Shown here: in pieces, positions 1 through 64,000 of the stretch
How positions within the stretch are numbered: the first letter of the stretch is position 1
Layout of the letters: each line of letters opens with the position of its first letter
Origin: Acidimicrobiales bacterium
GTDB taxonomy: Bacteria; Actinomycetota; Acidimicrobiia; Acidimicrobiales; Acidimicrobilacustridaceae
Length of the DNA stretch: 64,000 nt
Reading direction: 5' to 3'
Assembly (NCBI GenBank): GCA_041688815.1
Contig: JBDNHK010000023.1
Coordinates: 5,069 to 69,068, forward strand
The notes under the pieces: generated by a model
What the model was told of the DNA's origin: nothing
The model's input: the letters and a program-made list of their open reading frames with translations, nothing else
Database searches by the model: none
Translations under genes and position numbers: made by a program

Positions 1-269
1 ACTACGGCGACGACGTCCTCGCCCCGGTGCACCTGAGGGCGGCGGTGGCCGAGGCGTCGGCGCAGTCACTGCCCATCCACGCTCTGGGCCACCGCGCCGG
101 TGCGCCCGAGGCAGCAGCCGAGTTCGACGCCCTGCTCTCCGCAGTCGTCCCCGAGGTCGCTCCCGAGATCGCCTCTGCCCCGGTGAACGCTGCCGCGTCC
201 ATCGCCGTCGCGTCGACCGTCCAGGCCACGGACACGGACTCGGTCTCGGCGCCGTTCCCTGCCACCTGA
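1..269 (+). CDS. C-terminal part of a probable ParA/Soj-family ATPase (5' truncated by window edge)
   Basis: Frame from nt 3 reads YGDDVLAPVHLRAAVAEASAQSLPIH...AAAEFDALL, resembling the ParA C-terminal pattern, followed by an Ala/Pro/Ser-rich tail. Confidence 0.55.
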   Translation, partial: YGDDVLAPVHLRAAVAEASAQSLPIHALGHRAGAPEAAAEFDALLSAVVPEVAPEIASAPVNAAASIAVASTVQATDTDSVSAPFPAT

Positions 270-280
270 CCGGAGCCCCG

Positions 281-607
281 ATGCCCTACGACCCCCAACG
301 TTCCCGTCACCGGCCTGAACCCACCGACGATCAGCTCGCCCCGGTCGACGCACTGCTGGATGCGGCCTCCGACACCGTGGATCTCCCCGAGGGCGTCGAG
401 ATCGAGGTCACCGCCGGCGGCGAGGACGTGCTGGTCGACACCACGCCGTGGAGCGAGGCCTACCTCCAGAACGACCTCGACGAGGACGTCGAGGGTGCTC
501 GCCGCTCGCGGCGCCTGCGGCTGCTCATCGCGGCCCTGGTGGCGGCGGTGCTGGCGGCGATGGTGGCCGGTGGGGTGCGGCGGTCAGTGCAGAAGCGTCG
601 TTCGTAG
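281..607 (+). CDS. Small hypothetical protein with C-terminal membrane anchor
   Basis: 108-aa ORF just after the ParA-like stop; acidic body, hydrophobic LLIAALVAAVLAAMVAGG flanked by Arg; 3' end overlaps the convergent gene. Confidence 0.55.
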   Translation: MPYDPQRSRHRPEPTDDQLAPVDALLDAASDTVDLPEGVEIEVTAGGEDVLVDTTPWSEAYLQNDLDEDVEGARRSRRLRLLIAALVAAVLAAMVAGGVRRSVQKRRS

Positions 608-1396
608 TCCATCCACGACGTCGGGTCCCACCCCGATCGAGGAGAGGTAGCCCTCCGCGGAGCCGTGCCGGGATCGCAGGTGACCGAGGAAGGTGTGCAT
701 GGCCTCGACCGGTGCGGCCAGGTAGGCGGAAGGCTGGTCGTTCATGGCGCTGAGCGCATCGGGGGCGTCGACGCGGAGTCGTTCGACGAGCTGTTCCATG
801 GCCAGGGCGCTGAGGGCGTAGTCCTCGACGATCACAGCGTCGTCGACCCCGATCACGGTGAGGACGAGCGCCGCCAACACGCCGGTTCGATCTTTTCCGG
901 CCGCGCAGTGGAACACCGCAGGCAGGTTGGCGTCGTCGGCCAGAAGGTGCATTGCCCCGCCGAGGGCTGGGGCGCCGACGTCGAGCATCTGGATGTACAG
1001 CGAGCCGAGCACCTCTCCGGCGTCGGCATCGGGGTCGAGGTCGAGTGGTGCCCAGGTCTCCCCGAGTACCGGGAGGTGGTGGTGGGTGATGCCGAGGTGT
1101 TCGGCTTCGAGACGTCCGTTGTCGACCTCGGCGGTGGTTCGGAGGTCAAGGACTGTTCGCACTCCGAGCTCCTCGAGGACGTCGAGTTCGTGATCGGCGA
1201 GGCGGTGCAGAGCATCGGCGCGAAAGAGGGTCCTCCACCGCACCTCTCGGCCTCCGGCGCCTCGGTAACCCCCGAGGTCCCGGAAGTTGAAGGCACCGGC
1301 GAAAGGGAGCTGCCGGATCGTTTCGTCGGTCGAGGACCCGGGGTCGGCGTGCGTCACCCGCTGGAGGTTACGAGTGCCGCCGCCGGCGCTGTCCAT
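584..1396 (-). CDS. Protein-tyrosine phosphatase (IphP/Y_phosphatase3-like)
   Basis: NFRDLGGY, LFRAD, VLDLRT and catalytic HCAAGKDRTG; start codon uncertain. Confidence 0.9.
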   Translation of the reverse strand: MDSAGGGTRNLQRVTHADPGSSTDETIRQLPFAGAFNFRDLGGYRGAGGREVRWRTLFRADALHRLADHELDVLEELGVRTVLDLRTTAEVDNGRLEAEHLGITHHHLPVLGETWAPLDLDPDADAGEVLGSLYIQMLDVGAPALGGAMHLLADDANLPAVFHCAAGKDRTGVLAALVLTVIGVDDAVIVEDYALSALAMEQLVERLRVDAPDALSAMNDQPSAYLAAPVEAMHTFLGHLRSRHGSAEGYLSSIGVGPDVVDGLRTTLLH

Positions 1397-1539
1397 TCGA
1401 GGTCCGTTCCTGAGTCCTGGGGCCGCCGCACCTGCGGGTGAGGCTTCCCCTTGTGAACTGGAGTACGGCTGGTCGATCCGATCGCCATCCCACGTCGGAG
1501 TGGCGTGGCGATGAACAGCCGGCGAACCTTCGGCCCGGG

Positions 1540-2340
1540 TCAGATCGGTGGGCGATGCACCAGCACCGGGCAGGGCGCGTCGCGTACGACCTTCATGGCG
1601 GTGCTGCCCAACGCCGTTCGGGCCATGCCCGTGCGCCCATGAGTGGCCATGGCGATCATCGTCGCCGGCAGGTTCCGGGCCAGGTCGACGAGGGCGCGAG
1701 CGGCGTCGTCGGCCTCGACCCTTTGGACCTGGGCATGCAGGCCGGCCGCCCGGACGCGGTCGGCCACCGTCTCGAGTCGATCGGGGAGCTCCTCGCCCAC
1801 GGTTCCGCCCACCGGTGTGCCGTCGCTTCTCGTGACGGCCACCACCCGTACGGAGAGACGCAGCGCGGTGGCCCAGGCGATGGCGTCGTCGACGATGGTG
1901 ACCGAGGTGTCGCTGCCGTCGGTCGACACGATCAGGATGCCGTCGGCGATGAGCGCCTTGCTCTCGGTGGCCTTGCCCAGCAGGACCACCGGCCGGTCGG
2001 TGGCCTTCAGGAGGTCCTCGGCCGCCGAGCCGAGTAGGGCTTTGCCCAGGCCGCTGCGGCCGTGGGTGGCCATCACCACCGCGGCGTCGATCCCGGCCAC
2101 TGCCCCGGCGATGGCCGTCACCGGGAACGAGTCAGCCACCACGCCCGTGGACCAGCCGGGGACGTCGAGGTCAGCCCCTCGGCTCTGCAGGTAGCCGTCG
2201 AGGTCAGCGACGTTGCTGCCCCACCCTGACGACATCAGATACACCGTGGCCCCGAAGGTCCGGGCCAACTCGGCGGCCACCGGGAGCGCCGACTCCGAGA
2301 GCTTCGAGCCATCGAGGGGAACGACGATGGTGGTGAGCAT
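1540..2340 (-). CDS. Tandem-domain universal stress protein
   Basis: IVVPLDGS...MATHGRSG...LGS and a second STDGS...MATHGRTG...LGS..V...PCPVLV domain. Confidence 0.92.
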   Translation of the reverse strand: MLTTIVVPLDGSKLSESALPVAAELARTFGATVYLMSSGWGSNVADLDGYLQSRGADLDVPGWSTGVVADSFPVTAIAGAVAGIDAAVVMATHGRSGLGKALLGSAAEDLLKATDRPVVLLGKATESKALIADGILIVSTDGSDTSVTIVDDAIAWATALRLSVRVVAVTRSDGTPVGGTVGEELPDRLETVADRVRAAGLHAQVQRVEADDAARALVDLARNLPATMIAMATHGRTGMARTALGSTAMKVVRDAPCPVLVHRPPI

Positions 2341-2459
2341 GGTCGTCTCCTGATCTTCGGGATCCCGATCGTCCCCGACCGGGGGGCGCACCGACCAGAC
2401 CCGTCAGCTGGCGTTTGACCCTACCCGCGGCATCGGGGCGCGCCGGGCAGACTGGACTG

Positions 2460-3323
2460 ATGATCGACACCCCCTTCACCCTCCCCGCCCACGGGGTCGA
2501 CGTGGCCGTGCAGGTGTGGCTCCCCGAGGCCGAGCCCTCGGGGGTCGTGGTCGTGGCCCACGGCATGGGCGAGCACGCCCGGCGCTACCGCCGCCTGGCC
2601 GAAGCCCTCACCGCCGACGGCTGGGCGGTGTACGCGCCCGATCATCGCGGTCACGGTCGCACCGCGTCCGGACCCGATGGAATGGGCGATCTCGGACCCG
2701 AGGGTTGGGACGGCCTCGTCGCCGACCTGGCGCAACTGGTCGACGTCGTCGCCGAGCGCCACGAGGGCCTGGCGATCGTGCTGCTGGGGCACTCGATGGG
2801 CAGCTTCGCCGCCCAGCAGTACGTGCTCGACCACAGCGACCGGCTGGCCGCGCTGGTGCTGACCGGCACCACCGCGCTCGACCAGGTGGCCGGTGCCCTC
2901 GACCCCACCCGGCCCGCCGACCTCAGCACCTTCAACGCCCCGTTCGAACCAGCGCGAACGGAGTCCGATTGGTTGAGCCGCGACGAGGCGGAGGTGGATC
3001 TCTACGTGGCCGACCCACTGTGCGGGTTCGGCATCGACGGGCCGGCAACGGTGTCGTTGATCGCCGCCGCCCCCCGGCTGGGCGACCAGGCCGCCATCGA
3101 CGCCGTTCGCGACGGGCTGCCGATCTACCTCGCATCGGGGCGCGAGGATCCCCTAGCCCTCGGTGGGATGTTGGTCGACATGGTGGCCGACCGGTACCGC
3201 TCCGCCGGTGCCGACGTCACCGAGGTGCTCTACGAAGGGGCCCGCCACGAGCTGTTCAACGAGACGAATCGAGCCGAGGTCACGGCGGCGTTGCTCGACT
3301 GGTTGAGGCCGTTGCGGCGCTGA
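2460..3323 (+). CDS. Alpha/beta hydrolase (lysophospholipase/monoacylglycerol lipase-like)
   Basis: HGMGEH, DHRGHG, nucleophile elbow GHSMG, ARHELFNE. Confidence 0.9.
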   Translation: MIDTPFTLPAHGVDVAVQVWLPEAEPSGVVVVAHGMGEHARRYRRLAEALTADGWAVYAPDHRGHGRTASGPDGMGDLGPEGWDGLVADLAQLVDVVAERHEGLAIVLLGHSMGSFAAQQYVLDHSDRLAALVLTGTTALDQVAGALDPTRPADLSTFNAPFEPARTESDWLSRDEAEVDLYVADPLCGFGIDGPATVSLIAAAPRLGDQAAIDAVRDGLPIYLASGREDPLALGGMLVDMVADRYRSAGADVTEVLYEGARHELFNETNRAEVTAALLDWLRPLRR

Positions 3324-3366
3324 CGGGCCGGGCGCGCGGACATCCCCTGCCTTGTCGACCCGCGTC

Positions 3367-3423
3367 CCCCGCCGCCGCCGCCGCAGTCGCGGCTCCGGCT
3401 GCGGCTCCGGCTCCGGCTCCGGC
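3367..3423. repeat. Low-complexity tandem repeats (GCC)n and (GGCTCC)n
   Basis: Read directly: gccgccgccgccgc followed by ggctccggctgcggctccggctccggctccgg. Confidence 0.6.
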
Positions 3424-3596
3424 CCGCCGAACCGCCCTTCCGGTCGCCTCCACGCGAGCGAGCTGAGACGGGCGATCTGAGCCGATCGATTCATTTCTCA
3501 GGGTTGGGTCGTCGGATGCCGACAATTCCGTAGGTCCCGGTCATGCCACGCCACCCTGCCCCCTCCCGGTCCAGGGCCGCTCGTTCCCGTTGCCGC

Positions 3597-3610
3597 GGGG
3601 GGGGGGGGGG
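3597..3610. repeat. G14 homopolymer
   Basis: 14 consecutive G, about 40 nt upstream of GGAG-ATG at 3652. Confidence 0.95.
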
Positions 3611-3651
3611 TCCCGTGCTCGCGCCCGTTCCGCCTCTGGCCGAGTTCGGAG

Positions 3652-4164
3652 ATGAAGATGACCGAGCCCTCTCGCATGGGTCGCCCGCCAGCGCGTTCGA
3701 CCGAACTGCGGTCGCGGTTCACCATCGGCAGCATGAGCCTCGGCGCCGGGTGCGTTCCGGTGGTGGTGCTGGCGTTGACGGACCAGAGCGGGAATGCGTC
3801 GGCCACCGTGGCCACCTCGGGGGACCCGACCTTCACGCCGAAGAAATGCTTCGACCACGGTTCCCGGCGCGACGCCTCCCGGCTCCGACCCGGTTGCCTC
3901 GGTCGACTCGGAGGGAGTGTCCGTCGATCCCACCACCCCAGATGTTGCGGGCGCGCCTCCGGGACGCCCGGGGTCTCCGTCGACGCCAGCCCACCCGGGA
4001 TCGGGCTCCACCGGGTCAGGAGCAGTGTCGACACCATCGGCGCTGACTCCCCCTTCGGCACCGGACCCCGGTGGCGGTCCGCCTCCGACGGCCCCCCGCA
4101 GACCACCGCTCCGACCGCGCCGCCCACCACTGCCCCGCCGACGACGGTGACCGGACCGAGCTGA
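3652..4164 (+). CDS. Pro/Thr/Ser-rich putative secreted protein, probably frameshifted
   Basis: GGAG RBS, hydrophobic segment VPVVVLAL, PTTAPPTT tail; the middle reads more protein-like in the 3794..4150 frame. Confidence 0.4.
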   Translation: MKMTEPSRMGRPPARSTELRSRFTIGSMSLGAGCVPVVVLALTDQSGNASATVATSGDPTFTPKKCFDHGSRRDASRLRPGCLGRLGGSVRRSHHPRCCGRASGTPGVSVDASPPGIGLHRVRSSVDTIGADSPFGTGPRWRSASDGPPQTTAPTAPPTTAPPTTVTGPS

Positions 4165-4169
4165 GTACC

Positions 4170-4350
4170 GTGACCGGGGCCGAGAGCACGTTCACCGCCG
4201 TTGGTTCGCGGTGCCGCATCGTCGTGGTGCATAGCGACGACCCCGGGCCGCTGATCGAGGAAGGTCGAGTCCTCGTCGAGCAGCTCGAGGCGGCCTGGTC
4301 TCGGTTCCTTCCGACGAGCGAGCTCCGGGCCCTCGACGACCGCGACGGGC
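4170..4350 (+). pseudogene. apbE: N-terminal remnant of FAD:protein FMN transferase (ApbE)
   Basis: FTAVGSRCRIVVV...LEAAWSRFLPTSELRAL matches the ApbE N-terminal SRF..SEL motif, then similarity stops. Confidence 0.7.
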
Positions 4351-4378
4351 TGACGACACCGCTCACCGCACCCACCAG

Positions 4379-6475
4379 ATGCTGGCCGAGCACCCGCTCG
4401 TCGAGGTGCTCCTGCGCAATCCCCGGCGTGAGTCCTACGTCGGTTGGGACGACAGCGCCAACCGCGATCGGCTGCTGCTCGCCACCGCGGCGGTCGCCCC
4501 CGACTGGGTGCTCTCCCTCGACGCCGACGAGCGCATCGGAGCCGACGACGCAGTGGCGCTGCGGGAGTTCCTGGCCACCGCCATCCCGGCGGCGCGCCGG
4601 CTCGCCACGACGTTGCGCATCCAGCACCGGGCCAGCCTCACCGCCGAGCGTCGGGAGGCCCGCTTCGTCAAGTACCGCCAGGCCGACCCTCGCGTCGAGT
4701 ACCAGCCCGGGTACGACCATCTCCTCGACGGACCCGGCCGGGTGCGACGCCTCGAACCGCGCCCGACCGACCTGGCCGTACTGCTCCCGGGCACAGGCCG
4801 CGGGACGTCGGTCGAGCACGACTGGGGGATCGTCGCCCAGACCCGATACCCGGTGGCCCCGGTCCCCGACGAGTTCGACCCGGAAGCGCCGGTGCTCACC
4901 GCCATCGTCATCAGCCGCGACGACGAGGAGCGCATCGAGCGGACGGTGGCGTCGGTGACGGCCCAGGAATCGCCCGAGCCTTTCGAGGTCGTGGTGGTCA
5001 CGAGCGGCACCGACCGCACTGCGGACATCGTCCGCCGTCGGTTCCCGGACGTGCGCGTGGTGGAGCTCGACCACGCCGCCCTGCCCGGTGAGGCCCGCAA
5101 CGCCGGGCTGCGGGTGGCCAGGGGCGTTTACGTGTCGTTCCCCGGGTCGCACGTGGAGCTCCCGCCGGGGAGCCTCGCCGCCCGCATTCGGGCCCACGAC
5201 GAAGGGTGGTCCATGGTCACGGGCACGACCCGCAACGGCACCCACACCCGAGCCGGCTGGGCGGCGTACTTCCTCGAGCATTCGACCGTGCTCCCGGGCC
5301 GAGCGTCGGAGCAGTTGTCGGGGCCGCCGGCGCACTGTTCCTATGACCGTCGGGCCCTCCTCGGGGTAGGTGGTTTCCCCGAGGCCCTCAGGACCGGGGA
5401 GGACACCTGGGTCAACCACGCGTTGTTCCGGGCCGGGGCCCGCGCCTACCGGGCCGCCGACCTGCCGTTGATCCACCACAACCGCTCGCGTACCGTTCCC
5501 CAACTCGCCCGGCGTCACTTCGCGCGAGGGAGGGCCTTCACGGTCTTCCCGCGCGGCGACCCGCCCGGTGCCCGGGCCGAGCTCCGACGACCCACACCGC
5601 GGGTCGAGGCAACCCGCACCTCCGGGCCCGAGGCCGAGGTGGTGGGCGCGCTCCAGCAGCCGCTGCGGTTGCGCGCCGTGACCCCGCCACCGTTCGCCGG
5701 GGTGCGCCCGATCTACGTGCATCTGCCGAAGACGGCGGGCAGCACCCTGTTGCGGATCCTCGAGCGCGAGGTCGCTCCGCATCCGGTGTTGCGGCTCTAC
5801 GGCGAGAACCGGAGCTTGCTGCGCGAGCTGGCGGCGAGGTCGGACGCCGAACGACGCGACGTGCGGGCGGTGTCGGGCCACATGGGGTTCGGGATCGACA
5901 CGATGCTCCCCGGCCCCAGCGTGTACCTCACCGTGTTGCGCGACCCGGTCGACCGGATCGTGTCGCACTACGCCTACCTGCAGTCGCGCGCCAACGAGCC
6001 TGCTCATGCCGCCGCTCTGCGCGGGGTGACGTCGCTCGAGGAGTACCTCGAGTCGTCAGCGCTGTCGCCGTTGTTCCACAACGCGCAATGCCGGCTGCTC
6101 GGTACCGACGTGGCGGCGCCGGTCGGGCCCGCAGGTCGCGAGAGCCTGGCGCAGGCCATCGCCGTCCTCGCTCGCCTCGACGTGCTGGTCGGGCTTCAGG
6201 AGCGCTTCGACGAATCCCTTGCCTTGTTCCGCAGGGCGGTGGGTTGGGGGTACCCGGCCTACCGGAACGAGAACGTGGCCGCCGCCCGTCCGGCCCTCGG
6301 CGATCTGCCTCCGTCGACCATCGAGCTCATCCGTGAGCGCAACGCGCTCGATGTCGAGCTCTACGAGCACGCCCGGATCCGCTTCGAGACCGACCTGGCT
6401 GCGGCCAGGGATCTGGGCGACGAACTCGAGCTTCTGCGCCGGGCCGGGCGCTGGGTGGGGCCCCGCCGCGCCTGA
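4379..6475 (+). CDS. GT2-like fragment + GT2 + sulfotransferase multidomain ORF, 5' truncated
   Basis: DWVLSLDADE; AIVISRDDEERIERTVASV..EVVVV..PGEARNAG..GGFPEALRTGED; HLPKTAGST and LRDPVDRIVSHY PAPS-binding motifs. Confidence 0.8.
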   Translation: MLAEHPLVEVLLRNPRRESYVGWDDSANRDRLLLATAAVAPDWVLSLDADERIGADDAVALREFLATAIPAARRLATTLRIQHRASLTAERREARFVKYRQADPRVEYQPGYDHLLDGPGRVRRLEPRPTDLAVLLPGTGRGTSVEHDWGIVAQTRYPVAPVPDEFDPEAPVLTAIVISRDDEERIERTVASVTAQESPEPFEVVVVTSGTDRTADIVRRRFPDVRVVELDHAALPGEARNAGLRVARGVYVSFPGSHVELPPGSLAARIRAHDEGWSMVTGTTRNGTHTRAGWAAYFLEHSTVLPGRASEQLSGPPAHCSYDRRALLGVGGFPEALRTGEDTWVNHALFRAGARAYRAADLPLIHHNRSRTVPQLARRHFARGRAFTVFPRGDPPGARAELRRPTPRVEATRTSGPEAEVVGALQQPLRLRAVTPPPFAGVRPIYVHLPKTAGSTLLRILEREVAPHPVLRLYGENRSLLRELAARSDAERRDVRAVSGHMGFGIDTMLPGPSVYLTVLRDPVDRIVSHYAYLQSRANEPAHAAALRGVTSLEEYLESSALSPLFHNAQCRLLGTDVAAPVGPAGRESLAQAIAVLARLDVLVGLQERFDESLALFRRAVGWGYPAYRNENVAAARPALGDLPPSTIELIRERNALDVELYEHARIRFETDLAAARDLGDELELLRRAGRWVGPRRA

Positions 6476-6525
6476 GCCGCTCGTACCCTGACCGGGAACT
6501 CACCCGGCAATTCGGCGACGCGCCG

Positions 6526-6963
6526 CTACAGGGCGACGAAGCGGTAGCCCAGGTCTCGGGCGCCGGTCACGATCGTGGCCAGTGCGGCCACGGTGGCGGG
6601 GCGCTCCCGGCCCCCCCCGTCGTGCATCACCACGATGGCCCCCGGGTGGAGCCCGTCGAGCACGGCGCCGGCGATCTCGTCGGGCCGGCGGTGCGACCAG
6701 GTGTGGGTCCCGATGGTGTGGCCGGCGGCCGCCGCCCGGACGGCGTCGCCGGGCCTGCTCTCGATCTGCATCCCGACCATGAAGAAGATGGCCGGGGTCC
6801 TGGTCTCGGCCAGGGTGTCGAGCACGGCCGGCGTCGACGGGCCGGGGCCGTCGTCGAAGGTCAGGGCCACCACCGGGTCGTCGGGTCGGTGAAGTGACCC
6901 TGGGATCTGGTGCACCCGCCGGATGAGGTCGGTCACTTCGCCGGTCCTAGGCGGCGCCCACAC
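6526..6963 (-). pseudogene. Polysaccharide deacetylase (NodB/CE4) with internal deletion
   Basis: ALTFDDGP, HTWSH and VMHDGGG present; RxPYG and DxxDW motifs absent. Confidence 0.75.
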
Positions 6964-7026
6964 CCGCCGGCGCGCTCATCCGCCGTGCGGGCCGCCCACC
7001 GAACCGAGCTGGCTGATAGCGGGCCC

Positions 7027-7737
7027 TTAGGCGCCGGGGAGCTCCACGACGAACTCGGCGACGTCGATGGCCAGACCGTGGCGGAGCTGCTCGGCCACCG
7101 CCCCCCGGGTGTTGGCCCTCGTGGCCACGAAGGCCCCCTTGCGGAGGTGGCCGGCCAGGTGGGCGGCGTGGCCCACCGCTTCACTGACCACGTCCCCGAC
7201 GGGCACTACCCGGTCGAAGAACCCGGCGGCGACCGCTCCCTCGGGGTCGAAGTCCTGGGCGTGGAGGGTGGCGGCGGTGAACCACCGCTTCGACAGCCGG
7301 TCGCGCGCCAGCTCCACCGCGAAGCGGGGAAGGGGCATGCCGATGGCGACCTCGGGGAGCCCGATCTTGAACGCCCCCTCGGCGCCGATCCGGGAGTCGG
7401 CGGCGAGGAGGAGGATGGCACCCATCGCCAGGGCGTGGCCGGTGGCGCCGATCACCACGGGCTGGGGGAACTCGTAGATCTCGATGGCCAGTTCGGCTCC
7501 GGTCTTCAGCAGTTCCCGGGCGCCGTCGACCGGACCGTTCATCACGGACAGGTCGAAGCCGGCCGAGAAGCGCCCCGGGCGCCCGACCAGGGCCACGGCG
7601 CCCGCTTCGCCGCGAGCGCGGCCGAGGCCGTCGTGGATCGCTTCGGCCACCGAGTGGCTGATGGCGTTGGCTTTTTCGTCGTCGATGGTGATGACGGCGA
7701 CGTCGCCGTCGAGCACATAGGTCACGGAATCGCTCAT
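7027..7737 (-). CDS. Enoyl-CoA hydratase/crotonase family protein
   Basis: VAVITIDDEKANAI, FSAGFDL, GHALAMGA, IGLPEVAIG. Confidence 0.9.
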   Translation of the reverse strand: MSDSVTYVLDGDVAVITIDDEKANAISHSVAEAIHDGLGRARGEAGAVALVGRPGRFSAGFDLSVMNGPVDGARELLKTGAELAIEIYEFPQPVVIGATGHALAMGAILLLAADSRIGAEGAFKIGLPEVAIGMPLPRFAVELARDRLSKRWFTAATLHAQDFDPEGAVAAGFFDRVVPVGDVVSEAVGHAAHLAGHLRKGAFVATRANTRGAVAEQLRHGLAIDVAEFVVELPGA

Positions 7738-7790
7738 GCCCCTAGCATCGCAGGAATGGCGTTGCACGTCGGCCGGCGGGCGAACCGGTG

Positions 7791-8624
7791 CTACCTGACC
7801 TTGAAGGCGCCGGCCAGTTGGGCGTCGGAGAAGGCGCCGGTGTTGGGCAGCCCCACGGCGTAGCGGTACAGGGCGGCACGAAAGATGCCGGTGAGGGCCG
7901 ACACGATGGCGATGGCCACCGCGACGTAGATGAACAGCAGGGGCAGGCCGACGATCGGGAGGCCGGCGGCGGTGACGGCCCCGAACACGACGACGCCGGG
8001 GAGGATGATCAGGACACCGAGCAGGCCCAGCCCGCCCTGGGCGATCAGGTTCTCTCCCCACGTGGATTTGAGCAGGTGGACCGACCGCTTGATACCGGCC
8101 ACCGGTCCGGTGCCCTCGATGACGATCGCCGGAAGGGTCAGCCAGGTGACGACGTTCCAGGCCATCCCCACCACGCGCAGGACGATGGCACCGAGGGGCC
8201 CGGTCCGGTCGGCGATGGCCTGCAGGACCAGCCCCACGGTGACGTTGATGGCGGCCCAACCGATGATCGGCGTGAAGCAGGACCAGGCCCGGCGGGCGGC
8301 GGTGGACAGCGTGGGGTGGCCGCCCTCGAGCCGCTCGTTGGCCCCGGCGATCAGGACACCGGTGAAGAACTGGGCCACGATGCCGACGAACATCAATCCG
8401 ACGACCCCGACGGCGTAGGAGACCGGTGACGCCTGCACCGCGTCCTGGCCCGGCACCGGGTCGGACACGATGGTGAGGGTGGTGTAGACGGCGCCACCGA
8501 AGGCCACGGCCACGACGCTGCACGCCACCGCCGAGACGACCGGGATGGCCGCGAGCTCCTTGTCCTGGCGCAGGACGTTCCATGACTCTTTGCCGAGGGT
8601 CAGGCTGTTCGCGAATCGTCCCAT
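7791..8624 (-). CDS. Multi-pass membrane protein (DUF6159-like)
   Basis: N-terminal SW.VLRQDKEL, several TM helices, S..LLK.TWGE, C-terminal IFRAALYRYA; family name from memory. Confidence 0.7.
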   Translation of the reverse strand: MGRFANSLTLGKESWNVLRQDKELAAIPVVSAVACSVVAVAFGGAVYTTLTIVSDPVPGQDAVQASPVSYAVGVVGLMFVGIVAQFFTGVLIAGANERLEGGHPTLSTAARRAWSCFTPIIGWAAINVTVGLVLQAIADRTGPLGAIVLRVVGMAWNVVTWLTLPAIVIEGTGPVAGIKRSVHLLKSTWGENLIAQGGLGLLGVLIILPGVVVFGAVTAAGLPIVGLPLLFIYVAVAIAIVSALTGIFRAALYRYAVGLPNTGAFSDAQLAGAFKVR

Positions 8625-8736
8625 CTCGAAACCATAACGCCCCGGCCCGGTACGGTCATGGGACGGTCAGATCATTTCCCGAAGGCTCCGGTCCTGTCCC
8701 CGGGGGGCGTCCCAGGGCGTGCCTAGGGTGACGGGC

Positions 8737-10128
8737 ATGGACGACTCAGGGGGACAGTGGCCGCCTGAAGGACGGGTCATCGGCACCTTGGACGCCACGC
8801 CCCTCGGGTTCTGGGTGGCGGTGGCCGACGGGTCGTTTCTCGAGCTCGACGACGTCGTGGCCTGCGAGCGGGTGCTCCCCGACGGTAGGGCGGTTCGCAT
8901 CTCGGGGGTGGTGGGCCAGGTTCGGGCCCGACACGAGGGCGCTCGTTTCGACAGCGACGTCTTCCTGGTGGCCGACGGGGTGCTGCCGGCCGAGGTGGGC
9001 GAGGCCGCCATGGTGCAGACCACCCGCTTCGAACCCGAGATCTTCGTCCCCCCGCTCCCGGGCACGGCCGTGGCCAAGGCCACCGGCACCGATCGCGACC
9101 ATGCCCTGTTCTTCGACGGCATGGATCGGATGCTGCCGGCGGGGCTGTCGCGTGACGACGAGCCCTTCTTCGTCAACGTCGACTTCCTCGACGGCACCCG
9201 GGGTGCGCACGTCAACATCAGCGGTATCTCCGCTGTGGCCACCAAGACCACCTACGCCACGTTCCTGTTCGCCGACTCCGAGGACGACCGGGCCCAGTAC
9301 ACGCTCGTCGTCCACAACGTCGCCGCTCGCCTGGCCCACGACGCCGTTGCGATGGGCGACGGCGCGGTGCGCATCGACGCCACGGTGGTGCGCACCTTCC
9401 GTGAGCTGGTCGAGGTCATCCACGCCAAGCTCGACGACGACCTCGAGGTCGAGCGGTGGGCGGGTCGGGCCGTCGGGCAGGGCACCATCAACGCCTTCAT
9501 CTGCCGACTCAACGGCGCCGTGCGCCACATCGAGCACCTGGTGCGCGGCGACGTCCCCGAGCCCGATCGCCACCGCATCCGCGACGACGCCCAGGTCACG
9601 GTGGTCGACCTGCACAACCTCAACGACCGGGCCAAGCGCTTCGTCGTGGGCGTGGTGCTGCGCACGCAGTTCGAGGCCAAGGAACGGTCGGGGGTCGCCC
9701 ACCCGTTGCAGTTCGTGGTGCTCGACGAGCTCAACAAGTACGCGCCCCGCGAGGGGTGGAGCCCCATCAAGGAGATCCTCCTCGACGTGGCCGAACGGGG
9801 CCGGTCGCTCGGCATCATCCTCATCGGCGCACAACAGACGGCCAGCGAGGTCGAGCGGCGCATCGTGGCCAACTCCGCCATCCGGGTCGTGGGACGGCTC
9901 GATCCGGCCGAGGCGGCGAGAGGCGAGTACGGCTTCCTGCCGCCGGCCCAGCGCCAGCGGGCCACGATCCTCGAGCCCGGCACCATGGTCGTGGCCCAGC
10001 CCGAGCTGCCGGTGCCGCTGATGGTGCAGTTCCCGTTCCCGGCGTGGGCCACCCGAGCCAGCGAGGCCGGCGCCAACTCGTCGGCGAGCACGCAGCCCGA
10101 CGATCCCTTCGCGGGGATGCCGACGTGA
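8737..10128 (+). CDS. herA: HerA-like (FtsK/HerA superfamily) ATPase, apparently internally deleted
   Basis: N-terminal HAS-barrel-like region, AHVNISGISAVATKT Walker A region, VVLDELNKYAP Walker B, AERGRSLG arginine finger, GAQQ sensor. Confidence 0.8.
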   Translation: MDDSGGQWPPEGRVIGTLDATPLGFWVAVADGSFLELDDVVACERVLPDGRAVRISGVVGQVRARHEGARFDSDVFLVADGVLPAEVGEAAMVQTTRFEPEIFVPPLPGTAVAKATGTDRDHALFFDGMDRMLPAGLSRDDEPFFVNVDFLDGTRGAHVNISGISAVATKTTYATFLFADSEDDRAQYTLVVHNVAARLAHDAVAMGDGAVRIDATVVRTFRELVEVIHAKLDDDLEVERWAGRAVGQGTINAFICRLNGAVRHIEHLVRGDVPEPDRHRIRDDAQVTVVDLHNLNDRAKRFVVGVVLRTQFEAKERSGVAHPLQFVVLDELNKYAPREGWSPIKEILLDVAERGRSLGIILIGAQQTASEVERRIVANSAIRVVGRLDPAEAARGEYGFLPPAQRQRATILEPGTMVVAQPELPVPLMVQFPFPAWATRASEAGANSSASTQPDDPFAGMPT

Positions 10129-10144
10129 TCGTGAGCCCCGGGAG

Positions 10145-11317
10145 GTGAGGCTGCTGCACACCGCCGACTGGCACGTCGGCAAGACCGTTCGTGGGCGGTC
10201 GCGGTTCACCGAGCACGAGGCGGTGCTGGCCGATCTGGTGCGGGTGGCCGACGACGAAGCGGTCGACATGGTGCTGGTGGTCGGCGACCTCTTCGACACC
10301 GCAGCCTCGCCCCCCGAGGCCGAGCGCATCGTCTACCGCACCCTGCTCGACCTGGCCCACGATGGTCGGCCGGTCATCGTCGTGTCCGGAAACCACGACA
10401 ACCCCCGGCGGCTCGCGGCGGTGGCGCCGCTGTTCGAGCAGGCCGACGTGCGGGTGCACACCACGGTCGTGCCGCCGGACGAGGGTGGGGTCATCGCCCT
10501 CGAGGCCGGCGGCGTCCCTGTTCGCCTGGCCCTGCTGCCCTTCGTGTCGCAGCGTCACGTCGTGGGGGTCGACGAGCTCCTCGGCGCGGCCGCCGACCAG
10601 CACGCCCTCCAGTACGCCGACCGGATGCGGCGGATCCTCGAGGCGCTGGCGACGGGCTTTGCGCCCCACACCGTCAACATCGTGGTCGCCCACGCCATGG
10701 TGGTCGGCGGGGTGATGGGCGGCGGCGAGCGCAACGCCCACACGGTGTTCGAGTACGCAGTGCCCGCCACCGCCTTTCCGGCGTCGGCCCACTACGTGGC
10801 GCTGGGCCACCTGCACCGGGGGCAGAAGATCGCCGGACCCTGCCCGATCTGGTACCCGGGTTCACCGCTGGCCCTCGACTTCGGGGAGCAGCACGACGTG
10901 AAGGGCGCTCTCCTGGTGGAGGCCCTTCCTCGCACTCCGGCCCGGGTCGAACCGGTTCCGCTGTCGGGAGGGCGCGCCTTTCGGACGGTCGCGGGCACGG
11001 TGGAGCAACTGGTGGCCCAGGTGAAGCCCGGCGACGACGCCTTCGTGCGGGTGGTGGTCCGAGAGTCGGCGCGAGTGGGCCTGGCCGACGAGGTGCGCGC
11101 GCTTTTCCCCGAGGCGGTCGACATCCGGGTCGAGCCCACCGATCGCGATGCCGCGGTCCTCGACGTCGGACTCGGGGCCGAGCCCGTCACAGCCCGCGAC
11201 CAGTTCGCCGGCTATCTGTCGTCGAGAGACATCGACGACGAGCGGCTGGTGGCGCTGTTCGACGAGCTCCACGACGAAGCCGCCCCGTTCGACCCGGAGG
11301 CGATCGATGCGCCCTGA
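10145..11317 (+). CDS. sbcD: Mre11/SbcD nuclease
   Basis: HTADWHVGK, GDLFD, GNHD, AHA, LGHLH, YPGSP metallophosphoesterase motifs; GGAG RBS. Confidence 0.95.
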   Translation: MRLLHTADWHVGKTVRGRSRFTEHEAVLADLVRVADDEAVDMVLVVGDLFDTAASPPEAERIVYRTLLDLAHDGRPVIVVSGNHDNPRRLAAVAPLFEQADVRVHTTVVPPDEGGVIALEAGGVPVRLALLPFVSQRHVVGVDELLGAAADQHALQYADRMRRILEALATGFAPHTVNIVVAHAMVVGGVMGGGERNAHTVFEYAVPATAFPASAHYVALGHLHRGQKIAGPCPIWYPGSPLALDFGEQHDVKGALLVEALPRTPARVEPVPLSGGRAFRTVAGTVEQLVAQVKPGDDAFVRVVVRESARVGLADEVRALFPEAVDIRVEPTDRDAAVLDVGLGAEPVTARDQFAGYLSSRDIDDERLVALFDELHDEAAPFDPEAIDAP

Positions 11318-13706
11318 ACGGCTCGAGCTCCAGGGCTTCACCGCCTTCCGGGAGCCAGTGACGATCGATTTCGAGGGTGCGGATCTCTTCGCGTTGTCTG
11401 GCCCCACCGGTGCCGGGAAGTCGAGCATCATCGACGCCATCTGCTTCGTCCTCTACGGCGTGGTGCCCCGCTACGACGATCGCCGCCTGGTGGCTCCCGT
11501 CATCAGCCAGGGCCGGGTGGAGGCGCGGGTCGGTCTCGACTTCGCGGTGGCTGACGCCCACTACCGCGCCGTGCGGGTGGTGCGGGCCACGGCCACCGGG
11601 GCCACCACCAAGGAGGCCCGCCTGGTCCGCTGCCTCCCCGACGGCGAGGAGGTGTTGGCGGGTACGGCCGATGAGCTCACCGAAGCCGTCACGCGCCTGC
11701 TCGGGCTCACCTACGAGCACTTCACCACCTGCGTGGTGCTGCCACAGGGCGACTTCGCTCAGTTCCTGCAGGCCAAGCCGAAGGAGCGCCAGAAGCTGCT
11801 CGTCGAGTTGCTCGACCTCGGGTTGTACGAGCGGATCCGGGTCCTGGCCCGCACTCGCGAGGCTTTGGCTGACGGCGCCCGGGCCGAGGTCGAGCACCAG
11901 CTCGCCGACGCACGCGTCCTCGCCGATCCAGAGGTGTCGATAGCGCTCGGTGCTCGCATCTCGGCGCTCGACGAGCTGGTCGAGCGCATCGACCTCGACC
12001 AGGAGCGCCTCGACGAGCTGCGAGCGGTCGTCGACCTCGAGACCGCCACCGCCCGACAGACCACGGGCGAGGCGGAGCGCCTCGGCGCAGTGGCCCGGCC
12101 CGATGGTGTGGACGACCTCGCCGTCGCCTTGATTGCCGCACGTGACGAGCTCGTGGCCGCCAACACCGGCGACGATGCGGCCGCCGCGGCTCTCGAAGCA
12201 GTCGAGACGATGCTCTCCGAGCTGCCGTCATCAGCCGAGCTCGCCGCCGTCGGTCAGGCTCAGACCGATCTCGCCCAGCAACGGGAGCGTCAGGTCAAGG
12301 GGGAGACAATGGTCGGCGATCGGGCCGACGCCGTGCGCGGGGCTCGCGCCGCCACGGCCGGGGCCGAGGCGGCAGTGGTCGCCGCTGAGTCGGCTCTCGA
12401 CATCGCTCGGCGGGACGCTCTCGTCGCCGAGGTCTCGTCGGAGCTGGAGCGCGGCGACACCTGTCCGGTGTGTGGCGCCGAGGTCGACGAGCTGGCCGTG
12501 CATCCGGACGGCGACGCACTGGTCGACGCCCGCCGCCACCTCGACGACGTGAAGAGCGTCCAAGAGGACGCTCGCACGGCGTGGGCCCGCGCCGAGAGCG
12601 AACTGACCCGCCTCGAGGAGAAGCTGGCCGAGGTGGTGGCGGCAGTGAACCGGCTCACTGCTGAGCTGGAGGGAGTGCCACCGATCGAGGTCCTCGACGC
12701 CAGGAGGGCCGAGGTCGCCGCGGTCACCGGCGCTGTCGACGCCGCCAAGCAAGCGGTGAAGGACGGTCGGATCCGACGTCGTGCCGCCGAGGCCGCGGAA
12801 CGGGCGGCGTCCGGGGCCGAACAGCACGCCCGGGTGGCTTTCGAGACAGAGCGTGACCAGGTGGCGGTGCTCGGTCCGCCGTCGCCGGGCCGGGTCGACC
12901 TCGCGACCGACTGGGACAACTTCGTGGCCTGGGCGGCCGGCGAGCGGCCGGCCCGACTCGAACGGGTCCGGATCGCTTCGGCCGCGACCCGCACTGCGGC
13001 TGCGGAGGCCGAGGCCATCCACGCGGCGGTGGTGGCGGCGTGCGCCGAGGCCGGTGTCGAGATCGGCGACCGGGTGGCCCGAGATGCGCTGGTCGATCAG
13101 CGGGCTGGGCTGGTGGCCGACCGCGACCGTCGCCACGAGGCGGCCGCCACCCTGGTCGGGCTCGAGACCGGCCACGCGTCGCGCGCCCAGGATCAGCAGG
13201 TCGCTCACGAGCTGGCTCGCCATCTCTCGGCCAACGGTTTCGAGAAGTGGGTGCTCGATGCCGCCCTGAGGCATCTGGTGGCGGGGGCGACCGGTGTGCT
13301 GCATGCCCTGTCCAACGGCACCTACTCGCTCACCCTCGACCCCAAGACCTCCAACTTCTGGGTGATCGACCACGCCAATGCCGACGCCGTGCGTTCGGCC
13401 CGCACCCTCTCGGGTGGCGAGACCTTCCTCGCCTCGCTGGCCCTGGCGTTGGCTCTCGCCGACGAGGTCGCCCATCTGGGTGTCGGTGGGGCCACCCGCC
13501 TCGAGTCGATGTTCCTCGACGAGGGGTTCGGCACCCTCGATGCCGACACCCTCGACACCGTGGCCGGCGCCCTCGAGGACCTCGGAGCCCAGGGCCGCAC
13601 GGTGGGCCTGGTCACCCACGTGGCCGAGCTGGCCGAGCGGATGCCGGTGCGCTTCGCCGTCACGAAGACCGTGTCGGGCTCGTCCGTCGAGCGGATCGAC
13701 CGGTAG
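11307..13706 (+). CDS. sbcC: Rad50/SbcC SMC-like ATPase
   Basis: GPTGAGKSS, LPQGDFA Q-loop, CPVC zinc hook, LSGGE signature, FLDEGFG, VTH; overlaps sbcD by 11 nt. Confidence 0.95.
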   Translation: MRPERLELQGFTAFREPVTIDFEGADLFALSGPTGAGKSSIIDAICFVLYGVVPRYDDRRLVAPVISQGRVEARVGLDFAVADAHYRAVRVVRATATGATTKEARLVRCLPDGEEVLAGTADELTEAVTRLLGLTYEHFTTCVVLPQGDFAQFLQAKPKERQKLLVELLDLGLYERIRVLARTREALADGARAEVEHQLADARVLADPEVSIALGARISALDELVERIDLDQERLDELRAVVDLETATARQTTGEAERLGAVARPDGVDDLAVALIAARDELVAANTGDDAAAAALEAVETMLSELPSSAELAAVGQAQTDLAQQRERQVKGETMVGDRADAVRGARAATAGAEAAVVAAESALDIARRDALVAEVSSELERGDTCPVCGAEVDELAVHPDGDALVDARRHLDDVKSVQEDARTAWARAESELTRLEEKLAEVVAAVNRLTAELEGVPPIEVLDARRAEVAAVTGAVDAAKQAVKDGRIRRRAAEAAERAASGAEQHARVAFETERDQVAVLGPPSPGRVDLATDWDNFVAWAAGERPARLERVRIASAATRTAAAEAEAIHAAVVAACAEAGVEIGDRVARDALVDQRAGLVADRDRRHEAAATLVGLETGHASRAQDQQVAHELARHLSANGFEKWVLDAALRHLVAGATGVLHALSNGTYSLTLDPKTSNFWVIDHANADAVRSARTLSGGETFLASLALALALADEVAHLGVGGATRLESMFLDEGFGTLDADTLDTVAGALEDLGAQGRTVGLVTHVAELAERMPVRFAVTKTVSGSSVERIDR

Positions 13707-13718
13707 GGGTCGGGGCCG

Positions 13719-14407
13719 ATGCGGTTCGCCGTCGAGTCGTGGTCACCAGAGTACGGCAGTCCCACCGAGTCGATGGGGCTCACCGGCAGCTCGGGCCCGG
13801 TCGATCCGTGGGTCGAGTCCGATGTCGGGGACTGGGCGCCACGGGTCCCTGATCCCGCCGCTGAGCCGTTCGCCTCGGTGGCCTTCGTCGACGGCGTGCG
13901 TCGGGTCGAGGCCAACGTCTTCATCACCGGGACCGATGGTCCCTTGCGACTGGGCCTGCACCGCCCCGGATTCATCGGCTACGTGAAGACCCACCATGCC
14001 GCCTACGGGCCTCCCCTCGTGCGTGACATCGTCACCAGACTGGGATGCGGCGAACGCACTCCGCTCCTGCTGCTCGGCGGTCCCGTTCCCCGCTTCAGCT
14101 GATACCTGCGTCTTCCTTGTTCGGTGGCCCACGGGTGGGACGGCATCGTGCGCCTCGAAGCGGCCGCCGACACTGCCGTCGCCGCAGCCGTGGTGCTCGC
14201 GGACCGGGTGGCGTGCACCCTGGCGCGTTTTGCGTCGGTCCCGCACAAGGATCCCGTGCCCCGCAGAACCTCGTACCCATCGGTGGTCTCGAACGAGACC
14301 TGCGCCACCGTCTCGGTGACCCTCAGCTCCTGTTGCGATCCCTTCGCCTCGCCGCCGTGACCACGCCCAGGGAAGGCCCGGGTCCGGCCGGTAGCGTGCC
14401 GACGTGA
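13719..14407 (+). pseudogene. nurA: NurA-like nuclease with premature stop, frameshift and probable internal deletion
   Basis: AFVDGVRR, DGPL, GYVKTH, L..GERTP, RFS*YLRLP (TGA 14100-14102), frameshift near 14256 before APQNLVPIGGLERDLRHRLGD. Confidence 0.75.
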
Positions 14408-15360
14408 CCGATGCCGCCATCGAAACCACCGCCCTGCGCCGATCCTTCGGCGACCTCGAGGCCGTCGCCGGCGTCGACCTCTCGGTGGCCCGGGGCGAGA
14501 TCTACGGCTTCCTAGGCCCCAACGGCGCCGGGAAGTCCACGATGGTGAGGATCCTGTGCACCCTCATCACCCCCACGTCGGGTTCGGCGATCGTGGCCGG
14601 GCACGACGTGGTCACCGACCCCACCGGTGTCCGCCTCCGGATCGGCGCGGCGTTGCAGGGCACGGCCATCGATCCGAAGCTCACTGGGCGCGAGACCTTG
14701 CTCTTGCAGGGCCGCTACTACGGCATGAGCAAGGACGCCATCGCCGCTCGGATGGCCGAGGTCCTGACCCTGGTCGACATCGGTGACGCCATCGACCGTC
14801 GGGTGGGCACCTACTCGGGGGGCATGGGCCGCCGCCTCGATCTGGCCACCTCGCTCATGCACCGTCCCGAGGTGCTGTTCCTCGACGAGCCCACCACGGG
14901 GCTCGACCCGGCCAGCCGCACCCGGGTGTGGGAAGAGGTCCGCCGACTCAACACCGAGCTGGGCATGACCATCTTCCTCACCACCCAGTACCTCGAGGAG
15001 GCCGACGAACTGGCCGATCGGGTGGGGATCATCAACGAGGGCCGCATCGTGGCCGAAGGCCCCCCCGACGAGCTCAAGCGGGGGATCGGCAACGACGTGA
15101 TCGTCGTCCGGGTGACCTCGCACGACGGGGCCGAGACCGCTCGCGCCGTGGTGGCCGCGCTGCCAGGTGTGGCGTCGGTCGAGGTGCGGGGCGACTCGCT
15201 GGTGGTCTCCGCCCCCGACGGCGCGGCCACGGTGTCACCGGTTGCCGTTGCCCTCAATGGCTGCGGCGTCGGGGTGGTCGACCTGATGTTGCGCACTCCG
15301 ACGCTCGATGACGTGTTCCTCGAACTGACCGGCGCCCACATCCAGGGAGATGACCAATGA
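14404..15360 (+). CDS. ABC transporter ATP-binding protein (DrrA-like)
   Basis: GPNGAGKS, YSGGM, LFLDEPTTGLD, LTTQYLEEAD. Confidence 0.95.
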   Translation: MTDAAIETTALRRSFGDLEAVAGVDLSVARGEIYGFLGPNGAGKSTMVRILCTLITPTSGSAIVAGHDVVTDPTGVRLRIGAALQGTAIDPKLTGRETLLLQGRYYGMSKDAIAARMAEVLTLVDIGDAIDRRVGTYSGGMGRRLDLATSLMHRPEVLFLDEPTTGLDPASRTRVWEEVRRLNTELGMTIFLTTQYLEEADELADRVGIINEGRIVAEGPPDELKRGIGNDVIVVRVTSHDGAETARAVVAALPGVASVEVRGDSLVVSAPDGAATVSPVAVALNGCGVGVVDLMLRTPTLDDVFLELTGAHIQGDDQ

Positions 15361-16166
15361 CCGCCGTCAACGCTCCCGCCGACGCAGAGCGCCTCGCCCA
15401 GCCGGCCGGGTTCATGCACGACCTCACGTCGGTGGCCATCCGGGCGCTCAAGCTCATCCCGCGCGACCCCGCCGGCGTCATCCCGGCGCTGGTGGTGCCG
15501 TTGTTCTTCTTCGTGGTGAACGTGGGCTCACTGCAGAACGTGGCCGAGGGCGCCTCACCGGGCTTCGACTTCAAGGCGTTCCAGTTGCCGGTGGCCATCG
15601 TGTTCGCCGTCACCGGGGTCTCTCGAGCCTCGAACCTGGTGACCGACATCCAGGACGGCTACTTCGACCGTCTCCTCATGACCCCGATGAGCCGGGTCGC
15701 CCTCCTGCTCGGGTTGATGGTCGCCGACTTCGCCCTGGTGATCGCGTTGTGCATCCCGGTCGTCCTCCTGGGCCTGGCGGTGGGTGTCGACGTGGCCACC
15801 GGACCTCTGGGCCTGCTCTTGTTCCTGTTGCTCGCCGGCGCCTGGGGTGTGGCCTTCACCGGCTTCCCCTACGCCATCGCCCTGAAGACCGGCAGCCCGG
15901 CCGCCGTGAACTCCAGTTTCATCTTGTTCTTCCCGTTCGCGTTCCTCACCACCGCCTTCCTTCCCCAGGAGGCGCTCACGGGATGGCTCTCGTCGATCGC
16001 CGACTACAACCCCGTCACCTACCTGCTCGCCGGGCTGCGCTCCTTGTTGATGGAAGGGTGGGCCGGCTCGTCGTTGCTGAAGGCCGCGCTGGCGATCGCC
16101 GTGGTGGGGGCGGTGAGCTTCACGTTGGCCTTCACCGCGCTACGCGGGCGGGTGCGGCGGGGCTGA
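15357..16166 (+). CDS. ABC-2 type permease (DrrB-like)
   Basis: Six-TM pattern, DGYFDRLLMTP, YNPVTY; ATGA overlap with the ATPase. Confidence 0.92.
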   Translation: MTAVNAPADAERLAQPAGFMHDLTSVAIRALKLIPRDPAGVIPALVVPLFFFVVNVGSLQNVAEGASPGFDFKAFQLPVAIVFAVTGVSRASNLVTDIQDGYFDRLLMTPMSRVALLLGLMVADFALVIALCIPVVLLGLAVGVDVATGPLGLLLFLLLAGAWGVAFTGFPYAIALKTGSPAAVNSSFILFFPFAFLTTAFLPQEALTGWLSSIADYNPVTYLLAGLRSLLMEGWAGSSLLKAALAIAVVGAVSFTLAFTALRGRVRRG

Positions 16167-16188
16167 GCGTCTCGCGTCGCGGCTTGCG

Positions 16189-17025
16189 TCAGGTGGGCTC
16201 GGTCACGAAGTCGATGAGTTGCTCGACGGCACCGACCAGCGGAGCTTCGAGGTCGGCGTAGGTGGAGATGGAGCCCAGGATCTGCGCCCAGAAGCGACGG
16301 GGGTCGTCGACGCCGAGGGCGGTGCAGACGCCGTCTTTCCACGGTTGACCCTTGGGAACGTCGGGCCAGGCCGGGATGCCCACCGCCTTGGGCTTCACGG
16401 CGGCCCAGATGTCGACGTAGGGGTGCCCGGTGACGAGCACGTCGGGATGATCGATCCCGGCCGCCAGTCGGCTCTCCTTGGAGTCGGTGACGAGGTGATC
16501 GAGCAGGATCCCGAGGCGCCGACGCGGGCGGGGGCCGAATTCTCTGACCACCTCGCCGAGGTGGTCAGCCCCGTCGAGCAGCTCGACGACCACCCCTTCG
16601 ACCCGGAGATCGTCTCCCCAGACCTTCTCGACCAGTTCGGCGTCGTGGCGCCCCTCGACAAGGATACGACTCGCTCGTGCCACCCGGGCCACGGCGCCGG
16701 GTACGGCCACCGAGCCCGACGCGGTTCGCGCCGCGGCTGCGGGTGCCGCCCGAGGGGCCACCAGCGACACCCGTTCGGATCCGATGGCGAAGGCCCCGTC
16801 GACCAGCCGCACCGGCCGATCGCGACCCTCGTCGTCCCGCACCACCACCATGCCCTTGGCGCAGCTCACGACGACGCCGCTCAGCCGGGTGGCGCGCACC
16901 GTGACCCGGAGACCCGGGGTGGCCTCTACCCGCCGCGGCGGCTTGGGCACGCGGTTGGCGCTGCCGTCGAGGTCGAGCGGTCCGGAAAGAATGCCCCGGA
17001 GGTAGGGGCGGTCGTCCGGCGTCAC
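16189..17025 (-). CDS. DUF3097-family protein (TOPRIM-like C-terminus)
   Basis: RILVEGRHDAELVEKVWGDDLRVEGVVVE, GILLDHLV, GHPYVDIW. Confidence 0.85.
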   Translation of the reverse strand: MTPDDRPYLRGILSGPLDLDGSANRVPKPPRRVEATPGLRVTVRATRLSGVVVSCAKGMVVVRDDEGRDRPVRLVDGAFAIGSERVSLVAPRAAPAAAARTASGSVAVPGAVARVARASRILVEGRHDAELVEKVWGDDLRVEGVVVELLDGADHLGEVVREFGPRPRRRLGILLDHLVTDSKESRLAAGIDHPDVLVTGHPYVDIWAAVKPKAVGIPAWPDVPKGQPWKDGVCTALGVDDPRRFWAQILGSISTYADLEAPLVGAVEQLIDFVTEPT

Positions 17026-17035
17026 ATGCGGCCCA

Positions 17036-17758
17036 TCAGCCGCCGACGAGCTCGCGGATCTTCGCGACGGTGGCGGGGCCGTCGTAGGCCAGCTCGCCGT
17101 CGCGTAGGCCGACGCAGCGGGTGGCGACCGGCACCAGGTCGAGCTGGTGGGTGGAGCACACGATGCTCGCCCCCTGTTCCACCACGTCGCCCAGGATCTC
17201 GACGAGCGTCTCCTGGCCGGGTGTGTCGAGGCCCACGAAGGGTTCGTCGATGAGCATCAGCCGGAAGGGCCGGATGAGGCCCAGGATCAGGCCGGTCTTC
17301 TGCTTCAGGCCCCGGCTGAAACGCGACGGGAGGTCGTCGGAGCGCTCGGCGAGCCCGAACATGTCGAGCAGGTCGTCGGCGTACTCCTCCCACTCGACGG
17401 TGCGGTGCAGGCGGGCCACGAACTCGATGTGTTCCATGAGGCTGAGGTCGTCGTAGAGCACGGGGTTGTCGGGGAGGTAGGACAGGGCGGCGCGGGCCTC
17501 GAGGGTGCCGGCCGCGGCGCCGTGGATGTACGCCGCGCCGGTGCTCGCTTCGAGCATCCCCGATGCCAGGCCCAGGAAGGTGGACTTCCCGGCGCCGTTG
17601 GGGCCGACCAGCATGACGAGCTCGCCGGGGCCCACGCGGAGGTCGAGCTCGGTGAGGCCCATGCCGTCGCCGTAGTCCTTCCCGAGCTCGAAGGTGTGCA
17701 GGGCGAGCGACGTGTCGACGTCGTCGGTGCGGGGTGGTTTGATGTCGAGAAAGCTCAC
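17036..17758 (-). CDS. ABC transporter ATP-binding protein
   Basis: GPNGAGKS, FSRGLKQK, LIDEPFVGLD, STH. Confidence 0.93.
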   Translation of the reverse strand: MSFLDIKPPRTDDVDTSLALHTFELGKDYGDGMGLTELDLRVGPGELVMLVGPNGAGKSTFLGLASGMLEASTGAAYIHGAAAGTLEARAALSYLPDNPVLYDDLSLMEHIEFVARLHRTVEWEEYADDLLDMFGLAERSDDLPSRFSRGLKQKTGLILGLIRPFRLMLIDEPFVGLDTPGQETLVEILGDVVEQGASIVCSTHQLDLVPVATRCVGLRDGELAYDGPATVAKIRELVGG

Positions 17759-19362
17759 AGGTGCTTCGGCTTCCGGGTGCGCAGGTACAGGAACGCTCCG
17801 GCCACGACGAACAGGACCCAGGTGGTGTTGTTGGCGACGCCAGCGGAGTTGAGGGTGTCGGGATCCGACCCGGCTCCCAGGATGGGCAGGAGGGCGACGA
17901 TCACGATGGCCGGGGGGATGATGACCCGGGCCAGCATGACCCAGCCCATCACGTCGGGCCCGAGGTTCGAGAGGGCGGCGCTGTCAGGCGCGCCCTGCGC
18001 AGTGGAGATGACGGCGGCGATGGCGGCGGCGAGGGCCACGGGCACGATGAGGACACCGGTGAGCCGGAGCACGACCTCGGGCGGGGTGAGCGTCATGGCG
18101 GCCCCGGCGGCGACCAGACACAGGAACAGCATGATCACGAACGCGGCGGGCAAGTGGTTGAGTAGGAAACGACCAGGATCGTCCGGATAGCTCTCCCAAC
18201 GGGTGGGGTGATCGACCTCCTGGGCCACCGGCTCGGCGGCGTCGTAGGCGGCCACGAACAGCGCCAGACCGGCCAGAATGATGGCGGCCGGGGTGCCCCG
18301 CCAGGCGACGCCGAGGGCGATCCCGGCGAGGGCGGCCACCAGGATCATCCGCACGAGTCGGACCAGCGGGAACCGGAAGTAGCTCTGCCAGTCGCGCTTC
18401 CAGACAGCCGGCACTCGGCTCTTGGTGCGGGCTCGCCGGATGCGGATCCACGGCTTCATCCGCGGCTTCTCCTGGGAGAGCTGGCGACGCAGCAACACCA
18501 CCGTGCGCACGTCCTGCAGCGTGACGGCGAAGCGGAGCTGGGCCACCAGGCCGGCCCGGCGCAGCGCCGCCTCGGTGGAGAGCTGACCGATGCGGGCGAC
18601 CCCGTAGACGGGGACGGCCACGGCCACGGCCAGCCCGATGAGGGCGAGGGGGGTGATGACGATCGGCCAGAACGCCCCCGAGGCCAGCCAGGACAACGGT
18701 GAGGTGCGAAACCCCAGCACGATGTCGAGCACCGACCAGCCGATCATCGCGACGGCGAGGGCGTTCGCCGGCCACCAACCGACCCGGCGGCTGGAAATGA
18801 CCATGGCCGACCCCGAGGCCAGTACCGCGGCCAGGGCGAAGACCACGGCCCCGGCGGCCACGGCGGCGATGGCGTTCGCCGGGAGGCGCTGCGACGCCAG
18901 TTCGCCGGTGATGGCGCCGACCACGGCCCCGGCGAAAGCCAGGAAGCGCAGCTGCTTGATGGCTGGTCCCCGCAGAACGGCGGCTCGGTCGACCGGAGCA
19001 TTGAGCTCGTGCACGACCACCGGTGCTTCGAGCACCAGCGGTCCGCCGCGGGCGCCGGAGCGCAGACCGATGGCGACGGCGACGGCGATGCCGAGCCCCA
19101 GCCAGGCCGGCGCGACGCCGGCGAAGGTCAGTGCTTCGCCTTCGGACATGGCCTCGCCGGGGAGCTGGTCGGCGCCGAGAGCGATGGCGATCACGCCGAG
19201 GAACCCGACGATGTAGACCCGATAGAGGGCATCGATCCAGTGGACGTGAGCCAGCCGGTTCGACCGGCGCGTCTTGCGGAGGTCGACGAGGGCGACTTCA
19301 GGGGCTTCGACGGCGATCACGTCGAGAGATGGTACCGGGGCGCCGTGGCCGCCAGATCGCAC
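17755..19362 (-). CDS. Multi-pass membrane protein, probable permease partner
   Basis: About 12 hydrophobic segments; 4-nt overlap with the downstream ABC ATPase; start uncertain. Confidence 0.75.
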   Translation of the reverse strand: MRSGGHGAPVPSLDVIAVEAPEVALVDLRKTRRSNRLAHVHWIDALYRVYIVGFLGVIAIALGADQLPGEAMSEGEALTFAGVAPAWLGLGIAVAVAIGLRSGARGGPLVLEAPVVVHELNAPVDRAAVLRGPAIKQLRFLAFAGAVVGAITGELASQRLPANAIAAVAAGAVVFALAAVLASGSAMVISSRRVGWWPANALAVAMIGWSVLDIVLGFRTSPLSWLASGAFWPIVITPLALIGLAVAVAVPVYGVARIGQLSTEAALRRAGLVAQLRFAVTLQDVRTVVLLRRQLSQEKPRMKPWIRIRRARTKSRVPAVWKRDWQSYFRFPLVRLVRMILVAALAGIALGVAWRGTPAAIILAGLALFVAAYDAAEPVAQEVDHPTRWESYPDDPGRFLLNHLPAAFVIMLFLCLVAAGAAMTLTPPEVVLRLTGVLIVPVALAAAIAAVISTAQGAPDSAALSNLGPDVMGWVMLARVIIPPAIVIVALLPILGAGSDPDTLNSAGVANNTTWVLFVVAGAFLYLRTRKPKHL

Positions 19363-19392
19363 CGGCCGCGGCCGCCGCTCGACCGCCGTCCG

Positions 19393-21195
19393 TCAACCCC
19401 TCGACCGTTCCGTCTCGTCGGCCAGGGCCAGCCACGTCTCCTCGGCTGCCCGGAGATCAGCCGAGGTCCGGATGAGGTCCTCGCCGAGGGCTCGCAACTC
19501 GGAGTGGTCGGTGGTCGAGGCCTTCTGGGCCAGGTCGGACTCGATCTGCTGGCGTCGCCGCTCGAGGCGGGCGACGTCCTTGTCGGCCTCTTTGAGGAGT
19601 CGCCGCAGCGTGTTCGGGCTGCGGGGGCCAGGGGTGGCCGCGCCCTTGGGCGTCGTTGCGGGTCGCAGTGCGGCCGATGGGCGGCGTTTCGAGGTCGTCG
19701 CCATGGCGGACACCGTGGCCCGCCCGCGCACGCGCCGGGCCCGGCGCTCGTCCTCCCATGCGGCGTAGCCACCCGGTCGCCGCCCGGGGGCGGTCACACC
19801 GTCCATCACCAGCACGTCGGTCACCGTTCGTTCGAGGAAGGCCCGGTCGTGGGAGACGACGATCAGGGCACCGGGCCAGTCGTCGAGGAACTCCTCGAGG
19901 ACGCGCAACGTGTCGAGATCGAGGTCGTTGGTGGGTTCGTCGAGCAGCAACACGTTGGGTTGGGCGGCGAGCACCAGGAGCAACTGGAGGCGCCGTCGTT
20001 CACCACCCGAGAGCAGGCCGACGGGCGCCCACTGGGCGTCGGTGTCGAACCAGAAGGACTCGAGCAGGGCGGCATCGCGCCAGTCGGGAACGCGGTGTCC
20101 GCCCCCGAGGGCGTCGCGTACCCTCTGGGCCGGGTCGAGGGTCACCCCGATCTGGTCGTAGTACCCGAGCCGGACCGTTGGTCCAGCAACGATTTGCCCG
20201 CTCGATGGCGTGCGTCGCCCCGCGATCAGGTCGAGCATCGTGGACTTCCCGACCCCGTTCGGTCCGACGATCCCCAGCCGCTCGCGGTTGTCGATCATCA
20301 GCTCGACGTGGTCGAACAGGGGCGGGTGTCCGTCATGGGCGAAGCCCACGCGGTGGAGCTCGATGACCTTGTCGCCGAGGCGGGGGGTGCCGAGATGCAG
20401 GTCGGGGATGCCGCCACGGGCGGCAGCCTCGGCCCGACCCTCCACGACGGCGGTGGCGGCCTCGATCCGGGCCTTGGGCTTGCGGGTCCGGGCCGGTGCG
20501 CCCCTACGCAGCCAGGCCAGTTCCTTGCGGGCCAGCACCCGCCGGCTCGACTCATCCGATGTTGCCTTTTCCTCGCGCTCGGCTCGCCCCTCGAGGTAGG
20601 CGCCGTAGCCGCCGTCGTGCAGGTAGCCCTGCCCGCGATCCAGTTCGAGGACCTGGGTGGTGACCCGGTCGAGGACATGGCGGTCGTGGGTGACCAGCAC
20701 CAGGCCACCCCGATAGCCGGCCAACCGTTCCTCCAGCCAGGCCACGGCGTCGATGTCGAGGTGGTTGGTGGGCTCGTCGAGGACCAGTAGGTCGCTGTCG
20801 GCCACGAGGGTGCGAGCGAGCGCCACCCGCTTGGCCTGCCCGCCCGACAAGGAACCAGTGTCGGTGTCGGCGAGGCCCGACATCCCGAGGTGATCGAGCA
20901 CGGCCGCCGCTTCCCAGGCATGCTCGGCTCCACCCTCCACCGCGGCGAGCACCGAGCCGCTCGGGAGCACCGGCCGCTGGGTGAGCGAGGCCACGCGGAC
21001 GCCGCGCCCGGTCCGGACCGCACCGGACTCGGGGGTCGTCTCCCCGGTGAGGACCGACAGCAGAGTGGACTTGCCGCAGCCGTTCAGGCCCACCACCCCC
21101 AGGCGATCACCGGTCGACAGGGTGAGGGAGAGTTCGCCGAACAGGGGTCGACCGGGTCGGGTCATGGTCACGCGGTCGAGGTCCACCAGTATCAC
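19393..21195 (-). CDS. ABC-F family ATPase (Uup-like)
   Basis: Two NBDs (GLNGCGKS/LSGGQ/LDEPTNHLD; GPNGVGKS/LSGGE/LDEPTNDLD), no TM segments, C-terminal coiled coil. Confidence 0.93.
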   Translation of the reverse strand: MILVDLDRVTMTRPGRPLFGELSLTLSTGDRLGVVGLNGCGKSTLLSVLTGETTPESGAVRTGRGVRVASLTQRPVLPSGSVLAAVEGGAEHAWEAAAVLDHLGMSGLADTDTGSLSGGQAKRVALARTLVADSDLLVLDEPTNHLDIDAVAWLEERLAGYRGGLVLVTHDRHVLDRVTTQVLELDRGQGYLHDGGYGAYLEGRAEREEKATSDESSRRVLARKELAWLRRGAPARTRKPKARIEAATAVVEGRAEAAARGGIPDLHLGTPRLGDKVIELHRVGFAHDGHPPLFDHVELMIDNRERLGIVGPNGVGKSTMLDLIAGRRTPSSGQIVAGPTVRLGYYDQIGVTLDPAQRVRDALGGGHRVPDWRDAALLESFWFDTDAQWAPVGLLSGGERRRLQLLLVLAAQPNVLLLDEPTNDLDLDTLRVLEEFLDDWPGALIVVSHDRAFLERTVTDVLVMDGVTAPGRRPGGYAAWEDERRARRVRGRATVSAMATTSKRRPSAALRPATTPKGAATPGPRSPNTLRRLLKEADKDVARLERRRQQIESDLAQKASTTDHSELRALGEDLIRTSADLRAAEETWLALADETERSRG

Positions 21196-21329
21196 GAGCA
21201 GAGGCTAACGACCGTCGGGTCGAGGTCGGGCGAGGAGGGCGCGGGCCCGCAACGGTCCGCACGGGCTACGTTGACATCGTCGGCCGCTGGGGGAGCAGCC
21301 GATCGAAACTGAATCGACTCCGTGGAACC

Positions 21330-22607
21330 GTGAACGACCCTCTCACCGGTGGCGCCGCCACGCCCGTGTTGTCGCCGGCACCGGCGGGCTCGGCCGCGCT
21401 CGACGGTTCGGACGCCGACGGGGATCCAGCGCAACACCAACGGGCCAGGCCCGGGCGATGGTGGGTGACGCTGTTGTGGTTCATCGCCGTCGCCGCGGTG
21501 GTGTGGGTGGTGGTGTGGCTGTCGGCGGCCTACCTGCCCCGCACCGACCTCTACCCACGCGGGTCCGGCGGGCCCGGCGGGGCCTGGTTCGAGGGATGGG
21601 CGCGATGGGACGCGTACTGGTATCGCGCCATCGTCGAGGACGGCTACAGCTATTACCCGGGGGTGCAGTCGGCGGTGGCCTACTTCCCCACGTATCCGGC
21701 GGTGTTGTGGGCGGTCAGCGGGTTGTTCCCCAGCGTGTTCGTGGCCGGCAGCGTGGTCACGTTGGTGAGCGGGGCGGTCGCGGTGGTCACCTTCCGTCGG
21801 TGGGCCGGTCTCTTCCTCGCCCGGCCGGGAGCCACGACGGCAGCAGCCCTGCTGGTGTTGTACCCGTTCAGTTGGTACCTGTTCGGGGCCATCTACGCCG
21901 ATGCCCTCTTCCTGGCCGTGGCCATCGGTGCTTTTCTCGCCCTCGAACGTGACCGGCTGTGGCTGGTCGCCCTACTCGGCACGGTGGCCACCGTGAGCCG
22001 GCCCACCGGTATCGCCGTGGCCCTCGGGCTGGTGCTGCGCCTGCTCGAGATCCGCAATGCCGATGCCCGCTCGTGGCGGTCGCGCCTCGATCCCAGGTCG
22101 TTGCGACGGCGCGACTACCTGGTGTTCACGAGCTTCGCCGGGATCGTGGGGTGGGTGATCTACCTGGGTGTGCAGTTCGGTGATCCCTTCGCGTTCTCGA
22201 GCGTGCAGGCGGCGCGTGGGTGGGACCAGCCGGCGAGCCCCTCGACCTGGCTCAAGTTCAGCTTCTTCCGCAACCTCTCGGCCACGCACCTCAACGACAG
22301 CTACTCGATCTCGCTCCTGCTCCAGGCGGCTCTGGCGGTCGTGGCTCTGGCCCTCATCGTGGTCGTGTGGCGGCGTCTCGGCTGGGGCTATGCGGGGTAC
22401 TGCATGGTCGTGGTGGCCATGCCGCTGGTGGGAAGCAAGGACTTCATGGGCATCGGTCGCTACCTGCTGCCGGCCTTCCCGGTGTTCGCGATAGCCGGGG
22501 CGCTGCTGGTCGGGCGACCGAAGATTAGGATGGCGGTTCTCGGCGCATCGGGGGTGACCCTGCTGGTCATGGCCTCATTCTTCGCCCGCGGGTACTACCT
22601 GGCCTGA
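21330..22607 (+). CDS. GT-C fold mannosyltransferase (PIG-V-like)
   Basis: RWDAYWY..I...GY, AYFPTYP, YADALF, SRPTG, GRY; multi-TM. Confidence 0.82.
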   Translation: MNDPLTGGAATPVLSPAPAGSAALDGSDADGDPAQHQRARPGRWWVTLLWFIAVAAVVWVVVWLSAAYLPRTDLYPRGSGGPGGAWFEGWARWDAYWYRAIVEDGYSYYPGVQSAVAYFPTYPAVLWAVSGLFPSVFVAGSVVTLVSGAVAVVTFRRWAGLFLARPGATTAAALLVLYPFSWYLFGAIYADALFLAVAIGAFLALERDRLWLVALLGTVATVSRPTGIAVALGLVLRLLEIRNADARSWRSRLDPRSLRRRDYLVFTSFAGIVGWVIYLGVQFGDPFAFSSVQAARGWDQPASPSTWLKFSFFRNLSATHLNDSYSISLLLQAALAVVALALIVVVWRRLGWGYAGYCMVVVAMPLVGSKDFMGIGRYLLPAFPVFAIAGALLVGRPKIRMAVLGASGVTLLVMASFFARGYYLA

Positions 22608-22676
22608 GCGCGGGGACGAGGCGGTAGCATCTTTTGCACGATCACCACCGTGTTTTCCTGGGAAGGCCATCTGTCA

Positions 22677-23338
22677 TGACGATCGACGCCGACACCACGC
22701 CCGACGCCGACACCAAGCCCGACGCCGACGCTGACCCCACCCCCGTGCTGGCGGTCTCGCCCGAGGCGTTGGCCCGGGTACTCGAGATCCGCGACGGCGA
22801 GGACGATCCGGGCAGTCTGTGCCTGCGGGTCACCATCAACGGCGTGTCCGGGCCCGACTACGCCTACGACCTCGCCTTCGAGGCCGCGGCCGATGCCGAC
22901 GAGGACGACGACGTCTGCGGGCAGAGCGGGCTCACGGTGGTGGTGGCGGCCGACAGCATCGACCGCATGCGGGGCTCCACCCTCGACGTCCCTCGTAACC
23001 AGGGCCAGGCCGGACTCGTGATCCGCAACCCCAACCGTCCCAACCCGCTGGCGGGCAAGGACATCGTGCTCACCGGTGACGTGCCCGACCAGGTACGCCA
23101 GCTCCTCGAAGAGTCGATCAACCCGAGCCTGGCCGCCCATGGTGGGTACGCCGAGCTGGTCGGGATCGAGGGCAGTGCCGCCTATCTCACGATGGGTGGG
23201 GGTTGCCAGGGCTGCGCCATGAGTGCGGCCACCCTGCGCGAGGGCATCCAGGTGGCGATCCTCGAGGCGATCCCCGAGATCACCGAGGTCGTCGACGTCA
23301 CCGATCACCAGGCCGGCGACAACCCGTTCTACACCTGA
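22677..23338 (+). CDS. nfuA: NfuA-like Fe-S carrier (degenerate A-type domain + NifU domain)
   Basis: LRV..G..DYAY, INPSLAAHGG, GGCQGC, VVDVTDH..GDNPFY. Confidence 0.85.
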
Positions 23339-23716
23339 CGTCGCCGTCACGTCGGCGTCACCTTGCTGTCGGGCCCCGGGAGCTCAACGCCATCAGTATT
23401 CGGGAAGAGCCCGTACGGTGCTCACCGTGCCGGGTCCGGTCTCGACCAGTGACTCCTCGGGGGTCGTGAGCCACCACCACAGCCACACGAGGCGCAGGAA
23501 CTGCGGGGCCTGTTGCGGAACCGGGTGCTGTGCCAACGGAGATGGAGTCCCATCGTGCGCCGAGCCCGGTGCCAGAAGGCCCGGCCTCCACCCCGAGGGA
23601 CGTCCCCCCGGAACGGCTGGAATCTGTCCCGGCCGCAACAAACTTGCTATGCAATGTGAACTATCTGGTACCTTCCGGTTCGTCGAGATCTCACGTCGTC
23701 CACGAGGAGACCCAAC

Positions 23717-24733
23717 ATGGCAGATGTCGTCCGCGAGTCGGTCTTCCGACTCCAGTTCCCGTTCCAGCGCACGTTGGGCCCCACCATCGGGGCCTTCGCG
23801 TCGGCGCTGGCCGAGCAGACCCTGATCGGGGTGAAGGTCGGCGATCGGGTCATCACCCCTCCGCTCGAGTACGACCCCGAGAACGGCGCCGATGCCGGCA
23901 CCGACTTCGTGAGGGTCGGACCGAAGGGCACCGTCACCACCTGGACGTGGGTACCCGAACCCACCCACCTGCACCCGCTCGCCCACCCCTTCGCCTTTGC
24001 CTTCGTCCTGCTCGACGGGGCCGACACCCCGATGTTCCACGCCGTGAACGTCGGATCGGTGGATGACATGCGTATCGGCATGCGGGTCGAACCCCGTTGG
24101 CGGGCCGAGCGCGAAGGACGCATCGACGACCTCGAGGCCTTTGTGCCCGCGACCGACGACGGCCCGAGCGACGGAGCCGGTGAGCCCTGGGTCGCACCCG
24201 CCGAGCTTTCCGTCGATCACATGGAGATGGACTGCGACCTCACCTATGTCGACAACTCTGCTCCGGCCACGCTCATCTGGATGCAGGCGCTGCTCGACGG
24301 AAAGCTCCTCGGGCAGACCTGCCCGGCCTGCGGGCGCACCTACGTCGGCCCCCGGGGCCTGTGCTGCGTCGACGCCATCGAGCTCGACGAGACGCACCTG
24401 GTCGAAGTGCCCGATCGCGGGGTCGTCACCAACTTCACCATCATCACGCCGACGCCTTATCCCGGCCAGACCGAGACCGAGCCCTTCGTGCGGTGCTCGA
24501 TCCTGCTCGAGGGCACCGACGCCGTGCTCAACCAGCAGACGGTGCTCGAGATCCCGGCCTCGGAGGTGCGGGTCGGTCTTCACGTCGAGTGCGTCTGGGC
24601 TCCGCCCGAGGAGCGCAACGTCGACGACGTCGGCAATCGCGGCTGGGGGGTCGGCGGCGACTGCATGCGGGGCTGGCGGCCCACCGGCCAGCCCGACGAA
24701 CCGGCCGAGAACTATGTGGAAAGGATGATGTGA
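23717..24733 (+). CDS. Tandem DUF35 (Zn-ribbon/OB-fold) protein, Rv3521-like
   Basis: PPLEYDP, GTVTTWTW, LDGADT; second repeat CPACGRTYVGPRGLC. Confidence 0.88.
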   Translation: MADVVRESVFRLQFPFQRTLGPTIGAFASALAEQTLIGVKVGDRVITPPLEYDPENGADAGTDFVRVGPKGTVTTWTWVPEPTHLHPLAHPFAFAFVLLDGADTPMFHAVNVGSVDDMRIGMRVEPRWRAEREGRIDDLEAFVPATDDGPSDGAGEPWVAPAELSVDHMEMDCDLTYVDNSAPATLIWMQALLDGKLLGQTCPACGRTYVGPRGLCCVDAIELDETHLVEVPDRGVVTNFTIITPTPYPGQTETEPFVRCSILLEGTDAVLNQQTVLEIPASEVRVGLHVECVWAPPEERNVDDVGNRGWGVGGDCMRGWRPTGQPDEPAENYVERMM

Positions 24734-25800
24734 TGCCCCGTTCCGAGAGCGACATCGCCATCGTCGGCTACGCCATCTCACCGATGCTGCGGCGTACCGA
24801 TCAGACCGAGACCATGATGATGCTGCCGGTCGTGGCCGGAGCCATCAAGAGCGCCGGGCTCACCAAGGACGACATCGGGTTCACCGTGTCGGGCTCGTGT
24901 GACTACCTGTCGGGTCAGGCCTTCTCCTTCGTGTCCAACGTCGACGCGTACGGGGCCTGGCCACCGATCAACGAATCGCACGTGGAGATGGACGGGTCGT
25001 TCGCGCTGTACGAGGCGTTCGTGCGTCTCCTGCAGGGCGACATCGACACGGCCGTCGCCGCCGGGGTGGGCAAGAACTCCAACTCCGATCCGAGCACGCT
25101 CTACACGATCGAGATGGACCCGTACTACCTCACCCCGCTGGGAGCCGACCCCTGGTCGCTGCACGCGTTGCAGTACCGGGCGCTGCTCGACTCCGGTAAG
25201 GCCACCGAGCGCGACGTGGCCGAGCTGGTCGCCCGCAACCGGGCGTCGGCCAAGGAGAACATCCACGCCCAGGTGTCGGGTGACTACGACGTCGACGAGC
25301 TCCTCGCCGCCGACTACATCCGCACGCCGTTGCGTCGCCACGACCTGCCACCGATCACCGACGGCTGCGCCGCGGTGGTGCTGGCCCGGGGTCAGAAGGC
25401 CTACGAGCTGTGTGAGCGCCCCGCGTGGATCACCGGTATCGACCATCGCATCGAGCCGCACCTGCCCACACTCCGCGACCTCACGACCTCGGTGTCCACC
25501 ACGCGAGCCGCCAAGGGGGCCGGCCTGGCTGCGGGACCGGTGGAGGTGGCTGAGCTGCACGCGCCGTTCAGCTACCAGGAGCTCATTCTCGCCGAGTCCC
25601 TGGGGCTCGGCGCCGACACCCAGATCAATCCCTCGGGTGGCGCGTTGGCCGCCAACCCGGTCATGGCCACCGGCCTCATCCGCATGATCGAGGCCGCCAA
25701 GCAGATCATTGAGAACGGCAAGCGCCGCACGTTGGCTCACACCACGTCCGGCCCCTGCCTTCAGCAGAACCTCGTTGCGATCCTGGAGGGTGACGAATGA
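24733..25800 (+). CDS. ltp4: Thiolase-fold aldolase subunit, Ltp4-like
   Basis: SGSCDYLSGQAFSF, PPINESHVEMDG, PITDG, ELH, NPSGGAL; resembles M. tuberculosis Rv3522 from memory. Confidence 0.82.
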   Translation: MPRSESDIAIVGYAISPMLRRTDQTETMMMLPVVAGAIKSAGLTKDDIGFTVSGSCDYLSGQAFSFVSNVDAYGAWPPINESHVEMDGSFALYEAFVRLLQGDIDTAVAAGVGKNSNSDPSTLYTIEMDPYYLTPLGADPWSLHALQYRALLDSGKATERDVAELVARNRASAKENIHAQVSGDYDVDELLAADYIRTPLRRHDLPPITDGCAAVVLARGQKAYELCERPAWITGIDHRIEPHLPTLRDLTTSVSTTRAAKGAGLAAGPVEVAELHAPFSYQELILAESLGLGADTQINPSGGALAANPVMATGLIRMIEAAKQIIENGKRRTLAHTTSGPCLQQNLVAILEGDE

Positions 25801-26954
25801 GCCACCAGCCCGTAGCCGTCGTCGGCATCGGTCAGACCCATCACAAGAAGCGGCGGGGCGATGTCTCCATCGCCGGTCTCGTGCGCGAGGCCGCGAGCCG
25901 CGCCCTCGAGGACGCCAACATGGACTGGGGCGACATCGACGCCGTGGTCCTCGGCAAGGCCCCTGATCTCTTCGAGGGGGTCATGAAACCCGAGATGTTC
26001 CTCGCCGACGCCCTCGGCGCGAACGGCAAGCCCATGTTCCGGGTGCACACCGCCGGCTCCGTCGGTGGTTCCACCGGCATCGTGGGTTCGCATCTCGTCG
26101 GCGCCGGGCGGCACAAGCGGGTGCTGTCGGTGGCCTTCGAGAAGCAGTCGGAGGGCAACGCCCAGTTCGCCCTCGGTGGCGGCAAGGGCGGGTCGATCGG
26201 TGCCGGTGGGGCTTTCGCTCCGTTCATCCGGGCCTACATCCGTCGCTCCGGCGCCCCTGAGGACGTGGGGTGGAAGGTGGCGGTGAAGGACCGTCAGAAC
26301 GGGGCCAAGAACCCCTACGCCCACCTGAAGCTGGCCGACATCACCATCGACAAGGTCAGGGAGTCGCCGATGATGTGGGACCCCCTGCACTTCCTCGAGT
26401 CTTGCCCGTCCTCCGATGGTGCCTGCGCGGTGGTGTTCACCGACGAGGACGGCGGCAAGGCGGCGTCGAAGCCGCCGGCATGGGTGCTGGCCACGGCCAT
26501 GAAGTCCGAGCCGTCGACCTTCGCCGGACGCGACCCGGTGAGCCCTCTGGGGGCCCACATGTGCTCGGCGGAGATCTACAAGCAGGTGGGGATCACCAAC
26601 CCGCGTGAGCAGATCGACTGCGCCGAACTCTACGTGCCCTTCTCGTGGTACGAGCCGATGTGGCTCGAGGCCCACGACATCGCCGCTCCTGGCGATGGTT
26701 GGAGGATGACCGCCGACGGCGACACCGAGCTCACGGGCTCGTTCCCGGTCAACATGTCCGGAGGAGTGCTGTCGTCGAACCCGATCGGCGCCTCGGGCCT
26801 GTTGCGCTTCGCCGAAGCGGCCCTGCAGGTGCGGGGCCAGGCCGGGGATCACCAGGTCCCCGACGCCAAGCTGGCCCTGGCCCAGGCCTACGGGGCCAAC
26901 GCCCAGTTCTTCGCCATGTGGGCCGTCGGTAGCTCGCTCGATCCGCTGGGGTAG
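25797..26954 (+). CDS. ltp3: Thiolase-fold aldolase subunit, Ltp3-like
   Basis: GKAPDLFEGVM, RVHTAGSVGGST (no nucleophile Cys), CPSSDGA, YVPFSWYEPMWLE, SNPIGASG; resembles Rv3523. Confidence 0.88.
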   Translation: MSHQPVAVVGIGQTHHKKRRGDVSIAGLVREAASRALEDANMDWGDIDAVVLGKAPDLFEGVMKPEMFLADALGANGKPMFRVHTAGSVGGSTGIVGSHLVGAGRHKRVLSVAFEKQSEGNAQFALGGGKGGSIGAGGAFAPFIRAYIRRSGAPEDVGWKVAVKDRQNGAKNPYAHLKLADITIDKVRESPMMWDPLHFLESCPSSDGACAVVFTDEDGGKAASKPPAWVLATAMKSEPSTFAGRDPVSPLGAHMCSAEIYKQVGITNPREQIDCAELYVPFSWYEPMWLEAHDIAAPGDGWRMTADGDTELTGSFPVNMSGGVLSSNPIGASGLLRFAEAALQVRGQAGDHQVPDAKLALAQAYGANAQFFAMWAVGSSLDPLG

Positions 26955-27032
26955 GTTGCCGGAAACTCGAATCAGACGAGGGCCGGCCGCGTGGAGCGAG
27001 CCGGCCCTCGCCCCCTCTTCGGAAAGGCTCGT

Positions 27033-27869
27033 GTGGGCAAGGCACTGGTGCTCGGCGGCGGGGGAGTGGCGGGGGTGGCCTGGGAGACCGGGCTGCTGCT
27101 CGGCCTGGCCGACGCCGGGGTCGACCTGACCGACGCCGATCTGGTGGTCGGCACGTCGGCGGGGTCGGTGGTGGCGACCCAGATCACGACGGGCATTCCC
27201 CTCGCCGAGCTGTACGAACGCCAGCTCCGGCCCCTCGACCAGACCACCGAGATGGCCGTGGAGTTCGACACGGACGCATTCGTCGCCACGTTGTTCGAGT
27301 TGTTGGCCGACGAGCCTGACCCCGTCGAGCTCCGTCGACGGATCGGCGCGTTGGCCCTGGCCGCCACCACGCCCAACGAGGCCGAGCGCCGGGCCGTCAT
27401 CGCCGGGCGATTGCCGGTGCAGGACTGGCCCGACCGCCCCCTGGTCGTCACTGCGGTCGACGCCGCCACCGGCGAGTTCGTGGCGCTCGACCGCTCGTCG
27501 GGGGTCGATCTGGTATCGGCGGTGGGCGCCAGCTGTGCCGTCCCCGGGGTGTGGCCGCCGGTCACCGTCGGCGACCGCCGGTTGGTCGACGGGGGCGTCC
27601 GGTCCATGGTCAACGCCGACCTCGCCGCCGGCCACCAGCGGGTGGTGGTGGTGGCGCCCTTCTCGGTGGGCCTCGGAGGCAGCGTCGACGACGAGGTTGC
27701 CGCCCTGCGGGACGAGGGGGCGTCGGTGGCGGTGGTGACGGCCGACCGGACCAGCACGCTGGCCTTCGGTACCAACCCGCTCGACCCGGCGACGCGGGTG
27801 CCGTCGGCGGAGGCCGGCCGGGCCCAGGCCGCTTCGGTGGTCGAGATGGTGGCCGAGGTGTGGGCGTGA
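27033..27869 (+). CDS. Patatin-like phospholipase
   Basis: GGGGVAG, GTSAG, DGG; GGAAAGG RBS. Confidence 0.92.
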   Translation: MGKALVLGGGGVAGVAWETGLLLGLADAGVDLTDADLVVGTSAGSVVATQITTGIPLAELYERQLRPLDQTTEMAVEFDTDAFVATLFELLADEPDPVELRRRIGALALAATTPNEAERRAVIAGRLPVQDWPDRPLVVTAVDAATGEFVALDRSSGVDLVSAVGASCAVPGVWPPVTVGDRRLVDGGVRSMVNADLAAGHQRVVVVAPFSVGLGGSVDDEVAALRDEGASVAVVTADRTSTLAFGTNPLDPATRVPSAEAGRAQAASVVEMVAEVWA

Positions 27870-28360
27870 GCGCGACCGGGCCCCGGCCGCGTATTGACCC
27901 GGTCGGAGTTCGGCGCGAGTTGCGAGACGCCCTCGCCGCGCTGTCGCGCATCACGGGGAGCTCGCGCCTCGATCGACTCAACGCGGCCCGATCCGGTGTG
28001 TCCATCGGCTTCGTCGCCGTGGGCGTCCTCGGCCGGGTCATCGAGGATGGCCCGATCCGGATGAGCGAGCTCGCCGCGGCTGGGCGCATGCAACCGGGGG
28101 CCCTCACCCGCCAGGTGCAGGCGCTCGAGGCCGAGGGCTATGTGCGGCGTCGCCCCGATCCCGCCGACGGGCGGGCCAGCGTGATCGCCGCCACCCGGGC
28201 CGGCTGCGCCGCGTACCGGAGGGTCGACGCGGCCACCGACTCGCTGATGGCCGAGCAACTCGCCGGCTGGACGCCCGAGCGACTCCACGCCCTGGTCGAC
28301 CAGCTCGACCGCCTGGTCACGGACCTGCGCGCCGTTCCGCCCGGTCGACGCACCCGCTGA
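27866..28360 (+). CDS. MarR-family regulator
   Basis: GPIRMSELA..LTRQVQALE..GYVRR..DPADGRA; GTGA overlap with patatin. Confidence 0.85.
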   Translation: MSATGPRPRIDPVGVRRELRDALAALSRITGSSRLDRLNAARSGVSIGFVAVGVLGRVIEDGPIRMSELAAAGRMQPGALTRQVQALEAEGYVRRRPDPADGRASVIAATRAGCAAYRRVDAATDSLMAEQLAGWTPERLHALVDQLDRLVTDLRAVPPGRRTR

Positions 28361-28540
28361 CCCAGGCTTTCTGGAGCTCCCACGGGGGTTCGCCTTCTGA
28401 CCGGTGTCCTGGGCGACGGATGGGCTGTCAGCCCGTGGCGAGCCAGCCATTGCGCTCATCACGAAACCGTCAGCCCGGTACCGGGCTCGGATTCCTCTCT
28501 TGCATCCATCCGCAGAATCTCCGCAGAGCCCCGGCTCCGC

Positions 28541-30409
28541 TCAGACCGACGCCGGGGCGCCTTCGGGGTGGTCGGCCGCCATGAGCGACACCGCCGAGGC
28601 CACGATGCCGGCGGTGTCGAGGCCGAGGTCGGCGAGGATGGCGTCGGGTTTGGCGTGGGGGAGGTACTGCGACGGGATGCCGAGCACCCTCACCCGGGGC
28701 TCGTGGCGGCCGACGGTGAGCTCGGCCAGACAGTCGGTGATCGTCATGCCGACACCTCCCTGGCGCAGGCCGTCCTCGCAGGTGACCACGTAGGGGTGGC
28801 GGCCGGCGTCGTCGAGCATGGCCGGGTCGAGTGGCTTCACGACCCGGGCGTCCCACAGGGTCACCGAGACGCCGTCGGCCTCGAGCCGGTCGGCGGCGGC
28901 CTCGGCGGCATCGAGCATCTTGCCGACGCCGATGATGCAGAGGTCGTTGCCGCGACGAAGCTGTCGGGCCTTCAACCCTGAGCCGACCTCACCGGGTGCC
29001 ACCTGGCGGGCGGCGGTCTTGGCCCAGCGGATGGCCACCGGTCCGTCGGTGATGTCGAGCGCGTCGTGCAGCATCTGCCCGAGTTCCTGGTACGACGACG
29101 GAGCGAACACGGTCATGCCGGGCACCTTGGTGAGCAGGACCATGTCGAGGATGCCGTGGTGGGAAGGGCCGTCGTCGCCGGTCACCCCGGCGCGGTCGAT
29201 ACAGAAGATGACGGGCTGGCGATGCAGGCCCACGTCGAGGTTGACCTGGTCGATGGCCCGGGTGAGGAAGGTCGAGTACAGGGCGACGACGGGGCGTAGA
29301 CCACCCATGGCCATGCCGGCCGCGGCGGTGACGGCGTGCTGCTCGGCGATGCCGACGTCGATCATGCGGTCCGGGAACCGTTCGCCGAAGGGCAGCAGGC
29401 CGGTGGAGTCGGGCATCGCCGCGGTGATGGCCACGATCTCGGGGTGCACCTCGGCCTCGGCGATGAGGGCTTCGGTGAAGGCGGCGGTGTAGCTGCCCGG
29501 CTTGGGTTGGCCGATGTCGTGCATGCGCTTGATCGGGTCGTTCTCGGCCGGCCCGTAGCCGCGGCCCTTCTGCGTGAGCACGTGCAGCACCTGCGGGCCG
29601 CTCATGTGGCAGGCGTTGCGCAGGGCCTCCTCGAGGGTGCGGATGTCGTGGCCGTCGAAGGGACCGGCGTAGCGGACGCCCAGGGCCTCGAAGAACGCGG
29701 TGGGCTCCCACAGCTCGCGGATGGCGGCCTTGGTGGCCTCCATGCCCCGCTCGGCCAACCCGCCGACCACCGGCATCTCGGCCAGCGTCTTCTCGAGTTT
29801 GGCCTGGCGGCGCATGTACACCGGGTTGTTGCGGATCTTCACCAGGCTCTCGCCCAGCTTGGAGATGGTGGGGGCGTAGGAGCGGCCGTTGTCGTTGAGG
29901 ATGATGATGCAGTCCCGACCCGAGTGGCCGAGGTTGTTCAGGCCTTCGAAGGCCATGCCGCCGGTCATGGACCCGTCGCCGATGACGGCCACGACGCGTC
30001 GCCCGGAACCCTGCGGCGAGGCCTCGGCCGTGGCCAGGCCGTAGGCGTAGGAGAGCACGGTGGAGGCGTGGCTGTTCTCGATCCAGTCGTGCTCGCTCTC
30101 GGCCCGGCTGGGGTAGCCCGACATCCCCCCGGCGCGCCGGAGCGTGGTGAAGTCCTGGGCCCGGCCCGTGACGATCTTGTGGGGATAGGCCTGGTGCCCG
30201 GTGTCCCAGAGGATGATGTCTTCGGGCGAGTCGAACACCCGGTGAATGGCCAGGGTGAGTTCGACGACCCCGAGGTTCGAACCCAGGTGACCGCCATTGG
30301 CCGTCACCGCGTCGATGATGAGCTGGCGCATCTCTTCGGCGAGGACGTCGAGTTCCGCGTAGGAGAGGACTCGGAGGTCGGCGGGCGACGAGATGGTCTC
30401 GAGGATCAT
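28541..30409 (-). CDS. dxs: 1-deoxy-D-xylulose-5-phosphate synthase
   Basis: GGHLGSNLG, WDTGHQAY, GDGSMTGG..N TPP motif, DVGIAEQHA, DGPSHHG. Confidence 0.97.
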   Translation of the reverse strand: MILETISSPADLRVLSYAELDVLAEEMRQLIIDAVTANGGHLGSNLGVVELTLAIHRVFDSPEDIILWDTGHQAYPHKIVTGRAQDFTTLRRAGGMSGYPSRAESEHDWIENSHASTVLSYAYGLATAEASPQGSGRRVVAVIGDGSMTGGMAFEGLNNLGHSGRDCIIILNDNGRSYAPTISKLGESLVKIRNNPVYMRRQAKLEKTLAEMPVVGGLAERGMEATKAAIRELWEPTAFFEALGVRYAGPFDGHDIRTLEEALRNACHMSGPQVLHVLTQKGRGYGPAENDPIKRMHDIGQPKPGSYTAAFTEALIAEAEVHPEIVAITAAMPDSTGLLPFGERFPDRMIDVGIAEQHAVTAAAGMAMGGLRPVVALYSTFLTRAIDQVNLDVGLHRQPVIFCIDRAGVTGDDGPSHHGILDMVLLTKVPGMTVFAPSSYQELGQMLHDALDITDGPVAIRWAKTAARQVAPGEVGSGLKARQLRRGNDLCIIGVGKMLDAAEAAADRLEADGVSVTLWDARVVKPLDPAMLDDAGRHPYVVTCEDGLRQGGVGMTITDCLAELTVGRHEPRVRVLGIPSQYLPHAKPDAILADLGLDTAGIVASAVSLMAADHPEGAPASV

Positions 30410-30572
30410 GAAGAGGTATTTTCCTTGGCGGCCGGGGAGCCGGCGAGGGCAGGGGTGCGAGCCGGGGGCTTCTTGTTCGCGGCGGTGCCGCAACGAGCGT
30501 CAAACGTATCCTCAACCTCGTTCCGTTTCACCATCACGGTCTGGATGACGACGGGGTCCGAGAGGTCGATCG

Positions 30573-31709
30573 TCACCGGGACGCGAGGCGTTGGCGATGC
30601 CCGACGGCGAAGGACGGCACGCCGAGCAGACTGACGGCCACGTTGACGAAGTAGAGGACGAGCCCGAGGGCCACCGCCTGCTCGGCCGGCACCCCGAGCG
30701 GCGTCAGGAAGACCACGAAGGCGGCTTCGCGGATGCCGAGCCCGGCGATGCCGATGGGAAGCACCTGGGCGATGAGCACCGCGGGGAAGAAGGCGAGGAG
30801 CGGGGTGAGGCCCATGTCGGCGATCCCGAGGGCCTCGGCCACCATGAGCGCCGCCACGCACAGCACGAGTTGGTAGACCATGCCCACGGCGATAACCCAG
30901 GCCGCGGCCAACGGATGGTGACGGAGGCGTTCGACGCCGAGGTGGACGGCTCCGACGAACCGGCGCCAGCCCGGCGCGGTGGTGAAACGACCACCGAAAC
31001 GTCGGGTGTCGGCGAGGATCAGGATGCCCATGAGCCCGGCCAGGGTGCCGGCGGCCACGGCCAACGCCAGCAGCGTGGTCGGGCCGAGATCTCGGAGCCC
31101 GGGGTTTATCAGCAGGCCGAGGAAGGTGATCAGGGGCAGCACCAGCCATCCGCTGAGGCGTTCGAGTACCACCGAAGCGAACGTGTCGGCCGGCTCGCCG
31201 TTGTCCTTGCTCAGGCGCGAGACCCGCAGGACGTCACCGCCGACGGTGGTCGGCAGCACGTTGGAGACGAACTGGCCGGCGAAGGTGAGCGGGACCAGGC
31301 GCCGGAGGCCCGTGGGCATGTCGAGGGCCTGGAGGACCTTCTGCCACCGCAGCGCGGACAGGACCAGAGCGATCACTGTGAGCACTGCGGCGCCGGTGAG
31401 CAGGAGCCCACTCCGAGATGACCATTCGGGGATTATCGTTCCCCACTCGAACGGGGGCATGCGCCAATAGAGGACGCCCAGCATCGCCAGGCTGGCCCCG
31501 ACGCGCAGGCCCAGAACGGTCCGACGCCGGGCTGGCGTGCGAGCCGGTGCCGTCGGATCGGGCAGGACGCCTTCGGACTCGGCGGTGAGGATCTGGGCCA
31601 CGCCACATTCCGAGAGGTCGGCGCACTCGCGGCCGTGCGGGGCCGCATCACCGTCGGGCGACGGGGCGACGGGGGCCCCGGTCCCTGGTGAAGACGGATG
31701 CGGCCCCAT
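30573..31709 (-). CDS. Lysylphosphatidylglycerol synthase TM/flippase-like protein (UPF0104)
   Basis: SALRW, NVLPTTVGGDV, SVVLERL, LPIGIAGLGIRE; true start may be GTG 31601. Confidence 0.85.
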   Translation of the reverse strand: MGPHPSSPGTGAPVAPSPDGDAAPHGRECADLSECGVAQILTAESEGVLPDPTAPARTPARRRTVLGLRVGASLAMLGVLYWRMPPFEWGTIIPEWSSRSGLLLTGAAVLTVIALVLSALRWQKVLQALDMPTGLRRLVPLTFAGQFVSNVLPTTVGGDVLRVSRLSKDNGEPADTFASVVLERLSGWLVLPLITFLGLLINPGLRDLGPTTLLALAVAAGTLAGLMGILILADTRRFGGRFTTAPGWRRFVGAVHLGVERLRHHPLAAAWVIAVGMVYQLVLCVAALMVAEALGIADMGLTPLLAFFPAVLIAQVLPIGIAGLGIREAAFVVFLTPLGVPAEQAVALGLVLYFVNVAVSLLGVPSFAVGHRQRLASR

Positions 31710-31720
31710 GAGGAGAGTCT

Positions 31721-32125
31721 ATGAACTCGGCCGGCGATGCGCTTCTCGGCGGTGCGACCGCGGACGATGGCGCCACCCCTCCCGGTACCATCGATCTCGA
31801 CCGACTGGTCGCCCAGCTGCCGACCGAGGAGCAGGCGCGGGCCCGCAACGGTTTGGCCGGGCTCACCGTTGGCGAGATCCCGTTCGTGGTCTGGATCGAC
31901 GGCGGGGGCCTCGTGCGACGGGTGCAGCTGCGACTCGACGACGTCACGTTGGGCCCCGACGCCGGTGGAACGGGTCGCGGCACCGTCGTGGTGACTGCCG
32001 ACCTGCTCGATCCGAATCAGCCGATCACCATCGACGTGCCCTCGGCCGGAGAGGTCACGCCCGTCGACTCGTTGCGCGGCGGCGGGCTCGGGGACTCCCC
32101 GATGCTGCCGAGGCTCGGGAACTGA
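31721..32125 (+). CDS. Hypothetical protein resembling the C-terminal half of LppX/LprAFG lipoproteins
   Basis: IPFVVWID..GLVRRV and PITIDVP..EV pattern; no signal peptide, possibly truncated. Confidence 0.4.
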   Translation: MNSAGDALLGGATADDGATPPGTIDLDRLVAQLPTEEQARARNGLAGLTVGEIPFVVWIDGGGLVRRVQLRLDDVTLGPDAGGTGRGTVVVTADLLDPNQPITIDVPSAGEVTPVDSLRGGGLGDSPMLPRLGN

Positions 32126-32191
32126 TCTTCTCGTCGCATCGGGGGCCTGGGAGCGAGGGTCCAGCGGGTGGGCCAGGTGCTTCCACCCCGC

Positions 32192-32569
32192 TCAGAGGCA
32201 CTTGTCGACGAACCGCTGCGCGTCGACGATGACGCGCGTCACGCGGCCGACGGCCACGAGCCCTCGGTCGTCGCCGACCGACACGGTGAACGACACCCGG
32301 CGACCGTTCACCTTCTCGACCGTGGCCTCGGCGGTCACCTCGTGGCCGACCGCCGACGGGGCCAGATGATCGATCTGGACCTTCATGCTCACGGTGGTCT
32401 CGCCCGGCTTGAGTTCGCCGGCCACGGCTTCGACCGCCGCTTCCTCGCAGAGGGCGATGAGACGGGGGGTGGCCAGCACCGGCACCTCGCCGGAACGCAA
32501 CGCGATGGCGGTGTCGCGGTCGGTCACGATCAGTTCGACACGGGCGCACTGGCCGACTTCTACGGGCAT
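32192..32569 (-). CDS. Hotdog-fold thioesterase (FlK-like)
   Basis: VLATPRLIALCE, TV...IDHLAP, VG.G...R.IVD. Confidence 0.88.
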   Translation of the reverse strand: MPVEVGQCARVELIVTDRDTAIALRSGEVPVLATPRLIALCEEAAVEAVAGELKPGETTVSMKVQIDHLAPSAVGHEVTAEATVEKVNGRRVSFTVSVGDDRGLVAVGRVTRVIVDAQRFVDKCL

Positions 32570-32721
32570 CGGCGGTACGCTACGTCGCTCACCCCCCTCG
32601 GGCCAGCCGCGGGCCCGACCGTCACGCCCGACCGTCTTCGCCGACAGAGGGTCCGTGGCCATCGCAGTAGTCCTTTCGTGCTCCGGATGGGGCACGAGAC
32701 CCGACCCAGGAGGATCGTTCC

Positions 32722-34113
32722 GTGATCGACGAGGTCGTCATCGACCGGGTACTCGCCACCGCCCTGCGCACGGGTGGTGACTTCGCCGAGGTCTTCGCCG
32801 AGGACAAGCGCTCGTCGTCGGCCCTGTTCGACGACGAGAAGGTGGAGGAGCTCACCTCCGGTCGGGATCGTGGAGCCGGCATCCGGGTGGTGGTGGGCGA
32901 CACCACCGGGTTCGCTCACACCGCCGATCTCACCGAGGCCGGTCTGATCGCCGCGGCCGACGCCGCGGCCGCGGCGGCTCGCGGTGGTGGCGGAGGTACC
33001 CAGGTCGTGGCCCTCACCCGGCGCACGGCCGACCGGGGCTATGCCATCGAGACCTATCCCGAGGACGTCGCCAAGGCTCGCAAGGTCGAGCTGCTCACCC
33101 GCGCCGACGAGGTCGCCCGCGCCACCGATGGGGCCATCACCCAGGTCTCGGTGAGCTACGGCGACAGTCGCCGACGCATCCTCGTGGCCAACTCCGACGG
33201 CGTCCTCGCCGCCGACGACACCGTGCGTACCTTCTTCGCGGTGAGCTGCGTCGCCACCGGCGACACCGGCATGCAGACGGGCAGGGAGAGCATCGGCCAC
33301 ACCGTCGGCTTCGAGCTGTTCGACATGTACGACATCGAGGAGCTCGCGTCGCGGGCCGCCGATCGGGCCCTGGTGAAGCTCCAGGCCCGACCTGCCCCCA
33401 GCGGGCAGATGCCCGTGGTCATCGCCAGCGGCGGCGGCGGCGTGCTGTTCCACGAGGCCTGCGGCCACGGCCTCGAAGCTGATCTCGTCGCCAAGGGGGC
33501 GTCGGTGTTCAAGGGGCGCGTGGGCGAACGGGTCGCCAGTCCCGGCGTCACCGTCGTCGACGACGGCACGATGCAACGCGAGTGGGGCAACCTCGCCATC
33601 GATGACGAGGGGAACCCCGCCCAGCGCAACGTCCTCATCGAGGACGGCTACCTCAGCGACTACATGTGGGATCTGCTGCGGGCCCGCAAGGAGGGCCGGG
33701 CCAGTTCCGGCAACGGCCGGCGTCAGAGCTATCAACACCTCCCGATGGTGCGCATGACCAACACCTACCTGTTGGCCGGCCACGACGATCCCGATGCCAT
33801 CGTGGCGTCCACCGACAAGGGCGTGCTGGTGAAGCACCTCGGGGGTGGGCAGGTCAACACCGCCACCGGCGACTTCGTGTTCGGCATGACCGAGGCCTAC
33901 CTGATCGAGGGTGGCAAGATCACCGAACCGCTCCGTGAGGGCAACCTCATCGGCAATGGCCCCGAGGTGCTGCAACGCATCGACGCTCTCGGCAACGACT
34001 TCGCCATGGGCCCTCCGGGTACCTGCGGCAAGGACGGCCAGGGTGTGCCGGTGGGTGACGGCGTGCCCACCCTCCGGGTGTCGAGTCTCACCATCGGCGG
34101 CACCGCCGCGTGA
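32722..34113 (+). CDS. tldD: TldD metalloprotease
   Basis: HEACGHGLE zinc motif, VDDGT, GNGRR, RMTNT, CGKDGQ.VPV. Confidence 0.95.
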   Translation: MIDEVVIDRVLATALRTGGDFAEVFAEDKRSSSALFDDEKVEELTSGRDRGAGIRVVVGDTTGFAHTADLTEAGLIAAADAAAAAARGGGGGTQVVALTRRTADRGYAIETYPEDVAKARKVELLTRADEVARATDGAITQVSVSYGDSRRRILVANSDGVLAADDTVRTFFAVSCVATGDTGMQTGRESIGHTVGFELFDMYDIEELASRAADRALVKLQARPAPSGQMPVVIASGGGGVLFHEACGHGLEADLVAKGASVFKGRVGERVASPGVTVVDDGTMQREWGNLAIDDEGNPAQRNVLIEDGYLSDYMWDLLRARKEGRASSGNGRRQSYQHLPMVRMTNTYLLAGHDDPDAIVASTDKGVLVKHLGGGQVNTATGDFVFGMTEAYLIEGGKITEPLREGNLIGNGPEVLQRIDALGNDFAMGPPGTCGKDGQGVPVGDGVPTLRVSSLTIGGTAA

Positions 34114-35450
34114 GCGACCTGCTCGACATCGCCGATCGGATCGTCGCCCTGGCCGCCGACGGCGAACAGGTCGAGGCTGTGGTCGTCCGGGGCCTCGATA
34201 CCGAGATCAAGGTGTACGAGGCCGAGGTGGAGTCGTTGTCGTCGGCGCAGTCCCAGGGCGTCGGCGTGCGGGTCGTGGTGGGGGGACGCCAAGGGTTCGC
34301 CTACGCCGGCACCCTCGACGCCGAGGTGATCGGCGAGACCCTCGCCGAGGCCCGCGACAACGCCCGCTTTGCCACGATCGACGAGTGGGCCGGCCTGGCC
34401 GAGGCCGACGGGGTCGCCGTCGCCGACCTCCGCCTCTACCGCAACGCGCTGGCCGACAGCTCGACCGACGCCAAGGTCGCGCTCGCCGTCGAGCTCGAGC
34501 GGGCAGTGCGCGCCGCCGATCAGCGCATCTCGGGAATCGAGTCGGCCGAGTACGTCGACTCACTTTCCGAGGCTGCCATCGCCACCACGACGGGCATTCG
34601 CAGCGTCGGCCGCGAGACCAGTTGCTACGTGGCCACCTACGCCATGGCCAGCGAGGGCTCCGACACCCAGACGGGTTTCGGCTTCTCGGTCGGTCGCGAG
34701 TTGGCCGAACTCGATGTGGCCCGAGCCGCGGCCGACGCCGCCGACCGGGCCACCCGCCTGCTCGGCGCGCAGAAGCCGCCGAGCGAACGGGTGACCGTGG
34801 TGCTCGACCCCTGGGTCACCGCCCAGTTCCTCGGCCTTCTCGGCTACACCTTGAGCGGTGAGGCCGTGCTGAAGGGACGTTCGCTGTTCGCCGACCGCCT
34901 CGGTGAGCAGGTGGCGTCACCGCTCGTCACCCTGGTCGACGACCCCACCGACCCACGGGCCTTCACCGCCACCGACACCGACGGCGAGGGCCTGGCGGCG
35001 CGGCGCAACGTGCTCATCAGCAACGGCCACCTCGACCGCTTCGTGCACAACGCCTACACAGCCCGTCGCGCCGGTACGGCGAGCACGGGCAACGCGGTGC
35101 GGGGCTACTCCTCCACCCCGGGGGTGGGGTGCATGGCCGTCTCGATGCGCCCGGGAACCGCCACGCAGGCCGAGCTCGTGGCCTCGGTCGGCGACGGCGT
35201 GCTGGTGCAGGACGTCTCGGGGCTCCACTCCGGCGTCAACCTCGTGTCGGGAGACTTCTCCACCGGCGCCGAGGGCCTGCGGATCCGGGGTGGCGAACTG
35301 GCGGAGCCGCTACGCGAGTTCACGATCGCCTCCACCCTTCAGCGCATGCTCCACGACGTCACCGCCGTGGGTGGCGACCTCCAGTGGCTGCCCATGAACG
35401 CATCCGGGGTGAGCCTGGTCATCGCCGACGTCACCGTCTCCGGCGCATGA
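34110..35450 (+). CDS. pmbA: TldE/PmbA, copy 1
   Basis: TldD/PmbA fold without HExxxH; DDP, FDxEG-like DTDGEG, STGNA, SGDFS; GTGA overlap. Confidence 0.9.
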   Translation: MSDLLDIADRIVALAADGEQVEAVVVRGLDTEIKVYEAEVESLSSAQSQGVGVRVVVGGRQGFAYAGTLDAEVIGETLAEARDNARFATIDEWAGLAEADGVAVADLRLYRNALADSSTDAKVALAVELERAVRAADQRISGIESAEYVDSLSEAAIATTTGIRSVGRETSCYVATYAMASEGSDTQTGFGFSVGRELAELDVARAAADAADRATRLLGAQKPPSERVTVVLDPWVTAQFLGLLGYTLSGEAVLKGRSLFADRLGEQVASPLVTLVDDPTDPRAFTATDTDGEGLAARRNVLISNGHLDRFVHNAYTARRAGTASTGNAVRGYSSTPGVGCMAVSMRPGTATQAELVASVGDGVLVQDVSGLHSGVNLVSGDFSTGAEGLRIRGGELAEPLREFTIASTLQRMLHDVTAVGGDLQWLPMNASGVSLVIADVTVSGA

Positions 35451-36829
35451 CCGCTCTCCACCCTCGCGTCGATGCCCCGGACGACGAGTGCGCCGACCTT
35501 CTGGCCGTGGCCACCGACGTGGCCCGGAGAGCAGGAACCGACGAGCAGGTCGAAGCCTTCGTGGGTCGATCGTCGTACACGAGTGTGCGGGCCCACGCCG
35601 GTGCGATCGAGTCGCTGTCGTCGGCCACCACCGCCGGAATCGGGATTCGGGTGGTGCGTGACCATCGCCAGGGCTTCGCGTGGGCCGGCAGCCTCGACCC
35701 CGATGTCATCGCCGAGACCCTCGCCGACGCTCGCGACAACGCCCTCTTCGCCGAGCCCGACGACTGGGTCGGCCTGGCCGAGCCCGATGGTGTGGCCCCG
35801 GTGCCGTTCGACCCGTTCGACCCGGCCGTCGCCATCCTCCCCACCGATCGCAAGGTGGAGCTGGCCCTCGACCTCGAGGCTCGGGTCCTTGCTGGCGACT
35901 CGCGTATCACCGGTGTGCGGGTGGCATCGTTCTCGGACTCCAGCCAAAGGGCCGCGGTCGCCACCAGCACCGGCATCACCGGATCGGGCCGGTCGGCCTG
36001 GTGCTCGATGGGGGTGATGGCGCTGGCCACCGACGGCGCCGAGACCTACACGGGCTCCGGGTCCACCGTCGGGTTCCGTCCCGACGACCTCGACCTCGAC
36101 GAGGCCGCCGGCGATGCGGTGGTGCGGGCCGTCCGGCTCTTCGGAGCCCGCCCCGTGCCGTCGCAGCGCCTGGCCGTGGTGCTCGAACCCCGCCTCGCCG
36201 CCGCCGTCGTGGGTCTCCTCGGCGGCACCCTCGCGGGCGACCGGGTACTGAAGGGCCGCTCGCCCTTCGCCGACCGGTTGGGCGACACCATCGCCGTGGC
36301 CGGGCTCACGCTCGTCGACGACCCCACCGACCACCGTTCTTACGGCGCCGACACGTTCGACGGCGAAGGGCTGGCCTGTCGTCGCAACGTGCTCGTGGCC
36401 GACGGCGTCTTGCAGGGCTACCTCTACGACACGGCCACCGCGAGGCGGGCGGGCACGGCCAGTACGGGGTCGGCGGTTCGAGGCGTCTCCTCCACGCCGT
36501 CGGTGGGCTGTCAGGCCCTGGCCCTGGCCCCCGGGGCCGGTACGCACGAGGAACTGCTCGCCTCTGTCGACCTCGGTCTCTACGTGCAGTCCATGACCGG
36601 TTGGCACTCCGGCGTGAACGCGGTCAGCGGCGACGTGTCGGTCGGCGCCGAGGGCCTGATGATCCGCGACGGCCAACTGGCCGAACCGGTGCGTGAGGTC
36701 ACCGTCGCCTCCACCCTGCAACGGCTGCTGCTCGGTATCACCGCCATCGGCGCCGACGTCGAGTGGCTGCCGGGCGGAACGGGATGCCCCACGCTGGTCA
36801 TCGCCGACGTGAGCCTCGGCGGCACCTGA
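35447..36829 (+). CDS. pmbA: TldE/PmbA, copy 2
   Basis: Colinear with copy 1 (KGRS.FADRLG, DDP, FDGEG, STG.A, GLHS/GWHSGVN); ATGA overlap. Confidence 0.88.
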   Translation: MTALHPRVDAPDDECADLLAVATDVARRAGTDEQVEAFVGRSSYTSVRAHAGAIESLSSATTAGIGIRVVRDHRQGFAWAGSLDPDVIAETLADARDNALFAEPDDWVGLAEPDGVAPVPFDPFDPAVAILPTDRKVELALDLEARVLAGDSRITGVRVASFSDSSQRAAVATSTGITGSGRSAWCSMGVMALATDGAETYTGSGSTVGFRPDDLDLDEAAGDAVVRAVRLFGARPVPSQRLAVVLEPRLAAAVVGLLGGTLAGDRVLKGRSPFADRLGDTIAVAGLTLVDDPTDHRSYGADTFDGEGLACRRNVLVADGVLQGYLYDTATARRAGTASTGSAVRGVSSTPSVGCQALALAPGAGTHEELLASVDLGLYVQSMTGWHSGVNAVSGDVSVGAEGLMIRDGQLAEPVREVTVASTLQRLLLGITAIGADVEWLPGGTGCPTLVIADVSLGGT

Positions 36830-36851
36830 GCGCTCGGCGCCCCGGCGGCGC

Positions 36852-37952
36852 TCAGATCGTTCCGGCGGCGAGCAGCCCGATGGTGATGACTGCGACCACC
36901 AGCCGCTCCCAGCCGAAGATGGCCAGGCTGCGCGTCTGCAACCAGCTCACCATCCACTTGACGGCGAGGGCGGCGGCCGCGAACGCGAAGAGCAGGCCGA
37001 TGAGCGGGTCGATCACCCCGTAGGCGTCGACGACGGTCGATCCGTTCTTGGCTCCCTCGTAGAGGGTGGCTCCGGCGAGCGTGACCAGACCGAGCAGGAA
37101 GCTGAACTCGACCGCGGCCGCCAGCGTCGATCCGATGGCGAGGGCGGCGAGGATCGTCACGAGGCTGCGGCTGGTGCCTGGCCACATGGCGATCACCTGC
37201 GCGGCCCCGATGATGAGCGCCTGCTTCGGGCCGATGTGGGTGAGGCTCAGGCCCGGTCGGTCGGCGCGGACCTTGTCGGCGATGGCCAGGATCAGGACTC
37301 CCCCGGCGATCCAGGCGGCTACCACCGGCCAGGGTCCGAGCAGGTTGTCCTTGATGGGCTTTTCGAACAGGACTCCGATGACGACGGCGGGCGCAGTGGC
37401 GCACACCAGGGCGATGAGCAGGCGTCGGCCGTCGACATCACGACCGAACAGGCCGGCGACGATGGTGGCGATGCGACGCCGGTAGAGCACCAGTACGGCG
37501 AGGATGGCGCCGAACTGGATGGCGATCAGGTACGAGTCGGCGGCGTCCTTGGTGGCGGGGTCCTCGCCGATGCCGAGCAGTCGTTGGGTGATGAGGAGGT
37601 GGCCGGTCGAGCTGATTGGGAGGTACTCGGTCACGCCCTCGACCACGCCGAGCACGGCGGCCTTCCATCCCGTCATCTCGGAGTCGGCGGCCTGCACGTC
37701 GGTCTCGTCGGTCGACGAGGTCGTGGCCGCGGGGCCCGGCCCGCCGGTGAGGGTGACGGTTGGGCTGTCCTGGGCTCTGACGGCCCGTTGGTCGCCGAGT
37801 ACGAGCCCGGTCAGGGTCGCGAGACCGAGGGCGACCAGGACCACGAGGGCGATCGGGCGGGCGACGAATCGTCCCCACGGGGGACGGGAGACGCGGCTGA
37901 GGTCGGGCACGACGACGTACGCTACCGCTGGTCGCGAACCTGTCTCGGGCAT
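36852..37952 (-). CDS. uppP: Undecaprenyl-diphosphate phosphatase with N-terminal extension
   Basis: EGVTEYLPISSTGH, IQFGAI, PGTSRS, FSFLL. Confidence 0.92.
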   Translation of the reverse strand: MPETGSRPAVAYVVVPDLSRVSRPPWGRFVARPIALVVLVALGLATLTGLVLGDQRAVRAQDSPTVTLTGGPGPAATTSSTDETDVQAADSEMTGWKAAVLGVVEGVTEYLPISSTGHLLITQRLLGIGEDPATKDAADSYLIAIQFGAILAVLVLYRRRIATIVAGLFGRDVDGRRLLIALVCATAPAVVIGVLFEKPIKDNLLGPWPVVAAWIAGGVLILAIADKVRADRPGLSLTHIGPKQALIIGAAQVIAMWPGTSRSLVTILAALAIGSTLAAAVEFSFLLGLVTLAGATLYEGAKNGSTVVDAYGVIDPLIGLLFAFAAAALAVKWMVSWLQTRSLAIFGWERLVVAVITIGLLAAGTI

Positions 37953-37993
37953 GCGGATCGGGCCCTTTCCAGCCCGGTGGAGGTCGGCCTAGT

Positions 37994-38677
37994 GTGGGTT
38001 CCTTCCCCCTCGTGTCCCCTCCCTGCGGAGGAGTTCTCTTGGGTTCTGTGTCATTCACGCCCCGTCGTCGGGCTCGCCTTCGGCGTCGGCGCCCTCCGGC
38101 CCGGTGGTTGGCTGCGGCCGTGCTGGCCGTGGTGGCGGGAGCGGTGGCGGCCCACGTGGTCGGCGATGCCGAAGCCACCCGCCAGGCCTACGCCACCCGG
38201 CGGTCGGTGCCGGTCGTGGTTCGTGATCTTGCTCCCGGTGCCGCGATCACCTCGTCCGACGTGGAGTTCCGTGATCGGCCCGCGGTCGCTGTGCCCGACG
38301 GTGTGGCCGCGGAGCCGATGGGACGGGTCGTGCGGGACCGGCTTCTCGCAGGAGAGGTCGTCGTCGAGGCCCGCCTGGCGGGCTCTGGTAGTGGGCCCGG
38401 CGCTCTGTTGTCGCCCGGTCGACGAGCCCTGGCACTGCCGCGAGACGAGGTCAGGGTCCAACTGACGATCGGCGATCGGGTGGACGTGTTGGCGCCCGAC
38501 GCCCTCGCCCCGGCGGGTGGCTCGGCCACGGCCCGGCGGGTGGCGCGCGCCGCCGAGGTCCTCGCCGTCGACGACACCACGCTGACGGTGGGCGTGCAGA
38601 GCGTCGAGGCGCCGGCCGTGGCCCGGGCGGTGCTCGACGGGGCGGTGGCGGTGGCGCTGGTGGCCCCGGCCCCCTGA
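37994..38677 (+). CDS. SAF-domain/CpaB-like protein
   Basis: TM segment, VVVRDLAPGAAIT..DV, PGRRALALP, GDRVDV; start uncertain. Confidence 0.75.
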   Translation: MGSFPLVSPPCGGVLLGSVSFTPRRRARLRRRRPPARWLAAAVLAVVAGAVAAHVVGDAEATRQAYATRRSVPVVVRDLAPGAAITSSDVEFRDRPAVAVPDGVAAEPMGRVVRDRLLAGEVVVEARLAGSGSGPGALLSPGRRALALPRDEVRVQLTIGDRVDVLAPDALAPAGGSATARRVARAAEVLAVDDTTLTVGVQSVEAPAVARAVLDGAVAVALVAPAP

Positions 38678-38686
38678 AGAGCGGCT

Positions 38687-39046
38687 TCAGGCGGCGCTGG
38701 TGGTCGACGATCCGCCCGAGCCGGTGCCGGGGCTGGAGTCGGCCTTCTTGGCCGTCGACGCGGCAGGCTCCGACTTCGATGACGAGTCGCTCGACGACGC
38801 CGCGGATTCAGAGCTCTTCGTGGAGTCGCCGGACTTCGCCGTGTCGTCGGTCTTGGTGGTCGTCGAGCTGCCCCGTGTGTCGTTCTTGTAGAAACCGCTG
38901 CCCTTGAAGGCGATGCCCACCGACCCGAAGAGCTTCTTCAGCACGCCCCTGCAGCTCGGGCACTCGGTCAGGGGGTCGTCGGTGAAGGCCTGCTGTGCCT
39001 CGAGCTCGTCACCGCAGTCTCTACAGCGGTACTCATAGGTGGGCAT
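38687..39046 (-). CDS. FmdB-family zinc-ribbon protein
   Basis: MPTYEYRCRDCG...CPSC...FKGSGFYKND plus Ser-rich tail. Confidence 0.92.
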   Translation of the reverse strand: MPTYEYRCRDCGDELEAQQAFTDDPLTECPSCRGVLKKLFGSVGIAFKGSGFYKNDTRGSSTTTKTDDTAKSGDSTKSSESAASSSDSSSKSEPAASTAKKADSSPGTGSGGSSTTSAA

Positions 39047-39238
39047 CCGTCGTCCTCCGCGGTTGCTGCCGGTGGGGTGCTTCGCTCGTCGCTGGCACTC
39101 TCTGCGGGCGACTGCCAGCATACCGAAGGCGGATCATGGTCCGCATCTCCCCCGGTCACCGTCCTTCGTGGCCACGACCGTGGCCTCTACGATGCGACCG
39201 AAGACGCCCACGAGTCTCGAGAGGGAGAGGTCCGAGCT

Positions 39239-40126
39239 GTGCCGAGATCGCGTGTCACCAAGGCGGTCATCCCGGCCGCGGGCCTCGGGACCCGCTTCCT
39301 GCCGGCCACGAAGGCCCAGCCGAAGGAGATGCTGCCGATCGTCGACAAGCCGGCGATCCAGTACGTGGTCGAAGAGGCAGTGCGGGCGGGCATCGACGAC
39401 ATCCTCATCATCACCGGCCGGGGTAAGCGCACCCTCGAAGACCATTTCGACCGCAACTTCGAGCTCGAGTACTACCTCGAGCAGAAGGGCAAGACCGATG
39501 ATCTGGCCGACATCCAGGCTCTCGCCGAGATGGCCGACATCCATTACGTGCGCCAGGGTGAGCCACTCGGTCTCGGCCACGCGGTGTCGGTGGCGCGCAA
39601 GCACGTCGGCGACAACCCGTTCGTGGTGATGCTCGGCGACGACATCATGGTCGACGACTCCACCGTGCTCGCCGACATGATCCGCACCTACGAGCAGTAC
39701 GGCCGGTCGGTGGTGGCGTTGTCGGAGTTCCCTCCCAGCGAGATCTCGGCCTACGGCTGTGTGGACCCGGAGATTCTCACCGCCGACCTGGTGCAGCTGC
39801 GCGGCATAGTGGAGAAGCCCGCCCCGGAAGACGCCCCGTCCAACCTCGCGGTCATGGGTCGTTACGTCTTCACTCCGGAGATCTTCGATGCCCTCGAGCA
39901 CGTGCAGCCCGGGGTGGGGGGCGAGATCCAGCTCACCGACGCCATCGCCCTCCTGCTCGACGACCAGACCGTCTACGGCTGGGTCTTCGGTGAGGGCCGC
40001 TACGACATCGGCAAGAAGCTCGACTTCCTACGGGCGACGGTCGAGCTGGCCCTCGACCGGCCCGACCTCGGTCCGGAGTTCCGCCGATTCCTCGTCGACC
40101 TGGTCGACAAGCGCGACCTGCGGTGA
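39239..40126 (+). CDS. galU: UTP-glucose-1-phosphate uridylyltransferase
   Basis: KAVIPAAGLGTRFLPATKAQPKEML, QGEPLGLGHA, VEKP, GGEIQLTDA. Confidence 0.97.
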   Translation: MPRSRVTKAVIPAAGLGTRFLPATKAQPKEMLPIVDKPAIQYVVEEAVRAGIDDILIITGRGKRTLEDHFDRNFELEYYLEQKGKTDDLADIQALAEMADIHYVRQGEPLGLGHAVSVARKHVGDNPFVVMLGDDIMVDDSTVLADMIRTYEQYGRSVVALSEFPPSEISAYGCVDPEILTADLVQLRGIVEKPAPEDAPSNLAVMGRYVFTPEIFDALEHVQPGVGGEIQLTDAIALLLDDQTVYGWVFGEGRYDIGKKLDFLRATVELALDRPDLGPEFRRFLVDLVDKRDLR

Positions 40127-41379
40127 TCCCTCTCGACGAGGCGCGGGCCTTCGTCCTCTCGGGCAGTGTGTGCGGGCCCACCGTCAGCCTCGCGCTCCCC
40201 GACGCGCTCGGCGCGGTGTTGGCCGAGGCCGTGGTGGCAGGGGAGGCGGTGCCCCCGTTCGCCAACACGGCGATGGACGGGTTCGCAGTGCGAGGGGCGG
40301 ACACCATCGGCGCCGACACCCAGCATCCGGTCGAGCTCCGCGTCGTCGGCACGGTGCGCGCCGGTATGTCGGGCACCGACACCCTGGTCGGGGCGGGTGA
40401 GGCCGCCCGGATCATGACCGGGGCGCCCATGCCCCCCGGAGCCGACGCGGTGGTGATGGTGGAGGCCACCGCGGCCGACGATTCCTCGGGAACGGTCGCC
40501 GTGCGGGCCGAGGTCGCACCGGGGCGCCACGTACGCCCGGTCGGCGACGACATCGAGGTGGGTGACGTCGTCGCGCCCGCAGGGACCGTGCTCACCGCCG
40601 GGCACCTGGGGCTGCTGGCCACCGTGGGCGTCACCGAACTCTCGGTTGTGCGCCGGCCGGTCGTCGGCGTTCTCTCCACCGGGGACGAGCTGGTCGAGGG
40701 CGGCCGGCCGCTGTCGCCCGGACAGATTCGCGACTCCAACCGGCTGGCCCTGCGTTCGCTGCTCGGTGTGAGCGGTTTCGAGGTCGTCGATCTGGGTCTC
40801 GTCGCTGACGACGAGTCGGCGATCGAGGCGGCATTGCGAGACGGCGTGGCCCGATGTGATGCCCTGGTCACCAGCGGTGGGGTGAGCATGGGGGACTTCG
40901 ACTTCGTGAAGGTGGTGCTCGACCGCATCGGCGCCATGCGCTGGATGCAGGTCGCGATCAGGCCGGCCAAACCGCTGGCCTTCGGCACCGTGGCCCGCCC
41001 CGACGGCACCCTGGTGCCCGTCTTCGGCCTGCCCGGGAACCCGGTGTCGTCGCTGGTGAGCTTCGAGCTGTTCTGCCGTCCGGCCCTTCGCCAGATGGCG
41101 GGCCGGACCGGTGTCGACCGATTCCGGCCCGCAGTCTCGGCCGTCGTCGACGAGGCCCTCTCTCGCCAGCCCGACCAGAAGGTGCACTTCGCCCGTGTCC
41201 TGGTCCATCACCGCCACGACGACGGCCGGTACCACGCGCGTTCGGCCGGGCCCCAGGGGTCGCACCAACTGACGGCGATGGCGGGGGCGCAAGGGCTGGC
41301 CGAGCTCCCCGACGGGCCCTCGCTCGACGTGGGGTCGACGGTGACCGTGCACCTGCTCGACTCCGCCCTCGGGTTCTGA
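40123..41379 (+). CDS. moeA: Molybdopterin molybdotransferase
   Basis: AMDGFAV, IMTGA, STGDEL, SGGVSMG, FGLPGNPVS. Confidence 0.96.
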   Translation: MIPLDEARAFVLSGSVCGPTVSLALPDALGAVLAEAVVAGEAVPPFANTAMDGFAVRGADTIGADTQHPVELRVVGTVRAGMSGTDTLVGAGEAARIMTGAPMPPGADAVVMVEATAADDSSGTVAVRAEVAPGRHVRPVGDDIEVGDVVAPAGTVLTAGHLGLLATVGVTELSVVRRPVVGVLSTGDELVEGGRPLSPGQIRDSNRLALRSLLGVSGFEVVDLGLVADDESAIEAALRDGVARCDALVTSGGVSMGDFDFVKVVLDRIGAMRWMQVAIRPAKPLAFGTVARPDGTLVPVFGLPGNPVSSLVSFELFCRPALRQMAGRTGVDRFRPAVSAVVDEALSRQPDQKVHFARVLVHHRHDDGRYHARSAGPQGSHQLTAMAGAQGLAELPDGPSLDVGSTVTVHLLDSALGF

Positions 41380-41431
41380 GCAGGCGGACGGCGGGGCCGA
41401 CCGCCAGGCCAACCAGTACGCTCGGGTTCCT

Positions 41432-42451
41432 ATGGCGCCGTCGATCCCGGATCGCTCCACCCCTGACTCGCTGGTCGACGACTTCGGACGCGTCCACCGA
41501 GACCTGCGCATCTCCGTCACCGACCGGTGCAACTTCCGGTGCACGTACTGCATGCCGGCCGAGGGCATGCCCTGGTTGCCTCGCGATGAACTGCTCACCT
41601 ACGAAGAGCTGACGCGGGTCGCTCGGGTCTGCGTCGAGCGTTTCGGCTTCGACGGCATCCGTCTCACCGGGGGTGAGCCCACCGTACGCGCCCACCTGCC
41701 CGTCCTCGTCGAGAAGTTGGCGGCCCTCGATGTCGACCTGGCCATCACCACCAACGGGGCCACCCTCCGTCTGGTGGCCCACGACCTTGCCGAAGCCGGG
41801 CTCCGGCGCATCAACGTTTCCTGCGACTCCCTGCGCCCCGAGCGGTTCGCCGAGATCACCAAGCGCGACGAGCTCGCCCGCGTGCTCGACGGCGTCGATG
41901 CGGCCATCGAGGCGGGGCTGGCGCCGGTGAAGATGAATGTCGTCGTCATGCGGGGCGTCAACGACGACGAGATCGTCGACTTCGCGATCTACGGCCGTGA
42001 GCGCGGGGTGGTGGTGCGCTTCATCGAGTTCATGCCCCTCGACGCCCAGGGGGCGTGGACGAACGACCAGGTGGTGAGCCAAGCCGAGATCGTCGCCACG
42101 ATCGACGCCGTCTTCCCGCTCGAAGGGGTGGGCCCGACCGAGCGTGGTTCGGCCCCGGCGGACCGGTGGCGCTATCGCGATGGTGGCGGCGAGGTCGGGG
42201 TGATCCCGAGCGTCACCCAGGCCTTCTGTGAGTCCTGCGACCGGGTTCGCCTCACCGCCGAGGGGATGCTGCGCCACTGCTTGTTCGCCACCCGCGAGCT
42301 CGACCTCCGGTCGCCATTGCGGGCCGGCGCCTCCGACGACGACCTGGCCGACGCCATCAGGGCCGAGGTGGGGGCCAAGTGGGCCGGCCACCAGATCAAC
42401 CAGGTCCACTTCATCCGACCCTCCCGGTCGATGAGCCAGATCGGCGGCTGA
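41432..42451 (+). CDS. moaA: GTP 3',8-cyclase
   Basis: CNFRCTYC, TGGEP, RFIEFMP, Cx2Cx13C, terminal IGG. Confidence 0.97.
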   Translation: MAPSIPDRSTPDSLVDDFGRVHRDLRISVTDRCNFRCTYCMPAEGMPWLPRDELLTYEELTRVARVCVERFGFDGIRLTGGEPTVRAHLPVLVEKLAALDVDLAITTNGATLRLVAHDLAEAGLRRINVSCDSLRPERFAEITKRDELARVLDGVDAAIEAGLAPVKMNVVVMRGVNDDEIVDFAIYGRERGVVVRFIEFMPLDAQGAWTNDQVVSQAEIVATIDAVFPLEGVGPTERGSAPADRWRYRDGGGEVGVIPSVTQAFCESCDRVRLTAEGMLRHCLFATRELDLRSPLRAGASDDDLADAIRAEVGAKWAGHQINQVHFIRPSRSMSQIGG

Positions 42452-42516
42452 CCGCCGCGCCCGATCCACCGACGACTCATCTTCGGGAGCGCCGGGGCCG
42501 CCTACACTCGGCGCTC

Positions 42517-43092
42517 ATGTCCGATCGTGGTCTCACCCATCTCGACCCCCTGGGTCGAGCCCGGATGGTCGATGTCACTCCCAAGGAGGTCACCCACCGT
42601 CGGGCGATCGCTCGGGGAAAGGTCTTCATGCAGCCCGACACCACGTCGCTCATCGCCCGTGGGTCGGTCACGAAGGGCGACGTGCTGGCCGTGGCCCGCG
42701 TGGCCGGCATCCAGGCGGCCAAGAAGGCGCCCGACCTCATTCCCCTCTGCCACCCGTTGCTGGTCGGTTCGGTCTTCATCAACTTCCGTATCGAGGACCG
42801 CTACATCGAGGTCGAGGCCCAGGTCGAGACCGTCGACCGCACCGGTGTCGAGATGGAGGCCCTCACGGCCTGCACCGTGGCCGCATTGACCATCTACGAC
42901 ATGTGCAAGTCGGCCGATCGATCGATGGTGATCGGTGACGTCACGTTGTGGGAGAAGACCGGCGGACGTTCGGGGACCTACCGGCGCGACCCTCTCGCCG
43001 GCATCGACGGGGGTGGCCTCGAGGGCCTCGGTGGGCTCTCGGGCACCGATGACGACCTCGGGCTGGGCCTCGACCTCGACGACGAGCGGTGA
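42517..43092 (+). CDS. moaC: Cyclic pyranopterin monophosphate synthase
   Basis: LTH..GRARMVDV, LIPLCHP, TGVEMEAL, IYDMCK, EKTGGRSG; acidic tail. Confidence 0.96.
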   Translation: MSDRGLTHLDPLGRARMVDVTPKEVTHRRAIARGKVFMQPDTTSLIARGSVTKGDVLAVARVAGIQAAKKAPDLIPLCHPLLVGSVFINFRIEDRYIEVEAQVETVDRTGVEMEALTACTVAALTIYDMCKSADRSMVIGDVTLWEKTGGRSGTYRRDPLAGIDGGGLEGLGGLSGTDDDLGLGLDLDDER

Positions 43093-43282
43093 GACACCGA
43101 AACCCCCTGTGGCGACGGTCACGGCGAGGTGAACGTCGGTTGTCCGCAGTGGAACCGGCTCGGGCTTCGTAGTAGAACCGTAACGTTCCGACTCGAACCG
43201 ACCGCGGGCGTCGACCGGGCATCCACCGCCTGGATTCCGGTCACCGCTACGGTCCCGATCACCGAAAGCGAAGGCCCGGAGC

Positions 43283-43792
43283 GTGACATTCGTGGTTTTG
43301 GTCATCCTCGCGCTGGTGTGGGCGTTGTATCTGGTGTCGTGGCTGCGTTCGCGCCAAGAGACCAGGAGCGTCAACTCGATCTCGTCGTTCAGCCGGCATC
43401 TCTCCGTGCTCGAGCGCACCGCCCCGGGAGCGCGGCAAGGCGCTGACTTCGGTGCCGCCCGGGCGCGGGCGGGCCTGGCGCCGGTCGGCGTGGTCCGGCG
43501 GCCCACGCTGTCGCCGGCCAGGAAGCGTCGCAAGGACGTCCTCACCGGCCTGCTGGCGGCTTCAGCCACCACGGCCGTGGCTGCCCTCCTCGTCGGCGGG
43601 ATGTTCCGGTTGCTGTTCGTGCTGGTGCTGGCCCTCACCGTCGGCTACGTGGCCCTGCTGGCCCAGGCCCAGAAGCGGGCCTTGGAACAGCAGAGCAAAG
43701 TACGCCATCTCGGTCGAGGCGACGAGTGGGAGACCGACGGAACCTACGGCGGGACCGCCGCCCAGCTGCGTTACGCAAGCGTCCAGCGCTGA
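43283..43792 (+). CDS. GlpR/SepX-like membrane (divisome) protein
   Basis: N-terminal TM, basic linker, RKRR then two TM helices; position after glp/moaC and before tRNA-Ala fits actinobacterial synteny. Confidence 0.6.
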   Translation: MTFVVLVILALVWALYLVSWLRSRQETRSVNSISSFSRHLSVLERTAPGARQGADFGAARARAGLAPVGVVRRPTLSPARKRRKDVLTGLLAASATTAVAALLVGGMFRLLFVLVLALTVGYVALLAQAQKRALEQQSKVRHLGRGDEWETDGTYGGTAAQLRYASVQR

Positions 43793-43896
43793 CCCGCACA
43801 CTCGAGTCGATCGGGTACGGCCTCGACCTCAGCTCGGACCGGAGGTGGTTTCCATCGTCGAACCCGGCGGGGATCGACGAGCCACCCCGGACGCGA

Positions 43897-43928
43897 CGAT
43901 GGCGCCCCCGGGGTGGTGGGCGCCATCG
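43897..43928. terminator. Hairpin between convergent genes
   Basis: CGATGGCGCCC ... GGGCGCCATCG, 11-bp perfect stem, no U-tract. Confidence 0.55.
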
Positions 43929-43968
43929 ACGTCAGGGGGATCTCGTCGCAATTGCGTCAGCAGCAGGT

Positions 43969-44448
43969 CTATCTCTCCTGCATGAACTCGTGCACCACCC
44001 ACAGGCGCCCGTCACCGCCCTGAACGACGCCGGTGCCCACCTTGTTGTAGGCCCCGAGGATGTTGGCGCGGTGGGGCGTCGAGTTCATGAACGCGATGTG
44101 GGCCTGTTCCAGGGACCAGGCGAAGCCGACGTTCTCGCCCAGGCGGGACCACGTCGTGGACCAGTTGCCGTCGGTCAGGTTCGAGTGTGACAGGAAGTTT
44201 TGGCGGTTGAGCTGGTCGGCCCAGGCCTGGGCCTTGAAGTGCAGCATCGAGTTGAACTCGAGCGGGGCCAGCCCCCGCTGGGCTCGGGACCCGTTGATGA
44301 GGTCGGCAGTGCGGTACGCCTCAGGGGTGCAGGCCCCGAGCAGGAGGCCGAGCAGGAGCGCCAAGGCGGCCACGCCGCCGATCCGGCGGGTGCGCCGCCG
44401 GGAAGGCCGGGTCGAGGACGGAGCTGTGACGAGCGTCGGAGGAGCCAT
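43969..44448 (-). CDS. CAP/SCP-domain lipoprotein
   Basis: Lipobox LLGAC, IN..R...GL.PL, HS, GENV, MNSTPHRANIL. Confidence 0.88.
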   Translation of the reverse strand: MAPPTLVTAPSSTRPSRRRTRRIGGVAALALLLGLLLGACTPEAYRTADLINGSRAQRGLAPLEFNSMLHFKAQAWADQLNRQNFLSHSNLTDGNWSTTWSRLGENVGFAWSLEQAHIAFMNSTPHRANILGAYNKVGTGVVQGGDGRLWVVHEFMQER

Positions 44449-44624
44449 GGTCCAGTTGTCGACCCCACCGCCGCTCACCTTTAGCGTTTGGGCCACTGCG
44501 GAGGGTGCGGCGCAGGGAAACGGTCACCCCGGCGACGCTCTTCGGGATCACACTTGCGGTCGCTCTGGCCTCTGATCGTGGATTCCCGGCGGGCTGGGCC
44601 CGCGGGTAACGTGAAGCCCCCTGC

Positions 44625-44698
44625 GGGGGTGTAGCTCAGTTGGCTAGAGCGCTACGTTCGCAACGTAGAGGTCGGGAGTTCGATTCTCCTCACCTCCA
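44625..44698 (+). tRNA. tRNA-Ala(CGC)
   Basis: Acceptor GGGGGTG/CACCTCC with G3:U70, D arm, anticodon stem CTACG-TTCGCAA-CGTAG, T loop TTCGATT, discriminator A; CCA not fully encoded. Confidence 0.97.
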
Positions 44699-47293
44699 CC
44701 GCTGATGGTCTGATCGATGCGAAGGCCCGACCACCGAACCGGACCTCGCATCGATCAGGGTCGAGCAGGTCCAGGCTCGGAGGGCCTCGAGGAGGCGGAT
44801 GCGCGAGACGCGGCGGGCCGGCGCCACTGACGCCAGGAAGCCGACGGCCACGCCGATGGCCAGGATCGTCGCCAGGGTGGCGGGGCGGAGGCTGAACCCC
44901 GCATCGAGGGTCCTGGTCATGGTGAAGGCGAGAAACACACCGGCCACCAGACCGGTCAGGGTGCTGACCATCGAGATCAGGACGGCCTCGAGACGAACCA
45001 TGCGCCGGACGTCGCGGGGGAGCATGCCGACGGCGCGCAGCATGCCGATCTCGCTCCGCTGCTCGAAGATCGAGAGACTCAGGGTGTTCACGATGCCGAT
45101 CAGGGCGATGATCACGCTCATGCTGAGCAGAGCGATGACGGCGTTGATGAGAAAGTTGAAGAGCGATTCGAGGGCTTCACCGAAGGCGTTCCCCCGGGTG
45201 ACGATGATGTTGGCGTAGTCGGCCGTCAGCGTGTCGAGGGCGTCACCGACCTGGCTGGTGTCGGTGGCGTCCGAGGTCACGAAGACGGTGCTGGGCGCGA
45301 CGGTACCGAACAGCTTCTCGAAGGTGGCAGGGCTGACCAACGCCTGGATGGTGAGGGTGGTGATGGAGAACTCGAGTTCGGCCGAGACAGGGAGCGTGGT
45401 GGCCGTCGCGCCGACCGACATGACGACGACCGTGCGCGTCGCGGGCGAGGACGGGGTGGCGGTGCTGGTGGGGCCCGGGCCGGGAGCGGCACTCGCGAAG
45501 GGCGACAACGCGATTCCCCCTGCGGTGAGCGAGTCGAGCGAGCCCGAGGTGGTGTCGAGGCCGGTGGCTTTCTCCAGCGCCGTGGGGTCGGCTCCCGAGA
45601 TCGTCGTCTCGGTCCCATCGATGGTCGCGAGCGCCGAGGTGATGGGGACGACGCCGGTGACGCCGTCGATCCCCGACATCTTGCTGATCAGGTCGGCATC
45701 GACCCTGCCCTCGGTGGCCGACACGGTGATGGCGTCCGACGTCAGTTCGTTCACCTGCTCGACGGTCCAGTCGCGCAGGGTGCCTCCCGCCGTGGACACG
45801 AACGTGACGAGCAGGACACCGATGACGAGGGCGTTGGCGGTGGCCGCGGTCCGGCGGGGATTACGGATCAGGTTGTCGCTGGCCAACCGGCCGGCCAGGC
45901 CCACCGATCGAGTGAGGGCGCGGGCCAGGTGGGCGAAACCCGCGGCCAGGATGGGTCCGCCGATCAGCACCCCCATCACGAACACGAACGCGCCGAAACC
46001 GAGCAGGAGACCCTGAGCGGCGCTGGACCCGACGAGGAGGAGGGTGGCTCCGCCACCGAGGAGAGCGACGGAGACCACCGTGCGCACTGTCGTGGATCGG
46101 ACGGGGCGAGCCGAACCTGACCGCAAGGCCTCGACGGGAGGCGTGCGGGCCGCCCGCCAGGCCGGCGCCAGCACCGAGGCGATGGTGATCAGGGTGCCGC
46201 CGAGCAGACACGCGACGACCGTGCCGGCGGTGACGGTGACACCGATGCCGGTGAGGGAGATGCCGAACCGCGAGAGGATCGGGGGCAGGGCCAGAGTGAG
46301 GACGATGCCCACCGCCACCCCGAGCACGCTGCCCAGGAGCCCGATCACCAGCCCCTCGGTTCGGACCGAGTGGTTCACCTGCTTCGGGGTCGCGGCGATG
46401 GCCCGGAGCAGGCCCAACTCGCGGGTGCGTTGGGCGACCACCACGGAGAACGTGTTGTAGATCACGAAGGCGCACACGAAAAGTGCCAGGAGCGAGAAGG
46501 CGACGAGCACTGGCCGGAGCAGGTCGGCGATGGCGTTGGCCTGGCCCTGCCCCTCGTCGAGGAAGACGGCCCGACTCAGGACCTCGTACCCGGCCGGTGT
46601 CACCTTCTCAACCGAGGCCACCAGTTCGGTCTGCCCCTCGCCTGTCGTGGCGCCCCGTACGGGCACGCGCGTGTAGCTGGGGGTCCCGTCGCCGAGCAGC
46701 GCGAAGGCCCAGGAGGAGGCCACGGAGATCGTGCCGTCCCGGCCAAAGGTGGCGTTGTCGCCGAACTCGGTGATGCCCACGACGGTTGCGCTCTGCTTCC
46801 CGGTGATGGTGACCAGGTCGACGGTGGCGCCCACAGTGGCCTCGACACGATCGGCCGTGGCCTGGTCGAGGGCCAGCTCGGCCTGGGCGCTCGGCGCCCG
46901 GCCGTTCACGATGCGGAGGGGGTTCAGCGCCGCGTCGGTACTCCACAGCGAACCGATGGTCCCTGACGAGACGGGTTTGGCCGTCTTCGGGTCGATCACC
47001 GACAGGCTCCCGTCGAGCTCGCCGGCGGCACCATCCACTCCGGGTGCCGAGGTGATCGTCTCGAGCAGCGAGTCGGGGATCAGCGGCTCGATGGTCGAGG
47101 CGGTGGGGTCGGGCTGCACGGTTGCGGCTACGTCTGCGTACTGGGTCGCCGCATCACCCTGGAGCGACGACCGGATGGAGTCGGTGACGATGAGACCGGC
47201 GGCGAGAAAGCCGACCCCGGTCACGATGGCGACCAGGGTCGCCGTGTAGCGGGCCTTGTTGGCGCGGAGGCCCCTCAGGGCGATGGTGAGTAC
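44690..47293 (-). CDS. FtsX/MacB-like ABC permease; start and stop look damaged
   Basis: Two FtsX domains (QRTRELGLLRA, EQRSEIGMLRA); typical N-terminus VLTIALRGLRANK begins at GTA 47293; C-terminus reads through into the tRNA. Confidence 0.8.
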   Translation of the reverse strand, partial: VLTIALRGLRANKARYTATLVAIVTGVGFLAAGLIVTDSIRSSLQGDAATQYADVAATVQPDPTASTIEPLIPDSLLETITSAPGVDGAAGELDGSLSVIDPKTAKPVSSGTIGSLWSTDAALNPLRIVNGRAPSAQAELALDQATADRVEATVGATVDLVTITGKQSATVVGITEFGDNATFGRDGTISVASSWAFALLGDGTPSYTRVPVRGATTGEGQTELVASVEKVTPAGYEVLSRAVFLDEGQGQANAIADLLRPVLVAFSLLALFVCAFVIYNTFSVVVAQRTRELGLLRAIAATPKQVNHSVRTEGLVIGLLGSVLGVAVGIVLTLALPPILSRFGISLTGIGVTVTAGTVVACLLGGTLITIASVLAPAWRAARTPPVEALRSGSARPVRSTTVRTVVSVALLGGGATLLLVGSSAAQGLLLGFGAFVFVMGVLIGGPILAAGFAHLARALTRSVGLAGRLASDNLIRNPRRTAATANALVIGVLLVTFVSTAGGTLRDWTVEQVNELTSDAITVSATEGRVDADLISKMSGIDGVTGVVPITSALATIDGTETTISGADPTALEKATGLDTTSGSLDSLTAGGIALSPFASAAPGPGPTSTATPSSPATRTVVVMSVGATATTLPVSAELEFSITTLTIQALVSPATFEKLFGTVAPSTVFVTSDATDTSQVGDALDTLTADYANIIVTRGNAFGEALESLFNFLINAVIALLSMSVIIALIGIVNTLSLSIFEQRSEIGMLRAVGMLPRDVRRMVRLEAVLISMVSTLTGLVAGVFLAFTMTRTLDAGFSLRPATLATILAIGVAVGFLASVAPARRVSRIRLLEALRAWTCSTLIDARSGSVVGPSHRSDHQRWR
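44710..44758. terminator. Long hairpin between tRNA and convergent permease
   Basis: CTGATCGATGCGA ... TCGCATCGATCAG, 13-bp perfect stem with further pairing inside. Confidence 0.65.
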
Positions 47294-47296
47294 GGT

Positions 47297-47801
47297 TCAG
47301 CCCCGGAACTGCTTCATGCGGTCGAGCAACCGATCGTGGGTGGGCTCGGCCATCTCGTCGACGATGCGTCCGTCAGCGAGAAACAGGATCCGATCGGCGA
47401 ACGCCGCCGCCCGCGGATCGTGGGTGACCATCACCACCGACTGGCCGAGATCGTCGACGGCCTCGCGCATGAACTGGAGGATCTCGCCGCCGGTGTGGGA
47501 GTCGAGGTTGCCGGTGGGCTCGTCGGCGAACACGATCTCGGGTCTGCTCACCAGAGCCCGGGCCACGGCCACCCGTTGCTGTTGCCCTCCGGAGAGCTCC
47601 CGACGGCAGGTGGCCCACGCGGTCGCCGAGCCCGACGGTGTCGACGATGGTGGTCAGGTAGTCACGGTCGACCGGGCGCTTGGCGAGGGCGCGGATCTCG
47701 CTGGCGCCCGAGCCGTAGATCTTCGTGGCCGCCAGCGTTCGCGCTGCCGCGATGACGGGTGGGGGCGGGAGTTCGTCGAGCCTGGGATCGGTGGTCGTCA
47801 T
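47297..47801 (-). pseudogene. LolD/MacB-like ABC ATPase lacking Walker A, with +1 frameshift
   Basis: TKIYGSG..IRAL joined directly to AKRPVDRDYL; extra G near 47600 before LSGGQQQRVAVARAL; FADEPTGNLD, VTHD intact. Confidence 0.85.
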
Positions 47802-47826
47802 CCGGTGCGCCGCCAGCCCGCCGTGC

Positions 47827-49050
47827 TCAGGCCAGGCGCTCGACGATCATGGCCATGCCCTGACCGCCGCCGACGCACATCGACTCCATGCCGATGGTAC
47901 CGCCGGTGTCCTCGAGGCCGTTGAGCAGCGTGGCCATGATGCGGGCGCCGGTCATGCCGAACGGGTGGCCGAGGGCGATGGCGCCGCCGTTCACGTTGAG
48001 TTTGTCCCAGCTGATCCCGAGGTGCTTGGCCGACGGCACCACCTGCGCTGCGAAGGCCTCGTTGATCTCGACCAGGTCGATGTCGTCGATGGTCATGCCG
48101 GCGCGGGCCATGGCCTGGCGGCAGGCCTCGACGGGGCCGAGGCCCATGATCTCGGGGTCGAGGGCGCTCACGCCCGAAGAGATGACCCGGGCCAGGGGGG
48201 TGAGGCCGAGCTCGCGGGCGCGAGAGTCGCTCATCACGATCACCGCAGCGGCGCCGTCGTTGAGCGGGCAGGCATTGCCGGCGGTCACGGTGCCGTCGGG
48301 GCGGAAGACCGGCTTGAGCTCGGACAGCTTCTCGACGGTGGTCCCGGCCCGGATGCCGTCGTCGCGGGTGATGGTGACGGGGTTGCCGTCGGCGTCGACG
48401 GTGTCGATGGGCGTGATCTCTCGTTCGAAGAACCCCCGCTCGAGCGCGGCGGTGGCCCGCTGCTGGGAGAGGGCGGCGAACTGGTCCTGCTCGAGCCGGG
48501 TGACGTGCTCGAGCTGAGCCACGTTCTCGGCGGTCTGGCCCATGCCGAGGTAGTAGTCGGCGATGCCGTCGAACGGTGTCCATGTCGCCGCACCACCCGA
48601 GGCCCGCTCGGCGGTACGGGCCTCGGCGGGGGCCATCCTGGCGTTGTGCGTGCCGGGGAGGCCGTCGGACATGCCGGACATGAACTGGCTCACGGTTTCC
48701 ACCCCGGCGGCCATGAACACGTCGCCCTCGCCGGCCTTGATGGCGTGCGCGGCCATGCGGATCGACTGCAACGACGACGAGCAGTAGCGGTTGATCGTGA
48801 CGCCGGGGACGTGACCCATGCCGGCGAGCTCGGACACGACCCGGGCCATGTTGTAGCCCTGCATGCCGGCGGGCTGGGCACAGCCCAGGATGATGTCCTC
48901 GACGGTGCTGGCATCGAGCTCGGGCACCTTGTCGAGGGCGGCGCGGATGATGGTGGCGGCGAGGTCGTCGGGACGGACCTTGGTGAGCGAACCCTTGTTG
49001 GCCCGACCGATCGGGGTGCGGGCGGTCGAGACGATCACGGCTTCGGTCAT
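47827..49050 (-). CDS. Acetyl-CoA C-acyltransferase (thiolase)
   Basis: RTPIG, NRYCSSS, NEAFA, GGAIALGHP, CVGGGQG. Confidence 0.96.
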   Translation of the reverse strand: MTEAVIVSTARTPIGRANKGSLTKVRPDDLAATIIRAALDKVPELDASTVEDIILGCAQPAGMQGYNMARVVSELAGMGHVPGVTINRYCSSSLQSIRMAAHAIKAGEGDVFMAAGVETVSQFMSGMSDGLPGTHNARMAPAEARTAERASGGAATWTPFDGIADYYLGMGQTAENVAQLEHVTRLEQDQFAALSQQRATAALERGFFEREITPIDTVDADGNPVTITRDDGIRAGTTVEKLSELKPVFRPDGTVTAGNACPLNDGAAAVIVMSDSRARELGLTPLARVISSGVSALDPEIMGLGPVEACRQAMARAGMTIDDIDLVEINEAFAAQVVPSAKHLGISWDKLNVNGGAIALGHPFGMTGARIMATLLNGLEDTGGTIGMESMCVGGGQGMAMIVERLA

Positions 49051-49272
49051 CGGGGGCTCCTCGGGTCGGCGAGACGGTTGGCGGTGGGAGACCGCTGTCG
49101 TCATGGGTCGGTCAGCGCTCGGTGCTGCCGTTGGGCGAGGTTCCTGTCTAGCGCGACCTCAGCCCTACCGGTAACCGATCGGCAACTTGGGCCAGGGCGT
49201 CTCCTGGTGTCGCGCCGACGTTCCCATTGGGGTAGAACAATCATTCCGATTCTGACGGGGGAGACGACACCC

Positions 49273-50271
49273 ATGGTCATGTCCATCCTGCGCTTCGACA
49301 TGCGCGCTCCGGGTAAGACCCGAGCCGAGATCCAGGCCATGTACGGCGCTGGTCTCGACATGGCGGAGTTCGCCGACGCCAACGGCTTCGAGATCTGTGT
49401 GCTGTCCGAGCACCACGCCAGCCCCGACAACTACATGTCCTCGCCCCTGATCATGGCGGCGGGGATCGCCGGGCGGACCAAGAACATCATGATGAGCATC
49501 CAGGCCCTGCTCGTCCCCGAGCACGATCCGGTGCGACTGGCCGAGGACCTCGCCACGCTCGACCACATCTCGAAGGGTCGCATCACCTTCACCACCGGCC
49601 TCGGTTACCGGCCGATCGAGTACCACCTGCTCGGCAAGGAGTGGAAGCGCCGGGGCAAGCTCCTCGACGAGGCGCTCGACACGATGCTCAAGGCTTGGAG
49701 CGGCGAGCCGTTCGAGTTGCGGGGCGAGACGGTCCAGGTCACCCCGCCCCCGTTCACCGACCCGTACCCCATGTTCTTCGTCGGTGGTTCGGGTAAGGCC
49801 GCGGTCGAGCGGGCCGCCCGGTTCGGGCTCAGCGCCCAGCTCGCGGCCAACGATCCCTCGCTGGCCGAGCACTATGCCGCCGAGTGCGCGCGCCTCGGCA
49901 CCACTCCCGGGATGTGCCTGATGCCGGCCGAGAAGACCACGGGCTGTCTGTTCATCAGCGAGGACCCCGAGCGCACGTGGGCGGAGGTCGGGCCGTCGAT
50001 GTTGCACGACGCCGTCACCTACAAGTCGTGGCAGACGCCCGACATCCGCTCCGCCGTCAGTACCGACGCCGACACGGTCGAAGACCTCCGGAAGGGTCAC
50101 ATCTACAAGGTGCTCACCCCGGACGAGGCGGTCGCCTTCGCCGGGGAGCAGGGCCCGTTCGGGGGCATGGTGCTCATGCCCCTCGTCGGCGGCGCCGACA
50201 TCGCCCACGGCTGGGCCAGCCTCGAGCTGTACGTCGACAAGGTCCTCCCCCGCATCCGAGCGACGGCCTGA
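49273..50271 (+). CDS. LLM-class flavin-dependent monooxygenase
   Basis: SEHH, SSPL, DPVRLAEDLATLDHISKGR, GLGYR. Confidence 0.92.
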   Translation: MVMSILRFDMRAPGKTRAEIQAMYGAGLDMAEFADANGFEICVLSEHHASPDNYMSSPLIMAAGIAGRTKNIMMSIQALLVPEHDPVRLAEDLATLDHISKGRITFTTGLGYRPIEYHLLGKEWKRRGKLLDEALDTMLKAWSGEPFELRGETVQVTPPPFTDPYPMFFVGGSGKAAVERAARFGLSAQLAANDPSLAEHYAAECARLGTTPGMCLMPAEKTTGCLFISEDPERTWAEVGPSMLHDAVTYKSWQTPDIRSAVSTDADTVEDLRKGHIYKVLTPDEAVAFAGEQGPFGGMVLMPLVGGADIAHGWASLELYVDKVLPRIRATA

Positions 50272-50274
50272 TCG

Positions 50275-50892
50275 GTGGCGGTCGATCTCACCGCTCTCCT
50301 CGAGCCCACGACGACGGCCGTCATCACCTCCGAGTGCCAGAACGGGGTCCTCGGCCCCGCGTCGGCCTTGCCCGACCTTGCCGCGGCGGCCCGGGACAGC
50401 GTCCTGCCCAACGGGGGCCGCCTCGTGCACGCCGCCCGCACCGCCGGGGTGCAGGTGATCCACGCCGTGTTCTGGCGTCGGGCCGACAATCGTGCGGGCA
50501 ACACGAACGGCCGGATGTTCGTGGCCATGAACAAGGTCTCCCCGCCTATGCTCCCAGGGAGCGCCGCCGCCCTCCCCATCCCCGAGTTCGGCCTGTCGCC
50601 CGACGACCTGGTCATCGGCCGCTACCACGGGCTCGACCCGATCGGCGGCACGGACCTCGACCCGATCCTGCGCAACCTCGGGGTGCGCACCGTGGTGTTG
50701 GTCGGCGTGTCGTTGAACGTGGCGCTCATGGGCTTGGCCATCGGGGCGGTGAACGCCGGGTACCAGGTCGTCGTCCCGCGCGACGCCGTCGCCGGTGTGC
50801 CTGCGGCCTACGCCGAGACTCTGCTCGACAACAGCTATGCCCTGGTGAGTACCGTCGTCTCCGTCGACGATGTGGTGGCCGTCTGGCGCTGA
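50275..50892 (+). CDS. Isochorismatase/cysteine hydrolase fold protein, atypical active site
   Basis: TAVITSECQNG, VQVIH, LRNLGVRTVVLVGVS, AVNAGYQVVVPRDAVAG. Confidence 0.85.
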   Translation: MAVDLTALLEPTTTAVITSECQNGVLGPASALPDLAAAARDSVLPNGGRLVHAARTAGVQVIHAVFWRRADNRAGNTNGRMFVAMNKVSPPMLPGSAAALPIPEFGLSPDDLVIGRYHGLDPIGGTDLDPILRNLGVRTVVLVGVSLNVALMGLAIGAVNAGYQVVVPRDAVAGVPAAYAETLLDNSYALVSTVVSVDDVVAVWR

Positions 50893-50990
50893 CGGGTTCG
50901 GGTGGGCCGGTTCGGTACCCTCAGCCCGTGTCCGATGCCCCCGCCCTTCGCCCCGGCGCCGAAGCGCGGGCCGATTCGGCGCCTCGGGCC

Positions 50991-51605
50991 ATGGGACGCC
51001 GCGGGCAGCGCACGCGTCAGCGTCTCCTCGATGCCACGGCCGGTCTGCTGACCGCCGCCCCGTACCGCGAGGTGCGCGTGGTCGACATCGCTCGGGCTGC
51101 CGAGATGTCGCCCGCGGCCTTCTACCAGTACTTCGGCGACGTGGAGGAGGCCGTGCTGGTCCTGGCCGAGGAGATGGCCGATGGGTGCGGACCCGAGTTG
51201 GCCGCTCTCGTGCGGGACCGGTCCTGGGCCGACCCCCATGGCTGGGCCACCGCGCTCGGCGTGGCCGACGGCTTCCTCGACGTGTGGGACCGCCATCGCG
51301 CCGTGTTGCGGGTGGTCGATCTCGCCACCGACGAGGGCGATCGGCGATTCCGGGAACTGCGCACCCGCTTCCTGCAGGCGCCGTCGGAGGCGCTGGTCGA
51401 AGTCGTGTCGTTGTCGGCGCCGAGTTCAGCCCGGCCCGATGCCCGGGCCGAGGCGGGGGTGGCCATCTCGATGCTGGCCCACGTCGCCGCCCACCACGAA
51501 GGGCTCGAACAGTGGGGTGCTCCTCCGGCGGACCTGCGCCGGGCCATGGCCCGGGTGCTCTACACCACGGTGACCGGTCGAGTGCCGTCGCACGATCAGC
51601 CCTGA
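50991..51605 (+). CDS. TetR/AcrR-family regulator
   Basis: RQRLLDAT..LL, V.DIAR.A.MSPAAFYQYF HTH. Confidence 0.93.
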   Translation: MGRRGQRTRQRLLDATAGLLTAAPYREVRVVDIARAAEMSPAAFYQYFGDVEEAVLVLAEEMADGCGPELAALVRDRSWADPHGWATALGVADGFLDVWDRHRAVLRVVDLATDEGDRRFRELRTRFLQAPSEALVEVVSLSAPSSARPDARAEAGVAISMLAHVAAHHEGLEQWGAPPADLRRAMARVLYTTVTGRVPSHDQP

Positions 51606-51748
51606 GCCTCCTCGCCCTCGTCGTCGGTTCGGGCCCGGTCGGCGATCGAGCCGCGACGGAAGAGCCCCCACAGCGCGACTGCGGTCACCGCGGCCACGCC
51701 GACGGCCACGAGAGGCCACGGCACCGACGCCGCCACGATCAGATCCAT
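51596..51748 (-). CDS. 50-aa single-pass membrane microprotein (absent from ORF track)
   Basis: Hand-translated MDLIVAASVPWPLVAVGVAAVTAVALWGLFRRGSIADRARTDDEGEEAQG*. Confidence 0.55.
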   Translation of the reverse strand: MDLIVAASVPWPLVAVGVAAVTAVALWGLFRRGSIADRARTDDEGEEAQG

Positions 51749-51834
51749 GGCCCCAAGGTACCGAGACCGAGTCGCTGCTCGGGCGGTCAGGCCGTCGTGG
51801 TCGCCTCTGATCCGGGCTCTACGATCGGTGGCTC

Positions 51835-53088
51835 GTGACCACGACCCTCCCCGAGGACCCTGCGCTCCCGCTGCTCACCGAGCCGCCTGCGGACCTGCGG
51901 CCGGGCCCCTTCGCGATGCCGGGTCCGTGGTGGCGAGCAGCGTGGCGTTGGGTTCGGGCCACACCGCTGCTCCCGGGGCTCTGGTTCCCCCTCGCCGTGT
52001 GGGCGATGTGGCGGGTGGTCTCGCTCGGTGTCACCGTCTGGCTCGGTGGTAAGGGGGTCGAGTCGGCGTTCTCCTACGACGGTGCCCACTACCTGCGCAT
52101 CGTCCACCACGGCTACTGGGATCCGCGACCCGTCATGGGCTCTCAGGCCTTCTTCCCCGGGGTGGCCTGGTTGGCCACGCCGGTGTGGTGGTTGACCGGG
52201 TCCGACGCCATCACCGCCCACACCGTGGCCACGATCACCGGCCTCGGGGCGTTCGTCGCGGTGTGGGGAGCCACCAAGGAGTGGGTACACGAGAGGGCGG
52301 CCCGCTGCGCCGTCGTACTGATGGCGCTGTTCCCCTCGTCGTTGTTCCTCTGGATGTTCTACTCCGAGGCGCTGTTCATCGCCTTGGGGGCGGGAGCCGT
52401 GTGGGCCGACCGCCGGGGCCGGCACGGACTGGCGGCCGCGTGCCTGTTCGGATTGGCGACCACCCGCTCGGTGGGGATCCTCGTCCCGGCCGTGCTGGTG
52501 TTGGCCCGGGTGATGCGGGCGCACCGGATCGATCGCTGGGTCCTGGCCTACGCCGGCGCCGGGCTGGCTGGCCTGTCCTCGGTGCTGGTGATGATGCAGG
52601 TGCAACTCGGAGATCCATTGGCGTTCCTCGGGGTGCAGAAGGATTGGGGTCGGACGATCTCGTGGCCCTGGACCTCGGTGCTGCAGGGCATCGACAACCT
52701 CACCCCCGAGCGCGGCACGGTGATGGTGCCGGCGCTGGTGGCCCGGTCGTTCGACCTCTGGGCGGTGGGCATCGTGCTCGTCGGAGGGGTGTACCTGATG
52801 GTCGCCGGTCGGCTCGGCCGGGCCGGGCGATCGGCGGCGCACCGGTTCCCGATGGAGGCGTGGATGCTGGGCGTGGCCATGATCGCCTTGCCGCTGGCGT
52901 CGAGCGTGCTGGCCAGCTTCAACCGCTTCGCCCTCGCCGACTGGGTGATCTTCCCGGCCTACGCGGCGATGCTCGGTCGCCTCCCTCGGTGGGCCCGGGT
53001 CGTGGCGTGGCCGGTCATCGCCGGGGCCGGCGTGCTCACCGCCTATGCGTTGATCGGGCGGATCTCCGTGGGTCGCTTCGTGGGCTGA
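51835..53088 (+). CDS. GT-C fold mannosyltransferase (PIG-V-like), second copy
   Basis: YDGAHYL.I...GY, AFFPG, YSEALF, TRSVG, RF; multi-TM. Confidence 0.82.
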   Translation: MTTTLPEDPALPLLTEPPADLRPGPFAMPGPWWRAAWRWVRATPLLPGLWFPLAVWAMWRVVSLGVTVWLGGKGVESAFSYDGAHYLRIVHHGYWDPRPVMGSQAFFPGVAWLATPVWWLTGSDAITAHTVATITGLGAFVAVWGATKEWVHERAARCAVVLMALFPSSLFLWMFYSEALFIALGAGAVWADRRGRHGLAAACLFGLATTRSVGILVPAVLVLARVMRAHRIDRWVLAYAGAGLAGLSSVLVMMQVQLGDPLAFLGVQKDWGRTISWPWTSVLQGIDNLTPERGTVMVPALVARSFDLWAVGIVLVGGVYLMVAGRLGRAGRSAAHRFPMEAWMLGVAMIALPLASSVLASFNRFALADWVIFPAYAAMLGRLPRWARVVAWPVIAGAGVLTAYALIGRISVGRFVG

Positions 53089-53171
53089 GTCCGGGCGGGG
53101 CGTCGCCTTCGCACCGCGTCGTAGGCTCGAAAGTCCGTCGCCGCTGGCTCGTTCCCGGAGGATCACGTTTC

Positions 53172-54089
53172 ATGAGGTACTCGCTCGGACTGCCCATCCA
53201 CCAGGTCGATCCCGTCGAGGAGTGGTGCACGGCTGCAGCCATCTCGGCGATGGCCCGGGCCGCCGAGACGGCGGGTATGGAGGCGGTCAACGTGACCGAC
53301 CATCCCATCCCTGACGCCAAGTGGTTGGCTCGCGGCGGTCACCACACCCTCGATCCGTTCGTGGCCCTCACGGTGGCCGCCGCGGCCACCGAACGGGTTC
53401 GGCTCCAGACCAACCTGGTGATCCTGGCCTACCGGAACCCGTTCCTGTCGGCCAAGGCCGTCGCCACCCTCGACGCGGTGTCGGGCGGCCGGGTGATCGT
53501 GGGCACCGGCGCCGGCTACCTGCGCAGCGAGTTCGACGCGCTGGGCGTGGAGTTCGACGAGCGCAACGATCTGACCGACGAGGCCATCGACGCCATGACC
53601 CTGGCCTGGTCCGGGGAACCGTTCTCGTTCCAAGGCAACCATTTCACGGCCGAGAACAGCGTGGCCCTGCCGCGCCCCGTGCAGCGCCCTCGACCGCCCA
53701 TCTGGATTGGGGGCAACTCCAACCGGGCCATCCGCCGGGCCGTCGAGCGGGCCGACGGTTGGTTGCCGATGCCGAGCCCGGCCGGGGCCACGAAGCTCCT
53801 GCGCACCCCGCCTCTGGAGACGGTCGACGACCTGAGGTCGCGCATCGCCTACCTGCGGGCTCACTGCGAGAAGACCGGCCGTACCGAACCTGTCGACATC
53901 GTCTTCATGCCCATCGGGGTCGACATGTTCCGCGACACCCTCCCCGAGGCGGCACCGCTCATCGATCACGTGCACGAGCTGGCCGAGGCCGGGGTCACCG
54001 CGCTCAGCATCACGCTGCCGGCCCCCAGTCGCGCGGCCTGGCTCGAGGCGGTCGACTGGTTCGGCCGTGAGATCGCTCCGCACACGTGA
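53172..54089 (+). CDS. LLM-class, probably F420-dependent, oxidoreductase
   Basis: VTDHP, LDPFVAL, YRNP, AKAVATLD..SGGR, G.GAGY...EF, PRPVQRPRPPIWIGGNS. Confidence 0.9.
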   Translation: MRYSLGLPIHQVDPVEEWCTAAAISAMARAAETAGMEAVNVTDHPIPDAKWLARGGHHTLDPFVALTVAAAATERVRLQTNLVILAYRNPFLSAKAVATLDAVSGGRVIVGTGAGYLRSEFDALGVEFDERNDLTDEAIDAMTLAWSGEPFSFQGNHFTAENSVALPRPVQRPRPPIWIGGNSNRAIRRAVERADGWLPMPSPAGATKLLRTPPLETVDDLRSRIAYLRAHCEKTGRTEPVDIVFMPIGVDMFRDTLPEAAPLIDHVHELAEAGVTALSITLPAPSRAAWLEAVDWFGREIAPHT

Positions 54090-55102
54090 GCGTGACGCCG
54101 CTGGTGCTGCCCGGCCACGAAGGAGTGGCGGAGGCCGTCGACGTCCTTCGCACGGGGGGACTGGTGGCCTTCCCCACCGAGACGGTCTACGGGCTGGGTG
54201 CCGATGCCGAGCAACCCGACGCCGTGGCCCGCATCTTCGTCGCCAAAGGACGCCCGACGGACCATCCCCTCATCGTCCATCTCGGCGATGCCGACCGGCT
54301 CGACGCGTGGGCCGACGTCGTGCCCGCCGAGGCCCGTCTGCTGGCCGATGCGTTCTGGCCCGGGCCCCTGACGCTGTTGCTCTGGCGCAGTCCCAAGGTG
54401 TCTGACACCGTGACCGGTGGGCGTGACACCGTGGCGCTCAGGGTGCCCGATCATCCGGTGGCCCGGGCCCTGCTCGGGGCGTTCGGTGGGGGGATCGCCG
54501 CGCCCTCGGCCAACCGGTTCGGACGGGTCAGCCCGACCATAGCGAGCGACGTGGTGAGCGAACTCGGGGCGCTCGTCGACGTGGTGCTCGATGGCGGCCC
54601 GTGTCCGGTGGGCGTCGAGTCCACCATCGTCGATCTCACCGGTGACGAGCCTGTCGTGCTGCGTCCGGGTGGGGTCAGCGGTGAGCGCCTCGGTGAGGTC
54701 CTCGGGTTCGAGCCGGAACGGGCCGCCCTTGCTGGCCCTGGTGCGACAGCCACCCGGGCCCCGGGGATGCTGGCCTCTCATTACGCGCCGCAAGCCCGGG
54801 TGGAGCTGGTGCCCGAGGCTTCCGTTGGTGGGCGTCTGCGGGAGCTGGCTTCGGAGCCCGGGCATCCGGGCCGCATCGTCGGGCTCCTGGCCCCGCAGGC
54901 GCTGCCTGACGTGGCCGACGGCGTGGTGGTGCTCGAACCGGTGGGTCCGGCCGACGAGTACGCCCGACTCCTCTACGCCCGCCTGCGACAGGCCGACCGG
55001 CTGGGCGTGGACGTCCTGGTCTGCGTGCCGCCGCCCGCGGTCGGCATCGGTGTCGCCGTCGTCGACCGGCTCCAGCGAGCTGCCGCGGCCGGTAGACGTT
55101 GA
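54086..55102 (+). CDS. sua5: Threonylcarbamoyl-AMP synthase (Sua5 type)
   Basis: FPTETVYGLG, KGRP, WPGPLT, AAPSAN, STIVD; Sua5 linker APGMLASHYAP. Confidence 0.95.
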   Translation: MSVTPLVLPGHEGVAEAVDVLRTGGLVAFPTETVYGLGADAEQPDAVARIFVAKGRPTDHPLIVHLGDADRLDAWADVVPAEARLLADAFWPGPLTLLLWRSPKVSDTVTGGRDTVALRVPDHPVARALLGAFGGGIAAPSANRFGRVSPTIASDVVSELGALVDVVLDGGPCPVGVESTIVDLTGDEPVVLRPGGVSGERLGEVLGFEPERAALAGPGATATRAPGMLASHYAPQARVELVPEASVGGRLRELASEPGHPGRIVGLLAPQALPDVADGVVVLEPVGPADEYARLLYARLRQADRLGVDVLVCVPPPAVGIGVAVVDRLQRAAAAGRR

Positions 55103-55115
55103 ACGTCGAACGAGC

Positions 55116-56852
55116 TCAGCCCGTGACGGTCACGCTGCGGGTGTGCCAGCCGGTGGCCCCGTCGGGGTCGACCCGCCGGCGCTCGCCGGTCTGGGTCTCG
55201 CCGTTGGTGTCGGTGGCCCGAACCCGCAGCACGTGGGTGCCGGGCGTGGCCTCCCAGCCGTAGACCCATTGGCGCCACACGTCGTCGTCCCACCCCGGCC
55301 CGAGCTGGGCCTCGCGCCAGTCGCCGTCGTCGACCTGGACCTCGACCTTCACGATCCCCCGGGTCGGAGCCCACGCCACGCCGGCCACCGGCACCGTGCC
55401 GGCCGCGACCTTGGCGCCGGATCGAGGCACGTCGATGCGCGACTGGGTCTTGACCGGTGCCTCCTTGGCCCAGCCGCGGGGGATCCAGTAGGCGTCGAAG
55501 TCGTTCCAGCCGGTGAGCTCGACCGTCCTCAGCCACTTCGTGGCCGACACGTACCCGTAGATCCCGGCCACGATCAGTCGGGCCGGGAACCCGTGGTTCA
55601 GGGGCAGCGGCTCGCCGTTCATGCCCACCGCCACCATGGCGACCCGACCGTCGAGGGCGACTTCGGTCGGGAACCCGACGGTGAATCCGTCGACCGAGCG
55701 GCCCACCAGTTGAGCGCTACCGGTGGGCACCGCGCCCGGCTTCAGCCCCGCCCGCTCGAGGATCGTGGTGAGCGGCACCCCTTGCCAGACGGCGGTGCCG
55801 ACCAGGTCGCCGCCGACCTCGTTCGACACGCAGGCGATGGTGACGGGGGCCTCGACCATGGGAAGAGCGAGCAGGTCGTCGAACGTCAGGGTGTAGGGGT
55901 CGACGCCGTTGCCCTTGATCTCGAGTTGCCAGGTGGTGATGTCGACCTGGGGGACGACGAGGGCGGTGTCGATGCGGTAGAAGGCGTTGTTCGGCGTGAT
56001 GAGGGAACTGAGTCCGTCGACGGCGAGGCCCGCCGGCGGCGCCGAGGCGGGTGACGCCGCGCCGGCGATGCTGACCGGCGGCTGCGTGACGGGGGGCAGG
56101 GTGACGGGGGGCAGGGTGACGGGGGGCAGGGTGACGGTGGCGCGGGCCATCTCCGCGTTGGGGGAACCGGTGCGGGTGCGGCTGCCCACGGCCACCAGTC
56201 CGGCGAACGCGGCGGCGGCGCCGGTCCAGGCGAAGAAGGCCCGCCGGTCGCCGGCCGCCCGCCTGGGTACCTCGACGGCTGTGGCCTTGTTCGGCGTGAT
56301 GGGCTCGGCCGGGCCCGGCCCCACCATCGATTCGGCCTGGGGGTCGGCGGTGGCGTACCGCGAGACGTGGCTGGGTCCACGGTCGGTGGCTAACGGGAGC
56401 GGACCCCCGGAGGCCAACACGCCGAGCAGCAGGCGCAGTGTGGCCCAGCCGGCCAGCGCGGCGAGGATCGCGGCAAGGAACGCGGGGGCCCCGGACGAGG
56501 TCGGGTCGGCTGCCCCCGCCCACGCGCCGAGCACGGCGGCCCCACCGAAGGCGGCCGGGGCGACCCATGGCCGGCGGGCGGTGGCGGGACCCACGAAGGC
56601 GCCGAGAACGAGGCAGACCACCACGATGCTCGTGAGCAGCACGGCCTTGTCGTTGGTGCCGAAGGCCTCGATGGCGCTCTTCACGATGCCGCCCGACGCC
56701 CGGTCGATCACCTCGGTGCCGACCGAGGCGACCAACGACTGCGCCCCGCGGCTCAGACTCGTGACGAGTTCGGCGACGGCCAGCGCCACCCCGACCGAGA
56801 CGACGCCGGCGAGGCGTCGGAGCCAACGGGATTCGGTGGGTGGGGACGGCAT
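55116..56852 (-). CDS. Sulfite-oxidase-family molybdoenzyme with N-terminal membrane domain
   Basis: FYRIDTA, ACVSN Mo-ligand Cys, MNGEPLP..HGFPARL..G.YG..KW, YW..RGW, C-terminal Ig-like domain. Confidence 0.92.
   Translation of the reverse strand: MPSPPTESRWLRRLAGVVSVGVALAVAELVTSLSRGAQSLVASVGTEVIDRASGGIVKSAIEAFGTNDKAVLLTSIVVVCLVLGAFVGPATARRPWVAPAAFGGAAVLGAWAGAADPTSSGAPAFLAAILAALAGWATLRLLLGVLASGGPLPLATDRGPSHVSRYATADPQAESMVGPGPAEPITPNKATAVEVPRRAAGDRRAFFAWTGAAAAFAGLVAVGSRTRTGSPNAEMARATVTLPPVTLPPVTLPPVTQPPVSIAGAASPASAPPAGLAVDGLSSLITPNNAFYRIDTALVVPQVDITTWQLEIKGNGVDPYTLTFDDLLALPMVEAPVTIACVSNEVGGDLVGTAVWQGVPLTTILERAGLKPGAVPTGSAQLVGRSVDGFTVGFPTEVALDGRVAMVAVGMNGEPLPLNHGFPARLIVAGIYGYVSATKWLRTVELTGWNDFDAYWIPRGWAKEAPVKTQSRIDVPRSGAKVAAGTVPVAGVAWAPTRGIVKVEVQVDDGDWREAQLGPGWDDDVWRQWVYGWEATPGTHVLRVRATDTNGETQTGERRRVDPDGATGWHTRSVTVTG
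56086..56137. repeat. 15-bp tandem repeat (GTGACGGGGGGCAGG) x3.4 encoding VTLPP
   Basis: Three exact copies at 56086, 56101 and 56116 plus a partial copy. Confidence 0.95.
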
Positions 56853-56987
56853 GTGGCTCCGGGGTCGGTGGCGTTACCAAAGGGTAGGGACGAACGATCG
56901 CTGATGGGTGCCGGGAGCCGAAGGTGTTCGCGTCTGTTTTTTTCTCGGGTGGCCCTCGGGGATCGCTGGGACCTTCGGCTCCCGATC

Positions 56988-57011
56988 AGCCTACCGACCG
57001 GTCGGTAGGCT
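56988..57011. promoter_or_regulatory. 24-bp perfect palindrome, candidate TetR-type operator
   Basis: AGCCTACCGACC|GGTCGGTAGGCT in the divergent intergenic region just upstream of the desaturase. Confidence 0.7.
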
Positions 57012-57020
57012 AGGTTTGGG

Positions 57021-58229
57021 GTGGAAGCCCCCCGAGATGCAGTACGAGAGAGGCCCATCGTGGACCCGTCTGCCGATGCCGTGCTCGATCCCCCCGTCGA
57101 GGGGGCCACCGCGCGGCCCAAGGTGAAGGCGCCCTTCGAGCGCACCCCCGAGGAGAAGGTGAACTGGAAGGCGTCGATCCCTTTCCTGCTCGTCCATGTA
57201 CTCGCCGTCATGGGCACCCTCTGGTTCGGCATCACGGCGAAGTCGCTCGCGCTGTTCCTGGCGATGTTCTGGGTGCGCATGTTCTTCATCACCGGCGGCT
57301 ATCACCGCTACTTCGCCCATCGCACCTACAAGACGAATCGGGCCTGGCAGCTCGTGCTGGCCGTGGGTGGCGCCACCTCGGCCCAGAAGGGGCCTCTGTG
57401 GTGGGCTGGTCACCATCGCAACCATCATCGCTATAGCGACACCGAGCTCGACATCCACTCACCGCTGCGGGGCTTCTGGTGGAGCCATGTGGGCTGGATC
57501 CTGTGCGACCGCTACGACGAGATCCCCCACGACCGCATCCGTGACTTCGCCAAGTTCCCCGAGCTGCGCTTCGTCGAGAAGTGGAACGGTCTCTTCCCAT
57601 GGCTGCTGGGCACCGCCTGCACGCTGGTCGCTGGCTGGTCGGGACTCTTCTTCAGCTTCATGCTCGGCACCGTGGTGCTGTGGCACTCCACGTTCCTGGT
57701 CAACAGCCTCGCCCACGTCTCCGGGCGCCGGCGCTTCGTCACCGACGACACCAGCCGCAACAACCTCTTCATCTCCCTGCTGACGTTGGGGGAGGGGTGG
57801 CACAACAACCACCACCACTACCAGGCCGCGGCCCGCAACGGCTTCTTCTGGTGGGAGATCGACGTCACCTGGTACATCCTGAAGGCCATGAGCTGGGTCG
57901 GTCTGGTGAAGGACCTGAAGGTGCCGACCAAGGAGATCCTCGAGGCCGATCGGATCAAGGACGGCAACTTCGACGTCGGCATGTTCAAGTATCACTGGGC
58001 CCGCGCTCAGGCCGAGGTGGCCCACGCTCGGGTGGACGATCGGATCGAGGTGGCCTGCGCCGATGCCCACGATCCCGCCGTGGTGGCTCGGCGCGATGCG
58101 CTCGAGCTGGCTCTCGAGACCGAGAAGGTGGCCATCGACGAGCGGCTGCACGCCGCCGTCGCCTCGGCCGAGGCCCTGGCCGGCGTCGCCCGCCGCGGGT
58201 CGCGCCAGCTCACCGTTCACGGGTCCTGA
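57021..58229 (+). CDS. Membrane acyl-CoA (delta-9-like) desaturase
   Basis: His boxes HRYFAH, HHRNHH, HNNHH; helical C-terminal extension; start uncertain. Confidence 0.93.
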   Translation: MEAPRDAVRERPIVDPSADAVLDPPVEGATARPKVKAPFERTPEEKVNWKASIPFLLVHVLAVMGTLWFGITAKSLALFLAMFWVRMFFITGGYHRYFAHRTYKTNRAWQLVLAVGGATSAQKGPLWWAGHHRNHHRYSDTELDIHSPLRGFWWSHVGWILCDRYDEIPHDRIRDFAKFPELRFVEKWNGLFPWLLGTACTLVAGWSGLFFSFMLGTVVLWHSTFLVNSLAHVSGRRRFVTDDTSRNNLFISLLTLGEGWHNNHHHYQAAARNGFFWWEIDVTWYILKAMSWVGLVKDLKVPTKEILEADRIKDGNFDVGMFKYHWARAQAEVAHARVDDRIEVACADAHDPAVVARRDALELALETEKVAIDERLHAAVASAEALAGVARRGSRQLTVHGS

Positions 58230-58288
58230 GCACCGGTGGGGCTGATGCCGCCGTTGTTCGGTGCGTCGGGCTCGGTACGGTTGTTGTC

Positions 58289-58903
58289 GTGTTGCCTTCT
58301 GCGCCGAGCGGCCTCGTCCGACCCGCCTCCGATGTTCACCTGACCAAAGCCCGGGCTCGGGCCGACCAGGCCTTCGTCGTGCTGTCGAAGCTCGTGCCGC
58401 TCGCGGTGCGGGTGGTGCGCCTCGTGCGGGCCTACACCGTGGCCGTGGCCGTGGCCGCAGGGGTCATCCTGTTGTCCGCCATCTGGATCGTCTGGCCCTC
58501 GTCCTTGGCCGACGTCGCCGGACTGGGCGTGCTCGTCGCTCTGCTCTGTGTTCCGATCGTCGTGCTGTGGCTCTTCGGTTCGGCCCTGCGCGAGGTGGTG
58601 GAGCTGCCGAGCCACCTCGGTTCGGTGCCTGATCTGGCCAAGGCCCACGGCACCGAACTCGCGGGTCTCGTCCGCACGGCCCAGGCCCGGGAGAACCGCA
58701 CCCGGGTGCGTCCCGGGGATGCGTGGCGGGCGGGCCGGCTGCTGCTGGTGGCCCGTCGCGACCTGCCCGGCTACGGAGCGGTGCTCACGTTGGTGAGCCC
58801 CGCGTTCCTGTTGGTCTCGTTGGCTGCCGCGCTCGCTGGTGTCTGGTTCATCGTGATGGCCGTCCCCACGCTCGCTACCGCCCTCGCCGTCGCCGTCTTC
58901 TGA
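58289..58903 (+). CDS. Hypothetical membrane protein
   Basis: Three to four hydrophobic helices; start uncertain. Confidence 0.55.
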   Translation: MLPSAPSGLVRPASDVHLTKARARADQAFVVLSKLVPLAVRVVRLVRAYTVAVAVAAGVILLSAIWIVWPSSLADVAGLGVLVALLCVPIVVLWLFGSALREVVELPSHLGSVPDLAKAHGTELAGLVRTAQARENRTRVRPGDAWRAGRLLLVARRDLPGYGAVLTLVSPAFLLVSLAAALAGVWFIVMAVPTLATALAVAVF

Positions 58904-58936
58904 GGGGTCGGCTTCGGGCCTCACTACTCTCGGGCC

Positions 58937-59737
58937 ATGGACGACCAGTTGGAGTGGAACTCGGCCCTCGTCACCGGCGCTTCGAGCGGCATCGGTGAGG
59001 CCATCGCCCGTGACCTGGCCCGGCGGGGGGTCGGCCACCTGATCCTGGTGGCGAGGCGCGCCGACGTGCTCGAGCACCTTGCCTCGGACCTACGACGCGA
59101 CCACGGCACCGATGTCGAGGTGCTGGCCGCCGACCTGGCCGTCGAAGGCGAACGGCGGACGGTGCAGGAGCGTCTCGCCGACTCCTCGCGGCCGGTCGAC
59201 CTGCTGGTCAACAACGCCGGGTTCGGCACCTCGGGGCGCTTCGCCTATCTCGACGCCGCCACCGAGGAGCGTGAGGTGCTGGTCAACGTGGTGGCCCTCC
59301 AACAGCTCACCCGCGCCGCTTTGCCCGGCATGCTCCTGCGGCGCCGGGGAGCCGTGCTCAACGTGGCGTCGATGGCCACGTTCGTCCCGTTGCCGTCGAT
59401 GGCCACCTACGGCGCCACCAAGGCGTTCGTCACCAGCTTCAGCGAGGCCCTGCACGAGGAGACCCGGGGCACCGGCGTCACCGTCACCGCGTCGCTCCCC
59501 GGCTTCACGCGCACCGAGTTCGCGGACCAGCTCGAGGACGCCTCCCAGGACGAGGTCCCCGACTTCATGTGGATGTCGGCCGCGGACGTGGCCGCCGAGA
59601 GTGTCGAGGGGTCCCGGCGGGGAAAGGCCCTCGTCGTGCCCGGTGTGGGCAACCGCGTGGCGGCGGTGGCGGTCTGGCCGCTGCCCCGAACGCTGCGCCG
59701 TCGTGGCGTCGGGCTCGTGCAGGCGCTTCGGCGCTGA
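58937..59737 (+). CDS. Short-chain dehydrogenase/reductase
   Basis: TGASSGIG, NNAG, NVAS, YGATK. Confidence 0.95.
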   Translation: MDDQLEWNSALVTGASSGIGEAIARDLARRGVGHLILVARRADVLEHLASDLRRDHGTDVEVLAADLAVEGERRTVQERLADSSRPVDLLVNNAGFGTSGRFAYLDAATEEREVLVNVVALQQLTRAALPGMLLRRRGAVLNVASMATFVPLPSMATYGATKAFVTSFSEALHEETRGTGVTVTASLPGFTRTEFADQLEDASQDEVPDFMWMSAADVAAESVEGSRRGKALVVPGVGNRVAAVAVWPLPRTLRRRGVGLVQALRR

Positions 59738-59770
59738 AGCGTTTCCGGGCTCAGGTTTCCGGGCGCCCGG

Positions 59771-60760
59771 CTAGAGACGGGCGCCGTGGGCGCGGAGCTT
59801 GTCGATGCGGTGGCGGGCGTTGACGAGTCGCACCGTTCCCGACTTCGACCGCATCACCAGCGACTGGGTGGTCGCCCCCCCGGCGTCGAAGTGGACGCCC
59901 TTCAGCAGGTCGCCGTCGGTGATGCCGGTGGCCGCGAAGAAGCAGTTGTCGCCGGCCACCAGGTCATCGGTGTGGAGCACCCGCTCGAGGTCGTACCCGA
60001 GGGCCACGGCCGCCGCCCGCTCGGCGTCGTCCCGGGGCCACAGACGGCCCTGGAGCTCACCACCCATGCACTTGAGCGCAGCGGCGGCGATGACCCCTTC
60101 GGGGGTGCCGCCGATCCCGAACAGGACATCGGCTCCCGAATCGGGCCAGGCCGTCGAGATGGCTCCGGCCACGTCGCCGTCAGGGATCAGTCGGATGCGG
60201 GCGCCGGCTCGACGGACCTCGGTGATGAGGTCGTCGTGGCGGTCGCGCTCGAGGATCACCACGGTGAGCTCGGCCACCTCGACGCGCTTGGCCCGGGCCA
60301 TGGCCTGGAGGTTCTCGGTGGCTGACGCGGTGATGTCGATCACACCGACCAGGTCGGGGCCGACAGCGATCTTCTCCATGTAGACGAACGGCCCCGGATC
60401 GAACATCGTCCCCTGCTCGGAGAGGGCGATGACCGCCAGCGCGTTGCTGCGTCCCTTGGCGGTGAGGGTGGTGCCGTCGATGGGGTCGACGGCGATGTCA
60501 ACTGCGGGCGGGGTGCCGTCGCCGATCCGCTCGCCGTTGTACAGCATGGGCGCCTCGTCCTTCTCGCCCTCACCGATGACCACCACGCCGTCCATGGGCA
60601 CGGTGTCGAGGACGAGGCGCATGGCGTCGACGGCGGCGCCGTCGGCGGCATCCTTGTCGCCACCCCCCACCCATCGGCCCGCCGCCATCGCCGCGGCCTC
60701 GGTGACCCTGACCAGGTCGAGGGCCACGTTGCGGTCGGGGATCTCACGGGCTTCAGTCAT
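59771..60760 (-). CDS. glpX: Class II fructose-1,6-bisphosphatase
   Basis: [48 protein letters not shown]. Confidence 0.97.
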
Positions 60761-60850
60761 CCGGGGAGAGTAGTTCCCTTCGCGACAGCGCGGCCTTTGC
60801 ACCGGACCCATGGCCGCACCGGGCGGGGCCGGTCCGGCCATACTTCTCCG

Positions 60851-61516
60851 ATGTCCGAGAATCAACGCCGCGTGCCGCCACCCGGCCTCGATCCAGCGAC
60901 CCGAGTCGACGTCGACCGCAACGAGGCGCAGCCCGATGACGGCGTGGCCACCGATAGTGCGGTCGACGAGACGCGAACCGAGTTCGCCCTCGACGAGTGG
61001 GCGGTCGAGGACCGGGCCCTCCTCGACCAGCTCCTGATCGGCGAGGAGATCCCCCACACCTGGCAGGGGGCGGTGCTGGTGGTGTCCGCCGGTTCGCAGT
61101 TCGTGGTCGACGAGTTGATCGACGCCGTCGAGGATGGTGCCGTGGTGGAACCGGAGGGGTCCACGTCCGATGCCGGCCGTGACGCCGACGCGGCCGACGG
61201 GGAGTGGGACGAGGAATGGGACGACGGCGTCGACGCCCAGGAGGTGCTCGGCGGGGTGTTCATCGCCGCGGACCGGCTCCGCCGACGGGCCAACGACCCC
61301 GAGGGGGTGCTGGCTCTGGTCGAGCTCGCCGACACCGTGGCCTCCATGAGCTTGCCCTTCGGCTTCGACCAGGCGGTGTGGGCCGACCTGGTCGGCGCCG
61401 TCGGAGTGCTCGCGGCGGCGCTCACCGCCGATGAGGGCAACGGGGCTGATGTCGGCGCCGAGGCGATCGAAGCGCTCGCCGACGACCTCCGGGCGCGGCT
61501 GAGGCCGCTCGTCTGA
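60851..61516 (+). CDS. Acidic hypothetical protein
   Basis: Asp/Glu-rich; small alpha/beta segment (LDEW...IPHTWQG) then an all-helical C-terminal segment. Confidence 0.7.
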
Positions 61517-61537
61517 CCCCCGATAACCTCGGGAACC

Positions 61538-62257
61538 GTGGTGGTGCTCGCCGAACTCGAGGTCTTCTGCTCCCGCGCCCACGCGCCCACGCGGCGGGTG
61601 GCGCTCGGCGCCTCCGACCTCCCTTGCGAACCTGCGCCCGGGTTCGGGGGGGTGCTGCTGGCGGGCATCGTGGCCGAGCACGTGGCCGAGATCGATCCCG
61701 ACCACATCGCCGACATCAAGCTTCTCACCCGAGAGCTCGAGCAGGGCCGGCAGATCCCCCAACCCCGCCTGCGCCATCGGCTCCAGGTCGACACCGTCGG
61801 CTTGAGCGCGGCGCACCACCGGCTCTTGGGCGACGGGGAGCGTTTGTGGTTCGAGTTCGATGACACCGGGGCGCCCGAGCAGCAGGTGCTCGGCGCGATC
61901 TACGCCGCCGGCACCCTCGAACCGCACGTCATCCGTGTCGTGATGACCGCCTTGCGCAAGGCCACGAGATGGGCGGGCCCGGTGGGCGACGACTTCATCG
62001 CCGTGGTGGCCGGGGGCAAGCGCGGCACCTCGTTCAACCGCACTGCGGTCGAGAACCCCACCGCTTGGGCCCTCGGGGTGATGGGGTTCGTGGCGTCGGG
62101 CGCCGCCGCCGTCGCCGCCCCGCCCACGCCAGACGTCGTGCGCCGCTACCGCGAGCTGCTCCGCAAGGCCCATCCCGATCACGGCGCCCAGAACGACGGT
62201 GCCGCTCAGCGCATCGCCGACCTGAGCGAGGCCCGCCGGATCCTCACCGGACGCTGA
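61538..62257 (+). CDS. Protein with C-terminal J-domain (class C JDP) and unknown N-terminal domain
   Basis: [15 protein letters not shown]...[12 protein letters not shown] with HPD motif. Confidence 0.82.
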
Positions 62258-62340
62258 GCCGACGATCGAGGTTCGGGTTCGCGCCTCACCGCCACTCCCC
62301 GATAGGGCCCGACCGGCCCGGTAGCGTCGGGCCCGAGGAG

Positions 62341-63549
62341 GTGGACCGGTTGGCCGATCGTGTTCCCAGGTTGGTGGTCACCCCAGGGTCCATCGTGCGG
62401 GCCGTGCTGCTCGTGGCCGGGTGGATGCTGGCCCTCACCGTGCTGGCTCGGGCGCGGGGCCCCATCGTGCTCTTCGTGTTCGGGTTCGTTGCTGCCGCGG
62501 TCTTCTATCCGCTGGTGGTGCGGCTTCGCCGCCGGATGCCCACATGGGTCGCCGTGGTCGTCGTGTCGGTTCTGGTGGCGGTGGTCGTGGGGCTGGCCGG
62601 AGTGCGCATCTACGACGAGGTCAACGCCCAGGTCACCACGTTCGCCACGTCGATCGACGAGTCCGTCGCCCAGCTCGAGGCCAGCTCTCGCTACGGCGAC
62701 ATCGTCGAGCGCCTCGATCTGCGGTCGCGGGTCGAGCAGTTCACGAGCGGCTTGCGAGAGGACATGGCGATCGACGGATCCCGGCTGACGGAGCTCGCTC
62801 CCACCCTGGCCACACTGTCGGCCGACGTCTTCGTGATCTGGCTGTTCGCGGTGATGTTGTTGGCGTCGGGTCCCCAGTTCGTCCGGTCGTTCGTCGCGCT
62901 GTTCCCGGCGCCGGTCACGCAGCGTCGCGTGGGCCATGTCATACGGGTGGCCCACGGCCGCTCCGTCGCCTTTCTCGGCTTCATGGCCCTGCGGGCGGTC
63001 GGTTGGTTCGCGCTGGTGTACGTCGTGGCTCTCGTACTCGACCTGCGGGTACCCACCAGCCTGGCGTTGGTCGTCGGCCTCCTGAGCTTCATCCCTCGCT
63101 TCGGCGTGGTGATCGGGGCCCTGCCCGTCGCCGTGGTGGCGGCGTTGCGCTCACCAGACCTGGTCATCCCGGTCCTCGTCGTCGCCGTGGGCTTGCAGGC
63201 CTTCGACGCGACGTTCCTCCAGCGCCGGATCGAAGCCCGGTCCGTGGCGGTGGGGTCGCTGCCGCTGCTGGTCTCGGCCATGTTGGGCTGGGCGGTCGAG
63301 GGCACTCGTGGCCTCCTGCTCGGCGTCGTGGCCGCGGTTTTCCTCATCGCCGTGGCCGACGAGAGCCTGGCCATCCGCGACGGCGAGGTCCCCGATCCGG
63401 GGGCTGGGCTCGCCCCTGCGTCGGTCGGTTCCCCGAAGGCCTGTGAAGCTCCGGTCGTTGTCGAGCCGACACCGACCGACGTCGAGTCAGGGGCCGTGTC
63501 GGTGTCGACCGGGCCGGCGATGCTCGAGTCGGCGCCACCGGTCGCCTAG
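62341..63549 (+). CDS. AI-2E family transporter
   Basis: GAGGAG RBS; TM pattern, SFIPRFG..IG.LP, Q..D..LQ.RI. Confidence 0.85.
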
Positions 63550-64000
63550 CGAAGGCGAACCCCGGTCTCCGCGAGCCTCGCCCGGGGGTTGGAACTCGCC
63601 CCGCATCTGCTGGGCCACCGCCTTGCTGGCGCCGATGACCGGGATGGCCAACAGTGCTCCGGGAACACCGGCGACGGCGAAGCCGGCGATGGCCCCGAGC
63701 ATCGTCACCGGCGCCGACACGTCGACGGCCCGGCCCACCAGCACGGGGAGGATGACGTTGTTGCTGAAGGTCATGTAGACGAAGAAGGAGACGCCCATGA
63801 TGATGGCGGTGGTGAGGCCCTGGGTGAGCGACACGGCCACGATGAGCACCCCACCGAGGAACCCACCGATCTGAGGGATCATGGCGGTGATGGTGGCCCA
63901 CACGGCCAGCACCGGGGTGAGGGGTACGCCGAGAGTGACGCCCCAGATCGCCACCCAGACGCCGTGGGCCGCAGCCTGCAACAGGTTGCCGACGAAGTAC
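63487..64000 (-). CDS. AI-2E family transporter, C-terminal part (cut by window edge)
   Basis: MIPQIGGFLG, NNVILP.LVGRAVDVS, G..GALLAIP. Confidence 0.82.
   Translation of the reverse strand, partial: YFVGNLLQAAAHGVWVAIWGVTLGVPLTPVLAVWATITAMIPQIGGFLGGVLIVAVSLTQGLTTAIIMGVSFFVYMTFSNNVILPVLVGRAVDVSAPVTMLGAIAGFAVAGVPGALLAIPVIGASKAVAQQMRGEFQPPGEARGDRGSPSLGDRWRRLEHRRPGRHRHGP

Follow-up and report, generated by a model that had tools for sequence, protein, structure and literature searches.

Probable recent inactivation of a bacterial-type herA-sbcD-sbcC-nurA operon in an Acidimicrobiales genome

Analysis of the window, a stretch of 64,000 nt from a metagenome-derived Acidimicrobiales genome, revealed four co-oriented units on the plus strand that are homologous to herA, sbcD, sbcC and nurA, arranged in this order and separated by 16, −11 and 12 nt (Table 1). 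Re-reading of the sequence confirmed the coordinates, the shared orientation and the gaps given in the initial annotation of this DNA, and the assignment of the four genes as HerA, SbcD, SbcC and NurA homologues in the order herA-sbcD-sbcC-nurA was likewise upheld by profile searches, by comparison with the solved Deinococcus radiodurans proteins and by intact orthologues. The genome itself is Rhabdothermincola-like.

Table 1. Features of the herA-sbcD-sbcC-nurA locus and its flanks, in window coordinates (L107, an intact sister locus; DrHerA, D. radiodurans HerA).
Feature	Position	Strand	Description
TAGGGT, −10-like hexamer	8724..8729	+	7 nt 5′ of the herA ATG; from upstream alignments
herA remnant	8737..10128	+	open frame of 463 codons; DrHerA homologue
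Walker A GCT (Ala) codon	9232..9234	+	Gly in all relatives and DrHerA; GISGVATKT changed to GISAVATKT
herA 300-nt in-frame deletion junction	9260..9267	+	within CGTTCCT(G/T) microhomology
sbcD	10145..11317	+	intact, 390 aa; TIGR00619 at 175 bits (cut-off 77.65); Metallophos match
sbcC	11307..13706	+	799 aa, open frame intact; first 11 nt shared with sbcD
nurA pseudogene	13719..14407	+	689 nt, not a multiple of 3; equivalent to the 323-aa NurA of the intact sister lineage
nurA 282-nt in-frame deletion junction	13934..13941	+	CGATGG(T/C)C microhomology; from the L107 alignment
nurA TGA nonsense codon	14100..14102	+	TGG (Trp) in L107 and all other relatives (RFSWYLRLP)
nurA −1 frameshift	14253..14255	+	C-run of 3; 4 in an intact relative
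DrrA-like ABC-transporter ATPase gene	14404..15360	+	start overlaps the nurA stop (GTGA)
ABC-2 permease gene	15357..16166	+	second gene of the ABC-transporter pair (14404..16166)

Profile searches on the two inner genes supported their earlier assignment, as SbcD lies above the TIGR00619 cut-off and SbcC above the Pfam cut-offs of AAA_23 and SbcC_Walker_B, with a score of 281 bits on TIGR00618 that stays below the cut-off of this model (478.5). The phosphoesterase motifs I–III of SbcD are all there (DWH, GDLFD and GNHD), and SbcC carries the Walker A motif GPTGAGKS, a CPVC zinc hook, the SGGE signature, the Walker B motif MFLDE and the H-loop. Both proteins fit the SbcD/SbcC subfamily models and share with Escherichia coli SbcCD the phosphoesterase motifs, the Walker A and B motifs, the signature and the CxxC zinc hook, although the SbcC of the window is shorter (~800 aa versus ~1050 aa in E. 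coli; model lengths 1043–1047). Unlike in E. coli, sbcC is placed between herA and nurA, and none of the relatives carries it apart from these two genes.

The corresponding search on the outer genes gave a divided result: the first and fourth genes of the window match no profile, while their homology to HerA and NurA is established through the D. radiodurans proteins and the intact orthologues. Since no profile recognised these two genes, their identity was taken from a sequence comparison with PDB entries and from the orthologues. For the window HerA no Pfam or NCBIfam match was obtained even at E 10; as the intact orthologue of Rhabdothermincola salaria is likewise without a Pfam match, we concluded that HerA/DUF87 profiles are not diagnostic for this clade.

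Comparison of the herA frame with its relatives revealed the loss of exactly 100 internal codons that are found in every relative examined, the intact orthologues being 566 aa long. When aligned with PDB chain 7f6d_B, the window HerA matched in two blocks (E = 6e-116; query residues 5–184 and 223–450 to chain residues 2–183 and 368–601), with the break located at the deletion site; the intact orthologue matched the same chain over its full length (E = 1e-142). The CGTTCCT motif at the junction occurs in two copies 300 nt apart in the intact alleles L104 and L107, both 98% identical to the window. According to the protein alignment, the 100 missing residues include the NVKGED stretch, which corresponds to E219/D220 of DrHerA, and D220, located where strand β2 ends on its C-terminal side, is described as the catalytic acid (PMC9960219). 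The deletion takes out most of helix α1, strand β2 bearing the ASCE catalytic acid, and the first part of the helix-bundle domain. It also fits cleanly onto the published DrHerA topology. What is retained comprises the N-terminal HAS barrel (residues 5–184, equivalent to DrHerA 2–183), the Walker B Asp-Glu pair (VVLDELNKYAP) and the C-terminal region, all at 85–88% identity to congeners; in the Walker A motif the Lys and Thr are kept and the invariant Gly is replaced by Ala.

The nurA pseudogene, defined by tblastn and DNA alignments to relatives, has lost 94 codons (residues ~75–168 of 323), so that the sequence just past motif I is joined to the DG of motif II. Motif I (FVDGVRR) is retained and the RNase H-like core between the DG of motif I and the DG of motif II is gone (motif definitions from PMC13748450). 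The gene is further interrupted by a nonsense codon and a frameshift, past which the conserved C-terminal NurA motif (RAPQNLVPIGGLER) goes on in another frame. While the window nurA fragments gave no Pfam or NCBIfam match even at E 10, the intact R. salaria orthologue scored 27.9 bits on Pfam NurA (PF09376, cut-off 21) and matched DrNurA (chain 7f6d_H) with E = 3e-23. In R. salaria, the product of this fourth gene is also named NurA by NCBI. A second copy of herA or nurA was not found elsewhere in the genome. Four congeners carry ~300 and ~277 additional nt at the herA and nurA deletion sites, respectively, and alignment with contigs of 98% identity to the window gave the exact positions of the junctions, of the stop and of the frameshift.

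A search for further alleles yielded an exact match to window positions 8700–14410 in a JGI contig of sample 3300007520 and a match with one SNP in a contig of sample 3300007522. Over 20 kb, these lesion-bearing contigs differ from the window by 12–14 SNPs and two indels; the three lesion-bearing assemblies are possibly from related samples and count as independent assemblies, not as independent populations. Intact herA was recovered in L104, L107 (ENA assembly ERZ27246977) and L118, and nurA is likewise intact in the two of these loci that reach it, L107 and L118, all with 98–98.6% nucleotide identity. The matching lesions in two other metagenome assemblies, together with the intact alleles of ~98% identity, led to the conclusion that the lesions are real and recent. 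It is true that the genome is split into 136 contigs, and that two congeners of low completeness (75–77%) show scattered frame changes in the operon which resemble sequencing errors. Nevertheless, we consider it hardly credible that either deletion, the nonsense codon or the frameshift arose through faulty assembly or binning of metagenome data, given that identical lesions recur in two assemblies that differ from the window elsewhere, that the junction repeats measure merely 6–7 nt and thus fall far under assembler word size, that all other single-base indels between the window and L107 in 17 kb lie at or outside gene ends, and that the genome is 99.2% complete.

In line with the view that the four genes are kept together in relatives, the order herA-sbcD-sbcC-nurA was found in 51 of the 54 Acidimicrobiia loci with enough room, 37 of them having all gaps below 300 nt, and across 30 relatives herA, nurA and operon-type sbcD were detected either together or not at all. 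Gene for gene, the window locus is orthologous to the intact operon of Acidimicrobiia and other Actinomycetota (75–98% nucleotide identity), for example that of R. salaria, with identical order and spacing. It differs from the intact Acidimicrobiia operon by the 100 codons missing from herA and by a nurA that lacks 94 codons and has acquired the stop and the frameshift.

The designation of the module as archaeal-type could not be maintained, as its proteins are bacterial-type: the intact HerA and NurA orthologues match their Deinococcus counterparts at the E-values given above, no archaeal HerA or NurA structure was matched in the PDB sequence comparison even at E ≤ 10, and SbcD and SbcC reach 175–281 bits on bacterial models versus 22–81 bits on archaeal Mre11/Rad50 models. 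In thermophilic archaea, Sulfolobales among them (PMC3326311, PMC13748450), the operon likewise carries these four functions on a single strand and in identical order, and a HerA hexamer presumably pairs with a NurA dimer in both the archaeal and the bacterial-type system; it is the bacterial type of the proteins that sets the window locus apart. Judged by the protein sequences, the likeness to the archaeal operon is one of architecture and not of recent common origin. The closest solved system, the D. radiodurans NurA–HerA complex (PDB 7F6D, 7WRW, 7WRX; PMC9960219), belongs to the same families, and the intact orthologues align with it over their full length. DrHerA and DrNurA share with these orthologues the HAS barrel, the deviant P-loop GISGVATKT, the Walker B motif and the C-terminal NurA motifs. 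The Deinococcus herA and nurA genes, which we take to form a two-gene operon apart from sbcCD, differ in arrangement from those of the window, where the two genes flank sbcD-sbcC and both appear inactivated.

Overall, we interpret the window locus as a recently inactivated copy of a bacterial-type herA-sbcD-sbcC-nurA DNA-end-processing operon that is conserved across Acidimicrobiia (estimated probability about 0.88). By analogy with the D. radiodurans and archaeal systems (PMC9960219, PMC3326311), intact relatives would be expected to assemble a HerA6–NurA2 complex that takes part in end resection. SbcCD (Mre11/Rad50) would clean the DNA end first, and the HerA hexamer would then drive double-stranded DNA into the NurA dimer, which would degrade the 5′ strand, as modelled on the D. 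radiodurans complex. In the window lineage, both partner genes were struck by deletions flanked by microhomology (300 nt in herA, 282 nt in nurA); nurA then also gained the stop codon and the frameshift, and herA the Gly-to-Ala exchange in the P-loop. With lesions in both genes, the HerA–NurA motor-nuclease is presumably non-functional; SbcCD, with all catalytic motifs retained, may still be working alone, and resection would fall to the intact RecBCD.

It had originally been proposed that the locus encodes a complete archaeal-type HerA-Mre11-Rad50-NurA module which works in repair or against foreign DNA as a pathway of its own. In favour of such a module, order, orientation and spacing are correct, each of the four genes is homologous to its respective family, and the operon is conserved in relatives. 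However, all four proteins are bacterial-type, and the term complete does not apply to a set in which herA is without the β2 strand and its catalytic acid and nurA bears three disabling lesions (the stop, the frameshift and the 94-codon deletion), which makes a working module of this kind extremely improbable. A separate working resection pathway can likewise not be inferred for an organism with inactivated herA and nurA and an intact recBCD. Another suggestion is that nurA alone is dead and that HerA still functions in its shortened form, for instance by assisting SbcCD as a scaffold of HAS barrel and C-terminal region. In its favour, the loss of exactly 100 codons leaves the frame open and the HAS barrel, Walker B and C-terminal region preserved, and an in-frame deletion in herA would spare sbcCD from polar effects. 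Yet the RecA fold has lost one of its core strands along with the catalytic acid, the invariant P-loop Gly is substituted, and the activities of HerA and NurA are mutually dependent in D. radiodurans and archaeal systems (PMC9960219, PMC3326311), NurA being lost here.

Substitution patterns also bear on this variant. Ten amino-acid differences separate herA of the window from that of L104, nine of them derived in the window lineage, none in L104 and one ambiguous (binomial p 0.004), and most of the window-lineage substitutions affect otherwise invariant columns. Private changes at invariant columns number 10 of 262 in the window, compared to 0 of 252 and 2 of 254 in congeners. The dN/dS of the herA branch is raised (~0.38 versus 0.13), yet with a p of only ~0.07–0.26, and neither herA nor nurA was significantly accelerated in whole-gene Tajima-type relative-rate tests against distant congeners, a comparison for which relatives at 98% identity, not distant congeners, are informative. 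The substitution counts suggest that constraint on herA has been relaxed in the window lineage, and with nine derived changes, mostly at invariant positions, set against none in the sister lineage, we regard a functional short HerA as very unlikely. A residual non-ATPase role of the still-open herA may nonetheless be considered, as both large deletions are in-frame.

Inspection of other end-repair genes revealed intact recB, recC and recD, a broken ku and two copies of the LigD polymerase domain, both fragmentary. An intact Ku almost identical to the remnant of this genome was found in JGI data. An ATP-ligase domain was not detected in the genome and is present in both congeners checked. One could ask if the decay is specific to DNA-break repair at all or forms part of a general gene erosion. 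A rough census, to be read as an upper bound, showed ~9 of 130 genome orthologues of R. salaria ORFs (~7%; ≥60% identity) to look disrupted mid-gene, including one with a further in-frame gap of ~94 aa; pseudogenes could not be counted from a GC3-based coding map of the window, which proved too coarse. Opposed to this stand the composition of the broken set, namely herA, nurA, ku and both LigD polymerase-domain copies next to the undetected ATP-ligase domain, the intact state of recB, recC, recD, sbcC and sbcD, and the finding that, of ~14 window genes set against their L107 counterparts (98% identity), none other than herA and nurA is broken. General erosion is, on these grounds, a real possibility that falls somewhat short of probable.

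What is new at this locus is the decay of the operon; its intact form is common in relatives. A reading at the level of open reading frames would wrongly score the genome as having a complete HerA-SbcCD-NurA module, and pathway inventories of uncultured Acidimicrobiia need checks at the level of individual lesions. That HerA and NurA are both broken, while SbcCD between them stays in frame with its motifs, provides natural genetic support for an obligate HerA–NurA pair, and the same pattern of gene loss points to this pair being dispensable when RecBCD is present. In a sister population of ~98% identity, which comes from a JGI metagenome of neighbouring record number, at least the operon is still intact, and the alleles of this population allow a direct comparative test of operon function. 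Only tentatively, and with the expectation that it will rather not hold, can it be proposed that one Rhabdothermincola population has recently dismantled both the HerA–NurA motor-nuclease and Ku–LigD end joining, keeping RecBCD and SbcCD. If the loss were selective and not random erosion, the sister pair would represent a natural near-isogenic experiment on the role of a widespread, uncharacterised actinobacterial operon, and the microhomology-flanked deletions could be a footprint of the remaining repair pathways.

The regions flanking the operon were compared with those of relatives as well. A generic sigma-70 and terminator scan returned neither a promoter nor an operon terminator, and no strict mycobacterial LexA-box or RecA-NDp pattern was found in front of herA. 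The TAGGGT hexamer is kept in four congeners and is the same in the intact sister L107, and its position suggests a putative promoter giving a leaderless herA transcript. A relaxed pattern, TGTC-N4-N7-9-TAnnnT, occurs upstream of herA in 39 of 79 loci compared to a background of 0.6%; in the species of the window its first base is a C, and because the intact sister shares this base, the idea of promoter decay was dropped. Downstream, the ABC-transporter pair shows an identical arrangement behind the intact nurA of L107, which rules out an insertion into the end of the operon and identifies the pair as native to the species.

Analysis of the reading frames revealed four co-oriented units with intergenic distances of 16, −11 and 12 nt, matching the initial annotation, whose assignment to HerA, SbcD, SbcC and NurA, in this order, was confirmed. 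With 175 bits, unit 2 exceeded the cut-off (77.65) of the SbcD subfamily model, and unit 3 was matched by the AAA_23, SbcC_Walker_B and SbcC models. Both retained all their catalytic motifs (DWH, GDLFD and GNHD in SbcD; GPTGAGKS, the CPVC hook, SGGE, MFLDE and the H-loop in SbcC). Neither unit 1 nor unit 4 hit any Pfam or NCBIfam model, even with the threshold relaxed to E 10. Unit 1 aligned with the solved HerA of Deinococcus radiodurans (DrHerA, PDB 7f6d_B) at E 6e-116 in two blocks with a hole between them, query residue 184 corresponding to chain residue 183 and query residue 223 to chain residue 368. Unit 4 was identified through its orthologues: the intact Rhabdothermincola salaria protein (308 aa; NCBI product name NurA) exceeded the Pfam NurA cut-off of 21 bits with a score of 27.9, and it matched D. 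radiodurans NurA (E 3e-23) as well as Thermotoga TM1739 (E 0.002). The length of unit 4 itself is incompatible with one gene, and its ORFs comprise a 127-codon frame stopping at 14102 and a second frame reaching 14407. The proposed archaeal character of the module was not sustained: archaeal Mre11/Rad50 models gave just 22–81 bits on units 2 and 3, and a sequence search of solved structures returned no archaeal HerA or NurA at E ≤ 10, which argues that all four proteins are, by sequence, of the bacterial type.

Coordinates of the operon units and the upstream genes (window positions)
Feature	Position	Strand	Remark
Unit 1, herA	8737–10128	+	open frame
Unit 2, sbcD	10145–11317	+	clean open frame
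Unit 3, sbcC	11307–13706	+	clean open frame
Unit 4, nurA	13719–14407	+	689 nt, not one open gene
Enoyl-CoA hydratase	about 7027–7737	−	gene calls on near-identical JGI contigs, GC3, upstream alignment
DUF6159 protein	7791–8624	−	same evidence; divergent from herA, 112-nt spacer

Nor is the module complete, as had been claimed. Four genomes of the same genus are collinear with the window and carry about 300 extra nt within herA and about 277 within nurA. Compared with 98%-identical relatives, herA has lost exactly 300 nt flanked by two CGTTCCT(G/T) repeats (junction 9260–9267), and in the HerA alignment exactly 100 residues are absent following KTTYATFL. The NVKGED segment, aligned to DrHerA residues up to E219/D220, falls inside this deletion; in DrHerA, the ASCE catalytic acid D220 lies at the C-terminal end of beta2 with a helix-bundle insertion right behind it (PMC9960219). 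In addition, a P-loop glycine invariant in relatives is replaced by alanine (9232–9234). nurA has lost 282 nt between CGATGG(T/C)C repeats (junction 13934–13941), i.e. 94 codons between the DG of motif I (FVDGVRR, retained) and that of motif II (motifs as defined in PMC13748450), and relative to intact relatives carries a TGG to TGA nonsense change at 14100–14102 and a frameshift reducing a run of four C to three (14253–14255). The reading with the best support is that, within a bacterial operon conserved in other respects, the HerA-NurA pair has recently died; SbcCD is intact, and RecBCD would be the resection machine left.

An assembly artefact was weighed against this reading. The same truncated herA and nurA fragments occur on two JGI metagenome contigs (samples 3300007520 and 3300007522), one matching window 8700–14410 exactly and the other with one SNP; since both differ from the window elsewhere by 12–14 SNPs and two indels in 20 kb, they represent separate assemblies. 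The junction repeats of 6–7 nt are far too short for assembly collapse, and over the 17 kb shared with the ENA contig L107 the remaining single-base indels lie only at or beyond gene ends. Judged from these assembled contigs, the lesions are real and not artefacts.

Intact sisters were available for comparison. L107 (94 kb, 98% identity to the window) encodes HerA (566 aa), SbcD (390 aa), SbcC (799 aa) and NurA (323 aa), and a JGI contig (L118) is 99.9% identical to it, while a Logan contig (L104; 98.6% identity over most of its length) carries an intact herA and stops within sbcC. The window and its intact sisters have diverged by about 2% (dS 0.026–0.037). Placing changes on an unrooted three-taxon tree of the window and two sisters assigned 9 synonymous and 10 non-synonymous herA changes to the window branch, compared with 4 + 0 and 4 + 3 on the sister branches; the corresponding counts were 13 + 11, 5 + 2 and 6 + 1 for sbcC, and 4 + 1 on the window branch for sbcD. 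Polarisation with outgroups identified nine herA replacements, mostly at invariant columns, as derived in the window, against zero for L104 (p 0.004). Private changes affected 10/262 invariant herA columns in the window versus 0/252 and 2/254 in congeners (p 0.0006), and the same test revealed no excess for sbcD and sbcC. Branch dN/dS contrasts were suggestive only (p 0.07–0.26), and tests against distant congeners were flat. This pattern fits an inactivation part-way along the short branch, with a hint, no more, that sbcC may be relaxing too.

The four genes proved to be conserved together in relatives. In a survey using one genome per species, more than 281 loci were returned, almost throughout from Acidimicrobiia; among the best 80, which were analysed, 51 of the 54 with room for the whole unit carried herA, sbcD, sbcC and nurA in this order on one strand (all gaps <300 nt in 37 of the 51), and herA was a single continuous match without deletion in all 80. 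When 30 genomes related to that of the window were compared, orthologues of herA, nurA and the operon-type sbcD were found in one and the same set of 12; the remaining 18 yielded none of the three, and some of these 18 hold only a distant sbcD paralogue. Among the papers searched, none mentions HerA or NurA together with Acidimicrobiia. As an operon the finding is ordinary; its modest interest is that of a knock-out made by nature, which can be dated and whose sister lineage is intact. One same-family genome harbours a diverged version (L020, G011:C77:16000–19881; HerA 42–49% identical) in which a NurA-like gene precedes herA to give the order nurA-herA-sbcD, an alternative layout of these components.

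In the 150 nt preceding herA, the promoter-like pattern TGTC-N4-N7-9-TAnnnT, which resembles the mycobacterial/actinobacterial RecA-independent (PafBC-type) damage promoter, was found in 39 of 79 Acidimicrobiia loci (from L021–L100) versus 0.6% of random 160-nt windows. In the window's species, including the intact sister, CGTC replaces TGTC (window 8700–8736), and window and sister are identical in this stretch. TAGGGT lies 7 nt ahead of the herA ATG in the window, a position that suggests a leaderless transcript.

The window's genome (G000) was also searched for adnAB, recBCD and ku/ligD, as the initial annotation had proposed. An intact recC, recB, recD operon (1153, 1218 and 704 aa) is located on another contig (G000:C134; L112:430–9298), and the genome search returned no second herA or nurA, no RecJ (TIGR00644), no AdnAB-sized PD-(D/E)XK protein and no ATP-dependent ligase adenylation domain (PF01068). 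The ku gene, which lies outside the window (G000:C110:12716–13400; L111:1716–2400), has become a pseudogene; compared with an intact, near-identical Ku found in JGI metagenomes (P0297, 292 aa), it carries at least two frame changes (near L111:2020–2036 and near 2293) and a 41-codon in-frame deletion; ku is intact in 4/4 congeners. Both copies of the LigD primase-polymerase domain, likewise outside the window, are fragmentary (G000:C61:1114–1536 and G000:C101:8788–9388), one covering model positions 112–253 only and the other 1–132 and 183–253 in two frames, while LigD polymerase and ATP-ligase domains are complete in both congeners checked (G001 and G004). A rough census started from 400 kb of the R. 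salaria genome and 224 coding-like ORFs on it, 130 of which had an orthologue at ≥60% identity in G000; about 9 of these orthologues appeared disrupted mid-gene (G000:C7:9418–10713 and about 8 more places), an unverified upper bound of ~7% that may include between-species differences in gene structure; one flagged gene has an in-frame gap of ~94 residues resembling the herA and nurA deletions. Thus, G000 may carry an appreciable pseudogene load, and that lesions concentrate in end-processing genes is suggested but not proven.

Indels of ~0.3–3 kb are common between the window and L107 lineages. Between its deacetylase and enoyl-CoA hydratase genes, L107 carries ~3 kb absent from the window (7008–7029), encoding a PAS histidine kinase and an EAL-domain response regulator, and its DUF6159 gene is ~297 nt shorter (168 aa versus 277 aa in the window; window 8049–8346). 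The 518-codon ORF on the minus strand at 7027–8583 is not a single gene; the evidence listed in the table points to two.
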